Shown here: positions 1-64,000 of the stretch, one piece after another
Layout: every line of letters begins with the position of its first letter
How positions within the stretch are numbered: the stretch's first letter is position 1
From: Escherichia coli
GTDB lineage: Bacteria; Pseudomonadota; Gammaproteobacteria; Enterobacterales; Enterobacteriaceae
Assembly (NCBI RefSeq): GCF_003991155.1
Contig: NZ_CP031294.1
DNA: 64,000 nucleotides
Direction: 5' to 3' (one strand)
Notes under the pieces: model-generated
Seen by the model: the letters and a program-made list of their open reading frames with translations, nothing else
Told to the model about the DNA's origin: nothing
The model's database searches: none
Made by a program: the position numbers and the translations under genes

Positions 1-1198
1 AAAGATTGTCGTTAATTACACATTTTATCTTAGAAATAAACTCAGATTCATTGTCCTTGAATGAGTCACTAAAAATATCCCAAACATTGTTAACCTCACA
101 TAAAGCCTTGTGTTCTTTATATTGTTTATTTTTTTCTTCTATTATACCTCGAATATTGCTTTCAGTAGAAAGATAACCATTCTTGAGATAAAAATCTATG
201 TCATCATCGAAAGCAATTTCCGCTCGTTCATAAATAATATCAAGACTATTAATAAATGAATATACAGAATCATCCTTTTTATCATCTAACATGTAATCAA
301 ATACATGTATGTTTTTAATTGATTCTTTAAACAAGGCATAATCAACACCTGGAACACCAGAATAGTAAACCACTGAAAACAGAACCAATCTATTGATAAA
401 ACTTTCTCTAACCTTATCCTCTGCCAAGCTTAGCTCATTCCTAAGATTAACCAGAGATGTTTTTATTTTATTTAATATACGGATATTTTTAATGCCTAAG
501 TCATTTGCTAAGACTTTTAACAAAAGAAAATCAGAATCAGTTTCATAAAAAACTTTACGTAAGTTCTTCTCAGGCGTAGGATCGTATTTTATTTCGACAT
601 CAATTACTTTTTCTCTGTACTCTAAAAACTGTTTTTTTGCAGTTTCATCATGTAAATTATCTTCATTTAAAATTAGAACAACTTTGCAACCTTTTCTTCT
701 TGCTAATTCATCAATTACCCCCATAATTTCTTTAACTTCTAGCGAATTACCTTTTCTTTCAACATCATCAATACAAACCAAATAATTATTAACAAATTTA
801 TACTCAAGAGATGACAGCAGGTTATCTGTTTTGAACCCAAAAAAATCGTTCTTTCCGAAATGTATTAAAAATTTTGACAAGGAGTTGTATTTCAACCATC
901 CCCAAAACCCATTTCTATAACGAATCATAGTTCGATCCGTTTCAGATAAAATTAGTTCTTTATATTTCTTTTCATTAATTGGTGTGGCACAATGATAAAG
1001 AGTTTTTTTAATATCACCAATAGAGTTAACCCCAAACAAAGAAACATACGAATATGCATTAAAATCTAATCCTTCAGAATGCTTAGTATAAAAACTATTC
1101 CAATAATGAGTTTTACCAACGCCCCAATCTCCTTTTATGACGGCAACCCGATGATCTGAAACTAGAAAATTTTTTAGAAATGATTCTATCGATTCCAT
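1..1198 (-). CDS. KAP-family P-loop NTPase; N-terminus at 1198, C-terminus runs off the window start (partial)
   Basis: Hand translation of the minus strand from ATG 1198..1196 gives MESIESFLKNFLVSDHRVAVIKGDWGVGKTHYWNSFY... A Walker A of the G-x-W-G-x-G-K-T type sits near the N-terminus and a KAP-style Walker B LVCIDDVERK follows about 150 aa later. An AAGGA RBS lies 8 nt upstream. The frame stays open to position 1. The gene is very AT-rich compared with the neighbouring par genes. Confidence 0.55.
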   Translation of the reverse strand, partial: MESIESFLKNFLVSDHRVAVIKGDWGVGKTHYWNSFYTKHSEGLDFNAYSYVSLFGVNSIGDIKKTLYHCATPINEKKYKELILSETDRTMIRYRNGFWGWLKYNSLSKFLIHFGKNDFFGFKTDNLLSSLEYKFVNNYLVCIDDVERKGNSLEVKEIMGVIDELARRKGCKVVLILNEDNLHDETAKKQFLEYREKVIDVEIKYDPTPEKNLRKVFYETDSDFLLLKVLANDLGIKNIRILNKIKTSLVNLRNELSLAEDKVRESFINRLVLFSVVYYSGVPGVDYALFKESIKNIHVFDYMLDDKKDDSVYSFINSLDIIYERAEIAFDDDIDFYLKNGYLSTESNIRGIIEEKNKQYKEHKALCEVNNVWDIFSDSFKDNESEFISKIKCVINDNL

Positions 1199-1249
1199 TA
1201 GTATCAATCCTTTAATTCATATATTGGGCGTAACAAACGCCCAATATAA

Positions 1250-1609
1250 TCAACCTTTCTTCATCAACTCTCGTTTAATTTCATCGGTACGCATCGTAAC
1301 GTCGGCAGCTGTGATCGCCTCGTTAAGCTTCACGATGTCCTCGATTTCCTGCGGTGACTTCTCTGCCAGATGGAAAATGGCTGCTCGAATCACGTCAGAA
1401 CGAGTGAACTTCTCGAAGCGAGGGATGAACTTCATCATCTCCAGCAGTTCGAAGTATTCGTCTTCCAGTGACATTGTGCGGCTTTTAATTTTCTCTTTGC
1501 CACGAGTCGGGCGTCCCTGTGGTCTGACTGGTTGGCGCAAAGGAGTTGTGTTCTTAGCCGGTGCATCAGGCTCTTTGCGCTTTGCTAGGTCACCCATTTT
1601 CATGGACAT
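1250..1609 (-). CDS. ParG-like small centromere-binding protein (basic N-terminus, C-terminal ribbon-helix-helix-like region)
   Basis: The 119-aa ORF sits directly downstream of the ParA-type ATPase and overlaps it by one codon (ATGA-type coupling). The N-terminal tail is Lys/Arg/Pro-rich and the C-terminus is a short helical domain. This layout is typical of ParF/ParG type Ib partition cassettes. Confidence 0.5.
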   Translation of the reverse strand: MSMKMGDLAKRKEPDAPAKNTTPLRQPVRPQGRPTRGKEKIKSRTMSLEDEYFELLEMMKFIPRFEKFTRSDVIRAAIFHLAEKSPQEIEDIVKLNEAITAADVTMRTDEIKRELMKKG

Positions 1610-2277
1610 TATTCTTCTTCCTCCAGACTCAACAGATAATCTACAAATTCTTCAAACTCGGCTTCCGCCTTTTTGTCGCGCTCGTTACCGGTCATTTCAA
1701 AGATAGAACGACCAGACTCTTCCGCATCATCATAGACGTTGCGGTTATATAGATTGACTGGCGCAGACTCGATGCCAAACGTCTCAACAATCTCTTTAGC
1801 CGCCAGAATGCGAGACACTTGTGATGGCAAAGCCGGGCACTGGTTCATGACCGCGCGGACCTTCACTTTATCGTTTACATTACGAACATTGTCGATAATA
1901 GGATCAATGTCACGTAAAGATTTCAAATCACGACGCTTAGGACGCAGCGGGATAATGATAACGTCAGCCATCAGCATCGCTTGTCGCTGAATTTCGGAGT
2001 CGAAGCCACCAGCATCTACCACTACAAACTCAGCTCTACCCTGAAGCGATTTTAGGTGCTTAATGATGTCATCCTGAACGTATGCAAAAGGAATCAGCTC
2101 AAGGTCTTCGTTCTGTCGACGGTCTTCACACCAGCTCGTTGTCGTGCGCTGAATATCTATATCGGTAATATAAACCTTCTTCTTCTTTTTGACTTTCAGG
2201 CAAACGGCAATTTGCTGGGCAACGGTGGATTTGCCAGGCCCGCCCTTTGTGCCGCCAACCACAAAGATCTTGGTCAT
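1609..2277 (-). CDS. parA: ParA/ParF-family partition ATPase (deviant Walker A)
   Basis: The N-terminus reads MTKIFVVGGTKGGPGKSTVAQQIA, a deviant Walker A of the KGGxGKS/T type. The size is 222 aa. An acidic C-terminus and a downstream small DNA-binding partner complete the pattern. Confidence 0.85.
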   Translation of the reverse strand: MTKIFVVGGTKGGPGKSTVAQQIAVCLKVKKKKKVYITDIDIQRTTTSWCEDRRQNEDLELIPFAYVQDDIIKHLKSLQGRAEFVVVDAGGFDSEIQRQAMLMADVIIIPLRPKRRDLKSLRDIDPIIDNVRNVNDKVKVRAVMNQCPALPSQVSRILAAKEIVETFGIESAPVNLYNRNVYDDAEESGRSIFEMTGNERDKKAEAEFEEFVDYLLSLEEEE

Positions 2278-2312
2278 TGGAGAGTTCCCTTTGCGTATAT
2301 AATTATCGTCTG

Positions 2313-2325
2313 AAACAACTTGTTT
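2313..2325. promoter_or_regulatory. Palindrome AAACAACTTGTTT followed by TTCTTAT, 36 bp upstream of the parA start. Same family as the island operators.
   Basis: Direct reading gives tataattatcgtctgAAACAACTTGTTTtcttatatg. Other copies are at 41013, 42249, 43152, 46268, 46318, 59090 and 59819. Confidence 0.45.
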
Positions 2326-2453
2326 TCTTATATGTGATATAGCCTAAATGCCTACGGCTGTGGTGTAAAGGTTAAATGGTAGGTGCTGCCTTAGAATTTT
2401 TAGGCGAGAATTAATGGCTGTTAACAAAAAAGGCGACCAAAGTCGCCTGATTT

Positions 2454-3206
2454 TTAATCTTTTAGGTATAAACCTACTGGAGTTCTTGTTTTGCGGGAGA
2501 TGATAAGTACGATAAATTTCTGAACGTTAACTTGCACTTTGTTTGGGAGCCAAGAGCTTAACTCTGCATCAAGCAACAATCCTCTGTTCCACGGCAAAAA
2601 TCCGGTTTCTTTCCCCATCCCGTACTCACCTAACACATCTTCGAACGTTTCTGTTTTGGCATTGTATATACGCACATCGCCGGTTCGCATGAGAGGCCCT
2701 GCCCAGATCTTAGCACCAGGAATGGTTTGTGTATCGTCGCAGACTAAATGCTCATACCAATGAAGAAGAAAGAGATAGGTACGGTGACACAATCCTCGCT
2801 GACGACGCTCTCTGACAGTTTCGACACCAGCTACCTGGTAACATTCGATCTCATTACCGTCTTCAACAAAACTATATTCACGCAGAGCTATCCTACCAGC
2901 GATCGTATTTTTGTTTTCGTCCAGAAGCCCGGACTGGAGCACCTCTTTGATAATCTCTTCTTCAGGGGCATCTTCATCCGCTCGATCTAAGATGAATTCG
3001 CTCAGGTCGCCTTGGTCGCGCGCACCTACACGTTCCATAGAGACATACAGGCAAATGTCATCTTCTGGTTCAATGATTTCAATTTCTGAGATTTTATAGA
3101 GGTAGGCTTCATTGATAAGAAAGCCAAAACGAACAACACGAGTCTCCCCTTTATGAGGAAACTCGCTTAGATCTTTTGAATATGCGCTATCTAGTGTAGG
3201 AGCCAT
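2454..3206 (-). CDS. hypothetical protein (250 aa)
   Basis: Long minus-strand ORF in the operon between the lysis genes and parA. No recognisable motif. Confidence 0.45.
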   Translation of the reverse strand: MAPTLDSAYSKDLSEFPHKGETRVVRFGFLINEAYLYKISEIEIIEPEDDICLYVSMERVGARDQGDLSEFILDRADEDAPEEEIIKEVLQSGLLDENKNTIAGRIALREYSFVEDGNEIECYQVAGVETVRERRQRGLCHRTYLFLLHWYEHLVCDDTQTIPGAKIWAGPLMRTGDVRIYNAKTETFEDVLGEYGMGKETGFLPWNRGLLLDAELSSWLPNKVQVNVQKFIVLIISRKTRTPVGLYLKD

Positions 3207-3574
3207 TTTGTAGCAGAATCATCAGCCTTAACCGTGCTGACAATGCTACCATGATTGCGTAAGAAGCGGCGAATAGAATGTTCAATAACCTCCGAAAAAG
3301 CCTCGATAAAACGAGACAGCTCAGGGTACTGTTTAGCTGGCTTGACTACAAAACGAACACGACCATTCAGGTAAATTGCTTCAGCTAATGGCTTCACGCT
3401 TGCACCAGCGCGCTCAACATCGTCTTTGAAGGTAACGATGAAGCGTGAGTCTTCCGGTTCAATAGCGTCATTATTGAGCTTACGTACTTCAAGCTTGTGC
3501 TGATTCAGCACATGAGTCTCGATAATACTCGTGCAATCGCGAATAGTTTGTATAGAACGTTTCTCGTTCAGCAT
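3191..3574 (-). CDS. hypothetical protein (127 aa)
   Basis: Minus-strand ORF that overlaps the next gene by 16 nt, which suggests translational coupling. No recognisable motif. Confidence 0.4.
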   Translation of the reverse strand: MLNEKRSIQTIRDCTSIIETHVLNQHKLEVRKLNNDAIEPEDSRFIVTFKDDVERAGASVKPLAEAIYLNGRVRFVVKPAKQYPELSRFIEAFSEVIEHSIRRFLRNHGSIVSTVKADDSATKWLLH

Positions 3575-3798
3575 GTGTCCACCTTAGCCGTTAACACAAG
3601 TGTCATTGCGGCACCCCTCTCGGGGTTGAAGGCTACGAGGATGCGTAGCCTGTATGTGCCCACTTACGTGGATGCCTAATAAATCTACATCAAATTACTA
3701 AATGATTCAACATGAGCTTGAGTGAACAGGCGTGTATATGAGTGAAGATGCCATCTTTAGGATAAAAGGTAAACTGAGACCACTCATCAATCATCGCC

Positions 3799-4026
3799 TC
3801 AGTTCAGGTGCCCCCACTCACACAGCCTTTCACCTATCGTATTGTGGATAAGCAACTGTCGCTCCGTTTCCTCAGTCATAAAATCCTCTCTACTCACATA
3901 GATAGGATTTGCAGCATCGCAGAATAGCACGCCTGGAGCCTGCGTCTTAATCACGCACCCATTTATCAAGCAGCTCGCGATGAACACCAGAGGCATCTTT
4001 TTGCCGCACTTCATTAACCGTTTCAT
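3799..4026 (-). CDS. Rz1-like o-spanin candidate embedded in, and extending past, the Rz-like gene in another frame
   Basis: The alternative-frame ORF encodes ...MKRLMKCGKKMPLVFIASCLINGCV..., a lipobox-like IASC after a short signal sequence. An embedded or overlapping arrangement is typical of Rz/Rz1. The start is chosen by eye. Confidence 0.3.
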   Translation of the reverse strand: MKRLMKCGKKMPLVFIASCLINGCVIKTQAPGVLFCDAANPIYVSREDFMTEETERQLLIHNTIGERLCEWGHLN

Positions 4027-4198
4027 TTTTGACATCCACTGTGCTTTGAAGTCGTTTTCTGTCTTCCTGTTTTGCCTTCTCTTCCATTGCTCGTCGCGCC
4101 GCATTTCCGCCCATCGTGTAAGCGCCGACAAGAACGAAAAGAACGGCAGCCAGCGTAATCAAAGCAACTTTTAGCTTTGTCATCAGGCTGCCTAGCAT
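3947..4198 (-). CDS. Rz-like i-spanin candidate (N-terminal TM helix plus charged coiled-coil)
   Basis: The 83-aa product reads MLGSLMTKLKVALITLAAVLFVLVGAYTMGG... followed by a K/E/R-rich helix. The gene is adjacent to the other lysis genes. Confidence 0.45.
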   Translation of the reverse strand: MLGSLMTKLKVALITLAAVLFVLVGAYTMGGNAARRAMEEKAKQEDRKRLQSTVDVKNETVNEVRQKDASGVHRELLDKWVRD

Positions 4199-4199
4199 A

Positions 4200-4919
4200 T
4201 TAGACCATCCCTTTCTGGTGTCTTCTTACCTGCGACCAGGCGATAAATCCAGCCACAACAATAGTGGCAATACCGAAGATGATGCGTACTGTATCCCCGC
4301 TAGAGATATGACCTTGTGCTTTATCCATAGCAGCGGAAACCTGCGGCATAACATCGGCCAGCTGCGCCAGACCAATACCTGCTGTAACAGTTGCGCCAGC
4401 GGTTTCTTTAGTTACAGGAACAGCCTTCACGGTTTTCACCGGCTTAACGACGCCAGCTCGACGCAGACCTTCCTCAATAACTTCTGCCGCATACCAGGTG
4501 TTCAGCGTTTTTAGTGGACCTCGACCATTCTCGTGGCGAATGATTGCCTCAACCAAAGGTCGAAGGATGTCGTAATCATGCAGATCGATGATCATGTCTG
4601 CGGTTACACCAACGGCTTTAGACACCTCATTAATGTAGGCGTCAGTGTTGTTTTCATTCGGCGGTGCCCAACGTTCAATAACTTCACGAATGGTATCGAT
4701 ACTTGAGCCGTCTTTTGCGCGACGTTTGTCGTGGTAGGTAATTAGAGTCACCGCCAGCGCACGAATCCCCCAAACAGGGTCTTTAAACGTGCAAAAGCGC
4801 GGTTCGTCTGGATTCGCAACCAGACCTTGCCACGGTGATCCTTTATCAAGATTACCGGGGTTATTATTACGAATGCCTCTCGGAGTCTTCATCCTTGATC
4901 TCCTGTTATTGCAGTCCAC
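4200..4919 (-). CDS. putative endolysin/lysis protein with a C-terminal transmembrane anchor
   Basis: The 239-aa product has an N-terminal motif GIRNNNPGNL and a hydrophobic C-terminal segment IIFGIATIVVAGFIAWSQV. It lies between the holin-like and spanin-like genes. Catalytic class not assigned from sequence. Confidence 0.45.
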   Translation of the reverse strand: MDCNNRRSRMKTPRGIRNNNPGNLDKGSPWQGLVANPDEPRFCTFKDPVWGIRALAVTLITYHDKRRAKDGSSIDTIREVIERWAPPNENNTDAYINEVSKAVGVTADMIIDLHDYDILRPLVEAIIRHENGRGPLKTLNTWYAAEVIEEGLRRAGVVKPVKTVKAVPVTKETAGATVTAGIGLAQLADVMPQVSAAMDKAQGHISSGDTVRIIFGIATIVVAGFIAWSQVRRHQKGMV

Positions 4920-5241
4920 TTTTTACGCCATACGCGGCTAACCCCAAAAGCAGTGCGGTAATAATGAACGACGTTATTTTAGAAACAATGCCGCCAAAGA
5001 ACCCACTTGAGATGGAATCTAACCGGTTAAGGAGTTTGTCCAGATTGGAGTGTTGAATACTATGTTGCGCCGGGGTCATATCACCAAAGTAGGTTTTCAG
5101 CTGATCATTGACCTCCTGGCCAATTTCTTCACGTAGCTCTTTACCTAATTTGCCAACAACCTCCCGAGCAACGATCGCGGCAATACGCTCAACTTGCTCT
5201 GTTGTAACGCCCGCCATCTCGTTCGACATGTTTTCCTCCAT
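4906..5241 (-). CDS. holin-like small membrane protein (single C-terminal TM)
   Basis: The 111-aa product is charged and helical at the N-terminus and ends ...ITSFIITALLLGLAAYGVKSGLQ. It is the first gene of the lysis cassette and overlaps the next gene by 14 nt. Confidence 0.35.
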   Translation of the reverse strand: MEENMSNEMAGVTTEQVERIAAIVAREVVGKLGKELREEIGQEVNDQLKTYFGDMTPAQHSIQHSNLDKLLNRLDSISSGFFGGIVSKITSFIITALLLGLAAYGVKSGLQ

Positions 5242-5431
5242 GAAAAGTCAAATCGGGATGGCGGATTTATATCACACTTCTCCTTTCAATTATAGGTATA
5301 TACTTACCTACCTATGCATATACCGTTTAACGGCTGTTCAAATTCGTATCTAGTAACTCACTAATATATCCCTATGATTGCGGCTGTGAGATCGCATTTT
5401 AAACCTCACAGCCATATAAATAATGTCTAAA

Positions 5432-8400
5432 TCAGTTACTTGTTGCCCCAACAGTACCTGCAAATTTCAGCCATTGACCTGACGGACTTCTATTACTACG
5501 GTAATGATAAACGAGGATTGCGTTTGTAACTCCACCGTAGTCAGCTTTATGTGACGTTGTTAAACGAATTGTATAATCACCGTTAGGTAGATTAAAAACT
5601 TCGATTATAGATTCTGCTAATTCTACAGCACCAAATCCCGTTATATTGTTGATACTGCCAGCATTGAATCCCATAGCATCGCCAAAGCCAATCCAATAAC
5701 TTTTGCTAAACGCCCCATTTGATTTTAGGTGGCTAATGAATGTGGACAAACTCATGCCCATATCCCCACCTGAAACAGAGGAAGTTCGCACAGTCATACT
5801 TGGAAGAGCACTGCTCTTCACATAGGAACTTAGAAGGTTTGTTACCTCTGTTTTCGTATAGGCATTAAGGTTAGCCGCAGTCAAAGTAATATCGGCAGAG
5901 CCATCAAACGCCACACCAGCAATTTTCCTTGCTGTCTGCAATTTTGTGGCAGTGGCAGCATTACCAGTAGTGTTCTGATTACCGGTTGTATTCACACCAG
6001 GTATTGAATCCTTAGCGGTATATACCTGCGCCCACGCAGACCATGCCGCATCAGTGGTATCTCTTCGGGAGCGAATGAAAACCGGCGCATGTGCACCGCT
6101 CGTACCACTCCAGCCAATAAGCAACTCGCCCTCACCAGCAGCACTCGCACCTTTCATGTGCAATACGTTGCCATACGTGGTCGGGTAGCTATTGCTGTAC
6201 GCCTCGTACATTTGAATGCCAGCAGTACCTTGAGCAGAACCGCTTAACGCCGTAACTCGGCCACGAGATACCAATGTATTAATGTTGATATCGCCTGAGC
6301 CATCAAACTTAACACCATTGATGTTTCTCGCTGTTTGCAACTTCGTAGCTGTTGAAGCATTACCGTTCAAACTACCATTTACGCCACCAGTCACATTTAG
6401 TCCATTACCAATTGATACAGCACCGCTGGTATTATTAATTGTAATAGGTCGCAAACCGTTCCATGAACCTAATGTGTCTCCTGATGCTGTTAGCATGAAA
6501 TATGTGTTCGATCCATCATTACGGATAAAGAACCCAAAGCTACCGTAAGCAATGCGGAAACCATTTGCATATTTTGAAATGATCTCGCCAGAAGATGTCA
6601 AACCTCCAGATAATGTACCACCGGTAAGAGGTAATGCACCGACATCAGAGGCTGTTGGTTTGTTTTTCGTGTTATATACTCTTCGCCATCCTGGAGAATA
6701 ATCTGTGCCATTAAATACATAGATAAACTCCGCATTAGTGAGAGCACCAGAGACACTCGTCGTTGTGGCCGTTGTTATACGGATCGTATAATTGTTTGAG
6801 CTACTACCGTTATTAAATACCTCTATAACAGCTCCTGCCAATGGAATAACGCCACAACCAGTTTCACTATTTGGTATGGTTGCACTATTGGCATAGGCCC
6901 ACGCACATCGAGCAATCCATGACTTTGTGTTAAATGCTCCATTATTTTGCAATAACGTCACTAACTGTGCTGTTGTTATTGCTCCGCCATTACTTCCTGT
7001 AGTTAACCAACCAGTAGGAGATGCCGGGCAACCTATATTTGCTGGCGACAAGGAAATATTTGCCGAGCCGTCAAACGACACCCCATTAATAGTACGCGCA
7101 GTCTGCAACTTCGTAGCAGTAGCCGCGTTGCCCGTTGTATTCTGATTACCAGTCGTATTAACACCTGGCAAATTAATATTCGCAGTACCATCAAAGCTCA
7201 CGCCGCCGATAGTTCTTGCCGTCTGAAGTTTTGTAGCAGTTGCAGCATTACCAGTGGTGTTCTGATTACCCGTAGTATTTACACCTGGAAGGTTGATATT
7301 TGCAGAACCGTCGAAACCAACTCCACCGATAGATCTTGCCGTCTGCAATTTCGTGGCTGTACTTGCATTACCATTCAATGAACCAGTTAATCCACCTGTA
7401 ACAGACAACGGACCTGAAACTGTTCCTCCGGTTGTTGGCAGTGCTCCAATATCTGATGGTGTAGGTTTCTGATGTGAGCTATACATCGTATAAACAACAC
7501 CATCGGTAACGCTGGAAGGCTTACTCGCTGAATATGTTGGCGAGGTATAAATAGAAACTGTCGCATTTGCAGTACAATCCCAATGGATATTTACACGAGT
7601 CGCATAATTGCCAATCTCAACGTAAATATCATATGTATCGCCGGATGTGTTGATCCAGGCGAAATTCGTTAATCCGACAGCTGTACGCTTCCACAAAGCA
7701 CCTGTAATCCCTTTGGGGTTTCCATTGCCTGCTCGTAGAACCAGTTCTGAAATGCCTGCCTGATGTGGGGAGCCGACGTTGTAACCAGCGCCACCAATCA
7801 ATGCGATGTAAACGATGGAACTCGCTTGTGGCATGGTAACCGTAGCCAGTTTGAACCACCCTGCCCCGCCAGAGAAAGACATCGTTACTGAATTTAAAGT
7901 ACCAATATCTTTCGGCGTTAATGTGATATCCGCAGTCAGTGCTTTACCGTTAACTTTTCGGTTAGATGGCACCCTGCTATTCGCATTGTCATTGGCTGCT
8001 TTAACTGCTTTTGGCGTTGCGGCCAGCGATTCACTGGTGCTGTCGACAGCACTGCTAAGTTTCACAACACCTTTAGTTGTAAGGCTTGCGTCTTCCATCG
8101 CAACTGCACCGGCAATCTCTTCAGCACGATCAGCAGCAGCTTCCGCACGGGTCGCAGCGGATTCAGCAGCAGTTTTGCTCTGAGATGCTGCCGTCGCACT
8201 GCCTGCCGCCTCTGTTGCTTTCGTGGATGCCGTCGTGGCACTGCCCTTCGCTGCTGACGCCTGTCTGGTCGCCTCATCTTTTGAAGCAGACGCAGATGAT
8301 GCCGATGACGCCGCCGAACTGGCGGACGATGCGGCAGCCGTTTTTGAGGATTCTGCGCTGGTTTCCGACGCTTTCGCGTTCGTTTCGGATGTCTTCGCTG

Positions 8401-9460
8401 CGGAAGCAGACCTCGCTGCTGCGCTGGCCTGTTCAGTGGCTTCGCCAGCCTTCGTTGTGGCTGTTGAAGCAGACGATGCGGCACTTTCTGCCGATTTTCC
8501 GGCGGCGGTGGCACTGGCTGAGGCCTGCCCGGCACTTGTTGACGCGGCACTGGCAGACGACGCAGCCGCTGTTTTTGAGCCTGCCGCAGCTGAGGCACTC
8601 TGTGCTGCTGCCGTCTCAGAAGACTTAGCGTTCGTCTCGGACGTTTTTGCCGCCTTCGCGGAATTGCCTGCCGCTGTTGCCGAGGAGGCTGCACTACTGG
8701 CGCTCAAGGATGCGTTCGTTTCTGATGATTTCGCTGCCTCTTTTGAGGCCGCCGCATCCCGGACTGAGGTGGCAGCTTCTGACGCTTTCGTGGTCGCGGT
8801 GGATGCAGAAGTGGCTGCTGATTGTTGTGACGCTGCGGCATTCGTTTCAGATTTTTTCGCAGCAGTTGCACTCGCACTTGCGGCACTTTGTGAGGATGCC
8901 GCAGCGGATGCACTTTGAGACGCTTGAGAGGCTTTTTCTCCAGCGGTATTGGCGCTTTCTGCTGCTGCGGCAGCACTGGCCGCCGCCTCACGAGCTTTGT
9001 CGCCAGCAGCATCAATCGCGTCAGTGTTATTTTTATACCACTCAACGTTTTCGTTGTGCTCGTTGACGATCTGCATTAGCGGCTTAACGGTTACTTCTGT
9101 ACCGTCTTCACGCTCGATTGTCACCTCATCCAGAGCAGTCAACCAACTGCGCATAGACTTGGAATCAGCCGACATACGCGACATTAGTGCTGTAAAGCGC
9201 GCGCTAAACTGTGTTAAGTCGCCTTCATAGGTCGTAATGATTCGGCACGGAACCTCAGACTGAGTTTCGCCGGTATAAGGTTCTGAGAGAACAATATTCG
9301 TATCGCTTATTACGCGCTTGATCTCATACAGCTTATTGTCGGGGCCAATGACGATCATCCCCGGCAACACACCATTAGCTGTTACGTTCCAGGCTGTCCC
9401 TGCCCCAACCAGAGTATTGCTACCCTGTGTAAATGTGATAGTACCTTCCCTGTACCACAT
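5432..9460 (-). CDS. stf: side tail fibre, lambda Stf-like. It has an Ala/Ser-rich low-complexity rod, five copies of the NASTATKLQTAR-x-I-x-GV-x-FDGS repeat and two related C-terminal-type modules.
   Basis: The 1342-aa product contains the stretch KKSETNAAASQQSAATSASTATTKASEAATSVRDAAASKEAAKSSETNAS..., which closely resembles the lambda Stf middle region. The motif GVNTTGNQNTTGNAATATKLQTAR recurs five times. Confidence 0.85.
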   Translation of the reverse strand: MWYREGTITFTQGSNTLVGAGTAWNVTANGVLPGMIVIGPDNKLYEIKRVISDTNIVLSEPYTGETQSEVPCRIITTYEGDLTQFSARFTALMSRMSADSKSMRSWLTALDEVTIEREDGTEVTVKPLMQIVNEHNENVEWYKNNTDAIDAAGDKAREAAASAAAAAESANTAGEKASQASQSASAAASSQSAASASATAAKKSETNAAASQQSAATSASTATTKASEAATSVRDAAASKEAAKSSETNASLSASSAASSATAAGNSAKAAKTSETNAKSSETAAAQSASAAAGSKTAAASSASAASTSAGQASASATAAGKSAESAASSASTATTKAGEATEQASAAARSASAAKTSETNAKASETSAESSKTAAASSASSAASSASSASASKDEATRQASAAKGSATTASTKATEAAGSATAASQSKTAAESAATRAEAAADRAEEIAGAVAMEDASLTTKGVVKLSSAVDSTSESLAATPKAVKAANDNANSRVPSNRKVNGKALTADITLTPKDIGTLNSVTMSFSGGAGWFKLATVTMPQASSIVYIALIGGAGYNVGSPHQAGISELVLRAGNGNPKGITGALWKRTAVGLTNFAWINTSGDTYDIYVEIGNYATRVNIHWDCTANATVSIYTSPTYSASKPSSVTDGVVYTMYSSHQKPTPSDIGALPTTGGTVSGPLSVTGGLTGSLNGNASTATKLQTARSIGGVGFDGSANINLPGVNTTGNQNTTGNAATATKLQTARTIGGVSFDGTANINLPGVNTTGNQNTTGNAATATKLQTARTINGVSFDGSANISLSPANIGCPASPTGWLTTGSNGGAITTAQLVTLLQNNGAFNTKSWIARCAWAYANSATIPNSETGCGVIPLAGAVIEVFNNGSSSNNYTIRITTATTTSVSGALTNAEFIYVFNGTDYSPGWRRVYNTKNKPTASDVGALPLTGGTLSGGLTSSGEIISKYANGFRIAYGSFGFFIRNDGSNTYFMLTASGDTLGSWNGLRPITINNTSGAVSIGNGLNVTGGVNGSLNGNASTATKLQTARNINGVKFDGSGDININTLVSRGRVTALSGSAQGTAGIQMYEAYSNSYPTTYGNVLHMKGASAAGEGELLIGWSGTSGAHAPVFIRSRRDTTDAAWSAWAQVYTAKDSIPGVNTTGNQNTTGNAATATKLQTARKIAGVAFDGSADITLTAANLNAYTKTEVTNLLSSYVKSSALPSMTVRTSSVSGGDMGMSLSTFISHLKSNGAFSKSYWIGFGDAMGFNAGSINNITGFGAVELAESIIEVFNLPNGDYTIRLTTSHKADYGGVTNAILVYHYRSNRSPSGQWLKFAGTVGATSN

Positions 9461-9553
9461 GTTGAATATGCTCCTTGATTTGGCGGGTTATCCTTGCCCG
9501 CCATTAAGTAAATACTTACCTATTTTTACCGATATAAAATTTTTTTTCCACCA

Positions 9554-12500
9554 TCACAGACGGCCAATTCTTACTCGTAGGACGTTGTTATCGTCATAAA
9601 CGTCAATCCGCTGACCATTTATAACCAATCTCCCATTGCCGCCGCTATTACCGTTGATCTCAAGCGTTCCATTTTTGCCGAACCGCCATCCAGATCTACC
9701 GCTAACAAAATTGGTAGATTGCAGATCGCCTACTTTTGCATTGGTGATTGTGCCATCCTTGATATACGCTCCATTCATATAGGCGATACTGTTTTCGATA
9801 ACAAATGGCGTTGTGATCTTCCCGTTAACAGAGTTGACCAAACCAAACCTGTCCGCCTGAACCAAAAACTGAGATAGCCCAGTGGTGTCAATACCAAGCG
9901 CAATACCGGCAACATACTTCTGCCCTCCGCTCGTTGAAGTCTCCATTTTCAACGTCCACGCGGTTGATACTTTTTTGTTGGTATCAGCAATAGCTGTTGC
10001 CTGCTGTTGAATTGTCGCGGTATTTCCATCCACCTCTGCTTTCAGAGTATCGATTCGCCCACTCAGAGCATTATCTGCCTGCGTTCTCGCTGTCGTTTCA
10101 GTTGTGACCGCCGCAGAAATGTTGGCTGCTGTTTGAGACTCTAAGTTTGTGATTTGAGTCGCCAATGCAGCATCTTGCTCTGTACGCGTTTTCGTTTCGG
10201 TTGCTACAGCCGCTTTAATATCCTCTTTGTATTGAGAGGTCAGCTTGGTGATCTGAGACGACAACGCCGAGTCAGCATCAGTTCGAGCCTGCGTTTCAAC
10301 TGCAACGGCCGCACTAATATCTTTCGCTGTCTGTGCTTTTAAACTTGAAACCTCTTTTGTTAAAGCGGTATCACCATCTGCACGAGCCGTTGTTTCTCTG
10401 GCAAGAGACGCCTCGAGATCATTAGCTTTTGCTGTAAGAGACGTAATCTGGGTAGACAATGCACTATCGGCATCAGTCCTTGCTTTTGTCTCTACAGCAA
10501 CCGCTGCGGCAATATCAGTTCCGGTTTGTGCTCGCAGGCTGTTAATTTCTCGTGAGAGCGCCTGGTCAGCACTTGCTCTGGCCTCCTGCTCCTGAGTGAT
10601 GGCCGCGGATATATCACCGTCAACCTTTGACTGAAGCTGGTTTATTTGTTTGGCTAACGCAGAGTCCCCGCTTGCTCGGGCCTCCTGCTCACTACGTATT
10701 GCAGCAGAAATATCATCATCAACCTTTGCCTGAAGTTGGGTGATCTGGCTTGCCAGAGCCGAATCTTCCGTTGCTCGGGCTTCTTGCTCTTCCTTAATAG
10801 CTGCGACGATATCGTTGCTTACTTTCGACTCAAGCTGAGTGATCTGTGTCGTCAGAGCTTCATCGGCAGATGTACGAGCCTCCTGCTCTGTACTAATCGC
10901 CGCGCTGATATCTCCTTCAAACTTAGATTGCAGCTGAGTGACACGCTTTGCCAACGCTTCATCGCCATCGGCACGAGCGGTGGACTCTTCCAGAATACTG
11001 GCCTTAATGTCTTCGCCAATTTCTACGCGAATTTCCTCAACCTTCGTGGCCATTGCAGACATATCATCAGCAAAGGTTTTCTGTGTTGTTGCGATCTTCG
11101 CGTTATTGACCATCTGCTTGTGCTGGTCTTCATCTTGACGAAGAGCCAGGTCAATATTTGTTTTGGCTAACGCCTCAATGTTCGTAGTCAGTTCTGCACT
11201 GGCACGATCGACCTCTGCAACCGTCTTTTTCATTTCTTCAACGGCAGCGGAGCTTTCCTCTACCGTTGACTGCAACACTTCCAGTTGTTTAGCGTTTGCA
11301 GCATCGCCTTCAACACGAGCCTCGCTTTCCTTAGCAATAAGAGCCGCCGCTTCATCTCTTGCAGCCTTTATTGCCTCGACTGTATTAGCGAGAGCTTTAT
11401 CGTGTTCAGATACGGTGTTTTCGATTTCAACAATTGCAGCATCAGTAGCATCAATTTTTTCAAACGCTTCATTGACCTTGTCGATCGTTGCCGAAACCTC
11501 ACCTTTAAGCTCGGTTTGTGCGTTCTCCAAAGCATCGCTACGCTCGTTGAATTTTATTTCAAAATCCGCGAGGTTATCGCTGAACTGCTTATCTAATTCA
11601 GCTATATCTTCCTTAACGTCGTTTACCGCCCCCTCCAAAGATTCGACGCTCTGGTTGATATGCTCATTTAACTCGTCAACTGCTTCTTGAGAGGCTTTGC
11701 TGTTGATGTCCTCAAGCAGAGCCTGACCAAGCTCGGAAGATGTAATTTTGCCAGTCAGGAACGACAGTACATCGCGAGTTGTCGCCTCTGTACCCAAGTT
11801 TGAGTTCGGAGGACTTAACATACCTCGCTTGTTCGATGCTCGAACCCAGTAATACCACGTTTCGCTATCCCCAAGACCAGCATGTGTAAAGGTGGTGCTT
11901 GCAGACTCTGCGATCAGTTTCGCCGTATCCAGATTGTTGGTCTGGGATGCGTAAACATTAATGTGATCAAGGTCTACCGAATCTGGATTAACCCAATTCA
12001 GTATCACATTACGATAGTCTCCAACGGCCGTTAATGACGTTGGGGCATCCGGCGGTGTCATTGTGCCCAACACCTGATAAACGGTACTGATAATCTCTGT
12101 TTTTTTACCGTTGAATGAAACCGCATACAGCTGGAAGTCGTAGCGTCCATTCTCCGCGACATTAACGATTTCGTATTGCTCTTCGGTTACACGCGCCGAT
12201 TGCCAGTTCGATACATTGTTTTCATCAGAACGTCGCCAACTGATCCAATACTCTGGAGATTTCCCTTCCCATGTTGCAGTCAGTTTTACTGACAGGTTGC
12301 CCGGGCTTGAGAGATAAGTCCCTTCAGTGATTTGCAGATTAGATGGCTTGGAGTAAGTTGGGTCCAATACCGTCGTATTCTGCGGGATCAGCGTTGCACC
12401 ATTGTCGATTGCCTCATATTTAGACGGATTGTTCTCAACAGCGGTGATGTCAAAGCTACCCGGCGTTTCCCCTTGCGCGATGTTAACGATGCGAACGCGC

Positions 12501-14287
12501 ATAGGTTCGAGGTCTGGTTCTGTAATAGTCCAGACGCCGTTCAAAACAGGCGTTTCAGCCGAAGACAGGGCTTTTGAAAACGTAACTTTTGTTATATTTT
12601 CGCCAGTTTCAAGAACATCGCGTTCAACGATTTTGCCTTCCTGATTCAGTATTCGAATAAAGCAGCCGCCTTTGGCTAACGACACAGGCGCATCGAGTGT
12701 GACGCTGTTTTTGGTAAACGCCACAATTCGACCTGAGTTACGTTTGCCTGCGCGATATTTGTTCTGAATCAGAACGGTTTCACCAGGCATCAGAAATGAC
12801 GCGTCTAAGCCGGCAGTAAATGTAATTACATCCGACTCCATTCTGGCGGTATATAAAAGCCACAAACCAACTCGGTGAGCCTGCCCTCGGCTTGTACAGC
12901 CAAATGCTACGACTTCTGTTTTACGCTCACCATAACGGCGCATTGCGTCCTGATCTTCGACGTACTCGATGTTTTGCTTATAACCGTCCTCCTTGTTGTT
13001 GTAGGTTACGAGCGCAACGGATGGGCGATCTTTACGCGCAGAACCTTTATAGGTAAACAATCCATCTTTGACGTTAGAGTTGGTAAACATCATTACCGGA
13101 TCTGATGGGCTATCCTGCATGATGTTAACCATCCCACCAGCCCAAAACACCATGCCGCGGAATGCTCCGGCAATATCCTGAATTAGCCGGTATGCGTCCT
13201 GTCGACTGGTGATCTGCGTATTGATTGCAAAGCGTTTCTCTTTGCCACCAAAGCCATCATCGACCTCTTCGTCACAATATCGACCAATCTGGTACAACTG
13301 GCCAAGGTCAATCATAGATTCCGACACATACTGACCAAGGCCATATCGAGCATTGGTCAGCAAATCAAAGAGAATCCACGCGGGGTTCGAAGAAGACAAC
13401 AGCTTAAAAGTGCCATCCCATACCCCAGCGTAAGTGTTACTGGACTCGTTATAGTTTGAAGGTACTCGAATTTTTAGGCCACGCACCAGATAAGAGCGAG
13501 ATGGCATGGTGCTGCCGAATTGCTCAGAGTTTACCTTCAATCCAACCAAAACAGAGTTTGGATAGTTCATCGGTGTATCGACAATTTCCCCGATTGAATC
13601 CACCCATGTATCGTTATAGAGATACTGGCTACTGTTATCATCGGTAATACGGACCACACGAACCTTGTATGCTCGTCCAGGCTTAGGCAGCTTCAGCTCA
13701 TAGCTACGGTAATAAACGCCGGTCTTCTTTGCTGTTAGCTTAATGCCAACGCTTTTTTCACCTTCAGCGACCACATCTACAAATGTTGAGTCGCCATTTG
13801 CTATCTGGAACTTGTACTCAACAGTCGTACCGTTCGTGTCACCAGTTTTTTTATCTATGCTTCGCAAAGAAGGAAACTTCATGATGACACGAACCCGATC
13901 AGCTTCATCGTTATCGATTGAAACCGTTACATAATGTGTTTTTTTTAACTGGATATTGACGGATTTAGGCGTTTCAACGAAATCAAAGCCAGACATTGGA
14001 GTCTGGTCTTGTGAACCGTCGCGAAAATCCCATGTGATTCCGCTGAAGTTGGAGGAACCGTCTTCATTTACAATCGGCAGATCGTCGATAAAAATAGATC
14101 TTGCGCCATTTACTAAGCCGCCAATTACCCCTTCCCCAAGAAGATCGAGGATAGCGGCCATTGCACGAGAATTTACGGTATCGTCGGCTTCAACCGGTGT
14201 ACGGCTGGAGCTTTTGCTGCTTTTTTTACCACCCGCACCGGCAATAAACAGCGGTAGCTTTTTCTTCTTGAACTGTTCCATGTTCAA
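9554..14287 (-). CDS. central tail fibre / host specificity protein (lambda J-like N-terminal two-thirds, fibronectin-III region, then a long tandem coiled-coil repeat array and a distinct C-terminal domain)
   Basis: The 1577-aa product starts MNMEQFKKKKLPLFIAGAGGKKSSKSSSRTPVEADDTVNSRAMAAILDLLGEGVIGGL, like J. The gene sits directly downstream of the I/K/L/M-like genes. At least ten about 28-aa repeats of the form DISAAI-x-QEARA-x-D-x-AL-x-QITQLQ-x-KV follow. Confidence 0.85.
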   Translation of the reverse strand: MNMEQFKKKKLPLFIAGAGGKKSSKSSSRTPVEADDTVNSRAMAAILDLLGEGVIGGLVNGARSIFIDDLPIVNEDGSSNFSGITWDFRDGSQDQTPMSGFDFVETPKSVNIQLKKTHYVTVSIDNDEADRVRVIMKFPSLRSIDKKTGDTNGTTVEYKFQIANGDSTFVDVVAEGEKSVGIKLTAKKTGVYYRSYELKLPKPGRAYKVRVVRITDDNSSQYLYNDTWVDSIGEIVDTPMNYPNSVLVGLKVNSEQFGSTMPSRSYLVRGLKIRVPSNYNESSNTYAGVWDGTFKLLSSSNPAWILFDLLTNARYGLGQYVSESMIDLGQLYQIGRYCDEEVDDGFGGKEKRFAINTQITSRQDAYRLIQDIAGAFRGMVFWAGGMVNIMQDSPSDPVMMFTNSNVKDGLFTYKGSARKDRPSVALVTYNNKEDGYKQNIEYVEDQDAMRRYGERKTEVVAFGCTSRGQAHRVGLWLLYTARMESDVITFTAGLDASFLMPGETVLIQNKYRAGKRNSGRIVAFTKNSVTLDAPVSLAKGGCFIRILNQEGKIVERDVLETGENITKVTFSKALSSAETPVLNGVWTITEPDLEPMRVRIVNIAQGETPGSFDITAVENNPSKYEAIDNGATLIPQNTTVLDPTYSKPSNLQITEGTYLSSPGNLSVKLTATWEGKSPEYWISWRRSDENNVSNWQSARVTEEQYEIVNVAENGRYDFQLYAVSFNGKKTEIISTVYQVLGTMTPPDAPTSLTAVGDYRNVILNWVNPDSVDLDHINVYASQTNNLDTAKLIAESASTTFTHAGLGDSETWYYWVRASNKRGMLSPPNSNLGTEATTRDVLSFLTGKITSSELGQALLEDINSKASQEAVDELNEHINQSVESLEGAVNDVKEDIAELDKQFSDNLADFEIKFNERSDALENAQTELKGEVSATIDKVNEAFEKIDATDAAIVEIENTVSEHDKALANTVEAIKAARDEAAALIAKESEARVEGDAANAKQLEVLQSTVEESSAAVEEMKKTVAEVDRASAELTTNIEALAKTNIDLALRQDEDQHKQMVNNAKIATTQKTFADDMSAMATKVEEIRVEIGEDIKASILEESTARADGDEALAKRVTQLQSKFEGDISAAISTEQEARTSADEALTTQITQLESKVSNDIVAAIKEEQEARATEDSALASQITQLQAKVDDDISAAIRSEQEARASGDSALAKQINQLQSKVDGDISAAITQEQEARASADQALSREINSLRAQTGTDIAAAVAVETKARTDADSALSTQITSLTAKANDLEASLARETTARADGDTALTKEVSSLKAQTAKDISAAVAVETQARTDADSALSSQITKLTSQYKEDIKAAVATETKTRTEQDAALATQITNLESQTAANISAAVTTETTARTQADNALSGRIDTLKAEVDGNTATIQQQATAIADTNKKVSTAWTLKMETSTSGGQKYVAGIALGIDTTGLSQFLVQADRFGLVNSVNGKITTPFVIENSIAYMNGAYIKDGTITNAKVGDLQSTNFVSGRSGWRFGKNGTLEINGNSGGNGRLVINGQRIDVYDDNNVLRVRIGRL

Positions 14288-14298
14288 AAAATCCTTGT

Positions 14299-14892
14299 TT
14301 ACATTAGCTGGTCAATCGTGATTGAAGAACTCACAACCTGTGAGCCAACCAGAATTTCCTCGCCATAGATAAGTTGTACTGGGTTGCCCTGGTTTTCTGT
14401 ATTTTGAGGGCCGTCGAAATAATAAGAGTTCGAGTTATCTGCCTGTCTCACACTTTCGTTAGTGGCTTGCGGCGATATGATTTGTGATATGCCGCCCATC
14501 ATCAGTGACAAACCGAGAGGTGCTAAAGCAGGCATCACTACCGCCGATACAACCAACAAAGCGGCCCCTACTACCGTCTGAAACCACCCAAAAGCAGATC
14601 CACCGCTTCCTCGCGGAACAGGTGTAATGCGGATTTTGGCAATGTTGTCAGACTGCCCCATCATCTGATATTCACTTTCGTCAACAGACCACTTGTGGCC
14701 CTGTTTATTGGTGATCTGGATGTGGTAACGGTCATAGGTTTTGATATTGCGCTTCATCCATGCTTTAAACCCAGGCTTGTTGGCCTCAATTAAATCCAGA
14801 GCCTGTTTTGTATTGCGCACCTTTAGATGCCAGTGGCGGCCAAAATGTTTGGCCATAGGGCCGCCAAGCTGCACATGAACTAACTCAGACAC
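14299..14892 (-). CDS. tail assembly protein I-like
   Basis: Synteny between K and J. The C-terminus is hydrophobic and Gly-rich (GSGGSAFGWFQTVVGAALLVVSAVVMPALAPLGLSLMMGG) as in lambda I. Confidence 0.65.
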   Translation of the reverse strand: MSELVHVQLGGPMAKHFGRHWHLKVRNTKQALDLIEANKPGFKAWMKRNIKTYDRYHIQITNKQGHKWSVDESEYQMMGQSDNIAKIRITPVPRGSGGSAFGWFQTVVGAALLVVSAVVMPALAPLGLSLMMGGISQIISPQATNESVRQADNSNSYYFDGPQNTENQGNPVQLIYGEEILVGSQVVSSSITIDQLM

Positions 14893-15704
14893 GTCTCATC
14901 TCCCTTGAGCAAGTCTCTGTGACGCAAGTGATGCGTCGTATGTTTCTGATACATTCCGCCGTAATAAGCACGACAACTAAGACGGTCGATCTGGTGATGA
15001 AGAATCATTCCATCGCCGATATAAACCGCGCAGTGATCTGGCATTTTCCCGTATTGAATAAAGAAGACGTCCCCACGTTGAGGCTCTGTTCCAGGTGCAA
15101 GCCGTACCAATCCCTCGTTTCGGTAGTTCTGGTCGAGAATGTCGTTATCGCCGGTGTACCACGATGGAATATGCAGGTGTGCGTTCGGGTTAAGCTCGAC
15201 GTTAAACTCACGCTTCAAATAGTCCCGACACAACATCCAGCAATCGAATACGCCAAATACATACGGTCTACCCAGGTATGGCATTTCGAAACCATCAGGT
15301 GTGATCACATTCATCTCGCTAAAATGGAAAGGGGCATCTCCCTCAACATTCTTGCGAATAGCCAGAATCATCCACGGAACTTCCGTCGCTTCACAGCCTG
15401 CACGATCGGCATCAGATGCTTCTGCTGATTCATCAGTATGTGAATGCCAGATTGCGATTACGTCACCTGCATCCTCTGCCGCCATAATGTCGTCAACGTG
15501 CATTACAAAAGTGTTCTGCGGGTTCTCCGAAACATTTCGCGCTTCCATAAAGCGATATTTGTCGCCATTAGTTCTCACCAGAAAGCCACACGCTTCATTA
15601 GGGTAGCGATTTATGGCGCAGAGATAGATTTGCTGCATAACATCAGAGCCAAGCTCAGGGATTGCTTTATTACCCATATCGCGTAGCTCCAATAAACCCG
15701 CCAA
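14880..15704 (-). CDS. tail assembly protein K-like (MPN/JAMM plus NlpC/P60-like). The true start is probably internal.
   Basis: Carries the JAMM-like HSHTDESAEASDAD motif and a Cys/His region (FDCWMLCRDY...H). It lies between the L-like and I-like genes. The N-terminal 35 nt overlap the upstream gene. Confidence 0.7.
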   Translation of the reverse strand: MAGLLELRDMGNKAIPELGSDVMQQIYLCAINRYPNEACGFLVRTNGDKYRFMEARNVSENPQNTFVMHVDDIMAAEDAGDVIAIWHSHTDESAEASDADRAGCEATEVPWMILAIRKNVEGDAPFHFSEMNVITPDGFEMPYLGRPYVFGVFDCWMLCRDYLKREFNVELNPNAHLHIPSWYTGDNDILDQNYRNEGLVRLAPGTEPQRGDVFFIQYGKMPDHCAVYIGDGMILHHQIDRLSCRAYYGGMYQKHTTHHLRHRDLLKGDETCLS

Positions 15705-16401
15705 AATGGATCACTCCGTTGGCAAAATAATTCCGACGCGCATTACAGGCGTCATAACGTTTTGTGCAGTAATCAGCACCAGACATAGACGTCTGCTGGT
15801 TATTTTTGTCGAAATATGGACCGGTATAGCCGCATTCTGGCCCTCGGTATTTCCACGGGCAGGTGTTTTTAATGATCTGACGATACGGCAGTTGCACCCC
15901 CATCAAATCGAACACACTGGACAATTCAAACTCGACAACCTGATGAGTTTCGAGAGTTTTCTGTTCGATAAACCACATTTCATCCGGGAAATGTTGGTTT
16001 GGATCTGCTGTTGGGTTGCCGTCTTTAAAATTAACGGCATCGAGGAAGCGAGCCAGCGTCATCTTGCGAATAATGCGGCAGCCAACAAGATCGTCGTTCG
16101 CCTGAACTTCCGCAGAGACGGTTCCGGCAAAGTTCGATACCTGAATTTTTGGACGTGGCAACGTTCCCTGGCCAGTTTTGTCAAAGCCTGATGCTTTGAT
16201 TGGCCACGGCTCGTATGTCACTCCTTGCCAGACGACCGGTTGCATCAGTTCGTTTGTTCCGGCGTGGAAGAATAACTTCCCCCCTGAAGTTGTGTTCGAC
16301 ATATCCAGTACGAACAACTCAATGAGTGCAGAGGGAGATAAGCTCTGAATATCAGCTTTAATTCCCATTGTTTCATCCTTGAAATAAGTAGGCGCTAACA
16401 T
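15670..16401 (-). CDS. minor tail protein L-like (C-terminal 4-Cys cluster)
   Basis: The C-terminus reads ...CPWKYRGPECGYTGPYFDKNNQQTSMSGADYCTKRYDACNARRNYFANGVIHFGGF, which matches the lambda L-type Cys cluster. Synteny supports the call. Confidence 0.8.
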   Translation of the reverse strand: MLAPTYFKDETMGIKADIQSLSPSALIELFVLDMSNTTSGGKLFFHAGTNELMQPVVWQGVTYEPWPIKASGFDKTGQGTLPRPKIQVSNFAGTVSAEVQANDDLVGCRIIRKMTLARFLDAVNFKDGNPTADPNQHFPDEMWFIEQKTLETHQVVEFELSSVFDLMGVQLPYRQIIKNTCPWKYRGPECGYTGPYFDKNNQQTSMSGADYCTKRYDACNARRNYFANGVIHFGGFIGATRYG

Positions 16402-16450
16402 CCTGTCAGCGCCACAATGATAGTAAATTAGTACTTACTTATCCAGATAC

Positions 16451-16786
16451 TTAAGCCTCAAATACTTGTCTGAATGTAGCAGTTAAGACACAGTACCCCT
16501 GATATCGCTTGACCGTATGACTGTCACATACAACTACAATCCGTTTTCCTCTTGGATTAACCCAATAGAACGACTCAACGCCTGCTCGCTCAGTCAGGAA
16601 GTCATCGATTGCATTAATTTCGTTGTATGATCTGGTAAAGGTTAACGACCATTCTTCTTTAATACGATTAAGACCTTGAGCCTGTCGCTGCTCGTAGTCA
16701 TCACCAAAATTAAGTACCGTTACATTCGGTTTTACGCTTTTTTCAGATTCGTAATCTGGATACCAATTAAACGTTTGTCTTTCCAT
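16451..16786 (-). CDS. minor tail protein M-like
   Basis: The 111-aa ORF lies directly downstream of the tape measure gene in the lambda M position. Confidence 0.65.
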   Translation of the reverse strand: MERQTFNWYPDYESEKSVKPNVTVLNFGDDYEQRQAQGLNRIKEEWSLTFTRSYNEINAIDDFLTERAGVESFYWVNPRGKRIVVVCDSHTVKRYQGYCVLTATFRQVFEA

Positions 16787-16828
16787 CTCACATCCTTGTG
16801 AGACTGCCCCGGTCGGGGCAGTCGATAG

Positions 16829-19800
16829 TTAGTTACGTTGAGTGTTTGGGTTGAGTGATCCGCCAGGGCGTTTCTCTTGAGCGATAGTCTCAAGCGCGAT
16901 TGCTTTCATCCGTTGAGCGGCATTGTTCCATATGCTTTCTGTATCGCCGGATTCAGTTGTGCTACCGTCACTATGGACGTTGATCTCAATTGATACAGGA
17001 GAAAGAACATTTCCTCCTCCACTCATACCATCGGTACTGAGCGTTACAGGGATTGTTCGACCATCAGGCAATGGAACATACGCCTCATTCATATCGCCTT
17101 CCCCAAACAACGCCAATTGAGGTGAGTTGGCGATACCGCCTTTCTGGTATGCCCGGAGCGGGATCACGCCGTCTTTTCCGAATATGCCACCATTTGCAAA
17201 CTTCGGAATTGCAGGAATACCATTCGTGCCATCGGCAGCAGAACTGGTCAGATTGTTGAACCCGGAAGTTGAGCCAGAAGAACCGGACATCAATCCATCG
17301 AATCCACCACCAGCCCATACTGAAACCAAACCAGATGCAACTGTCGCGCCGAAATTCAACCACTTATTACCAGAGCCGGAAGCATTAGCTCCAAGCATTG
17401 CAAACGCGGCAGACAGAGCGCCGGTAACAGAGCTGAGGTTCTGCATCGAGAAGATGGAGTCCTTCACTGCTTTTGTCTCAGCATCTTTGGCTTCGGTGCT
17501 ATTAAATAGCCCTGATACCCAGCTACCAATCGCATTTGTTGCTGTGCCAATTGCGCTGGTGGTCTGCTGTGTCGTTTGCCCCAATCCAGTTACCGAACTG
17601 GACGTCTCCTTCGTGGCTTCTCCTACCGACTTGTCGCCATTAACAGTGTTGCTTATGCGCACACCTTGATTGGCAACTGCGGAAGCAACCCCGGTGAGCA
17701 AATTACCACTCTGTGAACTACCAGCTGCGGTGGTTCCCATCCCCAACATGTTCATTAGAGGCAGCGTGATCTGCGACTTCACGACCATATTGGTGATATC
17801 TTTCAAAATGGACTGAGATAGGCTGGAGAAGCTCATCTTCCCGTTAATAACGAAATCAGTCAGGACATCAGTTAAGCCACTAAACAAATCAGTCCAGGTG
17901 CTTTCGATCTGCTCTGCCAGATTTTCGTATTCCAGTGCCAACTTCTGCGTCGCAGTCCCCGTCTCTTTAATAAGCGCGGTATTGCCAGCAGCAATCAGTT
18001 GATTGATTTTCTTTGTATAAAGCGCCACAACTTTAGGATCAGACGCCTTATCACGAAGTTCTATCAACGCTTTGAGATTGCGGTTGTAGGTGTCTTCGAA
18101 ATCAGCAACTTTCTCTTCGCGAGACGGCGTATAGCCAGCACTAATAATGGAATCCGCCTCCGGTGCCCAAGTGGAGATCATCTGCTCAACATTGCGGCGA
18201 TTAAACATCTCACGATATTCAGGTGTCGCATTTTTGAGGTCTTCAAGACGTTTTTTCGCCTTGTCGATCATCTCTTGAGTGATGAACTCGTTAGGAACCG
18301 CATTAGCCAAATCTGTCAGCGATTTCGTTGTATCGCGAAGAGACTGATCAAACGATACCGTAGCCTTAGAGCTTTCACCCATTTGCCCCATAAGCTGATC
18401 GGCTTTGTCCAGAGCCTTCTGGTATCCGGCTGCCAGTTTCTGTTGCGCTGCCTGTTCCTTCTTGGCCGCACGCTGCGAGGCGTTAGCTGATCGTTGGGCT
18501 GCTTTCTCGGCAGCTGCTGCATCCTGTTCACGAGCTTTAGTAAGTGCGGCAATGGCTGCGGCACGCTCTTCATCGCTCATTTTCTCCAGAGAGCTGGCAC
18601 TGGATGCTTTCTGCAAATTAAGCTGCGTCTTGAGTTGTTTAGGCCCAATAATCGGCTTACCTTCGAAGTCCATCATCGGAGTGCCGTCAGGCAAAGTACG
18701 CTGATAAGTCGCAGAATCCATCTGGTTTCGCATATATTGCGCCAACGCCTTCTGAGCAGCTTTATCAGTTGTACCTAACCCAAGAACAGTCCCCTGGTTT
18801 GACATTACGCCCTTACCAGTTTTGGCCGCGTTATCTCTCTCGAACTCTGCCTGAGTAAGTTCCTGAGCAACGGCTTCCAAATGCTCCTGATAACCACGAA
18901 TACTGCCTTGCAGTTTCTGGATTTGCTCGGTATTGCCATCCTTTTTGGCTTTTTCAAGCTGATCATTAAGAGTCGCGATTTGCTTCTCGGTCGCATTCTT
19001 ACGAGAAGAAAGTGAATCAACCAGTTTTTGCGCAGGCTCCAGATAGCTTTTGTTTACCGTTTCACGTAACGGTGCCAATAGCTTGTTCTTTTCGTCATCT
19101 GAAAGTGAACCGTCATCATTGATTTTCTGGATCTTATCCAGAGCCTCCTGCCGGGCTTTCACGAATGTTGCCGCGAAAATCTGGTTTTCCGCTCGAATTT
19201 TCTCAATCTGAGATTCGGCAGCCTCTTTAGCCAAACGCTTTGCTACAGCGCCGTCACCAAGAGCTATCGTGCCGGTTATCTTTTGATACTCTTCCTGATT
19301 TTTTTTCAGGCGTGCTTCGATGTCAGCCTTCGACTCTTTGTGAGTAATAACACCGGCAGAGTTAGATACGTAATTAACACCCTCACCAGTTTTTAATGCT
19401 CGTTGATCAGCAAGAATCTGCTTTTCGAGCTTTTCTGCGCGGTCGGCCATTTGTGCACGTTTGGCCGCCGTCATCGCCTCTGGTATTTTCCTAATCTCGT
19501 CAACGACCTTTGAAGTTTCGCTGCGGAGCATGGTCATGTACGTGATTAGGCCAGCAACAGCTACAGTGGCAACTGTAAATGCTGCCCCTATAGGGTTTGC
19601 TGCAATGAACGCCGTTAATCCAGCAAAAGCGCCTTTAAGCCCCGTAATCGCCCCACGGATGGCGAAAATAAGAGAGGGGATCGGAGCCAGCCCCATACGT
19701 GCCGCACGATTGAATCGGGTTACTGCTGTAGCGCCGAGGTTAAATGGAGTCTGTATGGCGGTCGCCATCGTGGCAAAGGTGCTAACCATCTGGCTGCCTG

Positions 19801-21421
19801 CGCCAACTACCCCCATGATCCCTGCTCGCATCAGTTTGAACGCAACCATCGCGGCCACGACCTTACCGAGATTAATTACCAGCTCTTGGTTCTTTGCTAA
19901 CCATTGAGCAAGCTGACGCAACCCATCGATTGCCGTCGTTAACCCCGAGCCTAAAGAATTGGCAAACGAAATCCCTTCGGCGCTATTCATGATTGAAGCC
20001 AGTTCTTTCATCCCCTTCGATAGAGAATCCAGATATCCGGCCTGACCAACCCGATCAGCAAATAACGTGAATGACGTCTGAAGTTGCGCCAGCGCACCTG
20101 TGTAGGTTTGCATCATGTCTTTCGCTGCGTTCTCATTCTCCGCACGCAGACCAACAAACATCAGAGACAACGCCTGTTTTGCCTCAACCGTACCGCTGGC
20201 AACGGCTTTAGTCAGTTCCCCCATAGTGATGCCTGCGGCGTCTGCCATTGCCTGCATCGCGTTAGGAACGGCTTCACCTAATTGCTGACGTAGCTCTTCC
20301 ATTGACACAACGCCCTTACCGGACATCTGCTGAACGGCCACAGCCGCACGTTTCAACAGCTCACTATCACCACCAAAACGAGCAACGGAGTCCACCAGCG
20401 CCTTCAGAGAACCATCGGTTGGATCTAAGCCAGCAGAACGAAACTTCACGAAGGAATCTGTTAACGCCTGCATCGCGAACGGCGCATTTTGCGCCATGTC
20501 TACGATGTACTTCATATCATCAGCGGCAGCCTGGCCCGGGTTGGACTTCTCCTTATTCAACCCTCGAAGCATCACCCGCATACGTTCCATTTCGGCCGCA
20601 GCTTCAACAATAGGCTTCTGCCACCCAAACATGATGTCAGTAACCGTTCTGGCTGCATCTCCGATCTCGCCAAGCAGGAAAATGTTGCCACGAAGGCCAG
20701 AGAACATACCTCCTTCGTTACTTTTACCGCTATGGCCAGAAGCGCCGCTACGCCGCCCGCTACCACCATCGCCACTTCCAGATGTACGAACGCGTACCGG
20801 CTTGCTAATCAGTTGCTGACGTCCGATAACTTCGTCCATCTGCTCACGAACCTTTTTCAGTCCCTCGGCAGCCTGACTCGTTGTGACACCCCAATTACTG
20901 AGTCGCTTCGTCGTGGTATTAAGGCGCGTATTCATGCCACTCACGGACGCAGAGGCTTCTTTGGCCTCCGTACCAAAGCGGCTTGCGCTTTTGCTTGCAT
21001 AGGTCGCCCAATCAGAGAAATCATTTAGCTCTGATTGCACTTTACGTAATGACGCGGTGAGTTTATCTACTGAAGAAGTTGTCGTATCGACGCGCTCAAT
21101 CAGGGCTTTAAGACCAGAATTGAGGCTGGTGATGTTGCCACGCATTTTACGCGTAGCATCTGAAGCAAGCTCAAAACCGGCAGCTACATCCTGTAGTTTA
21201 TCTGCCGTAGAATCGAGCTTGCTTTCCAGAACGCCAATGATACGGGCGACCGAACCCAAAGAGCGTTCAAAGGTTTGGATTTTTTGAGCAGGCTTTGTTA
21301 CCTGCTCACCAAATCGAGTAAGCAGTTTCCCCGCACGATCGATTGACGCTGTAAACTGTTTGTCTTCCAGCGACAGGATAAACTCTACGTTTTGTGACAT
21401 TCCCTTGTCATCCTCTGCCAA
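16829..21421 (-). CDS. tail tape measure protein (1530 aa)
   Basis: Very long, helix-rich, Ala/Gln/Lys-rich protein with a Gly-rich C-terminus. It lies downstream of the G/GT pair and upstream of M/L/K/I/J. Confidence 0.9.
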   Translation of the reverse strand: MAEDDKGMSQNVEFILSLEDKQFTASIDRAGKLLTRFGEQVTKPAQKIQTFERSLGSVARIIGVLESKLDSTADKLQDVAAGFELASDATRKMRGNITSLNSGLKALIERVDTTTSSVDKLTASLRKVQSELNDFSDWATYASKSASRFGTEAKEASASVSGMNTRLNTTTKRLSNWGVTTSQAAEGLKKVREQMDEVIGRQQLISKPVRVRTSGSGDGGSGRRSGASGHSGKSNEGGMFSGLRGNIFLLGEIGDAARTVTDIMFGWQKPIVEAAAEMERMRVMLRGLNKEKSNPGQAAADDMKYIVDMAQNAPFAMQALTDSFVKFRSAGLDPTDGSLKALVDSVARFGGDSELLKRAAVAVQQMSGKGVVSMEELRQQLGEAVPNAMQAMADAAGITMGELTKAVASGTVEAKQALSLMFVGLRAENENAAKDMMQTYTGALAQLQTSFTLFADRVGQAGYLDSLSKGMKELASIMNSAEGISFANSLGSGLTTAIDGLRQLAQWLAKNQELVINLGKVVAAMVAFKLMRAGIMGVVGAGSQMVSTFATMATAIQTPFNLGATAVTRFNRAARMGLAPIPSLIFAIRGAITGLKGAFAGLTAFIAANPIGAAFTVATVAVAGLITYMTMLRSETSKVVDEIRKIPEAMTAAKRAQMADRAEKLEKQILADQRALKTGEGVNYVSNSAGVITHKESKADIEARLKKNQEEYQKITGTIALGDGAVAKRLAKEAAESQIEKIRAENQIFAATFVKARQEALDKIQKINDDGSLSDDEKNKLLAPLRETVNKSYLEPAQKLVDSLSSRKNATEKQIATLNDQLEKAKKDGNTEQIQKLQGSIRGYQEHLEAVAQELTQAEFERDNAAKTGKGVMSNQGTVLGLGTTDKAAQKALAQYMRNQMDSATYQRTLPDGTPMMDFEGKPIIGPKQLKTQLNLQKASSASSLEKMSDEERAAAIAALTKAREQDAAAAEKAAQRSANASQRAAKKEQAAQQKLAAGYQKALDKADQLMGQMGESSKATVSFDQSLRDTTKSLTDLANAVPNEFITQEMIDKAKKRLEDLKNATPEYREMFNRRNVEQMISTWAPEADSIISAGYTPSREEKVADFEDTYNRNLKALIELRDKASDPKVVALYTKKINQLIAAGNTALIKETGTATQKLALEYENLAEQIESTWTDLFSGLTDVLTDFVINGKMSFSSLSQSILKDITNMVVKSQITLPLMNMLGMGTTAAGSSQSGNLLTGVASAVANQGVRISNTVNGDKSVGEATKETSSSVTGLGQTTQQTTSAIGTATNAIGSWVSGLFNSTEAKDAETKAVKDSIFSMQNLSSVTGALSAAFAMLGANASGSGNKWLNFGATVASGLVSVWAGGGFDGLMSGSSGSTSGFNNLTSSAADGTNGIPAIPKFANGGIFGKDGVIPLRAYQKGGIANSPQLALFGEGDMNEAYVPLPDGRTIPVTLSTDGMSGGGNVLSPVSIEINVHSDGSTTESGDTESIWNNAAQRMKAIALETIAQEKRPGGSLNPNTQRN

Positions 21422-21677
21422 ATATTTGCATCAGTTGCTCTTTGGCGTCAGGGTCTGCCTTATCCTGGCTTGGATCGTAGACTTTATCTGTTACGACTGG
21501 TCTTCCAATCCTGAGTTGCAAACCCTCCATGAACGCCTTCACAGCCTCGCCATCCGCCTGGGACGCACGAGCGACTTGTAAGTTGCGGACATCCTCTTCC
21601 GCACGCAGACGGTCTATATTGCGACTGAGCATCCAGAACATCGTGAGAGGAACGTTCAGTAGCTCTAATGGCGACAC
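21408..21677 (-). CDS. T portion of a probable G-T programmed -1 frameshift product (the frame is open upstream of this Met, to about 21780)
   Basis: By coordinate arithmetic this ORF is in the -1 frame relative to the G-like gene and overlaps its 3' end. An A-rich stretch GAAAACGAAAAAGCG lies near the G stop. Position and size match lambda T. Confidence 0.45.
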   Translation of the reverse strand: MSPLELLNVPLTMFWMLSRNIDRLRAEEDVRNLQVARASQADGEAVKAFMEGLQLRIGRPVVTDKVYDPSQDKADPDAKEQLMQIFGRG

Positions 21678-21757
21678 GGCGTAGTGAGCAACTACACGAC
21701 TGAAATAGAATCCGAGATCTATTGAGACGGTCCTTGTCCCGGATTCATCGCGGGAAA

Positions 21758-22075
21758 TTACTTTGCCCCTTCGCCAGCCGCTTTTTCGTTTTCTTCATCA
21801 ATCACTTCCATAGCGAAGGTGAAGATCTGCTGGAGTTGCGGAACAGTCAGTTTTTCAAGAACTTCGTCAGGTACTGAAGGGATAACCTTACGAACCAGAT
21901 CTGCATAAGCTGTCACTTGCTCAACAGGAGACATGTTCATGAGATCTTTGCCTTCCATCTGCTTGATGGAAACGAACAGACCTACCGTCATTTCAACGAT
22001 GGGATATTCCTGACCGCCAAATTTGATGCTTTTCTTCGGAGGCAGAATGGAATCGAGATCGAGTAATTTGGTCAT
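21758..22075 (-). CDS. tail assembly chaperone G-like
   Basis: The 105-aa acidic protein lies between the major tail protein and the tape measure gene. The next ORF is in the -1 frame and runs on from its 3' end. Confidence 0.6.
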   Translation of the reverse strand: MTKLLDLDSILPPKKSIKFGGQEYPIVEMTVGLFVSIKQMEGKDLMNMSPVEQVTAYADLVRKVIPSVPDEVLEKLTVPQLQQIFTFAMEVIDEENEKAAGEGAK

Positions 22076-22130
22076 TGGTTAAAATCCTTTTAAAAGAGAG
22101 GCCCATCCTGAGCCTCTGCTTAATTACTGA

Positions 22131-22913
22131 TTAATCTGCGGGGTTAATCGTTACTGACTTAGTTGCCTTCTTACCACCGCTATTGCTGGTGAAGGAGATA
22201 TTTGTAGAACCCTGCGCCACACCACGTACCAGACCCGTTTGATCTACCGTGGCCTTTTCCTGGTCTTCGGATTCCCAAACACCGGTTTTGTCTGCGGCAT
22301 CAGCTGGAGTGATTTCGGCTGTCAGTTGCACAGTTTCTCCAGCTTTTACGGTTGGAGATTCCGGTGAGATCGACACAGTTTTTACCGGTTTAGGACCGCT
22401 CATTTTGCCCAGAACGCCTTCATCATCCGGGTATGCGCTGAACTGAACAGAGAACACACGAACATCATCAGACTGGTAGGTCATAGTGAAGTTGCCCGCG
22501 GTTGCCGCTTTCGGGATGGTCAACACATAGTCGGTGGTGTCCTGCGGAGTCAGAACCAGCTCCTTCGCCACATCAATCAGGTTAACGCCCTGTGCAGATG
22601 TGATCGTGACAGAGTTGTCATCTTCGCTCAGAGTAGAACCAGGCATCAGGTCAACCATGTTTTGGAGTACAGACTCAGCCAGAGGCGCGGTGATGGTAAT
22701 GTTGCGCCCCTGAACTAATTCGGAAATTACGGTCTGCCCCAACTGATCGACGGTGACTTTCAGCGTTTCAGTGGCTACTTCAACCTGAACACCACCTTTG
22801 GTGTAACCCAAATCCACACCACCAAACGACACCTTACAGGCACCAAGTTTGATGTTTTTTACATGGGTATTAGACATTGATGGAAAACTCCTTTTTCCGT
22901 TAATTCTACGCAT
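22131..22913 (-). CDS. major tail protein V-like with a C-terminal Ig-like (Big_2-type) domain
   Basis: The 260-aa product ends in a TVSISPESPTVKAGETVQLTAEITPADA...ATVDQTGLVRGVAQGSTNISFTS Ig-like segment. AAGGAG RBS. The gene lies upstream of the G/GT pair. Confidence 0.7.
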   Translation of the reverse strand: MRRINGKRSFPSMSNTHVKNIKLGACKVSFGGVDLGYTKGGVQVEVATETLKVTVDQLGQTVISELVQGRNITITAPLAESVLQNMVDLMPGSTLSEDDNSVTITSAQGVNLIDVAKELVLTPQDTTDYVLTIPKAATAGNFTMTYQSDDVRVFSVQFSAYPDDEGVLGKMSGPKPVKTVSISPESPTVKAGETVQLTAEITPADAADKTGVWESEDQEKATVDQTGLVRGVAQGSTNISFTSNSGGKKATKSVTINPAD

Positions 22914-22925
22914 TCATTGCGCTAA

Positions 22926-22945
22926 TAGTAAGTATATACTTACTA
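22926..22945. promoter_or_regulatory. perfect palindrome TAGTAAGTATATACTTACTA upstream of the major tail gene
   Basis: Read directly. Same family as the copy at 62923. Confidence 0.55.
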
Positions 22946-22951
22946 ATTGAG

Positions 22952-23335
22952 TTAATTCAATAAATAGCCAGCAAATTCAACAGGAATGCCTGCTTCTATT
23001 AATGCCCCATCATTTTTGGGATAAATGATTGGCATCGCCATCGGTCGTACAAGTCGAAAATAAACACCACCAGATTCCGTTTCCTCTACTGGAAACATCT
23101 CAATGATTTTATGGGCTTTCTCAACCGTCGTAGTAATTGACGAACCACGCACAATGATTGTGAATGATTCGTGATAAAAGCCCTGTAGCTCATGATCGAT
23201 GCTGATGCCGGTATTTGGGTTAATAAGCAGGACGCCAGATTTCACATTGGCAGGCAAGTAGTGACAGAAAATGTCAGTCCCGACCGTGCCAATCTTTGCC
23301 TTCTGCATCAAACTTGCAAACGCTTCAATAAACAC
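22952..23335 (-). CDS. tail terminator U-like protein. The start is reassigned to the GTG at 23335.
   Basis: The six-frame ORF overlaps the upstream gene by 122 nt. The in-frame GTG at 23335 is preceded by GAGAGG and lies immediately after the upstream stop. The resulting product is 128 aa, in the position before V. Confidence 0.4.
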   Translation of the reverse strand: MFIEAFASLMQKAKIGTVGTDIFCHYLPANVKSGVLLINPNTGISIDHELQGFYHESFTIIVRGSSITTTVEKAHKIIEMFPVEETESGGVYFRLVRPMAMPIIYPKNDGALIEAGIPVEFAGYLLN

Positions 23336-23336
23336 A

Positions 23337-23810
23337 TTAACCTCTCGTAAATCCGGCTTTTCTGGCAGCCTCAAGAATCGCTTCTGAGAACTGCTTCTCG
23401 CTAATTTCCACCGCTCTTTCCAGAAAGTGTGGCCCAACACGGGGTTTAACACCGGCAATTGGTGGGTTTGTCACGTTCTTCATTCGAGAAAGATAACCGA
23501 GTCGGTATTTACCCAGCTCCATGTACTTAGCATAGTCACCTACTTCTACGCCCGGATGCCCCTGACGTGGTTTTGCTCCAGACACAGAAAGCTCAATACG
23601 CAGCCCTGAATAACCTTCTTTAATCACCCTGGCAAAGATGGCTGTCTCCAGAGATCCGGTTTCCAGCGGGGCCATTGCACGGCTGAGACGCTCAACCAAA
23701 CGCGCCAGCTTTTCCATGTCCCGGATAAGATATCGCTTAAATGCTTTCTGGCTGTTGTTGAGTCGATTCCCCGCACGTTTGAACTGATGCGCATCGTATT
23801 TCAGACCCAT
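23337..23810 (-). CDS. tail completion / head-tail joining protein (Z-like position)
   Basis: Synteny between the connector genes and the U-like gene. No motif-level evidence. Confidence 0.35.
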   Translation of the reverse strand: MGLKYDAHQFKRAGNRLNNSQKAFKRYLIRDMEKLARLVERLSRAMAPLETGSLETAIFARVIKEGYSGLRIELSVSGAKPRQGHPGVEVGDYAKYMELGKYRLGYLSRMKNVTNPPIAGVKPRVGPHFLERAVEISEKQFSEAILEAARKAGFTRG

Positions 23811-24241
23811 ATATTCGCCCCTACTTCAAGATGCCCAGGTCTTCCTCGTAGCCCCCAGCGGCGATGAACACTGGACACCTTTAATTTTTGACCTTCAAGG
23901 ATCAGCACATCATCAAGTTGTACAGCCGCTTCTAAAGGGACAACTAACACAGCATCAAACAGCTCCAGACTCGCCTTACCACGACTACCAGAGCTATCAG
24001 CACGAACTGACGATTTCTCATTACTCTGTTCGAACTTAACCACGCCGACATTCGTCTTCCTGACGAATTGTAATTGCGCCTCGCCGTAAACGTTCTTTGC
24101 GCCAAAGCGGTAGATCGCAATTTCTGTTTGCCACGAAATATTCATGCTCTCTCTCTGTTGTTGTCGGTCGCTCTCATTACTGGCCAAAAACCCTTTCGAC
24201 CAAAAGTAAATAATGCGACTGGCGTTACGCACGGCGAACAA
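23801..24241 (-). CDS. head-tail adaptor/connector protein candidate
   Basis: Synteny only. Confidence 0.3.
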   Translation of the reverse strand: MFAVRNASRIIYFWSKGFLASNESDRQQQRESMNISWQTEIAIYRFGAKNVYGEAQLQFVRKTNVGVVKFEQSNEKSSVRADSSGSRGKASLELFDAVLVVPLEAAVQLDDVLILEGQKLKVSSVHRRWGLRGRPGHLEVGANIWV

Positions 24242-25058
24242 TCATACGGTTGTTGATGTAACTGACCAGCAAGCGCCAGGTACTGCGAGCCACATGAACG
24301 TTTGCAGCTTTACCGGTACGGTACATGTTGGTTGTTTCACCGATTGACTCTGACAAAATGCCATCCTCTCGTGCTGCGGCAACATCATTGCCATTTGCGA
24401 TCTCACACGCTTCGTTGACAACGGCAAGCATCAACGCTTCTTTGAAGTAGTCAGGGAACTCTTCAAACTTCTCCTGCGTCATCTTTTCCCAATCGACTAA
24501 ATCATGCCGGTACGCTCCATCTGCTCCCCACGGAATGTCATACACATTCAGCATATTTTGAGGGCGATCGTATCGGTCAAAGTCGATACGTAGAATTTTG
24601 CGGATTGAGAACGGTAAAGTTTTAATTCGTCTGGTAGCCTCAATGAGACGCTTGCGCATTAAGCCTTCACCATCCGACAGCAAAGTGTCCCCATTCAGCA
24701 TATCGATCGCCTGCATTTGAGCATCAGCGACAGTTGCAAACGACTGTTCTGGTATCGACAGTTCAAAACTATTCAGCAGAACATACATTTGCCGCTCTTC
24801 ATGCGTCAGACCCGATGCAACAGCCTTCACAATGACGTACCGCAGATCGCGTTCTTTCTCAGAGAGCTGGTTATATTCAGCCGACACGACAACCGGAATC
24901 GACATTTGACCGCTGGTAATTTCTAGCGGCTCGCCATCAACGAGAATAGCCCCGGTGCTGTCCTTTACTGTGTAGGTAGCAGATTCGATATCCAGCACGT
25001 TGAAGGCAAATGAAAGGGAAACAGCTTCACCGCTACGATACGAGTCGATCTGCGCCAT
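24225..25058 (-). CDS. hypothetical virion protein (277 aa)
   Basis: Large ORF in the head-completion region, co-directional and tightly packed. Confidence 0.4.
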   Translation of the reverse strand: MAQIDSYRSGEAVSLSFAFNVLDIESATYTVKDSTGAILVDGEPLEITSGQMSIPVVVSAEYNQLSEKERDLRYVIVKAVASGLTHEERQMYVLLNSFELSIPEQSFATVADAQMQAIDMLNGDTLLSDGEGLMRKRLIEATRRIKTLPFSIRKILRIDFDRYDRPQNMLNVYDIPWGADGAYRHDLVDWEKMTQEKFEEFPDYFKEALMLAVVNEACEIANGNDVAAAREDGILSESIGETTNMYRTGKAANVHVARSTWRLLVSYINNRMIVRRA

Positions 25059-25492
25059 TACTCACCGCCTTGTGCTTTCAGGATGCCTTCAATCATCTCG
25101 ACAATTCCTTTCGCTTTGACACCAACCTGATTACCAATCACACGTAGACCGGCAATGCCTTCATTGTCTGCAATTGACTCCAACTCTTCTCGTGTGAAAG
25201 TCTGGATCTGTTTGGCCGGTTCATCTGGTGTCCCACGTTTCATTGGCACAATGTCAGGTGCTGCTGGCTCGGTAATCAGGTCTGCGGTCAACTCGCCACG
25301 ATCACTGTATGCGGCAGACGGAGAAACATTTTTGCCCTCGACTGTTGATGCTCGCATTGAGGCACAAATCCTTTGCTGATCGATAAAAGGCAACTCCGCT
25401 ACGGACACCCCGTTCTCGAACTGAACGCCGCACAACATTCCCGAATAACCGGAAAATTGCGGTTCTAATAAAACAATTTTTGCTGGTTTCAT
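25058..25492 (-). CDS. hypothetical virion protein (144 aa)
   Basis: Start and stop overlap the neighbouring gene (coupled). Function not inferable. Confidence 0.35.
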   Translation of the reverse strand: MKPAKIVLLEPQFSGYSGMLCGVQFENGVSVAELPFIDQQRICASMRASTVEGKNVSPSAAYSDRGELTADLITEPAAPDIVPMKRGTPDEPAKQIQTFTREELESIADNEGIAGLRVIGNQVGVKAKGIVEMIEGILKAQGGE

Positions 25493-25536
25493 AACGCATT
25501 CTCTCTACATGGGCGGCTTTCGCCGCCCAATATTGA

Positions 25537-26457
25537 TTATTCCTGTGCAGCAGTGACTTCTACGGTCGCTGTCGCTTTGTGGCTACCATCTTGGGTAGTA
25601 ACCTCGATTGTGGCAGTACCAGCCGCAACGCCAGTTACAACACCGGTTTCGCTATCCACCGTTGCAAACTCGGTATTTTTGGATTCCCAAGTAACGGTTT
25701 TATTTGTTGCTCCTGCCGGCTCGACATTTGCGGTCAGCTGAACAGTTTTGTTTGCCTCAACGGTTGTGCTATTTGGGTCGATTTCGACGCCGGTAACAGC
25801 CACAACAGGCGCAGTTACTTCCACCGTTGCAGTTCCCTTTTTGCTGCCATCTTGGGAAACGATCTCAATCGTCGCAGTGCCAACTTCTACACCAGTAACG
25901 TTCCCGCTCTGGTCTACCGTTGCCTTGTCTTCATTTTTGGAAGACCAAGTAACTGCCTTATTCGTCGCATTTGACGGCTGAACATTCGCTTTCAGACTGA
26001 CTGATTTCCCTTTCTCAACAGAGGTTGAGTCTGGCGTTACCGTTACGGATTGAACGGCTACCGGATTTACGGTGACTTCCACTGACGCGGAAAGCTGGGT
26101 TTCCTGATCAGTTGCGGTAATTTTCACTTTGCCTGGTGCTACGCCAGTTACTAATCCAGTGCCGTTGACGGTTGCAATTTGATCATTGGCTGACTTCCAG
26201 GTGAATGAACTGGCACTCTTACCCATAGTAATACCTGCACTAAGTTGAACAGTTTTCCCAACCAAAACTGACGGTGAAGCCGGGGTTATGTTTACGGATT
26301 GGGAGAAGGGAACCGCCTGCAAACAAGCAGATAGCTGACTTTGTTGTCGCTCGGTTAAAGGTTCATCGGAGATAGAATTGGTAAATCCGGCACGGCACAT
26401 ATGCCCCGTAAAATCCGAAAATGCCTCTTCCGTAATCTTCATCTTTTGTTCTGGCAT
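25537..26457 (-). CDS. Ig-like (three Big_2-type repeats) surface/decoration protein
   Basis: Three repeats of about 90 aa share the pattern ...VTPxSxSVxxGKTVQLSAxVxPxxATNKxVTWxSxNxxxATVDxxGxVTGVxxGxxxIxxT... The gene lies directly downstream of the capsid gene. Confidence 0.6.
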   Translation of the reverse strand: MPEQKMKITEEAFSDFTGHMCRAGFTNSISDEPLTERQQSQLSACLQAVPFSQSVNITPASPSVLVGKTVQLSAGITMGKSASSFTWKSANDQIATVNGTGLVTGVAPGKVKITATDQETQLSASVEVTVNPVAVQSVTVTPDSTSVEKGKSVSLKANVQPSNATNKAVTWSSKNEDKATVDQSGNVTGVEVGTATIEIVSQDGSKKGTATVEVTAPVVAVTGVEIDPNSTTVEANKTVQLTANVEPAGATNKTVTWESKNTEFATVDSETGVVTGVAAGTATIEVTTQDGSHKATATVEVTAAQE

Positions 26458-26530
26458 TTCTCGCTCCTACAAAAAGGGTGGGCGTATAGCCCACCCTTTA
26501 ACATAGATAATTACTTATCTACTTCACTGA

Positions 26531-27406
26531 TTAAATTTTTACATTGGTCAGTGCAGCGATAGCCTTATCGTGCTTATTCGCCAGAGAGCAGTACCACTTC
26601 ACACGGGTACGTACTGCGTCTTTGTTCTGTACAGTACCAATGTTTTCAACAACGATACCTGCGTTGTCGCCGCCATACAGACCAGTAACGCCGTTCTCTT
26701 CTGACAGATGCAGGCAGTAGATGCTTGCTTTGCCAGAATCGGTCGGGATGAAGTCGTTGATGATGAACGGAACGCCGTTATGACACAGCATCGGACGACC
26801 GAAGTTCTCCATCATGATTTCAGACGGACCTACGTTTACTGTACGCAGCAGCGCACGGTAAGCACGCAGGTGCTCTGAACGCATCATGATGCAGTCAGCA
26901 CCAAGATCTTTCACCGCATCGACCAGTTCGTCGAACATAGAGAAAGTCATAGATGCACCGGCGATATCGATCTTCTGATCTGCGTGCATCAGGCGTGGAA
27001 TGCCGTCAAACGCCTTGTTGTTGGAGCTGGAGTCACCCAAAATCAGGTTGCGACGGAACGCACGAGCCAGACCTTTAACTTTCTGACGAACCTGAATAGC
27101 CAACTGGTTGTTGGTGTCGGCCATAGTGGTCGCCAGGAATTTATCAACGTCTACGTCACCAGCCAGAATACGCAGTTTCGCAACGCATTCTTCGAAGGTT
27201 GCTGCACCTTCAGGGATGGTGTCGTTAACGTCGATGAAGGTAGCTTCACTCAGCGTTTTTTCACGGTTGTACAGATATGCCTTTGAATTAATTTTCATAA
27301 AAGGCAGGATGGCAAACAGGTCATCGCGATCGATGATAGTTTCGATCACACCCTGTTCAAGTTCGTTGTTAGACAGCTTTTCAGCTTCTTCACGCAGTAA
27401 TGGCAT
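26531..27406 (-). CDS. major capsid protein candidate (291 aa)
   Basis: Sits after the scaffold-like gene and before the decoration-like gene. Size and position fit a major capsid protein. The HK97-fold assignment is inference, not a motif match. Confidence 0.55.
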   Translation of the reverse strand: MPLLREEAEKLSNNELEQGVIETIIDRDDLFAILPFMKINSKAYLYNREKTLSEATFIDVNDTIPEGAATFEECVAKLRILAGDVDVDKFLATTMADTNNQLAIQVRQKVKGLARAFRRNLILGDSSSNNKAFDGIPRLMHADQKIDIAGASMTFSMFDELVDAVKDLGADCIMMRSEHLRAYRALLRTVNVGPSEIMMENFGRPMLCHNGVPFIINDFIPTDSGKASIYCLHLSEENGVTGLYGGDNAGIVVENIGTVQNKDAVRTRVKWYCSLANKHDKAIAALTNVKI

Positions 27407-27431
27407 CTATCAATTCCCTTTGATTTAGATG

Positions 27432-28319
27432 TTACTTAAGTCCAATTTTCCCCAGACCGGAGGCCAACTTATCCATAGTCGACTTGTTCTTCGGTTGGGA
27501 TATTGTGTAGGTCGATTTGGAATGTGAGCCTACACCCTGCTTGGCTTCGCTACGCATCAATGCGTCAGCTTCCGGATCTGCCCGCACAATGCGTTCAATC
27601 GCGGATTCAAACGGCAACGGCTTACCTTCACCGTCAACCAGAACAGCTCGTTCTTTGTGACCTGCCGGTTTGTCATAACCCACTACGCTACCGTCTTCAC
27701 CCACTTCAAAATGAGAACCGTAGATCACGCGGGCTTTTGCCGGGGTCATCAGAACTTTGTCACGTAGGAAGAGAGAGTTACTGAAGGAAGCGCCCACGGT
27801 CATCTCGACTAATTGAGATTTCAGTGATGCGTTTTCACTTTCCAGTGCTGCATAACGTTCGTCACGCTGTGCCAGCTCTGCCTGGTGTGCTTCGATCATC
27901 TGTTTTTTAACAGCATCGAACTCACCACGACGCTCCAGTTCAGCTTGCTCCGCCTCACGACGTGCGTTTTCTGCGGCCTGTTCAGCTTCTAAAAGCTGGC
28001 GAGCACGAGCCGGATCGATATCACCGTACTGAGCAAGCTGATCGGCCAATGTGCGCTCTTTCTCTTTGCGCTTCATGTTCTCCTTCAGCAGTTCAGCACC
28101 AGCTTTCTTGGTTTTACGAAGTTCGGCCAGTAACTCTTCCTGAGTCATGCCAGCGTATTCGTCATCGCCCTTCGGCTGCTCTTTTTGTTCACCCTGTTTG
28201 TCAGGATCTTGTGTACTCTGCTCATTATCAGCAGCTACACCGCCAGCGCCTCCACGCTCATGCGCTTCAGCGACATCCATCAGACCACGACGGGCCAAAA
28301 GCATTTGCCACAGATTCAT
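27432..28319 (-). CDS. scaffolding protein candidate
   Basis: Highly charged, coiled-coil-rich 295-aa protein (AELLKENMKRKEKERTLADQLAQ..., EAEQAAENARREAEQAELERRGE) between the portal and capsid genes. Confidence 0.55.
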   Translation of the reverse strand: MNLWQMLLARRGLMDVAEAHERGGAGGVAADNEQSTQDPDKQGEQKEQPKGDDEYAGMTQEELLAELRKTKKAGAELLKENMKRKEKERTLADQLAQYGDIDPARARQLLEAEQAAENARREAEQAELERRGEFDAVKKQMIEAHQAELAQRDERYAALESENASLKSQLVEMTVGASFSNSLFLRDKVLMTPAKARVIYGSHFEVGEDGSVVGYDKPAGHKERAVLVDGEGKPLPFESAIERIVRADPEADALMRSEAKQGVGSHSKSTYTISQPKNKSTMDKLASGLGKIGLK

Positions 28320-28340
28320 AAAAATTCCTTTTGTTACTTA

Positions 28341-29915
28341 TCACTCGTTCTCTTGAGTAGATGAGTCCCCATTCCCTCGGGGTTGATCTTGCCCGCTTTC
28401 TTGGGCTGCACCACGATCATAAGTAAGTACTGACTTATTTTCAAGGGTATTTAGATCATTTTTTGGAGGAAAATTCAAGAGATCTTTATCAAATTCCTTT
28501 TTCATCGCCTCAGTAATGTTCGGGAAAATCTTCTCAATAAGCATTTCCATCTGGTGACGACGTACAGAGTCCGGTGCCTGAAGTAATGACAGTTTCTCGG
28601 CAACAGAAAATTCATCAGTAAGGCCACGAATATCGAAACTTTCTGGATATGCAATTAAAGAGTGGTCTTCGTCCAGATCTACCCCCATCCATTTCGCAAC
28701 CAGTAGCATGATTTGGCGTTCAGCCCTTTCCAGACGCTCTGCTTTTGTGACAAGCAAGCTATTTACACGCTGGAAGTCATACATTTTTGCGGCACCAGAT
28801 GAATTATCGATTCCCTGTGCGTTGTCCTGCTTCGTTCGCTCACCAGCTACACCAACTGAATGGTAGATTTCGTTAATCACCGTCTTAATCGTAGTGATGA
28901 TCATCTGAGCTTGTTTCGGGTCTGGTGACAGATAAAACGGCTGGTTTCCACCTTCAGAATCGTAGGTGAAGACTCGCTTTGTGCCCATTTCAAGCACTTT
29001 AGTGTGGTTTTCATCACCAGGTAAAAGCGACTGTACCGGTATAGCCAACTGGCTAAATGTCTGATCCTGAATAATGGCATCAAGGTTTGACAGATAGTTT
29101 GCAACCGCACGATCAAGATAAGCGATATCATCGATCAACGATGGGCTGAAATACGGTGATTCACTTTCTCCAATACAATCAACAGGAAACACAGGAACTA
29201 CGCCGAGATTATGCTCACCGCTATCCTCTAAAATAACTTTTGCCTGACGGCGACCTGCTCCACCAGCGCCCTTCTTCACTTCCTCACGGAACAGATACCA
29301 CTCGTTTTGTGTCCACAGACGATAACGTTGGTATTCCTGACCTGTAGAAGTAAAAGGATCTGCGTCATCACGAGCGACTTCCACAATTAACGCCCACAAC
29401 ATATTCCCGTCGTCGTCCCATGCCACATCCAGCATTTGCTGAGGTGAAATCCAGTAGGCGTAGGCGCGAGCATCTTTCTTTTTCTCGTCAGCTACTGACT
29501 CAACATCACCACTCATCGTGCTATCGACAACAACCCATATGCGACCGTAAATAGACGACTGCAAATCAATAGCGGCCATAAATGAGTCAATAGAGGCATT
29601 CTGGCGAGTCGCACGTTTCCAGAAATTGCGGATCTGCTCTGGTGCCTCTTCGATATTTCTATGAATGTCTTCTTTAAAGAGATATTTGTTGATGAGGTTT
29701 ACCACCTCACGAGTGTGGTTGAAGCGATAAGCACGTTCAACTCGCTCCTTAAACTCCTGATCTCCCTCTTTAAAGTAACGAAAGATATTGTCTGTAAACC
29801 AACCACGCCCGCCAGCGTAAGTGCTGGCGAGGAAGTCCCAATGTTCTTTTTTCTTTTCGTATTCCGGGTGGCGTCGCGCCACCAGATCCTTAATTTGTTT
29901 GTCGTTCAATTCCAT
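28341..29915 (-). CDS. portal protein
   Basis: The 524-aa ORF lies immediately downstream of the large terminase. Size and position are typical. Confidence 0.7.
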   Translation of the reverse strand: MELNDKQIKDLVARRHPEYEKKKEHWDFLASTYAGGRGWFTDNIFRYFKEGDQEFKERVERAYRFNHTREVVNLINKYLFKEDIHRNIEEAPEQIRNFWKRATRQNASIDSFMAAIDLQSSIYGRIWVVVDSTMSGDVESVADEKKKDARAYAYWISPQQMLDVAWDDDGNMLWALIVEVARDDADPFTSTGQEYQRYRLWTQNEWYLFREEVKKGAGGAGRRQAKVILEDSGEHNLGVVPVFPVDCIGESESPYFSPSLIDDIAYLDRAVANYLSNLDAIIQDQTFSQLAIPVQSLLPGDENHTKVLEMGTKRVFTYDSEGGNQPFYLSPDPKQAQMIITTIKTVINEIYHSVGVAGERTKQDNAQGIDNSSGAAKMYDFQRVNSLLVTKAERLERAERQIMLLVAKWMGVDLDEDHSLIAYPESFDIRGLTDEFSVAEKLSLLQAPDSVRRHQMEMLIEKIFPNITEAMKKEFDKDLLNFPPKNDLNTLENKSVLTYDRGAAQESGQDQPRGNGDSSTQENE

Positions 29916-29941
29916 TTGAATAACCTTAGATAATTACTTAC

Positions 29942-31198
29942 CTATCGAGAACCACCAAGAATAACACGGTTTTTGACTGGATACCTACGATGTACTGGAT
30001 AGCCCAATGCGTCTGCACTATGCTCAATGCCACCTGTCTTATCCATATCTCGTGTTCCAGGCTTGTAGATGACTTTTTCCAGTGAATCAATCAAATGCTT
30101 GCACTTCGGATCGATATACAGCCGGATATCTCCAGATGCGGTCATCAGCATTCGGTTAACAGCATTAACACGATCCGCAATTGGCGGGTGCTTTTTCGAA
30201 TAATCGACACGTAAGAATCCCTTCTCTTTGAATATGTCGACGTCAGACTCCCCGCGAGCATGTTGGCGATAAGCACCTGCCGGATCTGGAAATACCGTTA
30301 TCTGTGATTTCCAGCGCCAGAAGCGTCTCTCAAGCTCATCACAAACCTCTGCCGTGTTAGAGGAAAAGAGCACCAATTCATCAATTGCCCATAGCTCACC
30401 ATTTGGCTGAGGTTGCAAAATTACTGAAGACATCGGGTCAATGTTGAAGTCCTGCCCTACCCATATAGGCAACCGAGGGTTGAACTGAAGCGGTTTTACA
30501 TGCACGTTACGATCGAACGGGTAGTAAACGCGCCCGGACATGTTCTCAAAGCTCGCCAGGTACTCCTGAGCGAACGATTTCGGGTCCATATCGTTCTTAG
30601 CAGCTTCAATTTCCGCCGTAGGTACAAACGGAGAATCGGCAGTTACAAACTGCCAGCTCTTCCACTGTCCCTTTCTTTGCAGCTCTACGTTCTGGCCTAT
30701 AGTCCACAGTTTGTGAAATTCCGAGAAGCCTTTTGGCGTACCAATGATCAGTGCACCGCCGCGTGTCGATGAAAGAGTAGGTCGTAACACCTTGTACCAG
30801 GTGTCAGCCTTCATATCCTGAAATTCATCAAGCACTACAAAATGCAACGCTACGCCGCGCAGAGTGTCAGGCTTATCAGCACCTTTGAGGGCGATCTCCG
30901 AACCGTTCTTCAACACGATTGTCATCGTGGTGTCGTTCTTTTTCCTAACCCACTTACGAGGCAGAACTTCCTGTAGATCGTCCCACAAAATCTGGCGAGC
31001 CATCTGGTAAGTAGGAGCGACATACCAGACTCTTTGCTTTTTTTCCTTTGCCGCCGCACGAATAATAGTGGAGATCGACAACCGGGATTTTCCCCAGCGT
31101 CGACCAGCACAAACAACTTTAAATCGATGCGGAGACTGGAAGACTTTCATCTGTCCAGAATGCAGTTGCACAAGACTGAGCGAGGACGGGATTGCCAT
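29942..31198 (-). CDS. terminase large subunit
   Basis: The 418-aa product has an N-terminal ATPase region (…GRRWGKSRLS…, a Walker A-like GKS, and …VLDEFQDM…, a Walker B-like hhhhDE) and a C-terminal acidic nuclease-like region. It is coupled to the upstream small subunit by ATGA overlap. Confidence 0.8.
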   Translation of the reverse strand: MAIPSSLSLVQLHSGQMKVFQSPHRFKVVCAGRRWGKSRLSISTIIRAAAKEKKQRVWYVAPTYQMARQILWDDLQEVLPRKWVRKKNDTTMTIVLKNGSEIALKGADKPDTLRGVALHFVVLDEFQDMKADTWYKVLRPTLSSTRGGALIIGTPKGFSEFHKLWTIGQNVELQRKGQWKSWQFVTADSPFVPTAEIEAAKNDMDPKSFAQEYLASFENMSGRVYYPFDRNVHVKPLQFNPRLPIWVGQDFNIDPMSSVILQPQPNGELWAIDELVLFSSNTAEVCDELERRFWRWKSQITVFPDPAGAYRQHARGESDVDIFKEKGFLRVDYSKKHPPIADRVNAVNRMLMTASGDIRLYIDPKCKHLIDSLEKVIYKPGTRDMDKTGGIEHSADALGYPVHRRYPVKNRVILGGSR

Positions 31199-31830
31199 TA
31201 TTCGTCCTCCCCTTCACTTCCATCATCTGTCGCATCAAATTCGCTTAGAGCTTCTTCTTCCAACGTCTCAAGCAATTCGTCATCGATGATTTCAGGCTCG
31301 TCGTCTTCCTGACGTAATTTCGCCACCTGGGAAGGCGTAAGCTCACCAAATACCAGGTTCGGAATTTCTTCCTCGTCATTTTCCGCATGATCCATGCCCA
31401 ATGCTTTGGACGAAACTTCAAAGCATTTTGCAAGGGTATTACTGGCTCTCTGTAAGCTCTTGAGAGAATCCTCAATCGCCCCTAAAGGCTTACCCTCACG
31501 TTTGGCCGTAGTGACTTCGACCATCACCATCTGCCCCAACGCATACGCCCAGCCGTCATAACGTGTACGACGTTCTTCTATCTTTTCCGCACGGGCTTTA
31601 GCGCGAAGCTCTGCGTCAGATTTAAGAGACTCACGAACCATCTTCCCAACAGAGTCCGCGCCTTTCTCTAATCCTCGCTTTTTGAAATGTCTGGAGAGTG
31701 TTTCACGACGAATGCCGTACTCTTCCTCCAGCTTTGAGAGTGTATATTCGCCTGACGTCCATTTGGCTTCAGCTTCGGCCCACTCCGCTGGTGTCAGGCG
31801 AGTTTTTACCTCGTCTTTTTCGACCGTCAT
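31198..31830 (-). CDS. terminase small subunit candidate (N-terminal HTH)
   Basis: The 210-aa product has an N-terminal helix-turn-helix-like region LSKLEEEYGIRRETLSRHFKKRG and an acidic C-terminus. It lies immediately upstream of the large subunit. Confidence 0.55.
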   Translation of the reverse strand: MTVEKDEVKTRLTPAEWAEAEAKWTSGEYTLSKLEEEYGIRRETLSRHFKKRGLEKGADSVGKMVRESLKSDAELRAKARAEKIEERRTRYDGWAYALGQMVMVEVTTAKREGKPLGAIEDSLKSLQRASNTLAKCFEVSSKALGMDHAENDEEEIPNLVFGELTPSQVAKLRQEDDEPEIIDDELLETLEEEALSEFDATDDGSEGEDE

Positions 31831-31966
31831 AGATCCCTCTAAAACACACAGAGCGCGTCCATGCGCTCTAAAACAACTTGTTTACTGCATCTGCTAACCA
31901 ACTTGTTTTCTGGGGTGTTTAATTAGGTCTGGCATGTCTTACGAAGCCTGCTTCCGTATATATTTA

Positions 31967-31981
31967 ATAAGTTACTTATTA
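31967..31981. promoter_or_regulatory. perfect palindrome AATAAGTTACTTATT upstream of the terminase genes
   Basis: Read directly, in the AT-rich gap between the 88-aa gene and the small terminase gene. Confidence 0.45.
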
Positions 31982-32025
31982 TTTATATATACAGATGCAG
32001 GTCTTTAAATAAGCTCCCAGACCGA

Positions 32026-32292
32026 TTACATCACCAGTAACTTCGCTTTGGCTCGACCTAAAGTGGTTAACCCAAGAGTCCGGCGGTGATAGCGATTGTC
32101 ACTGCGTTGGCGCGTATGCCCTTTCTCCACCAGCCCCTTTTTTATCAGAGCGCGAATTGAGAACTGGATACTTTGCTTGGTTGTCTTGTACGGCAAAACT
32201 TCAAGCAATTCGTCCAGGTCAAGTAGATGACCTCGCTCATAACCGAGATTGAGCGTTTTGATGATGTCCTTTTGTTTGTCGGTTAACGTCAT
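32026..32292 (-). CDS. small winged-helix DNA-binding protein candidate
   Basis: The 88-aa product contains ...TTKQSIQFSIRALIKKGLVEKGHTRQ... (wHTH-like). It lies between the ParB-like operon and the terminase genes. Confidence 0.35.
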   Translation of the reverse strand: MTLTDKQKDIIKTLNLGYERGHLLDLDELLEVLPYKTTKQSIQFSIRALIKKGLVEKGHTRQRSDNRYHRRTLGLTTLGRAKAKLLVM

Positions 32293-32301
32293 GGCAAATC
32301 C

Positions 32302-33192
32302 TTATGCCGGTAAAGCAATTTCTAACGGTTTATCCAAAGGTTGTTTGTCGAATGCCAGCAGTGGCAGCGTGTCAGGCAGTCGACGGCCAAAGTCAGGGTT
32401 TCGGTACACACCATACAACGGAGACGTAAAGCTCAGGTTGTGAATGTCCTTGAGCAGCTTCACAATGCTGGCCTCGTCCACCAGACTGTCGGCAATGTCC
32501 TGAATCGTCGTGCCACGATTCCGCCCAGCTTTTGCCAGGGAACTGTTCTTATGGTAGTCCGCCACCAAATCGCGCAGCGCACGGCGACGACGAGACTCGC
32601 TCATAGCGAACAACTCTTTGACGATCGCCTCGTTATCACCCGGGTCGGAGCGGAAATGGCGCTGGAACACACGCAGTGCACTTTCATAGCTCTTCGGTCG
32701 CTCAGGGCGGATGAACTTAAACCCTGCTTTCATGGCGAAGGGATTGTATTTGCTCATCGAGGACTGGATCTCAATGATTGGCCGGTCATGCATCCTGCTA
32801 ACCAGGTTAATCATTCTATAAGAGACGCCTACGCCACGATACTGAGTATCCACAACTGAGCGACTGATCACCGCAAAGTTGTTATTCACGTACCGACCCC
32901 AGTACTGGTTAGCCACGGTGGTATTAGTGGTTGGTTTCAACTTAGGAAACATGCGGTGGCGAGGTGCCAACAGTAGTTTCGGGTAAGCCATAACCACGAC
33001 GCCCACCAGACGGTCATCAAGTTCGCAGCGATAGTAAGTTGGCGCGAAAGGTTTGCCGTCTGTTTTGTAGTGAAGCGACTTAAGAGCGTGCCAGTCCTCT
33101 ACAGTTCCCTTTGTAACAGTCATTCGCTCCAGAAAGTCCAGATGACGCGGAAACTCTTCAGGGCGGTAGCGTTTAATGATGATGTCCGTCAT
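32302..33192 (-). CDS. hypothetical protein (296 aa), cotranscribed with the ParB-like and ATPase genes
   Basis: ORF only. Overlap-coupled with the upstream ATPase gene. Confidence 0.4.
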   Translation of the reverse strand: MTDIIIKRYRPEEFPRHLDFLERMTVTKGTVEDWHALKSLHYKTDGKPFAPTYYRCELDDRLVGVVVMAYPKLLLAPRHRMFPKLKPTTNTTVANQYWGRYVNNNFAVISRSVVDTQYRGVGVSYRMINLVSRMHDRPIIEIQSSMSKYNPFAMKAGFKFIRPERPKSYESALRVFQRHFRSDPGDNEAIVKELFAMSESRRRRALRDLVADYHKNSSLAKAGRNRGTTIQDIADSLVDEASIVKLLKDIHNLSFTSPLYGVYRNPDFGRRLPDTLPLLAFDKQPLDKPLEIALPA

Positions 33193-33854
33193 GAATGGAC
33201 CTCATCATGACTACCATTGTGATATTCCACCTTCACGCGTTCTTTGTAGTGCTTGGTGATCTGCATATCAGGGCGCAGCGCGTTCTTCAGGTCTTCGTGA
33301 GTCGTCGCCACCATTACCGTCGCACCAACCTTTCGAGCGGCACGCTGGAGGTTAGACGCCACAACCTGAGCGGTTACACGGTCGAGAACAGCGCCGAACT
33401 CGTCAGCAGCCCATACTTTAGCGCCTGACTCAATCAGTTTGGCAATCTTGAGACGATATTTCTGGCCGTCTGACATTTCAGAAGGCTTGCGAACAAACAG
33501 ATATGCATCGTTCAGACCAGCCATAGATAACAACCCAAGCGCATCACTGGTCGTTTTGCCCAACTGATCGATGACGTTAACCTCATTATCGAAGGTAAAA
33601 TCATCGATGGAGGCTACAGACAGCCCTTCATCCTTCATCTGTCGTTGCAACTCGCGCAGCACAACGGATTTGCCGGAACCGGATTGGCCGGTGATGTACA
33701 CCACATCGCCCTGCTTCACTTCCAGCTCCAGATTGTCGTAAAGCGTCCACTCTTTTTCGTCCAGGCCAAGCCCGAACGACTCAGCGATTTCCAACGTGCG
33801 CGTGGTTTTATTTACGCGTGTCTGAAACGATACGTTGATGATGTATTTGCTCAT
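33189..33854 (-). CDS. ABC-type ATPase (Walker A GQSGSGKS, signature-like SDGQK, Walker B VWAADEFGAVLD)
   Basis: Motifs read directly from the translation. Confidence 0.6.
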   Translation of the reverse strand: MSKYIINVSFQTRVNKTTRTLEIAESFGLGLDEKEWTLYDNLELEVKQGDVVYITGQSGSGKSVVLRELQRQMKDEGLSVASIDDFTFDNEVNVIDQLGKTTSDALGLLSMAGLNDAYLFVRKPSEMSDGQKYRLKIAKLIESGAKVWAADEFGAVLDRVTAQVVASNLQRAARKVGATVMVATTHEDLKNALRPDMQITKHYKERVKVEYHNGSHDEVHS

Positions 33855-34552
33855 GCAGCCATCTCCCCGGAAGAGATCTTCTCCGCATATGCCACAAATG
33901 CGTCTACCCCGCTTTCTCCCGTCATTTCTTCCATATGGGCAAGCAAATCACCAACAACAATGGCAGAGCCAGCAGGGAGCGTTTTAAAGCCCAATACGTC
34001 GACAACACGTACTTCTTCCGCTGCAACTTCACGACTGATCTCGGTGTGTTCATCCTTCTGTCGTTTAGTTTCTTCGCCAAGATCGATAACTAGCGAGTCG
34101 GTGTCCATTTCTTCTGTCATACTGCCAACGAGAACATTCAACTCACGCTCTTCAAAGCCGAAAACCTCGATATCGTCCAGAACAAGCGACTCAAGCTCTT
34201 TCTGTAGCTTAATTGCATCGTAATCAATGCTGGCAAGTCGGTTATCTTCAAGGCGCTTCGCACGAACCTCGTCATCACTGAGATCATCGCGAACAATAAC
34301 CGGTACGCGCTCAAGTCCAGCAAAAATTGCAGCCTCACGGCGGCCGTGGCCAGTAATAATTACGTCGTTCTTATCGACCGTAATTGGCTGGTCAAATCCG
34401 CGCTTTTTAATGGCTGCGGCTAGATCTCGGATCTGCTGTTCATCATGCTTTTTGGCATTCATCTCATAGGGAATAAGATCTGCCGGGTCGCGATATACGA
34501 TTTCAAACTTTTTGGTCATTACATACGCTCCTTGTAGTAGTCGACCAGCCAC
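33851..34552 (-). CDS. ParB-like nuclease-domain protein
   Basis: The N-terminal region ...DLIPYEMNAKKHDEQQIRDLAAAIKKRGFDQPITVDKNDVIITGHGRREAAIFAGLERVPVIV carries the ParB/Srx-fold GxxRxxA motif. Confidence 0.6.
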   Translation of the reverse strand: MAGRLLQGAYVMTKKFEIVYRDPADLIPYEMNAKKHDEQQIRDLAAAIKKRGFDQPITVDKNDVIITGHGRREAAIFAGLERVPVIVRDDLSDDEVRAKRLEDNRLASIDYDAIKLQKELESLVLDDIEVFGFEERELNVLVGSMTEEMDTDSLVIDLGEETKRQKDEHTEISREVAAEEVRVVDVLGFKTLPAGSAIVVGDLLAHMEEMTGESGVDAFVAYAEKISSGEMAA

Positions 34553-35217
34553 ACCAGAGCCTCACCAGCGTTCTCCATTTCATTACCGGTGTTAATAGCC
34601 TGCTCTTTGATGATGTTTTTTATGGTTTCTGCAACACGATCTGACGCATCGAAAGTTACTTTGAAGCGCATGGTCTGATGTTCCGCACCCACACGTTCGG
34701 TTTTCTCTCGTTTGTCGGTATCGACAGGCTCATCACTACCACGAGACAACGCCTCCAGTGCTTCAAGGTCGATTGCCGCCTCTTTTGCTAAAACCATCGA
34801 GATTTCGTCGTCATACGGAGCGATTTCAGACAGTTGATAGTCAAGTTCTGACTGAATTTCTTCAATGAAGCGTTGCAATGCGATTTGGTCGTCTTCACCG
34901 TATCGCTCGTTGTCCACCAGTGACATCTGTTTAGCTACGACATCGCTAATTTTGCCCACAGAAAGCACCGGAACCGTTGAAATTCCTTGCTCAATAGCAG
35001 CACGCCAGCGATGTTCGCCGCCGAGGATTTCAAAAAATCCATCTTCAAGTTCACGAGCCAAAATTGGCTTAAAAAAGCCCAATTTTTCGATAGAACCTTT
35101 CAGTTTTTCAAAATTCTGCGCACCAACCGAATTGGTGTTCCAGGTATTCGGGCGAAGGTTGGCAACATCAACCTGCAAAATCGTGATTTTTACATCCATT
35201 TTATTGCTACAATCCAC
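34519..35217 (-). CDS. ParB-like nuclease-domain protein (second paralogue)
   Basis: ...FKPILARELEDGFFEILGGEHRWRAAIEQGISTVPVLSV shows the same motif class as the downstream gene. Confidence 0.6.
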   Translation of the reverse strand: MDCSNKMDVKITILQVDVANLRPNTWNTNSVGAQNFEKLKGSIEKLGFFKPILARELEDGFFEILGGEHRWRAAIEQGISTVPVLSVGKISDVVAKQMSLVDNERYGEDDQIALQRFIEEIQSELDYQLSEIAPYDDEISMVLAKEAAIDLEALEALSRGSDEPVDTDKREKTERVGAEHQTMRFKVTFDASDRVAETIKNIIKEQAINTGNEMENAGEALVWLVDYYKERM

Positions 35218-35281
35218 TAAGTAATCACTTACTTATTATAATAGCCAAATAACATACAAAAGGCACTAAGGAAAGAGGTTT

Positions 35282-36841
35282 ATGACTGTTCGGATTGTAT
35301 CTAACGCAGTAAATGCGCTTATTTCTGGCGCAGATGACAAGGTAAAGCAACTGGTGCAGCAAATGTTGAGCTACGAAGTCGAGACTGGCGACTGGAAGGG
35401 CACAAGCACGATGTTCAACTGGAGTAAAAACTCGTTCCCTGCTGGCTTTGCCAAGCCTGTAGCGGCGAACTTGAACAAGGCGGGCATCAAATGTGTTCAT
35501 ATCCGCAAAGACAAAGCCCCGGCGCTTGGTAAACCAAATCCTGCGGTTAACCCATTCCCATACAATCCTGATTATGCGTATCAGGATCAGACTGTGGAAA
35601 CACTGGTTCGAGAGGGAATGATGATTGCGCAGATCGCTACTGGTGGCGGGAAATCTAACGTTGCCTGCAAAGCAGCTGCACGTATCGGTCGAATGACATT
35701 ATTTTTAACAACCCGCTCTGTTCTGATGTTTCAAATGGCCGAAAACTTCCAGAGATCCATCGACTACCGCGCCGAAAATGGCGAACCGTGGTTAAAAGAC
35801 CAAAAGGTTGGAGTCATTGGCTCGGGTGAGTTCCAGGTATCACGACATATCAACGTCGCTACAGTTCAAACTCTTGCAAGTTTCCTCGAAGAACCACCAC
35901 GCGATGCAACACCAGATAAGAAAAGCTACCACCTCAAACGTCGGGAGTTGGTGAAACGCTTCCTTTCAAGTGTCTCTCTTCTTATTCTGGAAGAGGCGCA
36001 TGAGTCTTCAGGCTCAAATTTCTATGACATCGCCAGATTATGTGTGAACGCAGACTATCGTCTGGCGCTTACAGCCACGCCGTTCATGAAGGATTCGACG
36101 GAAGCCAACATGCGCCTGATGGCGGTGGCCGGGCGAATTGAAATTAAAGTCACAGAAAAGTACCTGATTGATCGAGGCATTCTGGCAAAGCCGTACTTCC
36201 TTTATCATAAAGTTGCCTACAAGCCAGACGAGGCCAGAATCAAGGCCGAACTTGCCAACAAACACCTCAATTTTAGAGTTGGTATGAGCACCGCCTACCA
36301 AAAGGCTTATCAGTTGGGGATCGTGTATAATTTGGGACGTAACGAGGCCATAGTGCGCGAGGCATTGCTTTATAAGCAACATTCACTCAACTGCATGACT
36401 CTGGTTCGTCTTAAACGCCACGGGCAAATCCTGATGGAGATGATGAAGGAGTCAGGTCTTAAAGTTGATTTCATCTATGGGGAATCTAACCAGACGACAA
36501 GGCAAGCAAAGCTGAATAGTTTAGCGTCTGGTGAAATAGATGTTTTAATAGGCTCGACTATTCTGGATGTTGGTGTTGATGTGCCAAGCGTTGGTGCGGT
36601 CATTCTTGCTGGTGGTGGGAAAGCAGAAGTTGAAATGAGACAGCGTGTCGGTCGTGGCTTACGAGCCAAAAAAAATCAGGCAAACGTGTGTTTTATCACC
36701 GATTTCATTGACATTAGCAACAAATACCTGTTGTCTCACTCTTATGAGCGAAAACACATCATCGACACCACACCTGGCTTTGCAGAAGGTGTATTGCCTA
36801 TTGATGGAGCATTCGATTTTGGAGTTCTGAAACGAGATTAG
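35282..36841 (+). CDS. DEAD/DEAH-box superfamily-2 helicase
   Basis: Walker A ATGGGKSNVA, DEAH-like LILEEAHE, SAT-like LTATP and C-terminal helicase motifs. AGGAAAGAGG RBS. Divergent from the ParB operon. Confidence 0.8.
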   Translation: MTVRIVSNAVNALISGADDKVKQLVQQMLSYEVETGDWKGTSTMFNWSKNSFPAGFAKPVAANLNKAGIKCVHIRKDKAPALGKPNPAVNPFPYNPDYAYQDQTVETLVREGMMIAQIATGGGKSNVACKAAARIGRMTLFLTTRSVLMFQMAENFQRSIDYRAENGEPWLKDQKVGVIGSGEFQVSRHINVATVQTLASFLEEPPRDATPDKKSYHLKRRELVKRFLSSVSLLILEEAHESSGSNFYDIARLCVNADYRLALTATPFMKDSTEANMRLMAVAGRIEIKVTEKYLIDRGILAKPYFLYHKVAYKPDEARIKAELANKHLNFRVGMSTAYQKAYQLGIVYNLGRNEAIVREALLYKQHSLNCMTLVRLKRHGQILMEMMKESGLKVDFIYGESNQTTRQAKLNSLASGEIDVLIGSTILDVGVDVPSVGAVILAGGGKAEVEMRQRVGRGLRAKKNQANVCFITDFIDISNKYLLSHSYERKHIIDTTPGFAEGVLPIDGAFDFGVLKRD

Positions 36842-36843
36842 TT

Positions 36844-37122
36844 ATGAGTGAAAAGAAAACAACTTACTGTCAGGTAGCATTGTCTGATAAGGCCAATGAC
36901 AAACTTGGAAAGTTTCAAGTGAAACTAAAAGAAAAAAATATCAAAATGTCTAAGGCTGAAGTCATAAATACCATTCTGGAACAATTGACAATGGCCGACT
37001 TTGACAAGGTTATATCTTCTGTCGGGGCTTCCGCTAAGACTCGTGAGAAAATCATGCGTATCTATGAGAACTCTAATATGACAAAGGAAGATCTCAAAAC
37101 GCTATTAAGCAGATTAAAATAA
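36844..37122 (+). CDS. hypothetical small protein (92 aa)
   Basis: Start overlaps the helicase stop. Confidence 0.35.
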   Translation: MSEKKTTYCQVALSDKANDKLGKFQVKLKEKNIKMSKAEVINTILEQLTMADFDKVISSVGASAKTREKIMRIYENSNMTKEDLKTLLSRLK

Positions 37123-37190
37123 TCACGCTATCAATTAGGGAGACAAAGATGAAGTCTCCCATACTGTTCACTTTCTGTTCTAAAACTATC

Positions 37191-37613
37191 ATGAAATACT
37201 CGCTTCTCCCTCTACTAACGTTACCAGTGTTGATGCTTGCCGCGTGCCAATCACACCCAATATCAATCCATGACGCCAAACCAGCACCGCAGGCCAAAGT
37301 GTTCAAGTATCAAAGCGCAGCGCCAGCTACGTTGGTGGTAATGAGAGACACAGGTTTTGTAGGAGCTGGATGTGATGCTTCCATTTTCATCAACGGCGAA
37401 ACTGTCGCAAAACTGGCTACAGGCGAAAAAGCGACTTTCCATTTAAATGCCGGAGAATTAATTGTGGGTGCATCTCTTGAAGGTGCAGGTTTATGTGCTC
37501 TAAACCCCGCTCGTCAAGAGCGAGAAACGACTCTGAAGAATGGAGACACAAAAGCGTTCAGGGTGTTTACCAGCAATTCTGGTGACATCGACATTCTGCC
37601 AACAACTCTGTGA
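37191..37613 (+). CDS. lipoprotein (signal peptide with lipobox LAAC)
   Basis: MKYSLLPLLTLPVLMLAACQSHP... The start is moved to the internal ATG, which gives a canonical lipoprotein signal sequence. Confidence 0.55.
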   Translation: MKYSLLPLLTLPVLMLAACQSHPISIHDAKPAPQAKVFKYQSAAPATLVVMRDTGFVGAGCDASIFINGETVAKLATGEKATFHLNAGELIVGASLEGAGLCALNPARQERETTLKNGDTKAFRVFTSNSGDIDILPTTL

Positions 37614-37615
37614 TG

Positions 37616-38142
37616 ACATGACAACCAAAGATATTACCTACGGTATCCAAGCTGAACTCTGGCCGCGAGATTACACTAACGTTGAAAAACTACTGATGTT
37701 CTGGCGCAGAGAACAAATTCCTGTAAGGGTCACTCTCGAAGATGGCCAGGCGTTTTGCATGTACGTTTATGGCCTCATGCCATCTCGTAACAAAGTTGAC
37801 CTTTGCCCAGCCCCTTTTGACAAAGAAAATCGTATAAGGCTCCCACTTGAACGCATTAGTACAATTGAATCAGGTGTGGTTGACAGTATCGCTCACGATT
37901 TCAAAGGTCGACTAACAGTTCACCCTGATTATGTCGATAATCGGCCATCACGCCGCGATTTTTTTGCAATTTGCAACCAAGCCTACAAAGCAAACAAATC
38001 TATAAGGGTGTACATGGCGGATGGCCGTGAAATTGAGGGGGTGTCAGCAGGCGCAGATGCTTGTCAGGTTACACTACGTGTCGAGAACGGTAGAAAAATA
38101 GTTGTTTTGTTCGATTGGGTTGAACGAATTTTGCCTTTTTGA
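37616..38142 (+). CDS. hypothetical protein (about 175 aa)
   Basis: The ORF begins MTTKDITYGIQAELWPRDY... The start is chosen at the first ATG after the lipoprotein stop. Confidence 0.4.
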
Positions 38143-38145
38143 GTT

Positions 38146-38454
38146 ATGAAATCGATATTGTTACCACCATTATTTTTACTTTGCTCAGTTGCGGCAAATG
38201 CAATGGACTATAAGCCTGTCATTCAGTCGCTGATGAATGACGTGTGCTCAACGTCTCAGAATGTATCAGTTTGCATGTATCAATTTTCGGCAGCCGTAAA
38301 AGCAGGAAAAGCGATAGGCGAGAATGTGGAACTGTGTAAGAAAGTGGCAAATGAAGAACGGGCAATGTTGGATTGCGAATCTAGCGAGTCATCGGCACAG
38401 TTCGTTGATGCGCTATTTGACACCAATCGTAAGGCTGTAGAGTCTGTTCAATAA
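38146..38454 (+). CDS. small secreted Cys-containing protein (signal peptide)
   Basis: MKSILLPPLFLLCSVAANA followed by a hydrophilic domain with four Cys. The start is 4 nt after the preceding stop. Confidence 0.5.
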   Translation: MKSILLPPLFLLCSVAANAMDYKPVIQSLMNDVCSTSQNVSVCMYQFSAAVKAGKAIGENVELCKKVANEERAMLDCESSESSAQFVDALFDTNRKAVESVQ

Positions 38455-38465
38455 ATCTATAAGGT

Positions 38466-38495
38466 TAATAACCGGCTAAGTCCGGTTATTATTTT
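38466..38495 (+). terminator. rho-independent terminator (TAACCGGCTAAGTCCGGTTA plus T-run)
   Basis: Perfect 7-bp stem followed by TTATTTTT, 12 nt after the stop codon. Confidence 0.6.
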
Positions 38496-38645
38496 TCACA
38501 TCACTTCTTTATATCTACAAATCAAATAACCTAAATATATATAAGGTCTAAAGCCGCAATCAATTATTTATTTAGGGAACACCTTCGACGATCTCGCTTT
38601 TATTTCTAGGACTTTCATCCCTGCAAAAAATTTAAAAAAAAACAC

Positions 38646-38673
38646 TTGCAATCTTTTTTCGCATATCGATAAT
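38646..38673 (+). promoter_or_regulatory. sigma70-like promoter of the AT-rich cassette (TTGCAA, 16 nt, GATAAT) with an upstream A-tract
   Basis: Read directly from aaaaaatttaaaaaaaaacacTTGCAAtcttttttcgcatatcGATAATtgaac. An AAGGAAAAA RBS precedes the ATG at 38739. Confidence 0.5.
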
Positions 38674-38738
38674 TGAACTCGTCGAAAGCGAAGACGCTAA
38701 CGACAATAAATTTTAAATTTACATAAGGAAAAATTATC

Positions 38739-39389
38739 ATGGCTAACATTATCATTTCTAAAAAATCCATCATTGAAGCTGCTTCCATTGTATCCGATGA
38801 ACTGCGCGAAAAAGCAGATCTGGCAACTCAAACATATAACGAACATTATAAAAATGGTACGCACACTAAAGCAGACAAAGCAAATATGCAAGCTGCGACC
38901 ACTAAACTTGCTTACTTCATCAACAACGTCGTAAACGCAGTAGAAGACGAAAAATTATGCTCTGTTTTCTACTATGCGATTAAAGCAAGCAAACAAGCGC
39001 CAGAAGTATTTTTCCGTGATGCAATGACTAATAGTTATTCTCTGGAAAAACTGGTTTATCTGGTTAAATCAATTAAATCTGGTAAATGCGTTTATTCCAT
39101 CGCTGATATGTCTGGATCTCGTGTATTCGCTTTAATCGATATGATTAACGACGAGATCGACACGTTCACTAATGGCGCTGTTTTCGATTTAATGAATGAA
39201 GCTAAAAAAGCGTGTGAAATTAAATTGGACGCTGGTTATACTCAAGCCAACCAGTTGATCAATCTTTGCGAACGTCTTGGACTTGTTGAAAAAGTCAAAG
39301 GAGCTGGGAGCGCGAAAGCTGGTACTCAGCAATATCGCTTCATTAAAAATGATTTCTACAATTATTTAGCTGATGCTTTCAAAGCGTAA
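38739..39389 (+). CDS. hypothetical protein (216 aa), first gene of the AT-rich cassette
   Basis: Good RBS and own promoter. Terminator hairpin 12 nt after the stop. Confidence 0.55.
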   Translation: MANIIISKKSIIEAASIVSDELREKADLATQTYNEHYKNGTHTKADKANMQAATTKLAYFINNVVNAVEDEKLCSVFYYAIKASKQAPEVFFRDAMTNSYSLEKLVYLVKSIKSGKCVYSIADMSGSRVFALIDMINDEIDTFTNGAVFDLMNEAKKACEIKLDAGYTQANQLINLCERLGLVEKVKGAGSAKAGTQQYRFIKNDFYNYLADAFKA

Positions 39390-39401
39390 TTAATGGAATC
39401 A

Positions 39402-39426
39402 AGCGCCCACTATGGGCGCTTTAAAG
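39402..39426 (+). terminator. hairpin AGCGCCCACTATGGGCGCT plus TTT (copy 1 of a duplicated terminator)
   Basis: Perfect 7-bp GC-rich stem. An identical hairpin sits at 39898. Confidence 0.55.
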
Positions 39427-39437
39427 GAGCTTTGAAA

Positions 39438-39641
39438 ATGGTCAGCTATGACAAGATCCGCGCGGAATATCGCGCAAAGTATCGCGCTTATAAACTAGAA
39501 TTAATCGATGATTTAATCGCGCAACGCGACCAATTAAATTTTACGTTTTCTGATTTGCTTAACAGCAAGCGAGATTGCAAGCGCAAACGTGAATACTTAC
39601 GTTTAAGCGCATTAATCGGAAAACTTCAAAATTCTATTTAA
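39438..39641 (+). CDS. small basic helical protein (67 aa)
   Basis: The AAAGGAG RBS lies immediately after the terminator hairpin. The start is reassigned from the track ORF, whose first codons lie inside the hairpin. Confidence 0.45.
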   Translation: MVSYDKIRAEYRAKYRAYKLELIDDLIAQRDQLNFTFSDLLNSKRDCKRKREYLRLSALIGKLQNSI

Positions 39642-39661
39642 TTTTTTTAAGGAGCTTAATC

Positions 39662-39892
39662 ATGTTTGTTCTTATCGCTGGCGTTAACGTCCATAACGAA
39701 TATTATGTTAATCGCATCGCTGGGATCGCTGGTTACGCTGGGCGCGCAGTCGAGTTTATCGATGAAACAACGCGTAAAATTGATTTATTGAGCGACCAGG
39801 AGCGAAAAAAAGCAGACGTGAACGACGCTGATATATTTTTAATGTTAAAAGCGTTTGTAGAAATGGGATTTAAAATCAGTTTACACAAATAA
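39662..39892 (+). CDS. hypothetical small protein (76 aa)
   Basis: TTAAGGAGC RBS. Followed by a terminator. Confidence 0.45.
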   Translation: MFVLIAGVNVHNEYYVNRIAGIAGYAGRAVEFIDETTRKIDLLSDQERKKADVNDADIFLMLKAFVEMGFKISLHK

Positions 39893-39896
39893 AATC

Positions 39897-39921
39897 GAGC
39901 GCCCACTATGGGCGCTTTTTT
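39897..39921 (+). terminator. rho-independent terminator (copy 2 of AGCGCCCACTATGGGCGCT, plus TTTTTT)
   Basis: Identical hairpin to the one at 39402, followed by six T. Confidence 0.7.
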
Positions 39922-39942
39922 CGTTTCCAATACTTCCACAAT

Positions 39943-39970
39943 AACGCGCCATTGATGGCGCGTTTTTTAT
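39943..39970 (+). terminator. second tandem terminator (AACGCGCCATTGATGGCGCGTT plus TTTTTT)
   Basis: Perfect 8-bp stem plus T-run. Confidence 0.6.
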
Positions 39971-40379
39971 TGTCTTTAACTCACTCCAACAACATAAAAA
40001 TAAGCGCCAAAATAACGCCATAAACGCGCTTTTATATCCTTACCAGTACATACCCATTACTTAACACATTAACGCGCTTAAAACGCGTTATATTGCGCTA
40101 TAGCGTATGGTTAATCATTGGCTTTTAGTCTTGCTATGTGATCCGCGTTTATTTGTCGGCGCGGATCGGCATTTTGTTTTGTTCCGTATCCGCTCGCGTA
40201 TTATGTGCGCGTGATTTTTCACATAATCACACCACTTAATCACGTATGTGATTATGCTACGAAAGAAATCTGGATGTCTCAGGCGACGAAAGTCATCATA
40301 ATTTTCCCCGCTCGCCTGTCCGACAACCGCTGGTTGGATTCCACCAGCTTCCCGATGTTTTTTTCTACATAAAGGCGAA

Positions 40380-40500
40380 TGCAGCCGTTTCCCGAAAAAA
40401 TCCTGGCCGTTTCCCGTCGGCTCATGAATACGTTCCTCGCCGTTTCTGAAAATTTCCCTGCGGCAGCTGGTGGCTATAGAGAAAGGGCCGTTTCTGGCCC
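40380..40500. repeat. iteron cluster 1: four copies of GCCGTTTC(C/T) followed by CGAAAA/TGAAAA-type sequence
   Basis: The copies are gcagccgtttcccgaaaaaatcc, tggccgtttcccgtcgg, ctcgccgtttctgaaaatttccctg and gggccgtttctggccc. Confidence 0.5.
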
Positions 40501-40509
40501 TCTTCTCAG

Positions 40510-40992
40510 TTACACGCCATCAAGGATGTGGATGCGGTTGCTTGCGTATACATTCAGCATAAAGTTAGCGCAAAACAGTTTCCATGTATCAACGCCAGCG
40601 GTATACGTAATGTTTTTGCATTTAATCGCATTGTTGGCGATCCGCATCCCCTGCGATACTGCTTCATCGTCGGAAAATTTGAACGACGATTGAGTTTTAA
40701 TCCAGACAGAAATCTGCGTAGCGAACTCAATCAGCTTGGACTGGCAGAATCGCCCGGAGCGCACCGGAAAGACGAACGTTCCGAATCCAGAATTTACCAC
40801 ATATGCTTTCTCAAATACCCGCGAGTAACGACGATTGCCAATGATGTCGCGTGCAATAATGCATTTTTCTTGTGCTGACAGTTCTACCGTCTCATTGTCG
40901 CGCCATGCACCAAGTACTCGTTTTTCAATGTCAGAGAACGTTACAGCGATATTGCCATGTGCGGGTGCGTTTACAGTAGCGATAAAATTCAT
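40510..40992 (-). CDS. hypothetical protein (160 aa)
   Basis: AAGGAAT RBS. The operator element lies 20 to 55 bp upstream. Confidence 0.5.
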   Translation of the reverse strand: MNFIATVNAPAHGNIAVTFSDIEKRVLGAWRDNETVELSAQEKCIIARDIIGNRRYSRVFEKAYVVNSGFGTFVFPVRSGRFCQSKLIEFATQISVWIKTQSSFKFSDDEAVSQGMRIANNAIKCKNITYTAGVDTWKLFCANFMLNVYASNRIHILDGV

Positions 40993-41010
40993 GATTAATT
41001 CCTTATCGTA

Positions 41011-41046
41011 AATAACAAATTGTTTTCTTGTTGGTGTTAATTATCG
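41011..41046. promoter_or_regulatory. island operator/promoter element ATAACAAATTGTTTTCTTGTTGGTGTTAATTATCG
   Basis: The core palindrome is AACAAATTGTT. On the coding strand it gives GATAAT or TAATTA (a -10-like hexamer), then about 12 nt, then the palindrome, then the RBS. Confidence 0.5.
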
Positions 41047-41165
41047 TTGTACGAATAAGGCGTCAAAGTGGAAAGTTGCGGTAGCCGGACGGGAACAGGT
41101 GGGTTTGTCGGTTGCCTGGAGGTAAGAGGTTGGTGTTTTTAGCCTGCGGGAAACAGGATGGTCAT

Positions 41166-41193
41166 TTAAGGCCACCAGCATTGGTGGCCTTAA
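41166..41193. terminator. hairpin TTAAGGCCACCAGCATTGGTGGCCTTAA (copy 1)
   Basis: Perfect 11-bp stem. A near-identical copy with an inverted loop is at 41637. Confidence 0.5.
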
Positions 41194-41196
41194 TCT

Positions 41197-41480
41197 TTAG
41201 TGGAGCAGACCGATGTCGATGGTATCCCCTGAATCATCCACACGGATCATCAGCATGGCAAAGGCGTTTAGTGGATAGCTTGCGTGCCATTCAGGGAAGC
41301 GGTCATCTCGCATGAAGTCGGCAATGTCGTAAACGCATCCCTCAAAGTGGAAGAATCGCGTGCTTACCTGCTCGTCATAATCCACATGATCCATTTCTTG
41401 CTGTTCTGTTTCCGGCAAGTCCAGCCATGATTCAAGAAATACATTTTGTGCTTTAGGGGTAATGGTGAAATCAGTCATGA
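41197..41480 (-). CDS. small acidic protein (about 94 aa)
   Basis: The start is reassigned to the ATG at 41480, preceded by GAGGAT. Reads MLMTDFTITPKAQNVFLESWLDLPETEQQEMDHVDYDEQ... Strongly acidic. Confidence 0.45.
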
Positions 41481-41507
41481 GCATATCCTCACTGCGTAAA
41501 CATGTTG

Positions 41508-41540
41508 TTTTCTTGTTGGTGTAATTATCGCAGTGTAGAT
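41508..41540. promoter_or_regulatory. operator element variant AAACATGTTGTTTTCTTGTTGGTGTAATTATCG
   Basis: Same downstream half (TTTTCTTGTTGGTGT-AATTATCG) as the copy at 41011. The palindromic core is AACATGTT. Confidence 0.45.
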
Positions 41541-41636
41541 AAGGCATAAAAGAAGTTAATACAGGCTGAATACACAAGAAAGGTTCTGGAAGTTGATAGC
41601 CAGGTTTCAAACTAACCTTCGGTTATTAAAAGTCAT

Positions 41637-41664
41637 TTAAGACCACCAATGCTGGTGGCCTTAA
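41637..41664. terminator. hairpin TTAAGACCACCAATGCTGGTGGCCTTAA (copy 2)
   Basis: See the copy at 41166. Both are preceded by GTCATTTAA. Confidence 0.5.
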
Positions 41665-41813
41665 TAATTATCGCCCGATTACGCTAAGGATCTTTTCCTC
41701 AACTGATTTGTTGTTGCGACTAAACTGCCTTGCGTATCTGATGACAGAAGAGGCGTTTTGCTTTCTGACCATCTCGGCTCTTTCCTTCAGGCGTTTCTTG
41801 AAATCGCCCATAT

Positions 41814-42188
41814 TTACCACCAGGCGCAGAAGGTCAGTCTGTTATTGTGAAAGTCGTGGTTCTTAATCAGATCTTCCACAAGCTCTTTCAACTCCCCCAC
41901 ATCATGCCAGTAACCTTCATCGTACTCCTGACTGCCGAAGAAAAAACCTTCCCGGGTAGGCAAGTACTCTTCGCAATTACTTTCGTTTATGTGCATCAAA
42001 TGAGCCTTCAGAAAACAAATGTCATTCATCGTTAATTCTAAAAGCTCACAATTTTCGACTTCACCTACGTTGCGCTCCATCCACCCAACGAGCGCATTGA
42101 ACTTACGGAAGTAAGCAACCTGCTTTCTGGATGCCTCGTTATTCAGATCGTTTTTAGGCTGTGTCTCGATATAGATATCAAGTCCCAT
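41814..42188 (-). CDS. hypothetical acidic protein (about 124 aa)
   Basis: The start is reassigned to MGLDIYIETQ..., preceded by AAGGAAACC. An operator-like AAACAAATTGTTAT lies at 42247. Confidence 0.45.
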   Translation of the reverse strand: MGLDIYIETQPKNDLNNEASRKQVAYFRKFNALVGWMERNVGEVENCELLELTMNDICFLKAHLMHINESNCEEYLPTREGFFFGSQEYDEGYWHDVGELKELVEDLIKNHDFHNNRLTFCAWW

Positions 42189-42305
42189 GATGGTTTCCTT
42201 ATTAAGTTGCTTCAGTGAAATCATTTTCACAAATCAGATAAGGCAGAAAACAAATTGTTATCGGGCATAAGAAAATGGCGCGGTTTACGCGCCATTCAAA
42301 GAGGA

Positions 42306-42698
42306 TTAAGCGAATACGCTTTCAGGGATTAAGGTGTCAGCAGGAATGCCGGAGGTAATGCGCAGGCCGTACTGACCAATCCAGGTAGTGTTGGTATTCA
42401 GGCTGGAGGCGAATACGGTGTTAACCATATTCATCATGGTTTCAAACACCTCTTCATCAACCTGGCGGAAGTAGTTCTCGATTTTCAGCAGCAGCGGGTC
42501 AGTTGCATCGAAAATAGACTGGTATTGAGTCGCGTACTCGCCGCCGGAGGCATCACCTTTACGCACGATCGTACTGGCCTGGACTTCGGCACCAGTTTCG
42601 GTGTTGTACGTAACAACGGTGATTTTTGCCACATTCTTACCTTCGGCGGTTTCAGAGGCATAGTAAACATCAACTGTCAGTTTTTCGCGTTTAACGGT
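42306..42698 (-). CDS. hypothetical protein (about 131 aa)
   Basis: The start is reassigned to MTVKREKL..., preceded by GGAGAGTG. The palindrome GTAAGTATGTACTTAC lies upstream at 42745. Confidence 0.45.
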   Translation of the reverse strand, partial: TVKREKLTVDVYYASETAEGKNVAKITVVTYNTETGAEVQASTIVRKGDASGGEYATQYQSIFDATDPLLLKIENYFRQVDEEVFETMMNMVNTVFASSLNTNTTWIGQYGLRITSGIPADTLIPESVFA

Positions 42699-42827
42699 CA
42701 TTTCACTCTCCGTAGTGTTTTGGTTATTTTTATATTCTATGATCGTAAGTATGTACTTACAATACAAAAAAGCCCCGTAAGGATGGCGGGGCTGTCGTAC
42801 TGTCGACTAATTACCACTTGCACATTA

Positions 42828-43139
42828 TCAGGCTATTGCCATCACTGATGCTCTCTGAATCTCTTGCTGGGCCACGCGGTTAACTTCCATCAAAGCCAGT
42901 TCGAGCTGATGTTCCGGCCACATTCTTTGAAATGCCACCCAGCCTTTTCCACGCTGGCGACGAACATTCATTACATAACGAGTAAAGGTGTATTTATCGA
43001 AAGACACCGCTGTTTCACGGAACAGACGAATAGAGGTTCCATTGGCAACGATGTCCAGCAAAGTTAATTGAGCAACCAGCGCAGGCTTCTCTTTTCTCTT
43101 CTGGTCTTTGTCCAGACCAAGAACCAATGATTTTTTCAT
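42828..43139 (-). CDS. hypothetical protein (about 103 aa)
   Basis: The operator AAACAACTTGTTT at 43152 lies just upstream of the MKKSLVLG start. Confidence 0.4.
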   Translation of the reverse strand: MKKSLVLGLDKDQKRKEKPALVAQLTLLDIVANGTSIRLFRETAVSFDKYTFTRYVMNVRRQRGKGWVAFQRMWPEHQLELALMEVNRVAQQEIQRASVMAIA

Positions 43140-43292
43140 CACAACTCCGTAAACAACTTGTTTTCTCAATGGCGTAAATAATACCAGTAAGAAAACGGCT
43201 ACAAAGCATATTGATCAGGTGCATGAGCGATATGCAGGTTCTTCCCTGCGGCTATAGAGAAATTAAGCCAGCATTGCTGGCTTTGGTTAGGT

Positions 43293-43622
43293 TTACTCGA
43301 ATACTTCAAGAAACTCCTGAACGTCCCAATGCTGGACAAGGTGAAGATAGACCTTAGAAATAACATCATTCTCGCTATCGCATGTGAAGTAGTACTTCTG
43401 GCTGCGGTTGTATGTGTCCACACAAAATTCGCTCATATCCATAAAGTCAGCATCTTCACCCATGTCGCAAATCATCAAAGCAGGTGCGTCATCACGAGTC
43501 ATCAGCTCAAGCACCCACCGCGAATTGATCAGAGTGGAAGACCAACCTTCTAACTCATAAAACTGATCAAACTCTTTTTGAGTTAATTTCTTGATTTGGT
43601 TGATGTCGATATTTGCAAACAT
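43293..43622 (-). CDS. small acidic protein (about 110 aa)
   Basis: The product begins MFANIDINQIKKL... and has high Asp/Glu content. The operator lies at 43633. Confidence 0.45.
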   Translation of the reverse strand: MFANIDINQIKKLTQKEFDQFYELEGWSSTLINSRWVLELMTRDDAPALMICDMGEDADFMDMSEFCVDTYNRSQKYYFTCDSENDVISKVYLHLVQHWDVQEFLEVFE

Positions 43623-43699
43623 AAAGCAATCCTTAAACAACATGTTTTCTTGATGGTGTTATTATCGCAATAACGCACAGGTGAAAAAGGATTTTATTC

Positions 43700-45170
43700 C
43701 GGTGAATGTGGTTTTGGCAGTGAGTTTTCAGGTTCAGTACCGAGTACACTTTTTACATTATTCTGATTTAGTGGCCGAAGGTGGCTGGTGGGCAGAATAA
43801 TCCTCTCCCCGAAAACCTACTGAAATCGATTGTGACCCGTTGGCTGTCTGGCACAATTACGCTGTAACTGGGCATTCAGAGGGAATCCAGCGGTAAGTAA
43901 GTTCGCCTGCACGTGAGCGCCTCTCTTCTTCCCGCACATTACAGGTGGGTAGCCGCAACTCTCCCTCTCGCTATACCGGTACGCCGCCGTTCCTGAACCG
44001 GCATCGAGCCTTCTCCCGAAATCCACACAGGCAACTCGACCGTTTCCCTGAAAACCTCCAGCCGTTCCCCGAAGGCAACCCAGCCGTTTCTGTAGCGGGA
44101 TGCAACCTTTTCCCTGTATGGACCGAAGGCTGACCGTAGGGGTGTTACGGGGGATAAAATCAGGAGTTGAATAAATACGAAAAAGGAGGCGACACCCCTC
44201 CTTCTCTCCCCACTTATACATACCTGGCTTCTTCGCTATACATGTTGTGTTTTATTCGTGTTTTATCTGTCTCAACCTCTCTATGGACGTTAATACTCAC
44301 TCCTTCCAGAACGTTCTATACGGCGACTAATTCTGTTGGTGAATTGGGTGTGTTGTTCTCTCTGTCGGTGTATGTGGTTTCGTTCGTTTTGCGGTGGTTC
44401 TTCTATGGGGTGTTCTCGTCGTTTTGGTGATTGTTCTTCTCCGTGTATGGAGTAATGGCAGGTGGGCGATTCCTTTCGTTATTGTGTTTGAGTTGTTTGT
44501 CTGGAGTGCGTGAAGGGCTTTTGTAGTTATTCGTGTGTTGGGTAATGGCGTTTCCCGTGATTGTTCTGTTTCGTGTCTTTTGGGATTGAGAGAAACCTTG
44601 CGGTTACAGGCTTCGTTGGGGTTTCAGTGATTCTGGTGTTTCTTCGCTGTTTGGGTAATGGCGTGTCGTGGGTATCGCGCGTATGGAAGTTTCGAATTGC
44701 CTGTGAAAGTTAGGTTGGTTGTCCGGTAGCCTGAGAAGAAGAGGTGGGTCTTTTCGGTAGCCTGCCATAAAGAGGTTGGTTGTTTTTGGTAATGGCATAT
44801 GTGTTATTTAGTTGTTTTGTTATGCCTGAAAATAAGTTGTTTATATGGTTATGTAACGCAACGGGAACGATTTTGAGCGTGTGTTTTTGTTGGTAGTGTG
44901 TTGGGTCGTCTGTGGTGAAAATTGGACGCTGTGGCGCTGTCTGCTGCGTAGAATTACGGGTATAAGCAGTGATGTGTGAAAACGTCAATTTTTTAGACCA
45001 AATCGGGTGAAAGCGTTGATGTTTCGTTGATCTGTTATTCAGTTGTTTTCTTATTGGTATAAACAACTGTAACCTATTGATATTTAAGGATGTGATTCCA
45101 GGCATGGAAGGGGAGTAGTGGCGATCAACGGATTCTTATAGAAAAGAATCAAATTGTGACCGCCATTATC
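43700..45170. repeat. 1.4-kb non-coding region: iteron cluster 2 (about 43,960-44,130, the same CCGTTTCCC-GAAAA family as 40380-40500) plus a strongly G/T-skewed segment (about 44,230-44,800) with GGTAATGGC repeated four times and CGGTAGCCTG repeated twice
   Basis: No ORF with a credible start or RBS. The repeats were read directly (ctctccccgaaaacc, ccttctcccgaaatcc, cgaccgtttccctgaaaacc, cagccgttccccgaagg, cagccgtttctgtagcg, aaccttttccctgtatgg). The plus strand between 44,340 and 44,800 has very few A. Confidence 0.6.
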
Positions 45171-45176
45171 AATGTT

Positions 45177-45911
45177 TTACTTAGTTTTGTTTAGCAGAGA
45201 GAGAATTTCATCACTAATTTCACTCGCCTGTTTGATAGCCAATGCAGTTACCTCTTCTATGGTTGGTGACTGTTGATGCTCATATTTGGTTTCGGTTATG
45301 ACAATGTGTTCTTCACCAGAATTTGCGCATAGTGCCGCATTGACGATAAGGTTTGAGTAAGAATTTAGCAGAGCACTGTTGATGAACGCTTTCACGGTAT
45401 TACTGTCTGCACCAAATACATCTTTTCTGACCGCTTCAGCCTCACAGCGAACCCCTGCAGCAACATCGTGAAGAACATGTATGGCCTTGGAGCTTGTTTG
45501 TTCACAGTACTCAATCATTATTGTCGAATTGTTCTGTTCAACAAACGATCTGATGCCTGACGATTTACCCATAGCATCGAAGGCAGCGTGACCCGCACTA
45601 GTAGAGATATCTTCATAGAGTTCTTCATCGCTATCTTTTTCTTCAGGTGTCGAGGTGTCTTCATCGTCGTAATAGATATTGCCTTTAATCAGTGTCTTGG
45701 ACACTTGATATAAACAATAAGAAACGAGATTTAAGCATTGGATTTTAGCTGTATTGTCCTTTGTCGCCTCGCTATTCAGTTCTTTCGCTTCTTCAGTAAG
45801 GCTGTTGATAAGACTTTGTATTTTTTCCAACGCGTTAGGTGCACACTCCGCGTTGTCCATAAAGAATTTATAACCAGTCCCAGGGATTTCTAAACTTTTC
45901 AACTTTTTCAT
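45177..45911 (-). CDS. hypothetical acidic protein (244 aa)
   Basis: Good ORF. The Asp/Glu-rich central segment reads DDEDTSTPEEKDSDEELYEDIS. Confidence 0.5.
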   Translation of the reverse strand: MKKLKSLEIPGTGYKFFMDNAECAPNALEKIQSLINSLTEEAKELNSEATKDNTAKIQCLNLVSYCLYQVSKTLIKGNIYYDDEDTSTPEEKDSDEELYEDISTSAGHAAFDAMGKSSGIRSFVEQNNSTIMIEYCEQTSSKAIHVLHDVAAGVRCEAEAVRKDVFGADSNTVKAFINSALLNSYSNLIVNAALCANSGEEHIVITETKYEHQQSPTIEEVTALAIKQASEISDEILSLLNKTK

Positions 45912-45956
45912 TTCTTTGATAATCCTAAAAACAAACTACCAATGCTTTAATATCTG

Positions 45957-46256
45957 TTACCAGTTCCAGCACTCAAGCCCTTCAACGACCGGCGCACCAC
46001 AATCAAAATGTACAGAGTCAAAGCCTACATCAAGTACTTTCTGAATGTTAGCAATCGCGCCTTCGGATATACCATATCGACGCAAGTCCTCTTTCCAGAC
46101 ATCATCCTGTAACCCAGCGTGGACAATACAACCGCCGTCAATTTGTGAAACCCAATCCAGCTCATTGCTTGCGATCATGAATCGGCGAGCATCTTCCTCT
46201 GATGTATGAGATGAGCTGATCAATGCCACCTGGTAGGCTTGGGTAATGTTCAACAT
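45957..46256 (-). CDS. small acidic protein (99 aa)
   Basis: Two operator palindromes lie immediately upstream. Confidence 0.45.
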   Translation of the reverse strand: MLNITQAYQVALISSSHTSEEDARRFMIASNELDWVSQIDGGCIVHAGLQDDVWKEDLRRYGISEGAIANIQKVLDVGFDSVHFDCGAPVVEGLECWNW

Positions 46257-46265
46257 TTCAACAAC

Positions 46266-46336
46266 TCCGAAACAATTTGTTTTCTTATGTGGCTTATTAT
46301 CTCAATCAACAAAAGGTAGAAAACAAATTGTTTTAG
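46266..46336. promoter_or_regulatory. tandem operators AAACAATTTGTTT (46268) and AAACAAATTGTTT (46318)
   Basis: Read directly. The first is followed by TCTTATGTGGCTTATTATCTC, as in the other copies. Confidence 0.5.
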
Positions 46337-46417
46337 GGTTTGTTAAAGTCAGAAGGGGTTGTGTCTATATGAAAATGCCCAGCGTGTTGCCGGGCATTGC
46401 GAACAGAGGTTGTTTAA

Positions 46418-48451
46418 TTACTTAACCTGGTGGCCTGGTTTAGCACCAGCATCCGGGCTTAACAGGAAGATATCTTTCCCGCCGGGGCCAGCAGCCATCA
46501 CCATGCCTTCGGAGATACCGAAGCGCATTTTACGCGGAGCCAGGTTAGCCACCATAATGGTGTGACGACCAATCAGTGCCTGTGGGTCTGGATAAGCAGA
46601 ACGGATGCCTGAGAAGACATTACGCTTTTCACCACCGAGATCCAGTGTCAGACGCAGCAGTTTGTCAGAACCTTCGACAAACTCCGCGTTTTCAATCAGC
46701 GCCACACGCAGGTCAACTTTGGCGAAGTCGTCAAAGGTGATGGTTTCCTGAATCGGGTCGTCAGCCAGTGGGCCAGTTACCGGTGCAGCTGTGGCTTTCA
46801 CTTCTTCTTTGGATGCTTCCACCAGTGCTTCCACCTGTTTCATATCGATACGGTTATACAATGCCTTGAACGGATTCACTTTATGGCCCAGCAGCGGTTG
46901 CTGGATACCATCCCAGGTCAGTTCTGTATTCAGGAATGCTTCTGCACGTTCAGTCAGTTTCGGCAGTACCGGTTTCAAGTACGTCATCAGCACGCGGAAC
47001 AGGTTAATGCCCATAGAGCAAATCGCCTGCAGATCGGCATCGCGTCCTTCCTGCTTCGCCACCACCCACGGAGCCTGTTCATCGACATATCGGTTAGCCA
47101 GGTCAGCCAATGCCATGATTTCACGGATAGCTTTACCAAATTCGCGGCTTTCCCATGCTTCGCCAATCACTTCAGCGGCATCAGTAAAGGTTTTGTACAG
47201 TTGCGGGTCAGCCAGTTCGCTTGCCAGCACGCCGTCAAAACGCTTGTTGATAAAGCCTGCATTACGGGAGGCCAGGTTAACCACTTTGTTCACGATATCG
47301 GCATTCACGCGCTGAACGAAATCCTCCAGGTTGAGATCGATATCATCAATGCGCGAAGAGAGTTTCGCAGTGTAGTAGTAACGCAGGCTGTCGGCGTCAA
47401 AATGATTCAGCCAGGTGCTGGCTTTAATAAAGGTGCCGCGAGACTTGGACATCTTCGCGCCGTTCACCGTCACATAGCCGTGAACAAACAGGTTGGTCGG
47501 CTTGCGGAAGTTGCTGCCTTCCAGCATGGCAGGCCAGAACAGGCTGTGGAAGTAAACAATATCTTTACCGATGAAGTGGTACAGCTCGGCTGTGGAGTCT
47601 TTCTTCCAGTATTCATCGAAGCTGGTGGTATCGCCGCGCTTGTCGCACAGATTCTTGAAGGAACCCATGTAGCCAATCGGCGCGTCCAGCCAGACGTAGA
47701 AATATTTGCCCGGCGCGTTCGGAATTTCAAAACCGAAGTAAGGCGCATCGCGGGAGATATCCCACTGTTGCAGGCCGGATTCAAACCACTCCTGCATTTT
47801 GTTCGCCACCTGCTCCTGCAACGCACCGCTGCGGGTCCATGCCTGCAACATTTCGCTGAAAGAGGGCAGATCAAAGAAGAAGTGTTCGGAATCACGCATT
47901 ACCGGGGTAGCGCCAGAAACCACCGATTTCGGCTCGATCAATTCAGTCGGGCTATATGTTGCGCCGCAGACTTCACAGTTATCGCCGTATTGATCTGGCG
48001 CTTTACATTTCGGGCAGGTGCCTTTCACAAAACGATCCGGCAGGAACATGCCTTTTTCCGGGTCGTACAACTGAGAGATAGTGCGGTTTTTAATAAAACC
48101 GTTCTCTTTCAGGCGAGTATAGATAAGCTCAGACAGCTGGCGGTTCTCTTCGCTGTGCGTCGAGTGATAGTTGTCATAGCTGATGTTAAAGCCTGCGAAA
48201 TCAGTCTGGTGTTCCTGACTCATTTCGCCAATCATCTGCTCCGGTGTGATACCAAGCTGCTGTGCTTTCAGCATGATCGGCGTACCGTGGGCATCGTCGG
48301 CACAGATGAAATTAACCTCGTGGCCGCGCATTCGCTGGTAACGAACCCAGACATCAGCCTGGATGTGCTCCAGCATATGGCCGAGGTGGATTGAGCCGTT
48401 AGCGTACGGCAGCGCGCACGTCACCAGAATTTTCTTCGCGACTTGGGTCAT
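46418..48451 (-). CDS. metG: methionyl-tRNA synthetase
   Basis: Translation from [35 protein letters not shown]... carries the class I HIGH motif and KMSKS (…GAKMSKSRG…). The full-length product is 677 aa with a C-terminal tRNA-binding domain. A terminator hairpin follows the stop. Confidence 0.95.
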
Positions 48452-48608
48452 AGTAGGCATTACTTCTTTGTAGTGAAAAGGGGCTTGATAGTAACAAAAT
48501 GGCCTTATGTCTGCCATGTGATAACAGCATTTCTCATAAATGATTAAATGTCGTAGCTGGAGTACACTACAAGGCGACAATTGCGCAAATTAAAATAAAG
48601 GAGACGGG

Positions 48609-49709
48609 ATGAGCGAGTCCAAATCGCCGGATGCCCTGAGAGCAATGGTAGCCGGTACGCTGGCTAATTTTCAGCACCCAACCCTGAAACACAACCTGAC
48701 TACGCTTAAAGCGTTACACCATGTTGCGTTGATGGATGACACACTGCATGTCGAACTAATCATGCCTTTCGTGTGGAATAAGCCTTTTGAAGACCTGAAA
48801 GAGCAATGTAGTGGTGATCTGCTCCGTATCACTGGCGCAAAGGCTATTGACTGGAAGCTGTCGTACAACATTGCCACGCTTAAGCGCGTCAAAAACCAAC
48901 CAGGCATTAATGGCGTTAAGAACATTATCGCCGTCAGCTCAGGCAAGGGCGGCGTGGGTAAATCCTCCACGGCGGTAAACCTGGCACTGGCGTTGGCTGC
49001 TGAAGGTGCGAAAGTTGGTATTTTGGATGCCGATATCTATGGTCCATCAATTCCAACCATGCTGGGCGCGGAAAACCAACGTCCAACCTCACCTGACGGT
49101 ACTCACATGGCACCTATCATGTCTCATGGCCTGGCAACCAACTCTATTGGTTATCTGGTCACCGACGACAATGCAATGGTGTGGCGTGGACCGATGGCCA
49201 GCAAGGCGCTGATGCAGATGTTGCAGGAAACTCTATGGCCTGATCTGGACTATCTCGTTCTCGATATGCCGCCGGGCACTGGTGATATTCAGTTGACGCT
49301 GGCGCAGAACATTCCTGTAACTGGTGCGGTTGTGGTAACTACGCCGCAAGACATCGCGCTGATCGATGCGAAGAAAGGCATTGTGATGTTCGAAAAAGTC
49401 GAAGTGCCGGTACTGGGTATCGTCGAAAACATGAGTGTGCATATTTGCAGTAACTGCGGTCATCACGAGCCAATTTTTGGCACCGGTGGCGCACAGAAAC
49501 TGGCCGAGAAATACAACACGCAGTTGTTAGGCCAAATGCCACTTCATATCTCTCTTCGTGAAGATCTGGATAACGGAACACCAACCGTTATTAGTCGTCC
49601 AGATAGCGAATTTACGGCTATTTATCGTGACCTCGCAGATCGCGTTGCCGCCCAAATGTATTGGCAAGGTGAAGTAATACCTGGCGAAATCGCATTCCGC
49701 GCAGTGTGA
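48609..49709 (+). CDS. mrp: Mrp/ApbC Fe-S cluster carrier ATPase
   Basis: MSESKSPDALRAM... The P-loop reads VSSGKGGVGKSSTAVNLA. The CxxC pair reads CSNCGHHEP. Divergent from metG with a 157-bp intergenic region. A terminator hairpin follows. Confidence 0.93.
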   Translation: MSESKSPDALRAMVAGTLANFQHPTLKHNLTTLKALHHVALMDDTLHVELIMPFVWNKPFEDLKEQCSGDLLRITGAKAIDWKLSYNIATLKRVKNQPGINGVKNIIAVSSGKGGVGKSSTAVNLALALAAEGAKVGILDADIYGPSIPTMLGAENQRPTSPDGTHMAPIMSHGLATNSIGYLVTDDNAMVWRGPMASKALMQMLQETLWPDLDYLVLDMPPGTGDIQLTLAQNIPVTGAVVVTTPQDIALIDAKKGIVMFEKVEVPVLGIVENMSVHICSNCGHHEPIFGTGGAQKLAEKYNTQLLGQMPLHISLREDLDNGTPTVISRPDSEFTAIYRDLADRVAAQMYWQGEVIPGEIAFRAV

Positions 49710-49745
49710 TAAAAGGCGGTGCATTGCACCGCCTAATCAGTTCTC

Positions 49746-50135
49746 CTACATCACGGGACAATCATCAAACTCGCCACTTCTTGCGTCGTTGATAATGTGA
49801 GTGATCACACCAAACACGGCATTGCTGCCCGTGCATCCATCGTCATCCTTTGGCAATGCTTCCTTCTTACCGGTTCTTAAATCCTCCAGATGCTGACGTG
49901 GGTACTTCCGGTATCTTTTTACGCGATATTCCCCATCCAGAGCGCATACAAGCAGAGAACCATCAACCGGGGTAAGTGAGGAATCGACCACCAGCAATGC
50001 ACCCTGTAATATTCCCTCACGATGATGACTATCAGCTGCCCTCATGAAGTAGGTCGCTGAAGGATGTCTAATTATCTGCTGATCAAGAGAAATACGGCTC
50101 TCAGCATAATCCGCCGCAGGAGAAGGGAAGCCCAT
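49746..50135 (-). CDS. UmuD/LexA-like S24 peptidase-domain protein (orphan, no umuC partner in the window)
   Basis: The 129-aa product has a C-terminal S24-like domain ...DGSLLVCALDGEYRVKRYRKYP.... A LexA box lies 19 bp upstream. Confidence 0.65.
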   Translation of the reverse strand: MGFPSPAADYAESRISLDQQIIRHPSATYFMRAADSHHREGILQGALLVVDSSLTPVDGSLLVCALDGEYRVKRYRKYPRQHLEDLRTGKKEALPKDDDGCTGSNAVFGVITHIINDARSGEFDDCPVM

Positions 50136-50153
50136 AGCGTTTTCACCTCAGAG

Positions 50154-50173
50154 TACTGTTTATCCATACAGTA
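50154..50173. promoter_or_regulatory. LexA (SOS) box TACTGTTTATCCATACAGTA
   Basis: Perfect CTGT-N8-ACAG with TA flanks, read directly at 50154-50173. Confidence 0.8.
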
Positions 50174-50233
50174 TACATTAAAGATGCTTGAAGTGTGCAA
50201 TAGCGCGATGCTTTGCGCTCGTCTGGTGGCGCG

Positions 50234-50485
50234 TTATTTTTTGGCTATATCTTCTTTCTGATATACCGGATCGTTTCCTTTTGGCAGCAGGAGGCTTAAC
50301 TGCCGGTAGTGCCGTAGCCGTTCCATGAAATAGGTGCGCAGGTTCTCAGGTTGCTCACGGGCTACCTGTTCCGCTATGACGGGTATGTTCAATCGCTCTT
50401 TGTAGGCAACCCCCCTGGCAGCCAGGTCAACGTTAACTTTATTCCTTTCTTCCTGGCTTTTGGCTGCTATGTTCCAGTTGCTCAT
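50234..50485 (-). CDS. hypothetical protein (83 aa)
   Basis: ORF adjacent to the next small ORF. No motif. Confidence 0.4.
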
Positions 50486-50487
50486 GT

Positions 50488-50676
50488 TTAAGGCTCACAT
50501 TTCCAGATGGTATTCTGAACACCCGTACCAGGCGCAAGATGAGGGTTAGCGTTCGCGCTATGCAGATATACAGCTTTAGACTTTCCGTATTGCTGACAGG
50601 CTTTATCTGCGTTTTTTGGCAGGCTATCCAAGCCAATACCAGCCATCGAACTGGATGCTAACCTTTTCACCGTCAT
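50488..50676 (-). CDS. hypothetical small protein (about 62 aa)
   Basis: Weak. Start chosen at MTVKRL. Confidence 0.25.
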
Positions 50677-50837
50677 TGTATTGCACCATCGCACACCCAG
50701 ACATAGCTAAAATCGCACCGACAATACCGCTTTTCCAAAAAGCTCTAATTAGGTCATTCGTTACCTAATGTCCGAACTGCTAAAGCATCCAAGTTGCTGT
50801 AGAATCACATCCAATTACTTAAACCTGAAATAAGTGG

Positions 50838-52396
50838 ATGAAAATGACAAGTATTCAACAACGTGCAGAGCTTCATCGCCAGATCTGGCAAATTGCTAAC
50901 GATGTCAGGGGTTCAGTCGATGGATGGGATTTTAAGCAGTACGTTTTGGGCGCGCTTTTTTACCGTTTTATCAGCGAAAATTTTTCCAGTTATATTGAAG
51001 CCGGTGATGACAGTATCTGTTATGCGAAACTGGATGACAGCGTAATTACTGATGACATTAAAGACGATGCCATCAAAACTAAAGGCTACTTCATCTACCC
51101 CAGTCAGCTTTTCTGCAACGTAGCTGCGAAAGCAAATACTAATGACAGACTGAATGCAGATTTAAACAGCATCTTCGTTGCTATCGAAAGTTCTGCTTAC
51201 GGTTATCCTTCAGAAGCTGACATCAAAGGTTTGTTTGCTGATTTCGATACCACCAGTAACCGCCTGGGTAACACCGTTAAAGATAAAAATGCCCGCTTGG
51301 CTGCGGTTCTGAAAGGGGTTGAAGGGCTAAAACTTGGTGACTTCCATGAACATCAGATTGACCTGTTCGGTGACGCCTATGAGTTCCTGATTTCTAACTA
51401 TGCGGCGAATGCCGGTAAGTCCGGCGGCGAGTTCTTTACACCGCAGCACGTCTCTAAGCTGATTGCACAACTGGCTATGCACGGGCAGACCCACGTTAAC
51501 AAAATCTACGACCCGGCAGCAGGCTCCGGTTCGCTGTTGTTGCAGGCGAAAAAACAGTTTGATGACCATATCATCGAAGAAGGTTTTTTTGGTCAGGAAA
51601 TCAACCATACGACCTATAACCTGGCGCGTATGAACATGTTTTTGCACAACATCAACTACGACAAGTTTGATATCAAGCTGGGTAATACACTGACTGAGCC
51701 GCACTTCAGAGATGAAAAACCGTTTGATGCCATCGTTTCTAACCCGCCGTATTCGGTGAAATGGATTGGCAGCGATGACCCGACGCTGATTAACGATGAA
51801 CGTTTTGCCCCGGCTGGCGTTCTGGCCCCCAAATCCAAAGCTGACTTTGCGTTTGTATTACATGCGCTGAACTATCTTTCGGCCAAAGGTCGCGCTGCGA
51901 TTGTCTGCTTCCCAGGCATTTTTTACCGTGGCGGCGCGGAGCAGAAAATCCGTCAGTATCTGGTCGACAATAACTATGTCGAAACCGTGATTTCACTGGC
52001 ACCGAATCTGTTCTTTGGCACCACTATTGCCGTCAATATTCTGGTGCTGTCTAAACATAAAACGGATACCAAAGTTCAGTTTATTGATGCCAGCGAACTG
52101 TTCAAAAAAGAGACTAACAACAACATTCTGACCGATGCTCATATCGAACAGATTATGCAGGTATTTGCCAGCAAGGAAGATGTTGCTCATCTGGCGAAAT
52201 CTGTTGCGTTTGAGACTGTTGTCGCGAATGACTATAACCTGTCGGTGAGCAGCTATGTGGAAGCGAAAGATACTCGCGAAATTATCGATATCGCTGAGCT
52301 GAATGCTGAGCTGAAAACCACGGTCAGCAAAATCGACCAGTTGCGTAAAGATATTGATGCGATTGTTGCTGAGATTGAAGGTAGCGAGGTACAGGC

Positions 52397-52400
<4 letters not shown>
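50838..52400 (+). CDS. hsdM: type I restriction-modification methyltransferase subunit HsdM (type IC, EcoR124-family)
   Basis: [25 protein letters not shown]... An AdoMet-binding region and a catalytic SNPPYSVKW (NPPY) motif are present. The stop overlaps the hsdS start. Confidence 0.9.
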
Positions 52401-53656
<1,256 letters not shown>

Positions 53657-53777
53657 TTGACCATTGCTACCGACCGGATCACCTTAACATCCGGTCTATA
53701 TAGAGACTATTTTTTACACGCCGGAAGTCGCCCTTAAAGCCCTTCCGGCCCTTGCCAGACGGCACAAAGGATGCGCT

Positions 53778-56700
53778 ATGACTCATCAGACACACACCAT
53801 TGCTGAATCCAATAACTTTATCGTTCTTGATAAGTACATCAAAGCCGAGCAAACAGGCGACAGCTACCAGAGCGAATCGGACCTGGAACGTGAACTGATT
53901 CAGGATCTGCGGAATCAGGGCTATGAATTTATTTCCGTAAAATCTCAGTCGGCGATGCTGGCCAACGTTCGGGAACAGCTTCAGAGCCTCAATGGTGTGA
54001 TGTTTAATGACAGCGAGTGGCGGCGCTTCACGGAGCAGTATCTGGACAACCCCAGCGATGGTATTCTGGATAAAACCCGTAAAATCCATATCGACTATAT
54101 CTGCGACTTTATTTTTGACGACGGGCGACTTGAGAACATCTATTTGATAGATAAAAAGAATCTCATGCGCAATAAGGTGCAGATTATCCAGCAGTTTGAA
54201 CAGACGGGTTCTCATGCTAACCGTTATGACGTCACGATCCTGGTTAATGGTTTACCGCTGGTGCAAATCGAACTAAAAAAACGCGGGGTGGCGATTCGTG
54301 AGGCTTTCAACCAGATACATCGTTACAGTAAAGAGAGTTTTAACAGCGAAAATTCCCTGTTTAAGTATCTGCAACTGTTTGTCATTTCTAACGGCACCGA
54401 TACCCGTTATTTTGCCAACACGACAAAGCGCGATAAAAACAGTTTTGACTTCACCATGAATTGGGCGAAATCAGACAACACGCTGATTAAAGACCTCAAA
54501 GACTTTACCGCTACCTTTTTCCAGAAACATACTCTGCTGAATGTTCTGGTGAACTACAGCGTTTTTGACAGTAGTCAGACGCTACTGGTGATGCGACCGT
54601 ACCAGATTGCCGCCACCGAGCGCATTCTGTGGAAAATTAAGAGTTCCTTTACAGCGAAGAACTGGTCAAAACCGGAAAGCGGTGGGTATATCTGGCATAC
54701 TACCGGTTCTGGTAAAACCCTCACCAGCTTTAAAGCCGCGCGTCTGGCAACAGAGCTGGACTTTATTGATAAAGTCTTCTTTGTGGTCGACAGGAAAGAC
54801 CTCGATTACCAGACCATGAAGGAATATCAGCGTTTTTCGCCAGACAGCGTCAACGGCTCGGAAAATACCGCAGGCCTTAAACGAAATCTGGATAAGGACG
54901 ATAACAAAATTATCGTCACTACTATTCAGAAACTCAATAACCTGATGAAAGCAGAAAGCGACCTGCCTGTATATAATCAGCAAGTGGTGTTTATATTTGA
55001 TGAATGCCACCGCAGCCAGTTTGGAGAAGCGCAGAAAAACCTGAAGAAGAAATTCAAACGCTATTATCAGTTTGGTTTTACCGGCACCCCTATTTTCCCG
55101 GAAAACGCTTTAGGCTCAGAAACGACCGCCAGCGTATTTGGTCGTGAATTGCATTCGTATGTAATTACCGATGCGATTCGTGATGAAAAAGTGCTCAAAT
55201 TCAAGGTGGACTACAACGATGTGCGGCCACAGTTTAAATCTTTAGAGACAGAAACCGACGAGAAAAAACTGAGTGCGGCTGAAAATCAGCAGGCATTTCT
55301 TCATCCCATGCGTATACAGGAAATTACGCAATATATTCTGAATAACTTCCGCCAGAAGACCCACCGTACTTTCCCAGGTTCCAAAGGCTTTAATGCCATG
55401 CTGGCAGTGAGTAGCGTGGATGCCGCGAAAGCCTATTACGCGACGTTTAAACGGTTACAAGAGGAAGCAGCTAATAAATCGGCTACCTATAAACCGCTGC
55501 GTGTTGCAACAATCTTCTCCTTTGCCGCCAATGAAGAACAAAATGCCATTGGTGAAATTTCCGATGAAACTTTTGATACCAGCGCAATGGACAGCAGTGC
55601 TAAAGAGTTTCTTGACGCTGCAATTCGTGAGTATAACAGCTATTTTAAAACTAACTTCAGCACCGACAGTAACGGTTTTCAGAACTACTATCGTGATTTA
55701 GCCCAACGGGTTAAAAATCAGGATATCGATCTGTTAATTGTCGTTGGGATGTTTTTAACCGGCTTCGACGCTCCAACATTGAACACGCTATTCGTCGATA
55801 AAAACTTGCGTTTTCACGGCCTGATGCAGGCATTCTCCCGTACCAACCGCATTTATGACGCTACTAAAACCTTCGGTAACATCGTCACTTTTCGGGATCT
55901 GGAACGCTCAACCATTGATGCCATAACGCTGTTTGGTGATAAAAATACTAAAAATGTGGTGTTAGAAAAGAGTTATGCTGAGTATATGGAAGGCTTTACA
56001 GATGCTGCCACTGGTGAAGCTAAACGCGGCTTTATGGCAGTAGTTTCAGAACTGGAACAACGGTTCCCTGACCCTGCCAGTATTGAAAGTGAAAAACAGA
56101 AGAAAGACTTCGTAAAACTGTTTGGTGAATACCTGCGTGCCGAGAACATCCTGCAAAACTATGATGAATTTGCCACGCTGAAAGCCCTGCAACAAATCGA
56201 TCTTAGCGATCCTGTTGCGGTAGAAAAATTCAAAGCAGAACATTATGTGGATGATGAAAAGTTCGCTGAATTGCAAACAATTCGTCTCCCTGCTGAACGC
56301 AAGATTCAGGATTATCGTTCTGCCTATAACGATATTCGCGACTGGCAGCGCCGTGAGAAAGAAGCTGAGAAAAAAGAGAAATCAACCACTGACTGGGATG
56401 ACGTAGTTTTTGAGGTCGATTTGCTGAAGTCTCAGGAAATAAACCTGGATTATATCCTTGGACTGATTTTCGAACACAACAGACAAAATAAAGGCAAGGG
56501 CGAAATGATCGAAGAGGTCAAACGCTTAATTCGTTCAAGCCTGGGGAACCGGGCGAAAGAGGGCCTGGTGGTCGATTTTATTCAGCAAACGAACCTGGAT
56601 GATTTACCAGACAAAGCCAGTATCATTGAGGCATTCTTTACGTTTGCTCAACGCGAACAGCAACGTGAAGCAGAAGCATTGATAAAAGAAGAAAATCTCA

Positions 56701-56894
56701 ATGAAGAGGCGGCGAAACGCTATATTCGCACGTCTTTAAAACGCGAATACGCCACCGAAAATGGCACAGAATTAAACGAGACATTACCAAAACTTAGTCC
56801 GTTAAACCCGCAATATAAAACGAAAAAACAGACCGTTTTCCAGAAAATCGTCACGTTTATTGAAAAGTTCAAAGGAGTAGGTGGGCAGATATAG
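53778..56894 (+). CDS. hsdR: type I restriction enzyme endonuclease/translocase subunit HsdR
   Basis: The 1038-aa product has an SF2 helicase Walker A …TGSGKT…, a DEAH/DECH-like …[16 protein letters not shown]… and helicase C-terminal motifs. It lies 122 bp after hsdS. Confidence 0.9.
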
Positions 56895-56952
56895 TGTATT
56901 AATCTGAACCAGATCTGGCAGACATCTGTGCAAATTGCAGATAGCTGTCAGA

Positions 56953-57363
56953 TCAAACCATCGTAGGGATGTTTGTATCCACTTTGAACTCAGGTACACC
57001 AACGAACTCTTTAACCTTCATCTGGTAGCCGGTTCTGTCAGTTTTGATGACTTCCTGTTTGCCCTCTATAAACTGCTCACGCCACTCGTCGCGACGGGAA
57101 GCTGGCATGATCAGCAAAACGTTAGTCATATCCGTGACCTTCCTCCAGTACTCGGCCCAAATATTCTGTTTCACCCATTCCAGATCGACTTTATCCAGCC
57201 AAGCTCGATTCAAACGTGAGCGTTCTTCATCTGGTCGATGGTTTAGTCTCAGCAGGCGATTAATCATGTTGTGGCGTTCGTCGCCATAAACGAAGTCGTG
57301 TACCTGATACATGAAGGCGATCTCTTTCTCGCACTCGGCCACGATTTCGTGGATGACATTCAT
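56953..57363 (-). CDS. hypothetical protein (136 aa) convergent with hsdR
   Basis: The product begins MNVIHEIVAECEKEIAFMYQVH... A heptamer tandem repeat abuts its RBS and a 16-bp perfect inverted repeat lies upstream. Confidence 0.5.
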   Translation of the reverse strand: MNVIHEIVAECEKEIAFMYQVHDFVYGDERHNMINRLLRLNHRPDEERSRLNRAWLDKVDLEWVKQNIWAEYWRKVTDMTNVLLIMPASRRDEWREQFIEGKQEVIKTDRTGYQMKVKEFVGVPEFKVDTNIPTMV

Positions 57364-57371
57364 TTCCTGCC

Positions 57372-57399
57372 GATAGTCGATAGTCGATAGTCGATAGCA
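57372..57399. repeat. heptanucleotide tandem repeat (GATAGTC) x3.5, 9 bp upstream of the ATG at 57363
   Basis: Read directly: ccgatagtcgatagtcgatagtcgatagc. Confidence 0.85.
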
Positions 57400-57442
57400 G
57401 CGTTTGAGTTGGGATCGTCGATGATGGAAAGGGCTGTATTCA

Positions 57443-57485
57443 TAATAGCACCATTAAGAAGTGATTTGTTTAATGGTGCTATTAT
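57443..57485. promoter_or_regulatory. 16-bp perfect inverted repeat ATAATAGCACCATTAA-N11-TTAATGGTGCTATTAT
   Basis: Read directly. It lies about 80 to 120 bp upstream of the 136-aa gene. Confidence 0.6.
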
Positions 57486-57546
57486 TTCAAAAATGAAAAG
57501 GTACTAAATAGAAATAAACAGGCAATCCTTCAAATAAAGGCATTGG

Positions 57547-58218
57547 CTAATCATACTTGGAGGTATTTATCACCAGAATTTTGTTTGTATAAATCTTCTT
57601 AATATCCCATGTGACATTACCGGAATACCATTGACCGTTATATACTTGGTTTCCAGTTGCACCTGTCATTGTTACATAGACAGGTCTGTCGTAATCGGTT
57701 CGTCTATAGTTATATACTCCAACCATAGCAGGCATTACCGCACATGGATACCCCATATCTATTGTAAATTGAGGGTCAGAAATAGTGATAAGTTTCGCAT
57801 CAAGGGGCATCATCTCACCGTGATACACCATTGCGCCTGCGCTGTTATACATGGCAATGCCATAGCCAGAATGTGGTAACACCATATCAGAAAAAGCATA
57901 AACTGTTATTGTTCCGGGGCTACCATTTACCTGATGCAATCTGAGAGCATTGTATCCGTTACTATGTTCATGAATAAACATCATGTTCGCCTTATTACTG
58001 CTTTTTATGAAAAAAAAACATGATTTGTTTGATGGGATTGATGTTTGAAAAACAGAACCTTTAGATGTAGACATTGTCCCTTTATTAATCAGATTTTGCG
58101 GAGTAAATTCAGGACTCATCCACAAACTTCCATCTGATTGAGTAATTGACATCCCGAACATAATTATCCCCAGTATGTGTATATGTAAGAACCAAGCCCC
58201 GTATATAAATTTGACCAA
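57547..58218 (-). CDS. Gly/Tyr/Asn-rich protein (223 aa). Possibly the distal part of a frameshifted gene that continues from 58164-58445.
   Basis: Composition is beta-rich and fibre or lectin-like (…TGATGNQVYNGQWYSGNVTW…). It overlaps the upstream ORF by 55 nt in a different frame. Confidence 0.35.
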   Translation of the reverse strand: MVKFIYGAWFLHIHILGIIMFGMSITQSDGSLWMSPEFTPQNLINKGTMSTSKGSVFQTSIPSNKSCFFFIKSSNKANMMFIHEHSNGYNALRLHQVNGSPGTITVYAFSDMVLPHSGYGIAMYNSAGAMVYHGEMMPLDAKLITISDPQFTIDMGYPCAVMPAMVGVYNYRRTDYDRPVYVTMTGATGNQVYNGQWYSGNVTWDIKKIYTNKILVINTSKYD

Positions 58219-58445
58219 CTAACCGTATTTCCATTAATAGTAACATTTGGAACAGGTAAATTGATGTAGTTGTCGTTGTTAAGAGGCATTAATGACCACA
58301 CGGCATGTAGTGATTTACCCGGTGGCGGATTAGAGTACGTCTTAGAGCCTGATGACGCCGTAAATCGATCAAGAAAAAAAATAGGTGTAAGGAAGCCAGT
58401 AACGTTAATTCCTTTATTGTTGTAAATCCCTGTACCGTATGCCAT
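58164..58445 (-). CDS. Gly/Tyr/Asn-rich ORF (93 aa), possible proximal part of the same disrupted gene
   Basis: MAYGTGIYNNKGINVTGFLTPIFF...GLGSYIYTYWG. Composition is similar to the downstream ORF. Confidence 0.3.
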   Translation of the reverse strand: MAYGTGIYNNKGINVTGFLTPIFFLDRFTASSGSKTYSNPPPGKSLHAVWSLMPLNNDNYINLPVPNVTINGNTVSWSNLYTGLGSYIYTYWG

Positions 58446-58499
58446 TTTTCACCCTTGTTTTTATCAACACAATATGGCCGATCATGCGGCCATATCAGA

Positions 58500-59069
58500 T
58501 CAATTAGAGCTTTGAAAGACTTTGTGTGGTTGTGTTGCGAGGTTATGTCGATGGCTTAACTCACGCATCATGTCTTCAAGGCGACTCTTTGTGTCGTCGA
58601 GTTGGTCGGCCATTGCTCCCAAAAGCTGACGAACGGCCATAGGATCATCGCTGTTTAGTGATGGCATTTTATAACCCGCCTGAGAAGACATAAGATTGAA
58701 CGCAGACATCAACATCGTTAGAGAGGATTTAAGCCCAGCAATTTCACGATCTTTGCTGGCAATAATCGTCTCACTCTTGTTAGTGTCATCAGTTCGTTGA
58801 GTCTCGCTCACCATATCCAAAGTCGCCTGCAACTTATCAGCGCGCTCTTTTTCAGCAAGATAATGAACACCGAAATGATGTGCTAAAGCTACAACCTGAG
58901 TTGGCTCTTCAAAGGTGGACTCAAAATTAAGTGCTGTAACCACTCTCTCAAATATGGAAACGTCTTCTATTCCTCGAAGAATGGCTAACATTTTGACCAG
59001 TTCATTAGCATCCATTTCTTCGAATAAGGCGTTTTGTTCATCAGCTATCGCTTTGCATTTCTTGCACAT
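58500..59069 (-). CDS. hypothetical acidic protein (189 aa)
   Basis: The operator AAACAAGTTGTTT-TCTTATTGG-CTTTATTGTGA lies 20 bp upstream of the start. Confidence 0.5.
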   Translation of the reverse strand: MCKKCKAIADEQNALFEEMDANELVKMLAILRGIEDVSIFERVVTALNFESTFEEPTQVVALAHHFGVHYLAEKERADKLQATLDMVSETQRTDDTNKSETIIASKDREIAGLKSSLTMLMSAFNLMSSQAGYKMPSLNSDDPMAVRQLLGAMADQLDDTKSRLEDMMRELSHRHNLATQPHKVFQSSN

Positions 59070-59087
59070 GTGTTTTTCCTAATTCTT

Positions 59088-59125
59088 AAACAAGTTGTTT
59101 TCTTATTGGCTTTATTGTGATGTGG
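59088..59125. promoter_or_regulatory. operator element copy (AAACAAGTTGTTTTCTTATTGGCTTTATTGTGATG)
   Basis: Same family as the copies at 41011, 43150, 43633 and 46268. Confidence 0.5.
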
Positions 59126-59366
59126 CATAAAAGGGGAGCAAGCTAAACGTAAAGGTGCAAACTCTCTATTTCGGTCAACGAAACACAAGGGCCATTTGGC
59201 CCTTGTTATTAACACGTTGCTTTACGGACTAGCGGATAAGCGAAGTAGATCGCCAGACCAATGAGGACGCCATCAGAAATGACAGACATCATCTTTCCCG
59301 TAAAATCCACCAACACCGCCATCACCAGAAGAGCAATGACGATCACAAGCCGGAATCTCTCAAGCA

Positions 59367-59792
59367 TTAGAGATAAGCATCCAGTGACAACTGAAGCGCC
59401 TGGGCGATCTTTTTCAGTGCCTGCTCTTCTTGTTCACCAATGCCATCCTGATCGGCAATATCAAGGCACAGACACAGAACATCGACCGCCTCTGGAGTAC
59501 CCGCAATATCAGACAGCTCACGAATAGCCTGTGCATTAGCAGAACGAGGGGACGCTTCGTAACGAGCACGGATATTGGCGCTCATTTGGGCAATTTCACC
59601 AGCAAACGGAGAAAACGCAGGCAGAGCTGCAATTGTCTTCTCAAGAATGGCAATTTCTTTTGCGTCACATGTGCCGTCGGCATAGGAGATCATGTACGCG
59701 CCCCACACGGTGGCCTCAACCGCATCACGGTTCTCCATTTTTTTGACTTCGATAACTGCTTTACGAGTTTTCTTTTTGAAGAAACCTAACAT
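59367..59792 (-). CDS. TerB-like (tellurite-resistance TerB / DjlA N-terminal type) domain protein
   Basis: The 141-aa product has a helical acidic repeat pattern …AYMISYADGTCDAKEIAILEKTIAAL… and …VLCLCLDIADQDGIGEQEEQALKKIAQALQL…, consistent with the TerB fold. The call is from memory. An operator lies upstream at 59817. Confidence 0.4.
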   Translation of the reverse strand: MLGFFKKKTRKAVIEVKKMENRDAVEATVWGAYMISYADGTCDAKEIAILEKTIAALPAFSPFAGEIAQMSANIRARYEASPRSANAQAIRELSDIAGTPEAVDVLCLCLDIADQDGIGEQEEQALKKIAQALQLSLDAYL

Positions 59793-59816
59793 GTGTTTTC
59801 CTTTTGTTATTTGTCA

Positions 59817-59850
59817 AAACAAGTTGTTTTATAGTTTCATAAATTGCTTA
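59817..59850. promoter_or_regulatory. operator element copy (AAACAAGTTGTTTTATAGTTTCATAAATTGC)
   Basis: The palindrome AAACAAGTTGTTT lies 25 bp upstream of the ATG at 59792. Confidence 0.45.
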
Positions 59851-59885
59851 CGCAAAGATGGTCAATGCATATGCACTAACAGCCG

Positions 59886-60074
59886 TCAGAAATAACCAAG
59901 TACCGAACCGACTGGAAAAACAAAAATCCCAACTACACGAGCCAAGGTCATGCCAGCCTGAAACTGGAGATCGCCAGAGCAAACAAGTTTTATAATGTTC
60001 GATACCCAACCGGCGGCCATGAGGGCAAGAATTGCCAGCCAAATTTTTCCAAAGTGATTTGAAAACCAGTTCAT
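59886..60074 (-). CDS. small two-TM membrane protein (62 aa)
   Basis: MNWFSNHFGKIWLAILALMAAGWVSNIIKLV...VVGIFVFPVGSVLGYF. ATGA overlap with the upstream ORF. Confidence 0.35.
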   Translation of the reverse strand: MNWFSNHFGKIWLAILALMAAGWVSNIIKLVCSGDLQFQAGMTLARVVGIFVFPVGSVLGYF

Positions 60075-60322
60075 ACAACCGCCTTAGTCACAGCATGATC
60101 CTGAGTAACCGGATGAACTTGAGGTATCGCATCCACCGTCATCCCATCCAGAGTGACAGGACGCTCTACTGGAGTGGTGGTAATTGTCGTCGACGGAGGT
60201 GTGGTGATGGATGAACCCGGCATCAAAAGGCTCTGGCCGGCTGGAACGGCTACCGTCGCCAGTGAAACTATAATGAGAACGTAGGCCATTGGTTTCAGCC
60301 TCTTTCTTTGAAAATTTTCCAT
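60071..60322 (-). CDS. small protein with an N-terminal TM/signal-like helix and a Thr/Pro-rich region (83 aa). It lies in the alternative frame of the 60084-60578 ORF.
   Basis: MENFQRKRLKPMAYVLIIVSLATVAVPAG...TTPPSTTITTTP... Confidence 0.3.
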   Translation of the reverse strand: MENFQRKRLKPMAYVLIIVSLATVAVPAGQSLLMPGSSITTPPSTTITTTPVERPVTLDGMTVDAIPQVHPVTQDHAVTKAVV

Positions 60323-60578
60323 TCGAACTGTCCTTGTTGTTTTTCTCCTTCACTAAAGGCCGTGTACTTTTCGCTTCGCGTGAAGAACCAGAGGCAACAA
60401 TCGCCCCCACGTTCGCAACAACTGACGCTTGATTATCTAAACGTTCATTCAGCAACCGAACGGTAGTCTCTAGTTCATCAAGACGTGACATAACACGACC
60501 GCTAAACAATTCGGCCAAAATTTGACGTAAAGAACGAGGACGTTTAGTTGCAGAAGTGAAATAGGTTTGACGTGCCAT
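60084..60578 (-). CDS. ORF whose N-terminal about 85 aa look genuine (charged coiled-coil MARQTYFTSATKRPRSLRQILAELFSGRVMSRLDELETTVRLLNERLDNQ). The distal part overlaps the 60071-60322 ORF and is low-complexity.
   Basis: Two overlapping frames are open. Which one is translated downstream of about 60330 cannot be decided from sequence alone. Confidence 0.3.
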   Translation of the reverse strand: MARQTYFTSATKRPRSLRQILAELFSGRVMSRLDELETTVRLLNERLDNQASVVANVGAIVASGSSREAKSTRPLVKEKNNKDSSNGKFSKKEAETNGLRSHYSFTGDGSRSSRPEPFDAGFIHHHTSVDDNYHHSSRASCHSGWDDGGCDTSSSSGYSGSCCD

Positions 60579-60723
60579 GTGGACTCCATCCAGTGTCAGA
60601 AAGAGTTGCGGCTGGCGATTGCCAGCCGCCTTTCTCGTTCCATCCTGGAACTGTGTCTTACCGACACATTGTCATCCTGACGCTGATAAGATACATGATT
60701 TAAAATGATAGGTAAACACTTAC

Positions 60724-61368
60724 TTACCACTTGTTATAAACAAAACCAATATCTTTCTTGTGAGGCATATCTGCTGCTGAAAAAGCTGCGATCTTCGCGA
60801 GTCGATCACATATTTCATTTTCACGATGCCCGGCGTGACCTTTAACCCACTTCCAGCGAACATTATGTCGACTTGCGGCCTCATCCAGACGTTTCCACAG
60901 ATCAACATTCTTTACCGGTTTTTTATCAGAAGTCATCCATCCATTACGTTTCCACCATTTCATCCACTGTGTCATGCCGTTTTTCAGATACTGGCTATCA
61001 GAGTACAAAATAACGTTGCATGGATATTTCAAACGCTCCAGCCCGATAAGTGCGCCCATCATCTCCATGCGGTTATTGGTGGTGCTATGAAAACCATCTG
61101 AGAACTCGCGTTCCTCACCACGATACTGGAGAACGATACCGTAACCGCCCGGGCCACCCGGATTTTTAAGGCAAGAGCCATCACTAAAGATTTTCACGGT
61201 TTTGAGCTGGGGATTGAACTCTACGACAGGCGTTGTGGGATTGGTGCGGGGAGAATTTTTGTTTTTGGCTTTTTTGCGAGTTTTTGCTTGCGATCGGGCT
61301 GGTGTCTTCGTCGTCATATAAACTCCTGAATCAAGCGCCGCGCCGATTTTTTCCTCGCGCGTGCGCAC
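60724..61368 (-). CDS. RNase HI homologue with a 45-aa basic N-terminal extension
   Basis: …[25 protein letters not shown]…[16 protein letters not shown]…[23 protein letters not shown]…[17 protein letters not shown] aligns residue-by-residue with E. coli RnhA catalytic motifs (the catalytic Asp/Glu/Asp/Asp positions are present). Confidence 0.8.
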
Positions 61369-61439
61369 ACGCGTGCGTGTTAATAATTATTAAAATAAAC
61401 AAATTACTTCCCAGAACAGGTTTTTTATAAACCTGAACT

Positions 61440-61890
61440 GAACGAACGAAGTGAGTGAAGTTCACCTCGAACGAAGTGAGAGGTTGTCTTTTCAGGTAAT
61501 ACTCTCCCAGGGAGGTGAGTATAAAATTCCTCACCAACCTGGTCGTTTCATAACCTGAAAAGCTATGGTCTAAGTCTACTGCCAGCTTAGACTTGGGAAG
61601 TTATGGATGACAGCACCCCAGAACCGAGATCTTCCCACACTTTATGAAGGGGAGTACTGGATTCAACCTCTCGAAACACCCCAGACTCGACAATCATAAA
61701 GTGACCCTTGTCTCTGCTCACTTTGGTTCCCCCTTCCCCGACACCTAAACGGCACCGGTTCTACGCTGGTAGTGAGCTTTTTTAAACCTGACGCCAGTGA
61801 CGCTTACCCCCACCCATCAGGTCGAGTCTCCAGTCTACGACTGGAAACTATCAGATCTTAGCACTTACAATTCACTTTATGAATAGTTTG
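61440..61890. other. about 450-bp non-coding region with direct repeats (CGAACGAAGTGAG x2) and several short inverted repeats. No ORF.
   Basis: The repeats are aacctgaactgaaCGAACGAAGTGAGtgaagttcacctCGAACGAAGTGAGaggttgtc..., ctcccagggaggtgag...ctcacc and ctacgctggtag plus a T-run. No tRNA-like T-arm was recognised. Confidence 0.4.
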
Positions 61891-61900
61891 TACTTATCTA

Positions 61901-62155
61901 TCATTTCGATTGATTATTTTTTCGACCATGTAGTTGAACATTCAAGGCAAACACCTCGTTGATCAACTCACCTAAAAGCTGTTCAACAAGTTCGCGATGC
62001 TCCCCAAGATGCAAGCACTTAATTGCCCATTCGTACAAGTTGAAAGCCTGCTCACGATCTTTCATCATTTCACGAGCCTGGGCCAGAAAATCGCTCTCTA
62101 CGAGCGCAACGACATTAGTCGGATATGACATGTTGGTTTCCTTAAAGTGGTTCAT
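61901..62155 (-). CDS. hypothetical small protein (84 aa)
   Basis: ORF only. Confidence 0.35.
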   Translation of the reverse strand: MNHFKETNMSYPTNVVALVESDFLAQAREMMKDREQAFNLYEWAIKCLHLGEHRELVEQLLGELINEVFALNVQLHGRKNNQSK

Positions 62156-62317
62156 AAAATCGATTTTAAAGCGTCTGGGAAGGGGTTCTAGTGGATTCTG
62201 TAGTGGTGTTCAGGTCTGGGAGTCTCTGATATAAAACAGCCTGCTTCCGTATATTAATAATTAATATGTAGTTATTTATATATACAGAAGCAGGCTAATT
62301 ACAGACGCCAGAACAAA

Positions 62318-62911
62318 CTAAGCAGCCTTCTTTGATGGTCTTTTTTTCCTGATCACATTCGCAGGATCATACCCTCCCAGACTTTTCATGACGTCCAAAG
62401 GGATCTTGCTTATAGAGTGCCCAGCGTCCTGACAGAATCCTCGAAAAACAACGAGCATACTGCCACCGGGGTTGATGTTTACTTCTACCTGACCCAAATT
62501 GACGTCAGGCTCGACAAACGCTACGCGGCCACCAGACAGAATAATCGTCTCATTCGCACACTCTGTTGCACGCTCATACCACTTTGTATCGAGGGATTGA
62601 GGAATTAGCATCACTGTTGTAACTCCGCGAGCCTGCTCACGTATAGCCGCATCAATCCAGGGGGAGATTTTGGAGTAGGGTGGATTGAGGAAGGCAATTG
62701 TACCTGGCTGTCCCCATTCAGATTTCAAAGCATCACGCTCAACGCCTATGAAATTAGGCAGCTTCGCATTGTCCTTGTTGCAGGCAACGTCAACATCAAA
62801 TGTCACTCCAAGATAACGTTGAATGGCAGAAAACAGCCAGTCAGGTGTTCTCCAGAGGTCACGAAGAGAGTTGTCGCGCTTTCGCTGTTTGATTTTTTCG
62901 GCTGCAATCAT
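62318..62911 (-). CDS. phage-type DNA N6-adenine methyltransferase (Dam family)
   Basis: The 197-aa product carries the catalytic motif IAFLNPPYS (NPPY) in the arrangement typical of small phage Dam methyltransferases. N-terminal …WRTPDWLFSAIQRYLG… motif. Confidence 0.75.
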   Translation of the reverse strand: MIAAEKIKQRKRDNSLRDLWRTPDWLFSAIQRYLGVTFDVDVACNKDNAKLPNFIGVERDALKSEWGQPGTIAFLNPPYSKISPWIDAAIREQARGVTTVMLIPQSLDTKWYERATECANETIILSGGRVAFVEPDVNLGQVEVNINPGGSMLVVFRGFCQDAGHSISKIPLDVMKSLGGYDPANVIRKKRPSKKAA

Positions 62912-62922
62912 CTTCTTTCTCG

Positions 62923-62942
62923 ATAGGTAAGTGATTACCTAT
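62923..62942. promoter_or_regulatory. perfect palindrome ATAGGTAAGTGATTACCTAT, 12 bp upstream of the methyltransferase start
   Basis: Read directly. It belongs to the second palindrome family (see findings). Confidence 0.55.
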
Positions 62943-63094
62943 TTTTGCATTTGATTTTATGTCTGACAATCAAATAAAACGCGCCAGAAATGCAAACGAG
63001 AAGCTCTCTGGCGCGTTTTTGTGGTGCTGGATATGTGATTGGCTTACCCAGCACTATAAAGCTCTCTATGGGCTTTATTTTCAGTAGGGGGACG

Positions 63095-63904
63095 TCATCC
63101 AATAGTGTACTCCGCTACAAACTTCTTAACGATCGGTGATTCTTCGTTCAATGTTAGATTTCCACCGTCTCTAACGGCAATTCCTGTCGCTGGAAATACA
63201 GCCATCATTTGCCCAGCCTGAGTTGACGCAGTGTTAAGCGGATACGGTTTTTCTGGATTGCTCATTAAAGCAATCTTAATACTATTACTTGTAGCCTTCT
63301 TTTCTGTGAGAAGGTGTCTCATGGAAATTACCGTGTAAACACTAATATCTGGACCTCCGCTAAACCAATTAAGAAGGTTTAATATCTTATCCTTTGCTTT
63401 GACAGGCGCGTTTTCGTAAGCGTCTAAGAAAATATCTGTTTCTAAGCCTGCTTTATTGAAAAACGAATCATCTTTATCACTTAAAGTAAAACGAGGACCT
63501 CTTGCAGTACGCGCTTTTTTATTTGTGTTGCTATCATTTGACTGTTGAACTTTTAATTCATCATTAACATCAACACACTCTTCAACCTCAATCAATCCCA
63601 ATTGTTCTGGCTCGTTTTCGGCAGATTCAACACTTTCAGCGTTAATTACGTTTATAGGCTCATGCGCTAACTCCAACTCATTTAAAGCAGAGCTGAAATC
63701 ACCTGCTTTTTCTTCATTGAACAGTTCTTCGGCAACATCATCAGAACTCATGGCTACGCCAGCATCGAGGCCGAGCAGCAGATCGTCAATATCATCAGTA
63801 TTTTCAACCTGTGCGGCTTTTTTTACTGGCTCATCAAGTGATTGCAACATGGCTGTCAGCTCGTCCAGATCATCATTTGCCATTACATTTTCAACCGAAC
63901 TCAT
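63095..63904 (-). CDS. hypothetical highly acidic protein (269 aa)
   Basis: The N-terminal 130 aa are about 35% Asp/Glu (…DDLDELTAMLQSLDEPVKK…ENTDDIDDLLLGLD…). The C-terminal half is neutral. Confidence 0.5.
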   Translation of the reverse strand: MSSVENVMANDDLDELTAMLQSLDEPVKKAAQVENTDDIDDLLLGLDAGVAMSSDDVAEELFNEEKAGDFSSALNELELAHEPINVINAESVESAENEPEQLGLIEVEECVDVNDELKVQQSNDSNTNKKARTARGPRFTLSDKDDSFFNKAGLETDIFLDAYENAPVKAKDKILNLLNWFSGGPDISVYTVISMRHLLTEKKATSNSIKIALMSNPEKPYPLNTASTQAGQMMAVFPATGIAVRDGGNLTLNEESPIVKKFVAEYTIG

Positions 63905-64000
63905 GTAAGTCTCCTTCTGCTTGGTTACATTTGCGTTTCGATAGCTACATTTTGACTAAACCTATCAGGCGGAAAAGTATTAAATACAGGCAGGAAATGA

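Follow-up and report, generated by a model that had tools for sequence, protein, structure and literature searches.

A P1-type humD gene with a conserved LexA operator on an SSU5-like phage-plasmid of Escherichia coli

The processed form of the Escherichia coli UmuD protein, UmuD', has Gly25 as its first residue, and arises through cleavage between Cys24 and Gly25. A phage version of this protein, HumD, is encoded by bacteriophage P1 (YP_006569.1). Its GenBank record carries the note 'functionally complements E. coli UmuD'', the title of the study by McLenigan et al. (1999, J Bacteriol 181:7005), as cited in PMC4713147 and PMC8460599, presents it as a functional UmuD' homologue that facilitates SOS mutagenesis, and humD has been described as a LexA-regulated SOS gene (PMC9603915). 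P1 is the reference carrier not only of humD but also of hot, whose product resembles the theta subunit (HolE) of DNA polymerase III (Pol III) and has been solved both alone and with epsilon186 (PDB 1SE7, 2IDO); HOT has been reported to be able to replace theta in the stabilisation of epsilon, and P1 itself is said to depend on host Pol III (PMC2528190). Orphan genes of the HumD type, likewise encoding proteins that are truncated from the outset, are also present in the linear phage-plasmids N15 (gp26) and phiKO2 (gp23), where the LexA box occupies the same position as in the locus described below and a terminator hairpin follows the gene.

The locus analysed here lies within a stretch of 64,000 nucleotides of E. 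coli DNA (referred to as the window; contig NZ_CP031294.1 of assembly GCF_003991155.1). A first-pass annotation, made from the letters of the window, had noted a 129-residue protein with an S24-peptidase domain, and had suggested a stand-alone UmuD'-type gene carried by a mobile element, with P1 HumD as a precedent. The open reading frame is indeed present on the minus strand (49746..50135), starts with ATG and encodes 129 residues, within which the Peptidase_S24 domain (PF00717) scores 37.9 bits against a Pfam cutoff of 23.3. The precedent turns out to have been an understatement, as the protein is a HumD orthologue: the NCBIfam equivalog model for the HumD family (NF051876) covers all of it (residues 1-129 of 129, 219.8 bits, cutoff 120), and it is 91% identical to P1 HumD, with which it shares its length, its Met-Gly start and its C-terminal tail. 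Identity amounts to 93% with RCS47 HumD, 100% with a protein of the SSU5-like phage Cyrano and 44% with E. coli UmuD; N15 gp26, at 69% identity, differs from the window protein in carrying Thr at the nucleophile position. A longer HumD N-terminus is not possible, since the sequence holds an in-frame TGA five codons 5' of the ATG. The gene is already known, the exact protein being named in RefSeq (WP_000506720.1, 'HumD family translesion DNA polymerase', in records of E. coli plasmids that are 100% identical) and the element that carries it being annotated as well; the product name is a loose one, in that HumD is an accessory subunit and no polymerase. Judged by its sequence, the window gene is an ordinary copy of the known humD, that is, the phage version of a ready-made UmuD'.

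The anatomy of the protein is that of UmuD' and not of UmuD. HumD starts with Met-Gly-Phe-Pro-Ser-Pro, and in the alignment its Gly coincides with Gly25 of UmuD, whose processed form opens with GFPSPAADY. The first-pass annotation had proposed an alignment with UmuD and HumD as a way of looking for both a Ser/Lys dyad and a LexA-type cleavage site, and the two had different outcomes: Ser36 and Lys73 of HumD align with the UmuD dyad Ser60/Lys97, while the 24-residue N-terminal arm with its Cys/Ala-Gly self-cleavage site is absent, the protein beginning at the Gly of that very site, such that, unlike UmuD, HumD has no self-processing step. In keeping with UmuD it has the S24 fold (PDB 1UMU, 1AY9), an assignment that consists of a sequence match to UmuD' structures (E = 6.7e-23 for 1UMU); an AlphaFold2 run on a 102-sequence alignment of the HumD family gave an unusable model, with a mean pLDDT of 44. 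HumD also departs from UmuD in its additional 10-residue acidic C-terminal tail and in having no umuC in its operon. HumD moreover falls short of two NCBIfam models, with 87 bits for the autoproteolytic UmuD subfamily (cutoff 110) and only 27.2 bits for LexA (cutoff 110.95). An N-terminal DNA-binding domain of the kind present in LexA and in CI-type phage repressors was looked for in HumD and is absent.

A protein that lacks the arm and the cleavage site, and that has no umuC neighbour, could also be the product of decay, the reading frame being a functionless fragment of LexA or of a phage repressor, or the umuD that a umuDC operon left behind on losing umuC. The contrast between 27 bits for the LexA model and 220 for the HumD model speaks against such an origin, as do the presence of the dyad, which a repressor fragment of the type envisaged in the first-pass annotation would have lacked, and the conserved Shine-Dalgarno sequence and operator upstream. 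Comparison within the family points the same way. The sample consisted of the best 120 cluster representatives, from a search that gave 555 matches at E <= 1e-10; the exact Met-Gly start is common to 110 of these 120, and the full length, tail included, is 67-100% identical across five genera, Escherichia, Citrobacter, Klebsiella, Enterobacter and Salmonella. This family-wide conservation led to the rejection of both a umuDC remnant and a repressor fragment, and decay of the gene is scarcely credible as an explanation.

Directly upstream of humD lies a LexA operator, or SOS box (50154..50173), which reads TACTGTATGGATAAACAGTA on the coding strand and matches TACTG(TA)5CAGTA at 17 of 20 positions, with every mismatch in the central spacer. 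It is the only match without mismatches to TACTGT-N8-ACAGTA in the whole 64 kb, where about 0.004 would be expected by chance on arithmetic grounds; the looser core CTGT-N8-ACAG has two matches in the window, of which the humD box is one. The consensus-quality SOS box claimed at first pass is hence confirmed, the only correction being that the spacer between box and ATG, given as 19 bp, counts 18 nt. A Shine-Dalgarno sequence, GAGGTG (50144..50149, minus strand), can be read 8 nt 5' of the ATG and is identical in P1. A consensus scan further yielded a putative sigma-70-like promoter on the same strand (50170..50199), composed of a -35 element TGCACA, an 18-nt spacer and a -10 element TATACT (50175..50170); this candidate matches the consensus at 9 of 12 positions, and its -10 element overlaps the edge of the LexA box.

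The box aligns with the P1 feature annotated as protein_bind 'LexA binding site in the regulatory region of lxr and humD', which bears out the LexA control that had been proposed for this gene and that HumD has in common with E. coli UmuD. Furthermore, the element TACTGTAT-N6-ACAGT is invariant and equidistant from the ATG in all five upstream regions compared (window, P1, RCS47, Cyrano and N15), whereas the flanks diverge. A different arrangement is found in a chromosomal prophage of Citrobacter (CP186042.1). There, too, humD is an orphan; it sits at the end of a tail-fibre module, is preceded by an 80-aa gene that lacks annotation, and runs divergently from dinI. No perfect CTGT-N8-ACAG core occurs at this locus; the control region that the divergent dinI and humD share holds two imperfect LexA boxes, one with 1 mismatch and the other with 2. 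The maintenance of the operator in its position across lineages, together with the Citrobacter boxes, indicates that SOS control is a conserved property of the module.

In its layout, the locus resembles that of P1 by having hot upstream and no umuC, but in P1 the gene lxr, in opposite orientation, is inserted between hot and humD, and phd-doc lies downstream; in the window, hot abuts the humD promoter, and apbC (mrp) follows downstream in convergent orientation. Between apbC and humD there is a GC-rich hairpin (49714..49734) with a 9-bp stem and a 3-nt loop, whose fold energy on the minus strand is -21.4 kcal/mol (z = -4.1). It had initially been called the mrp terminator, but the UUUUAU that follows it is on the humD strand, and the hairpin lies beyond the homology to chromosomal mrp/apbC, which ends at approximately 49705; it is thus better read as belonging to humD, and is likely to be its intrinsic terminator.

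The orphan status of the gene holds well beyond its immediate surroundings. A tblastn search with E. coli UmuC found no homologue in the 64-kb window (best E = 0.27), no Y-family polymerase is annotated across the whole of the 98%-identical plasmid NZ_CP103659.1, and from the humD stop codon to the convergent apbC there are 36 bp with the hairpin only, and no umuC remnant. The view that no catalytic subunit of polymerase V follows the gene was therefore correct, and none is concealed just outside the annotated frames either. An adjacent umuC is also missing in P1, RCS47, N15, Cyrano and the Citrobacter prophages, and the lack of a umuC of its own is general across the HumD family. In the host, by contrast, umuC was found in 5422 of 5426 complete E. 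coli genomes, meaning that a partner is always available.

By analogy with P1, HumD would very probably be a UmuD' analogue that is made in processed form upon SOS induction and joins host UmuC in translesion synthesis of the Pol V type. In the undamaged cell, host LexA bound to the operator that overlaps the -10 element would repress humD; upon DNA damage, RecA*-mediated cleavage of LexA would lift this repression. HumD would then be made directly in the active UmuD' form, bypassing the slow RecA*-dependent self-cleavage that UmuD requires, and its dimer would associate with chromosomally encoded UmuC to yield a Pol V-like translesion polymerase. This polymerase would copy damaged templates, that of the phage-plasmid included, at the cost of mutagenesis, and the element would need no umuC because the host supplies it. 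The product of the upstream gene, the P1-type Hot, would as a theta homologue stabilise epsilon, the proofreading subunit of Pol III. The observations made here on which this scheme builds are the identity and anatomy of humD, the conservation of its operator, and the fact that umuC is missing from the element yet nearly universal in the host; the interaction with UmuC, the SOS induction and the effect on mutagenesis of this particular copy are added by extrapolation from P1 HumD and Hot (88-91% identity).

The same anatomy, a pre-processed form under LexA control, would equally suit a protein whose main task is to modulate the SOS response or its checkpoint. As long as UmuD is uncleaved, it acts with UmuC to hold back the resumption of replication, and heterodimers of UmuD and UmuD' are subject to degradation; a UmuD' form that appears early could, by binding to UmuC, to UmuD or to subunits of Pol III, cancel the UmuD2C-dependent delay, in which case the induced phage-plasmid would replicate at once and mutagenesis would be a side effect. 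The company kept by humD agrees with this idea, in that it is paired with modulators of the SOS response or of replication, namely hot in the window and in P1-like plasmids and dinI in Citrobacter prophages. Against it stands the fact that the P1 protein, going by the title cited in PMC4713147 and PMC8460599, has been characterised for its UmuD' complementation in mutagenesis. Such a role is, moreover, compatible with pairing of HumD with host UmuC and does not exclude it; as the principal function of HumD, it appears unlikely, though not strongly so.

The first-pass annotation had placed the gene at the edge of an island and beside mrp, a chromosomal setting that has to be replaced, given that the window comes from an SSU5/pHCM2-like phage-plasmid of E. 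coli, approximately 110 kb in size, and not from a chromosomal island. The E. coli plasmid NZ_CP103659.1 (109,579 bp) is collinear with the window at 93-99% identity, apart from several variable gaps such as 37095-38451, 41573-42235 and 45174-45956, and queries of 1141 bp and 3328 bp around humD matched many plasmids of 101-120 kb at 100% identity. Gene order in the window runs through tail, tape-measure, capsid, portal, terminase and ParB genes, followed by metG-apbC-humD-hot-hsdMSR. Plasmid NZ_CP103659.1 carries phage genes (tail, tape-measure, capsid, portal and terminase) and tRNAs, and encodes RepB and ParB, DnaE (11555-15073), a DnaB-like helicase, a primase, a ligase and a gp32-like SSB, NrdAB, ThyA and DfrA51, and a DnaQ-family exonuclease. 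The exonuclease, a DEDDh enzyme of 185 aa encoded at 95376-95933 of that plasmid, approximately 60 bp past the end of the window, is 83% identical to its counterpart in Salmonella phage SSU5, of which it is a core gene. The set of phage genes and the SSU5-like exonuclease together assign the element to the SSU5/pHCM2 type, a siphovirus-type phage-plasmid, as opposed to the P1-like carrier of the reference humD. Literature searches yielded no discussion of humD, umuD or theta in phage-plasmids of the SSU5/pHCM2 type. With the exonuclease, dnaE and hot, each of the three core subunits of Pol III has a homologue on a single phage-plasmid.

The phage-plasmid has its own pair of metG, the gene for methionyl-tRNA synthetase, and apbC (window 46418-49709), which is approximately 90% identical to the E. 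coli chromosomal pair, with homology stopping at the position given above, shortly before the apbC stop codon. This divergent pair was found on 221 E. coli plasmid records, and gives the impression of a housekeeping locus captured long ago. Just past metG there is also a gene for a 99-aa protein with a DUF5983 domain (45957-46256). Phage Cyrano has the same layout of apbC, hairpin and humD, but other genes upstream and neither hot nor hsd, from which it follows that humD is a backbone gene, while hot, a lipoprotein pseudogene and a type IC restriction-modification system are cargo. The earlier description of a gene beside a restriction-modification system at an island edge is therefore right as to the neighbour, the variable cargo being hot and an EcoR124-type system, and wrong as to the position of humD, which sits in the backbone next to apbC as in Cyrano. 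The humD coding sequence is 100% identical to that of Cyrano at the DNA level, whereas everything 5' of it, from the Shine-Dalgarno sequence through the operator and promoter to hot, departs from Cyrano and resembles P1 (84-92%), which points to a recombination junction at the humD ATG (50133-50136).

The restriction-modification system itself is a complete type IC system of the EcoR124 type (50844-56894). Its HsdR (1038 aa) is essentially identical to that of EcoR124I/II, and its HsdS (419 aa) has three central TAEL repeats and matches EcoR124II HsdS over residues 153-419 alone; the N-terminal target-recognition domain is unlike that of EcoR124II, and a different specificity is to be expected as a consequence.

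Two tiny reading frames between 50234 and 50676 had been assigned to the same operon as humD. One of them, 50234..50485 on the minus strand, is a real gene that had not been recognised as such: it encodes an 83-aa Pol III theta homologue of the P1 Hot type, matched over its entire length by PF06440 (DNA_pol3_theta, 107.9 bits, cutoff 34.6), 88% identical to P1 Hot and equal to it in length, and aligned over residues 1-83 with the solved HOT structures 1SE7 and 2IDO (E = 9e-45). The other, 50488-50694 (68 aa), is not a gene but the 3' part of a pseudogene remnant (50488..50747, minus strand) of a small lipoprotein gene of phrog_7757. It belongs to no family in the Pfam and NCBIfam profiles and has no phage tblastn match, the reason for the latter being its frameshift, as brought to light by a plasmid DNA search, a six-frame comparison and an alignment. 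The DNA alignment locates one extra T at 50635/50636, which shifts the frame by +1, and a break in lipoprotein homology at the start codon, the start and 5' end having been replaced in the window. In P1-like plasmids the block 50487-50747 is found directly 5' of hot, and it recurs at 73% identity in Klebsiella plasmids. Intact copies in P1-like plasmids and in a Klebsiella plasmid encode proteins of 86-88 aa with a signal peptide and a lipobox, and match phrog_7757 at E = 1.4e-53. Phage lipoproteins at such positions often function in superinfection exclusion. As for the shared operon, a consensus scan found no promoter for hot, and the stretch that separates hot from humD showed no terminator-like fold (z = 0.83); the lack of a stable structure there would permit read-through, and transcription may possibly run from hot into humD.

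The setting of hot in the window differs from that in P1 in two ways, the native upstream gene being decayed and the element encoding its own Pol III alpha subunit and DnaQ-like exonuclease, so that other partners for HumD and Hot than in P1 are conceivable. One could suppose that the two proteins serve the replisome of the element itself instead of host UmuC and epsilon, particularly as the element encodes, besides alpha, a DnaB-like helicase, a primase and a DEDDh exonuclease that is 29% identical to epsilon residues 11-176, a context unlike that of P1, which is said to use host Pol III (PMC2528190). This exonuclease is nevertheless devoid of the C-terminal segment by which epsilon binds alpha. 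In this lineage hot is an accessory gene, there being no hot-like DNA in Cyrano in spite of its identical humD and of the exonuclease being a core SSU5 gene, and at the DNA level hot and humD are still 84-92% identical to the P1-type copies, whose partners are host proteins. For these reasons it is decidedly improbable that the two proteins serve the replisome of the element in place of the host partners, and pairing with host UmuC is the reading retained here.

Two features of the HumD family are absent from its annotation and constitute minor new points. The first is the variability of the nucleophile column (Ser36, window 50028-50030), where 75 of the 120 representatives have Ser, 43 have Thr and 2 have Ala, while the Lys column (Lys73) is Lys in 117 of 120. 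This pattern suggests relaxed selection on the chemistry of self-cleavage, and fits with a HumD that no longer has to cut itself. The second is the conservation of the tail, SGEFDDCPVM (residues 120-129, window 49746-49775), which is missing in UmuD. Its motif EFDDCPV[M/I/L], EFDDCPVM in the window (residues 122-129), is kept at 92-100% per position from E122 to V128 among 103 representatives. The tail is similar to DFDDDIPF, the sequence in which E. coli SSB ends, a resemblance and no more. From its sequence, it could be a docking peptide that brings HumD-UmuC to SSB-binding replication and repair proteins, or a competitor of SSB at those proteins. A near-invariant tail with no counterpart in UmuD' implies that the role of HumD may extend beyond simple substitution for UmuD'; the fuller proposal, according to which HumD is more than a pre-cut UmuD, with the tail docking HumD-UmuC and with HumD and Hot tuning the element's own replisome, is improbable.

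Since humD, its LexA box and hot were described in P1 some 25 years ago, the locus has little discovery value as such. Its practical value is corrective, in that the window is to be read as a phage-plasmid and not as a chromosome with an island. For the biology of these elements, the comparison means that an SOS-controlled hot-humD module is common to unrelated phage-plasmid lineages, P1-like and SSU5-like, with a chimeric junction, N15-like elements having humD only, and that modulators of damage-inducible mutagenesis and of replication fidelity are carried by elements that also spread resistance genes.

Follow-up and report, generated by a model that had tools for sequence, protein, structure and literature searches.

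The 136-aa open reading frame (ORF) that lies beside hsdR in the 64,000-nucleotide stretch of Escherichia coli DNA analyzed here (the window) is a gene remnant, comprising the N-terminal quarter of a 561-aa DNA methyltransferase whose catalytic domain is gone. Taken as a whole, the locus is probably a fossil, the 5′ end of what was an orphan DNA adenine-methyltransferase gene in a phage-plasmid of the SSU5 family; an hsdMSR cassette has truncated it, and a heptanucleotide array slips within its old coding sequence (CDS). The cassette, of the EcoR124 type (type IC), took the place of the 3′ three-quarters of the methyltransferase gene, leaving behind its upstream region, a putative start-codon-occluding hairpin, the native start codon, and ~150 codons. 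The array would have been born from a 13-nt proto-repeat, with slipped-strand mispairing adding or removing 7-nt steps that each shift the reading frame. The features on which this reading is based are listed in Table 1.

Table 1. Features of the methyltransferase remnant and its surroundings (window coordinates).
Feature	Position	Strand	Description
hsdM-hsdS-hsdR, type IC (EcoR124 family) cassette	50838..56894	+	Occupies the former place of several genes downstream and of the methyltransferase gene's 3′ three-quarters
hsdR-remnant junction	56895..56982		Close homology to full-length methyltransferase alleles ends at ~56982
136-aa ORF, ATG start	56953..57363	-	Residues 23 to ~150 of the 561-aa DUF4942/PHROG 6263 DNA methyltransferase, plus a short diverged tail
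Native start ATG (57443-57441) and 27-codon frame	57360..57443	-	Ends at TGA 57362-57360 with 3.86 repeat units
Heptanucleotide array CGATAGT (CTATCGA on the coding strand), 3.86 copies	57371..57397	-	Codons ~17-26 of the native CDS
Perfect 16-bp inverted repeat, 12-nt loop	57442..57485 (arms 57442-57457 and 57470-57485)	-	From the repeat finder
Candidate extended -10 element TGAAATAAT (TGnNATAAT)	57481..57489	-	Overlaps the 5′ arm of the inverted repeat; column conservation only

The region is 100% identical to the E. coli plasmid pGF66.1-B, and more than 200 E. coli plasmids of ~110 kb match it and carry metG, apbC, nrdAB, thyA, and dfrA51. Salmonella phage SSU5, in which the gene is annotated as a DNA methyltransferase, and related Escherichia and Klebsiella phages carry the same DUF4942 gene. 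These matches identify the window as an SSU5-family E. coli phage-plasmid. The restriction-modification (R-M) genes next to the remnant form a genuine type IC system: HsdR matches the EcoR124 HsdR subunit (PDB 2W00) over its full length (residues 1-1038, 2273 bits), while the conserved regions of HsdS match the EcoR124II S subunit and its TAEL repeat is present three times in the window.

An earlier note, made from the sequence of this DNA, had placed the ORF convergent on hsdR, which holds with a gap of 58 nt rather than 59 bp, and had called its product unrecognizable, which does not hold. Sister plasmids that lack the hsd cassette (pRM9131-1, p4_0.2, and pPK8276-110kb) have, after the same upstream genes, a 1686-nt gene annotated as encoding a DUF4942 domain-containing protein, which begins 80 or 66 nt, depending on the repeat number, 5′ of the ATG at 57363. 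The 561-aa product of this gene matches PHROG 6263, "DNA methyltransferase", from end to end (E = 1e-299), and the window ORF corresponds to its residues 23 to ~150 with 97% identity. In the full protein, the Pfam domain DUF4942 spans residues 140-295, and a C-terminal methyltransferase region at approximately residues 395-525 contains the motifs LEPQAGRGDL and IVMNPPY and matches methyltransferase models from PADLOC. The only match in a PDB sequence search with the full-length protein was a weak one to M.TaqI (E = 0.1), which covers the methyltransferase motifs, and a literature search on DUF4942 found no functional study of the family. The window gene is cut at approximately residue 150 of 561, and both the S-adenosylmethionine (SAM)-binding motif (motif I, xExxxGxG) and the NPPY motif (motif IV) are absent from it. 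It contains neither a complete DUF4942 domain, for which it scores 13.8 bits against the 25-bit Pfam cutoff, nor the C-terminal methyltransferase fold. The earlier note had mentioned that the ORF might prove to be the C-terminal fragment of a disrupted larger gene; it is indeed a fragment of one, but from the N-terminal end.

Comparison with pPK8276-110kb, which shares 99.92% identity with window positions 56982-63520, locates the truncation directly: leftward of 56982, that plasmid continues into the remainder of the gene and the window into hsdR. From 56953 to 56982 only a diverged trace of the gene is left, reading EFKVDTNIPTMV and then a stop in the window versus EFKAETVIPTML... or EFKAETVIPTMLNLL... 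in full-length alleles. The same junction between hsdR and the remnant is present in 52 complete E. coli plasmids. Searching with the 136-aa ORF gave no family-level match in Pfam, NCBIfam, or PADLOC, and a protein homologue search with it returned short fragments and chimeras and no full-length proteins. These fragments and chimeras show that the gene has frequently been broken.

The native start codon of the gene is not the ATG at 57363 but the one 80 nt upstream, at 57443. In all of ~85 further loci compared, which were drawn from IMG/VR, GTDB genomes, and an E. coli collection, the ORF opens at this upstream ATG. The 22 residues that it adds (M-N/S-T-A-L-S-I/V...I-D-Y-R-Q-E) form a peptide that is preserved in elements from Escherichia, Klebsiella, Salmonella, and Kluyvera, with variation at third codon positions (GAC/GAT, TAT/TAC, and CGG/CGT/CGA). 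This conservation of the peptide, with synonymous changes 5′ of Met23, identifies 57443 as the native start and places the heptamer inside the CDS. The earlier note had instead started the gene at 57363, so that the heptamer would form a 5′-UTR spacer tuning the geometry between promoter and ribosome-binding site (RBS), with the palindrome as an operator. An AGGA just 5′ of ATG 57363, the calling of the 136-aa ORF by PGAP in out-of-frame alleles, and the overlap of the palindrome with the candidate -10 element are all in keeping with that model. However, with only 2 nt between them, the AGGA and the ATG are poorly spaced, and the stretch from the palindrome to ATG 57363 has evolved in the manner of a coding sequence. 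Moreover, Met23 is replaced by Leu in the most divergent homologue (L068), and PGAP itself selects the long ORF whenever the array is in frame. The spacer model is therefore extremely improbable, and the description of the repeat as lying "at its RBS" was an interpretation that fails once the native start is identified.

The array that the earlier note had noticed is real, and it is perfect, with 3.86 copies rather than 3.5 and a distance of 7 nt rather than 9 from ATG 57363. Tandem Repeats Finder (TRF) reports it with a period of 7, 3.9 copies, and 100% matches. No other perfect tandem repeat with a period of 4-12 and at least 3.5 copies occurs in the 64-kb window, and 100 first-order Markov simulations gave a mean of 0.09 such repeats per window. 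The array is an expansion of a 13-nt proto-repeat, CTATCGACTATCG, formed by the codons GCT ATC GAC TAT CGN, which encode A-I-D-Y-R. Lineages that use the synonymous codons TAC or GAT have neither the proto-repeat nor its expansion. The locus is a clean natural example of a microsatellite born from ordinary codons.

The earlier note had proposed a survey of repeat number across isolates, and this shows that the number is not fixed (Table 2). PLSDB contributed one additional 2.86-copy allele. A scan of IMG/VR for arrays of at least 2.86 units returned 17 loci, of which only two are in this gene, one of them (L067) in an independent lineage with different flanks; the others are unrelated intergenic arrays. 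A metagenome scan for arrays of at least 2.86 units beside a gene-specific flank gave no matches. In an alignment of 27,163 nt, plasmid pEC17CM6_2 and the window are separated by three mismatches and two gaps, one being a single 7-nt unit of the array (57371-57377) and the other a 12-nt unit in hsdS (52949-52960). The heptamer is thus a hypermutable simple-sequence repeat that is polymorphic between otherwise near-identical plasmids. Among the expanded alleles, GF66.1 (3.86 copies) and EC17CM6 (2.86 copies) have no mismatches in their flanks, YPE3 (6.86 copies) and MB53 (2.86 copies) have five, and three 2.86-copy alleles, by contrast, differ at 29-56 flank positions. Copy number does not track flank similarity, which points to several independent slippage events.

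Table 2. Copy number of the heptanucleotide array in complete E. coli records and its consequence for the frame read from the native ATG.
Copies	Records	Examples	Product from the native ATG
1.86 (or interrupted proto-repeat)	~200		158 aa (truncated type) or 561 aa, at 1.86 copies
2.86	3	EC17CM6, OW849379, MB53	Stop after 58 codons
3.86 (window)	5	GF66.1, MB30, elppa10, CUPF06, PK8276	Stop after 27 codons
4.86	2	88COLEC, M21170	In frame, 165 aa; called by PGAP as a "DNA modification methylase" pseudogene
6.86	1	YPE3	Stop after 34 codons

Changes in copy number have direct consequences for the reading frame (Table 2). The stop codon reached with both 3.86 and 6.86 units is the TGA that overlaps the ATG at 57363-57361 as ATGA. 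Because the native frame is out of register with 3.86 units, the 136-aa ORF of the window would be made only by internal initiation or by termination-reinitiation, and the ATGA overlap could allow the latter at ATG 57363. The earlier note had likened the arrangement to a contingency locus. The likeness extends to a repeat unit that is not a multiple of three, located inside the 5′ CDS, and to copy-number differences between near-identical plasmids that exceed the point-mutation background. It does not extend to an intact functional gene with a switched product, as the gene in the window is truncated and lacks its catalytic domain.

In the window, the repeat would vary by slippage that is selectively neutral, the gene being dead. 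Of the 52 records with the hsd junction, in which the gene is truncated, 10 have an expanded array, compared with 1 of ~158 others (Fisher p = 4e-6, uncorrected for shared ancestry). All of the expanded E. coli alleles share a single 5′ allele, and the enrichment in truncated copies is therefore partly a lineage effect. The gene is also broken in other ways: one truncated copy has a nonsense codon (L098), an otherwise full-length copy has a premature stop that leaves a 332-aa ORF (L081), and further copies have internal deletions or are chimeras in which only the first ~68 residues are kept, fused to unrelated sequence. Another copy (L087) has an insertion, probably of an IS element, at approximately codon 154, the end of which looks IS629-like. 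The concentration of expansions in truncated copies, together with this other breakage, fits relaxed constraint and neutral slippage.

Several observations go against a dead gene. First, most truncated copies keep an intact in-frame 158-aa ORF together with the upstream hairpin and the candidate promoter, and an N-terminal fragment may thus be expressed. Second, the cut falls near the start of the DUF4942 envelope, so that the first ~140 residues might constitute a complete separate domain, although an AlphaFold2 model of the 158-aa remnant built from a 16-sequence alignment was too poor to define one (mean pLDDT 49.9, pTM 0.25). Third, PK8276 and the IMG/VR contig L067 have full-length genes that are intact apart from an out-of-frame expanded array, which also fits a working ON/OFF switch. 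In full-length alleles, the heptamer would then be a true translational phase-variation switch of the methyltransferase, and the window would have inherited its array after truncation. Such a switch could have three states, with full-length protein at 1.86, 4.86, and further units in the same register, an N-terminally shortened protein produced through reinitiation at the ATGA at 3.86 and 6.86 units, and no protein at 2.86 and 5.86 units. The two full-length expanded genes come from independent lineages (3.86 units in PK8276, which is L004, and 2.86 in L067), with the frameshift as their sole lesion and with the 539-aa ORF from Met23 intact in both. The recurrent change of the array and the stop/start overlap in the +14 frame are also consistent with switching. 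However, ~95% of alleles have 1.86 units or fewer, which is not a slippage-prone tract, none of the alleles surveyed is a full-length gene with an expanded in-frame array of 4.86 or 7.86 units, and expansion was found in only one of the ~158 non-truncated E. coli records. On balance we regard a switch as rather unlikely.

The switch does have a direct mechanistic precedent in neuO, the gene for the E. coli K1 capsule O-acetyltransferase in prophage CUS-3, which has been described as a "mobile contingency locus" (PMC13001214). The 5′ CDS of neuO contains 3-53 heptanucleotide units, and the gene is ON only when their number is divisible by three; approximately two-thirds of the arrays are OFF (PMC13001214). 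In both loci, a gene that a phage brought to E. coli has heptanucleotide units repeated within its 5′ CDS, slipped-strand mispairing shifts the frame, and one of three registers gives the full-length product. In neuO, however, the arrays are long and differ in length in nearly all strains, the gene is intact, and switching has been measured, whereas the array described here has 2-7 units, is expanded in ~5% of elements, and belongs in most cases to a truncated remnant that is catalytically dead. Neither the repeat unit, CTATCGA, nor the protein is related to its counterpart in neuO. The mechanism class is thus already known from neuO, and the present locus adds a minor new case to a familiar kind of mutable site. 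A further reading, which we consider improbable, is that SSU5-family E. coli phage-plasmids may be in the course of evolving a mobile phase-variable orphan methyltransferase, with the three states described above and control by the start-codon hairpin, of which the window preserves a fossil copy. Reinitiation at the ATGA would in that case yield a form 22 residues shorter, and the hairpin would provide a second layer of translational control. Should the array also switch the intact methyltransferase of sister plasmids, E. coli would have in it a rare case of an epigenetic switch that is driven by a repeat and carried on a mobile element.

Preservation of the fragment raises the alternative that it works as a small protein in its own right. 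According to this explanation, the truncated fragment (158 aa in frame, or 136 aa from Met23) would act, for example, as a modulator of the type IC system or of host restriction and be phase-varied by the repeat, much as the earlier note had suggested an anti-restriction, restriction-alleviation, or R-M regulatory function. Most of the 52 plasmids with the junction, among them several diverged upstream lineages, keep the remnant intact; phage databases list it as a family of its own (phrog_16000, 158 aa); and it lies directly beside hsdR. Against a functional small protein, searches of Pfam, NCBIfam, and PADLOC revealed no similarity to anti-restriction, controller, or defense families, and the 136-aa ORF was not assigned to the ArdA, KlcA/ArdB, Ocr, Ral/Lar, or C-protein families in these resources. 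Signs of decay are the nonsense codon in L098 and the loss of frame through the array in 8 of the 10 junction records with an expansion. The position next to hsdR is accounted for by the insertion of the cassette itself, and the elements that keep only the first ~68 residues point to a recombination boundary rather than a conserved small gene. A functional small protein is accordingly very unlikely, and the remnant probably has no role in the adjacent R-M system or in the control of restriction. The "hypothetical protein" beside hsdR in the common ~110 kb E. coli phage-plasmids should be annotated as a methyltransferase gene stump and not as an R-M accessory factor.

Upstream of the array, the perfect 16-bp inverted repeat noticed earlier is real and unique in the window, with a loop of 12 nt and not 11. 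None of 100 simulations gave a 16-bp inverted repeat with a loop of at most 20 nt. On the coding strand, its 3′ arm contains a Shine-Dalgarno-like GGTG (57452-57449) and the A and U of the native AUG. As RNA, the window sequence is predicted to fold into a hairpin of -19.5 kcal/mol (z = -7.5). In other lineages the two arms change together, from A-U to U-A, G-C to A-U, and C-G to A-U, and the U-G wobbles that occur there are pairs only in RNA of the coding strand. A 14-bp stem with a predicted energy of -14.7 kcal/mol is retained in the most divergent homologue. Across homologues, 79.7% of alignment cells are paired and three pairs have changed on both sides, a level of covariation reached by 11-13 of 500 shuffles. 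The earlier view of the palindrome as a strong operator or hairpin candidate survives as a conserved hairpin candidate, but the hairpin is strong in only five of eight lineages and in the other three the stem is no better than in shuffled sequence. RNAalifold did not recover the helix from 29 distinct upstream regions, and Rfam gave no family for the hairpin, only sub-threshold chance matches. The structure was also considered as an intrinsic (Rho-independent) terminator and rejected, having no U tract and an A+U-rich stem followed by GAAUACAG on the coding strand; a terminator scan made no call.

Among the 29 distinct homologous upstream regions, the TG, A-11, and T-7 of the candidate extended -10 element either do not vary or are conserved at 90% or more. 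A generic scan for sigma-70 -35 and -10 elements between 56850 and 58300 found no promoter on the minus strand. If the candidate element is real, transcripts starting from it would lack the 5′ arm of the inverted repeat, and the hairpin would block translation of read-through transcripts only. The most economical reading of the inverted repeat is a hairpin that damps translation of the methyltransferase gene, or else an operator of that gene, inherited by the stump; as a hairpin, it would normally restrain synthesis of the methyltransferase. A translation-inhibitory stem-loop, opened by the Com protein, is found on mom, the DNA-modification gene of phage Mu. The candidate hairpin described here would resemble it in that a phage gene for DNA modification has its start codon and its Shine-Dalgarno element sequestered. 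It differs in that no Com-like activator has been identified here and in the restriction of strong hairpins to five of the eight lineages.

The presence of a simple-sequence repeat inside the frame of a DNA methyltransferase also recalls the phase-variable methyltransferases of phasevarions, Type III mod and Type I hsd genes with such repeats (PMC4525171, PMC7383803), and full-length alleles of the present gene would similarly switch methylation ON or OFF. The known cases are chromosomal mod, hsdM, and hsdS genes that are associated with R-M systems in host-adapted pathogens and contain long tracts of tetra- or pentanucleotides. In contrast, the locus in the window belongs to an orphan gamma-class-like methyltransferase on a phage-plasmid, has a very short heptamer tract, and has lost its methyltransferase domain.

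A second repeat lies in the neighboring cassette, which is of the same family as EcoR124I and EcoR124II, two enzymes in which a change of specificity is brought about by a 12-bp TAEL repeat in hsdS (reviewed in PMC3874165). The hsdS repeat has two or three units among near-identical plasmids and changes alongside the heptamer. The heptamer, which is out of frame, can only create or destroy a reading frame, whereas the TAEL repeat stays in frame and alters the length of the target spacer. The rapid change in length of the heptamer array stands out, as it and the hsdS repeat account for the only indels between plasmids that are three SNPs apart in 27 kb.

The DUF4942 methyltransferase gene, of which the remnant ORF is the N-terminal stump, is inactivated by several independent routes, represented by the homologous loci L087, L098, and L081. 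In L087, the gene is interrupted by an insertion after codon ~154 (about 1960-2063), the end of which resembles the left end of IS629, an IS3-family element, and the contig carrying L097 ends at the same place in the gene. L098 is a truncated copy with a TGA nonsense codon at codon position 116, while a premature stop in the otherwise full-length copy at L081 leaves an ORF of 332 aa. Chimeric or deleted forms are also found among the homologous proteins (P0024-P0028, P0007, and P0009). In the chimeras, which are carried by plasmids of Klebsiella variicola and others, only the first ~68 residues of the methyltransferase are retained and are followed by unrelated sequence. Other variants have an internal deletion that joins the N terminus directly to the NPPY region, or lack 18 residues. 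Cassette exchange appears to have used the 5′ end of the gene repeatedly as a recombination boundary.

The heptamer (CGATAGT / ATAGTCG) that forms the array inside the old methyltransferase coding sequence is also arrayed intergenically, in 3 to 10 units, in unrelated phage contigs from IMG/VR (L011-L014, L016, and L018-L027). These arrays are often preceded by a hairpin and a TCATAGT motif, with degenerate AGTCG copies around them. Their unit number varies between related contigs, with 7.3 units in L021 versus 4.3 in L023, and 10.3 in L011 versus 5.3 in L020. These intergenic arrays could represent iterons or some other class of polymorphic repeat.

The remnant ORF contains a terminator-like hairpin on the hsdR strand that could end hsdR transcripts. 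Elsewhere in the window lie three further perfect inverted repeats, each with 12-13-nt arms and a loop no longer than 20 nt, versus a chance expectation of ~0.1.

Coordinates of repeats, hairpins, and neighboring genes
Feature	Location	Strand	Remarks
Intergenic heptamer array	L023 770-800		Example
Intergenic heptamer array	L021 6099-6139		Example
12-bp ACCGCTGAGCTT (TAEL) repeat in hsdS	window 52952-52987		3 units
Terminator-like hairpin	window 57022-57041	+	Followed by TTTTGATGAC
Two moron-type genes upstream of remnant	window 57547-58445	-	PHROG match
rnhA (RNase HI)	window about 60724-61384	-	
Perfect inverted repeat	window 62976-63019		
Perfect inverted repeat	window 1220-1248		
Perfect inverted repeat	window 41166-41193		

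The number of TAEL units in hsdS is three in the window and in elppa10, versus two in pGF66.1-B and pEC17CM6_2, both near-identical to the window, and in MB30 and MB53. Because a change in unit number is the classic EcoR124I/II switch, which gives the recognition sequence a spacer of different length (PMC3874165), sister plasmids with two and three units should differ in R-M specificity.

Upstream of the remnant lie two genes with matches to the PHROG moron families phrog_425 and phrog_557, for membrane-associated and outer-membrane proteins, and PGAP annotates the first as 'hypothetical' or 'cysteine peptidase family C39 domain-containing'. Both are missing from p4_0.2-type plasmids, in which the methyltransferase gene is still accompanied by the hairpin of the 16-bp inverted repeat. 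Annotations of pGF66.1-B, the identical plasmid, and of several relatives list rnhA as a frameshifted pseudogene; in pRM9131-1, p4_0.2, and MB30 the gene is intact.

Follow-up and report, generated by a model that had tools for sequence, protein, structure and literature searches.

The stretch of DNA analysed here, a window of 64 kb whose positions are counted from its first letter, belongs to an SSU5-like phage-plasmid of Escherichia coli. Among the phage-plasmids of E. coli, Klebsiella, Salmonella, and Enterobacter, those of the SSU5-like type rank with the commonest; they are frequent in clinical Enterobacteriaceae and can bear resistance genes. The genes surrounding the element that concerns us lie on the minus strand throughout and make up a long early operon of nucleotide metabolism and replication, whose order is nrdAB, thyA, folA, a DnaQ-like exonuclease gene, dam, the gene for a 76-aa protein, a gap, and the gene for RNase HI. 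The last of these, rnhA (60724-61318, minus strand; Pfam PF00075, RNase_H, E=1.2e-45), stands directly downstream of the element, and directly upstream stands the small gene (61901-62131, minus strand), the product of which is an all-helical protein of phrog_5343, a family of unknown function, with no Pfam match and with only non-specific helical-bundle matches (E>1) to its single-sequence AF2 model (pLDDT 74). Over the 650 bp around the element, identity is 97-99% to the E. coli elements CMS-2020a, PhiR41_1, and Cyrano and 87% to Salmonella phage SSU5 and Klebsiella relatives; literature searches found no paper on the transcription or the lytic origin of SSU5 or pHCM2. The replicon type is IncFIB, and plasmid replication is assigned to a RepA encoded elsewhere. 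The closest annotated relative, pPK8276-110kb, has host-like metG (methionine-tRNA ligase) and apbC genes aboard the phage-plasmid, along with Pol III theta- and epsilon-like genes (L287, 686-3977); in the coordinates of that relative, this group of genes is some 10-13 kb away from the element.

The gap between the two genes, about 530 bp (61369-61900), contains no conserved reading frame, and the scarcity of open reading frames between the RNase HI gene and the small gene, to which a preliminary description of this DNA had drawn attention, is borne out by a longest ORF of 44 aa. That description had set the structured region at 61440-61890; the conserved unit actually extends on the minus strand from about 61405 to 61883 and is larger than that description had recognised. 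It had also recognised no tRNA cloverleaf, in agreement with ARAGORN, which finds no tRNA or tmRNA gene in the whole window. The interval is present in 686 plasmid records from Klebsiella, Escherichia, Enterobacter, Salmonella, Citrobacter, and Cronobacter, nearly all of them non-mobilizable and about 110 kb long, and nothing is annotated under the match save a neighbouring CDS (rnhA or a hypothetical protein) that overlaps the ends in a few records. It is found in 231 of 5426 complete E. coli genomes (4%), at 231 plasmid and 2 chromosomal places, with nothing annotated under any of them; RefSeq records annotated by PGAP likewise have no feature here, and the window itself contains no second copy.

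This distribution tells against the earlier suggestion of a recombination or att-type site, which we have set aside: the elements are plasmids, the chromosomal place among the matches listed (H80) takes in the query at full length, and those matches include no short core. No integrase is annotated within ±6 kb of the element in SSU5 and PhiR41_1 or within ±14 kb in pPK8276. Several public records or contigs begin or end in the element itself or no more than about 300 bp away (the end of NZ_CP040729.1, the contig ends of L004 and L046, and the starts of PQ492289.1 and NZ_CP080358.1), which may reflect an assembly artefact at repeats or hint at a physical DNA end.

The loci compared came from 80 viral contigs reached through the RNase H protein, from 86 viral stretches reached through the repeat described below, and later from metagenomes; no scan, whether of viruses, genomes, or metagenomes, gave a copy below 87% identity, and the metagenomes, where 39 of the 95 hits were chance 18-mer matches, added no deeper clade. 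Within this set the core of the unit (61405-61826, minus strand, about 420 nt) retains 89-95.5% identity between clades, against 74-82% for rnhA, the small ORF, and dam in the same clades, and the flanking genes evolve three to four times faster than the core. Column conservation is 0.94-0.998 over 61433-61816, bar one 30-column block at 0.90, and 0.72-0.89 in the flanks, the coding flanks included. Among 54 distinct homologues the variable sites fall evenly on the three codon phases (33/32/32, p=0.99) and indels are of 1-2 nt. This is non-coding sequence under strong purifying selection. A protein gene or a type I toxin of the hok kind was rejected, there being no periodicity and no ORF beyond 44 aa, with none of the ORFs hydrophobic. 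The conservation data also effectively refute the notion of a decayed gene or a neutral spacer with chance repeats, to which we assign a vanishingly small probability: short ORFs of up to 44 aa could be taken as its remains, but conservation exceeds that of every neighbouring gene, codon periodicity is absent, covariation is present, and the sequence is invariant across plasmids of Escherichia, Salmonella, Klebsiella, Enterobacter, Citrobacter, and Cronobacter.

Relative to shuffled sequences, the folding energy of the interval reaches z=-5.9 on the minus strand and z=-4.3 on the plus strand. RNAalifold, applied to the minus-strand alignment of the 54 distinct copies, predicts 128 pairs, eight of which (19-55, 20-54, 24-50, 68-126, 143-205, 254-276, 255-275, and 416-426) change on both sides with pairing kept; three of these fall in helix H1, one in a long-range helix GCUCAC/GUGAGC, one in H3, two in H5, and one in the terminal hairpin. 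Paired cells amount to 99.6%, against 35-48% after sliding of the partners, and compensated cells number 71, against 1-5 when partners are slid by 1-3 columns and 18.6±3.2 in column shuffles, a control inflated by shared ancestry in an alignment of shallow diversity; because all copies are at least 87% identical, most helices never vary. The same pairs are canonical in 99.6% of cells on the minus strand and in only 88% on the plus strand, because 11.6% of the cells are G·U. Since these wobble pairs fit the minus strand only, the fold belongs to that strand, in whose sense the flanking genes also run, and covariation specific to G·U indicates a single-stranded fold and not a duplex protein site. 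Compensation above controls and strand-specific G·U pairing, the general marks of a structured RNA, are thus both found here, at shallow diversity.

In the order of the predicted transcript, the core consists of H1 (61785-61823), which opens with an invariant CUCGAYCUG, H2 (61716-21 with 61772-77, enclosing 61738-58), H3 (61638-61703), H4 (61594-61637), H5 (61568-61592), and H6 (61488-61562), after which come the repeat region and the terminal hairpin, all on the minus strand. The inverted repeats of the preliminary description are real (CCAGGGAGGTGAG / CTCACCAACCTGG at 61507-19 / 61530-42, plus several more). Its hairpin with a T-run at 61770-61785 fared less well: the T-run exists, but no terminator is called there by the scan on either strand, and we rejected an intrinsic terminator at this place, which in the minus-strand consensus fold is an unpaired A-rich linker between two helices (columns 57-65). 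Short sequences recur within the RNA, namely UCGRKUCUGGGGUG twice, 63 nt apart (61614-61627 and 61677-61690), GGGAAG three times (about 61733, 61631, and 61412), and CUCACUUCG twice, and through these internal repeats the RNA may offer a partner several places to bind.

Covariation and G·T wobble would be satisfied equally by single-stranded DNA, which counts against the RNA reading and brings in the idea that the interval acts at the level of DNA, as a packaging (pac/cos), partition, or recombination/att site or as a folded single-strand DNA signal. The extreme conservation, the short repeats that could bind proteins, the public contigs that end inside or beside the element, and the tolerance of single-stranded DNA for G·T pairs all speak for such a site. 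We nevertheless hold it to be very improbable, as compensatory changes that keep hairpins and strand-specific wobble are unexpected for duplex protein sites, the terminase and structural genes are far away, the matches listed for the host chromosome include no partial copy, and a correctly oriented promoter with a covarying 5' hairpin fits transcription.

The predicted promoter is of the sigma-70 type and lies on the minus strand at 61855-61883, with a -35 TTCATA (61883-61878), a 17-bp spacer, and an extended -10 TGcTAAGAT (61863-61855), which places the predicted transcription start at A61849/G61848. The same layout recurs, equally far from the core, in all ten clade representatives compared: a -35 of the form TTyAyA, then 17 bp of spacer, then TGnTAnnAT as extended -10. 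In SSU5 the scan called the promoter independently on the minus strand (TTTAAA-17-TAAAAT with TG, 9/12), as the sole promoter-like locus in 1 kb (two overlapping registers); the window copy, at 8/12 plus TG, falls under the scan threshold and was not called, which counts against the RNA reading. A correctly oriented promoter in a conserved position is thus present, the window copy being the weaker. Only 1-2 nt past the predicted start, and about seven bases past the -10, comes the 5'-terminal stem-loop H0 (61827-61847, minus strand; UUUCCAGUC-GUA-GACUGGAGA), which occurs in 21 sequence variants with at least seven unrelated stems, all folding just before the invariant CUCG. A promoter, then a 5'-terminal stem-loop, then a constrained folded body is how an RNA gene, or else a long structured leader, is built.

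Between the stop codon of the small gene and the -35 lies a degenerate copy of a palindrome, GATAAGTACAAACTAT (61884-61899, minus strand), which is seen in every clade and reads GGTAAGTACTTACC in the SSU5 clade. In the form ATAGGTAAGTnnTTACCTAT the palindrome has 10 matches in the window, where 1.2 are expected, at 5295, 9507, 26506, 28422, 29929, 42748, 52484, 55156, 60711, and 62926 (each +13). Of the copies whose surroundings were read, most either closely precede a ribosome-binding site or come right behind a stop codon or terminator, some of these settings being judged by sequence context only, and the right half of the palindrome often overlaps a TATnAT hexamer. It is a candidate phage-repressor operator, or else an intercistronic RNA hairpin.

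At its other end the core closes with the terminal hairpin (61410-61442, minus strand), the upper stem of which is compensatory (UA46/GC8) and which has two G·U pairs possible on the minus strand only; an invariant GGGAAGUAA follows. A U-tract stands 6-9 nt away from the stem of this hairpin and is missing in the Klebsiella clade, and the scan called no intrinsic terminator on the minus strand over 61320-61450, a result that counts against the RNA reading. Beyond lies an AT-rich spacer (61380-61404, minus strand) that is poorly conserved (column conservation 0.78, with indels) and might serve for processing of the RNase E type or as a second rnhA promoter. The 5' untranslated region of rnhA (61319-61379, minus strand) is GC-rich and conserved (80-95% between clades) and carries the palindrome CGCACGCGTGCG, a hairpin by an A-run, and an AGGAG ribosome-binding site; in SSU5 the plus strand of its counterpart scores terminator-like. 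The rnhA gene is found downstream of the element in 70 of 73 loci, all of them reached through the repeat, the exceptions being L129, L144, and L160. In L160 (7555-9100) an IS3-family element replaces rnhA directly downstream and the RNA element is intact, the family assignment coming from a reading of the translations, with two transposase ORFs.

The arrangement invites an explanation in which the whole is a purely cis-acting leader, a 5' untranslated region of about 530 nt that senses a signal or a protein, in the manner of a riboswitch, an attenuator, or an antiterminator, and sets the expression of rnhA and the genes downstream, with no role for a free RNA. The absence of a terminator between the element and rnhA, the near-constant presence of rnhA behind it, one of the three exceptions having an IS3-family insertion, and the GC-rich, conserved character of the untranslated region itself are what such a leader would lead one to expect. 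The element matches no riboswitch or leader family, though; known expression platforms need far less than 420 nt of near-invariant sequence; the rnhA homologues of other phages (L065, L066, L074-82), with 80-88% protein identity, occur without the element; and the spacer that links the element to the untranslated region is its least conserved part. We regard this alternative as unlikely, while giving it more weight than any other rival.

A permissive cmscan of 60000-64000 against Rfam 15 (E<=10) gave no match within 61386-61900, and its one weak chance match in the vicinity, to HCV_SL2531-SL2549, lies in the 5' untranslated region of rnhA (61332-61385; E=0.28, far under the gathering score). 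The preliminary description had set this search beforehand as a test that could refute a structured RNA; that nothing was returned means only that the RNA lies outside the described families. Its proposal of a small RNA gene or a riboswitch-like leader thus stands as to an RNA gene or leader, given a promoter kept in position, a covarying 5' stem-loop, compensatory pairs, and conservation above the neighbours, but not as to size, which is about 440 nt and hardly small, nor as to riboswitch identity, with no riboswitch or other Rfam family at E<=10.

The 13-bp direct repeat reported earlier was found again as CGAACGAAGTGAG, at 61443-61455 and 61468-61480, with no third copy in the 64 kb. For the degenerate pattern with one mismatch, 0.32 matches are expected in the window and 5 of 100 shuffles reached two; chance comes nowhere near explaining two exact copies at a distance of 25 bp. 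Copy A (61443-61455) lies in a plus-strand stretch (61434-61464) that could fold into a 14-pair hairpin capped by a GAA triloop and containing two blocks of tandem G·A, and copy B (61468-61480), which reads CUCACUUCGUUCG in the RNA and is flanked by ACCT/AGGT, is invariant in 54 of 54 copies. Folded with RNA parameters, both 13-mers form predicted tandem-G·A/GAA mini-hairpins on the plus strand, and the repeat region of the minus strand, the RNA sense, folds as one inter-repeat hairpin (z=-2.8); that the best structure of the 13-mer is on the strand opposite to the RNA counts against the RNA reading. The sequence CGAAC-GAA-GTGAG conforms to the C(GNA)G mini-hairpin, the purine-rich strand of the motif offering C-G, G·A, A·G, R-Y, and C-G around a GNA triloop. 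Mini-hairpins of this kind are known at the G4 priming site, at ssiA of RSF1010, and at the N4 hairpin promoters (PMC13037366). Like the extraordinarily stable DNA mini-hairpins described by Hirao (PMC13037366), the 13-mer has a C-GAA-G closed by an R-Y pair and tandem sheared G·A in a Y-GA-R context; unlike them, its 13 nt are fixed and usually lengthened by Watson-Crick flanks that vary, and pairs or arrays of it are found in every prokaryotic domain.

The 13-mer extends well beyond the phage-plasmids. The 45-nt stretch over both copies is 93% identical to T4-like viral contigs, and T4-like viral carriers of the 13-mer include L087, L093, L109, L116, L134, and L156. A two-copy search yielded, among the matches listed (L167-L286), over 120 genome contigs spread across numerous phyla of Bacteria and Archaea, with the motif in pairs or tandem arrays, where chance would give about 0.005 in 596 Gb; the carriers include haloarchaea (beside tRNA genes), Bacteroidota, Acidimicrobiia, Deltaproteobacteria, Saccharibacteria, Altarchaeum, and Mycobacterium. 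Loop variants elsewhere are GAA, GCA, GGA, and AAA, and the variants either covary (CGAGCGAAGCGAG) or alter the middle loop base alone; CGAGCGAAGCGAG and CGAACAAAGTGAG co-occur in 13-mer arrays. Of 264 distinct instances, 76 have flanks complementary over 3 bp or more, whereas a slid control gives 7 of 264; the 40 instances that reach 4 bp or more show 32 different 4-bp flanks. With crude ORF calling in 120 genomes, the 13-mer had no bias in orientation relative to neighbouring ORFs; tRNA and tmRNA scans, and Rfam scans of six unrelated loci with the 13-mer, gave nothing; and no paper on the 13-mer or its variants in a relevant context was found in the literature searched. The motif looks like an undescribed pan-prokaryotic tandem-G·A/GNA mini-hairpin repeat. 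In T4-like environmental phages (L093, 8927-9845; L156, 3900-4518), two inverted motif pairs about 170 bp apart flank an AT-rich stretch, which in L156 contains two direct repeats of about 50 bp each; a T-rich tract follows each outward-facing motif pair, and the site sits between gp55-like and UvsW-like genes, as read from their sequences only. Such an arrangement recalls an origin bearing opposed single-strand initiation signals, or a pair of terminators set back to back.

The interval could be the lytic origin of the phage-plasmid, producing an origin transcript in the style of ColE1, T4, or mitochondria: a G-rich RNA would persist in an R-loop, the adjacent RNase HI would cut it into a primer, and the GAA mini-hairpins of the plus strand would be single-strand initiation signals. 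A dedicated promoter with a long, structured, G-rich transcript (GGGUGGGGGU, GGGGAAGGGGG), the position next to rnhA within an operon of replication and nucleotide metabolism, the known priming and promoter sites of C(GNA)G mini-hairpins cited above, and the assignment of plasmid replication to the IncFIB RepA elsewhere, which leaves the lytic origin without a site, all fit this picture. Against them stand a flat GC skew with no inflection here, the location of the mini-hairpins on the template strand inside the transcribed part and not on the displaced strand downstream, as in the primosome assembly site of ColE1-type origins, an upstream small protein without a Rop-like fold, and a covariation that indicates an RNA or single-stranded DNA fold and not a hybrid. 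The element resembles ColE1 RNA II in its length of about 500 nt, its promoter, and its highly folded G-rich transcript, the link to RNase H being one of adjacency here; it differs in having no conserved antisense RNA I promoter, no Rop-like protein, and no demonstrated origin features, and in a replicon typed as IncFIB with RepA elsewhere. A Rop-like partner role for the 76-aa protein was itself considered and rejected, as it has neither a Rop-like nor any other significant fold match. A ColE1-like origin is possible but unsupported, the G-rich transcript and the adjacent rnhA being circumstantial features, and for an origin transcript of any of these styles we consider the chances slim.

Two further comparisons help to place the element. 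With the GOLLD, ROOL, and HEARO-type RNAs, which are large structured RNAs of phages and mobile elements, it shares a length of several hundred nucleotides, many helices, a phage-like carrier, discovery through conservation and covariation, and the want of a known biochemical role; unlike them, it gives no sequence or structure match at E<=10, is not beside tRNA genes, is confined to SSU5-like phage-plasmids of Enterobacteriaceae, has its own sigma-70 promoter, and is itself located directly upstream of rnhA. With the immI leader of P1, in which the c4 RNA derives from the icd-ant transcript, it has in common that a non-coding RNA heads an early operon of a phage-plasmid, that in SSU5 an anti-repressor gene lies three genes downstream, and that short repeats could pair within the transcript; however, c4 is an RNA of 77 nt with an Rfam family, whereas the element matches none, and the ant gene is absent in the clade of the window.

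Our best reading is a new structured non-coding RNA or a long processed leader, and we think it reasonably probable that the minus strand of the interval carries the gene for a structured non-coding RNA, about 440 nt long and hitherto unannotated. We rank a stable processed RNA first, followed by the pure cis leader, then the R-loop or primer origin, and then the DNA-level site. The transcript would start at the sigma-70 promoter with H0 and continue for about 420 nt in some eight helices, the unit would act as RNA, and its 5' hairpin and dense folding would make it long-lived. From the absence of a canonical terminator we infer read-through into rnhA; a cut in the AU-rich spacer (61380-61404) would probably free the structured part, or insulate it at the least, yielding a stable RNA and an rnhA mRNA headed by its own GC-rich hairpin. 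RNAs this large and constrained are usually central, in priming, in the regulation of lifestyle switches, or in the sequestration of host factors. The most likely activity of the stable processed RNA would be the binding of a protein or nucleic-acid partner of the early or replication programme of the phage-plasmid, a reading that the repeated exposed motifs (UCGRKUCUGGGGUG, GGGAAG, and CUCACUUCG) fit.

The fuller proposal, that SSU5-type phage-plasmids carry an undescribed class of large (about 440 nt) structured RNA, with its own promoter, needed in the plasmid-to-lytic programme, and that the 3' module of this RNA belongs to a hairpin repeat spread through all prokaryotes, is one we advance tentatively, as plausible but somewhat short of an even chance. 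If it is true, the step in the passage from plasmid to lytic life would be replication priming, copy-number control, or early-operon regulation, and the repeat CGARCGNAGYGAG, whose closing stems vary and which occurs in Bacteria, Archaea, and T4-like phages, would be a family not yet described; should the repeat have a common role, for example in end protection, termination, or priming, that role would interest a wide readership. For the SSU5-like phage-plasmids themselves, the most conserved stretch of the early region is no protein gene and is annotated in no record, and the RNA element would offer a testable handle on the control of replication or induction in phage-plasmids.
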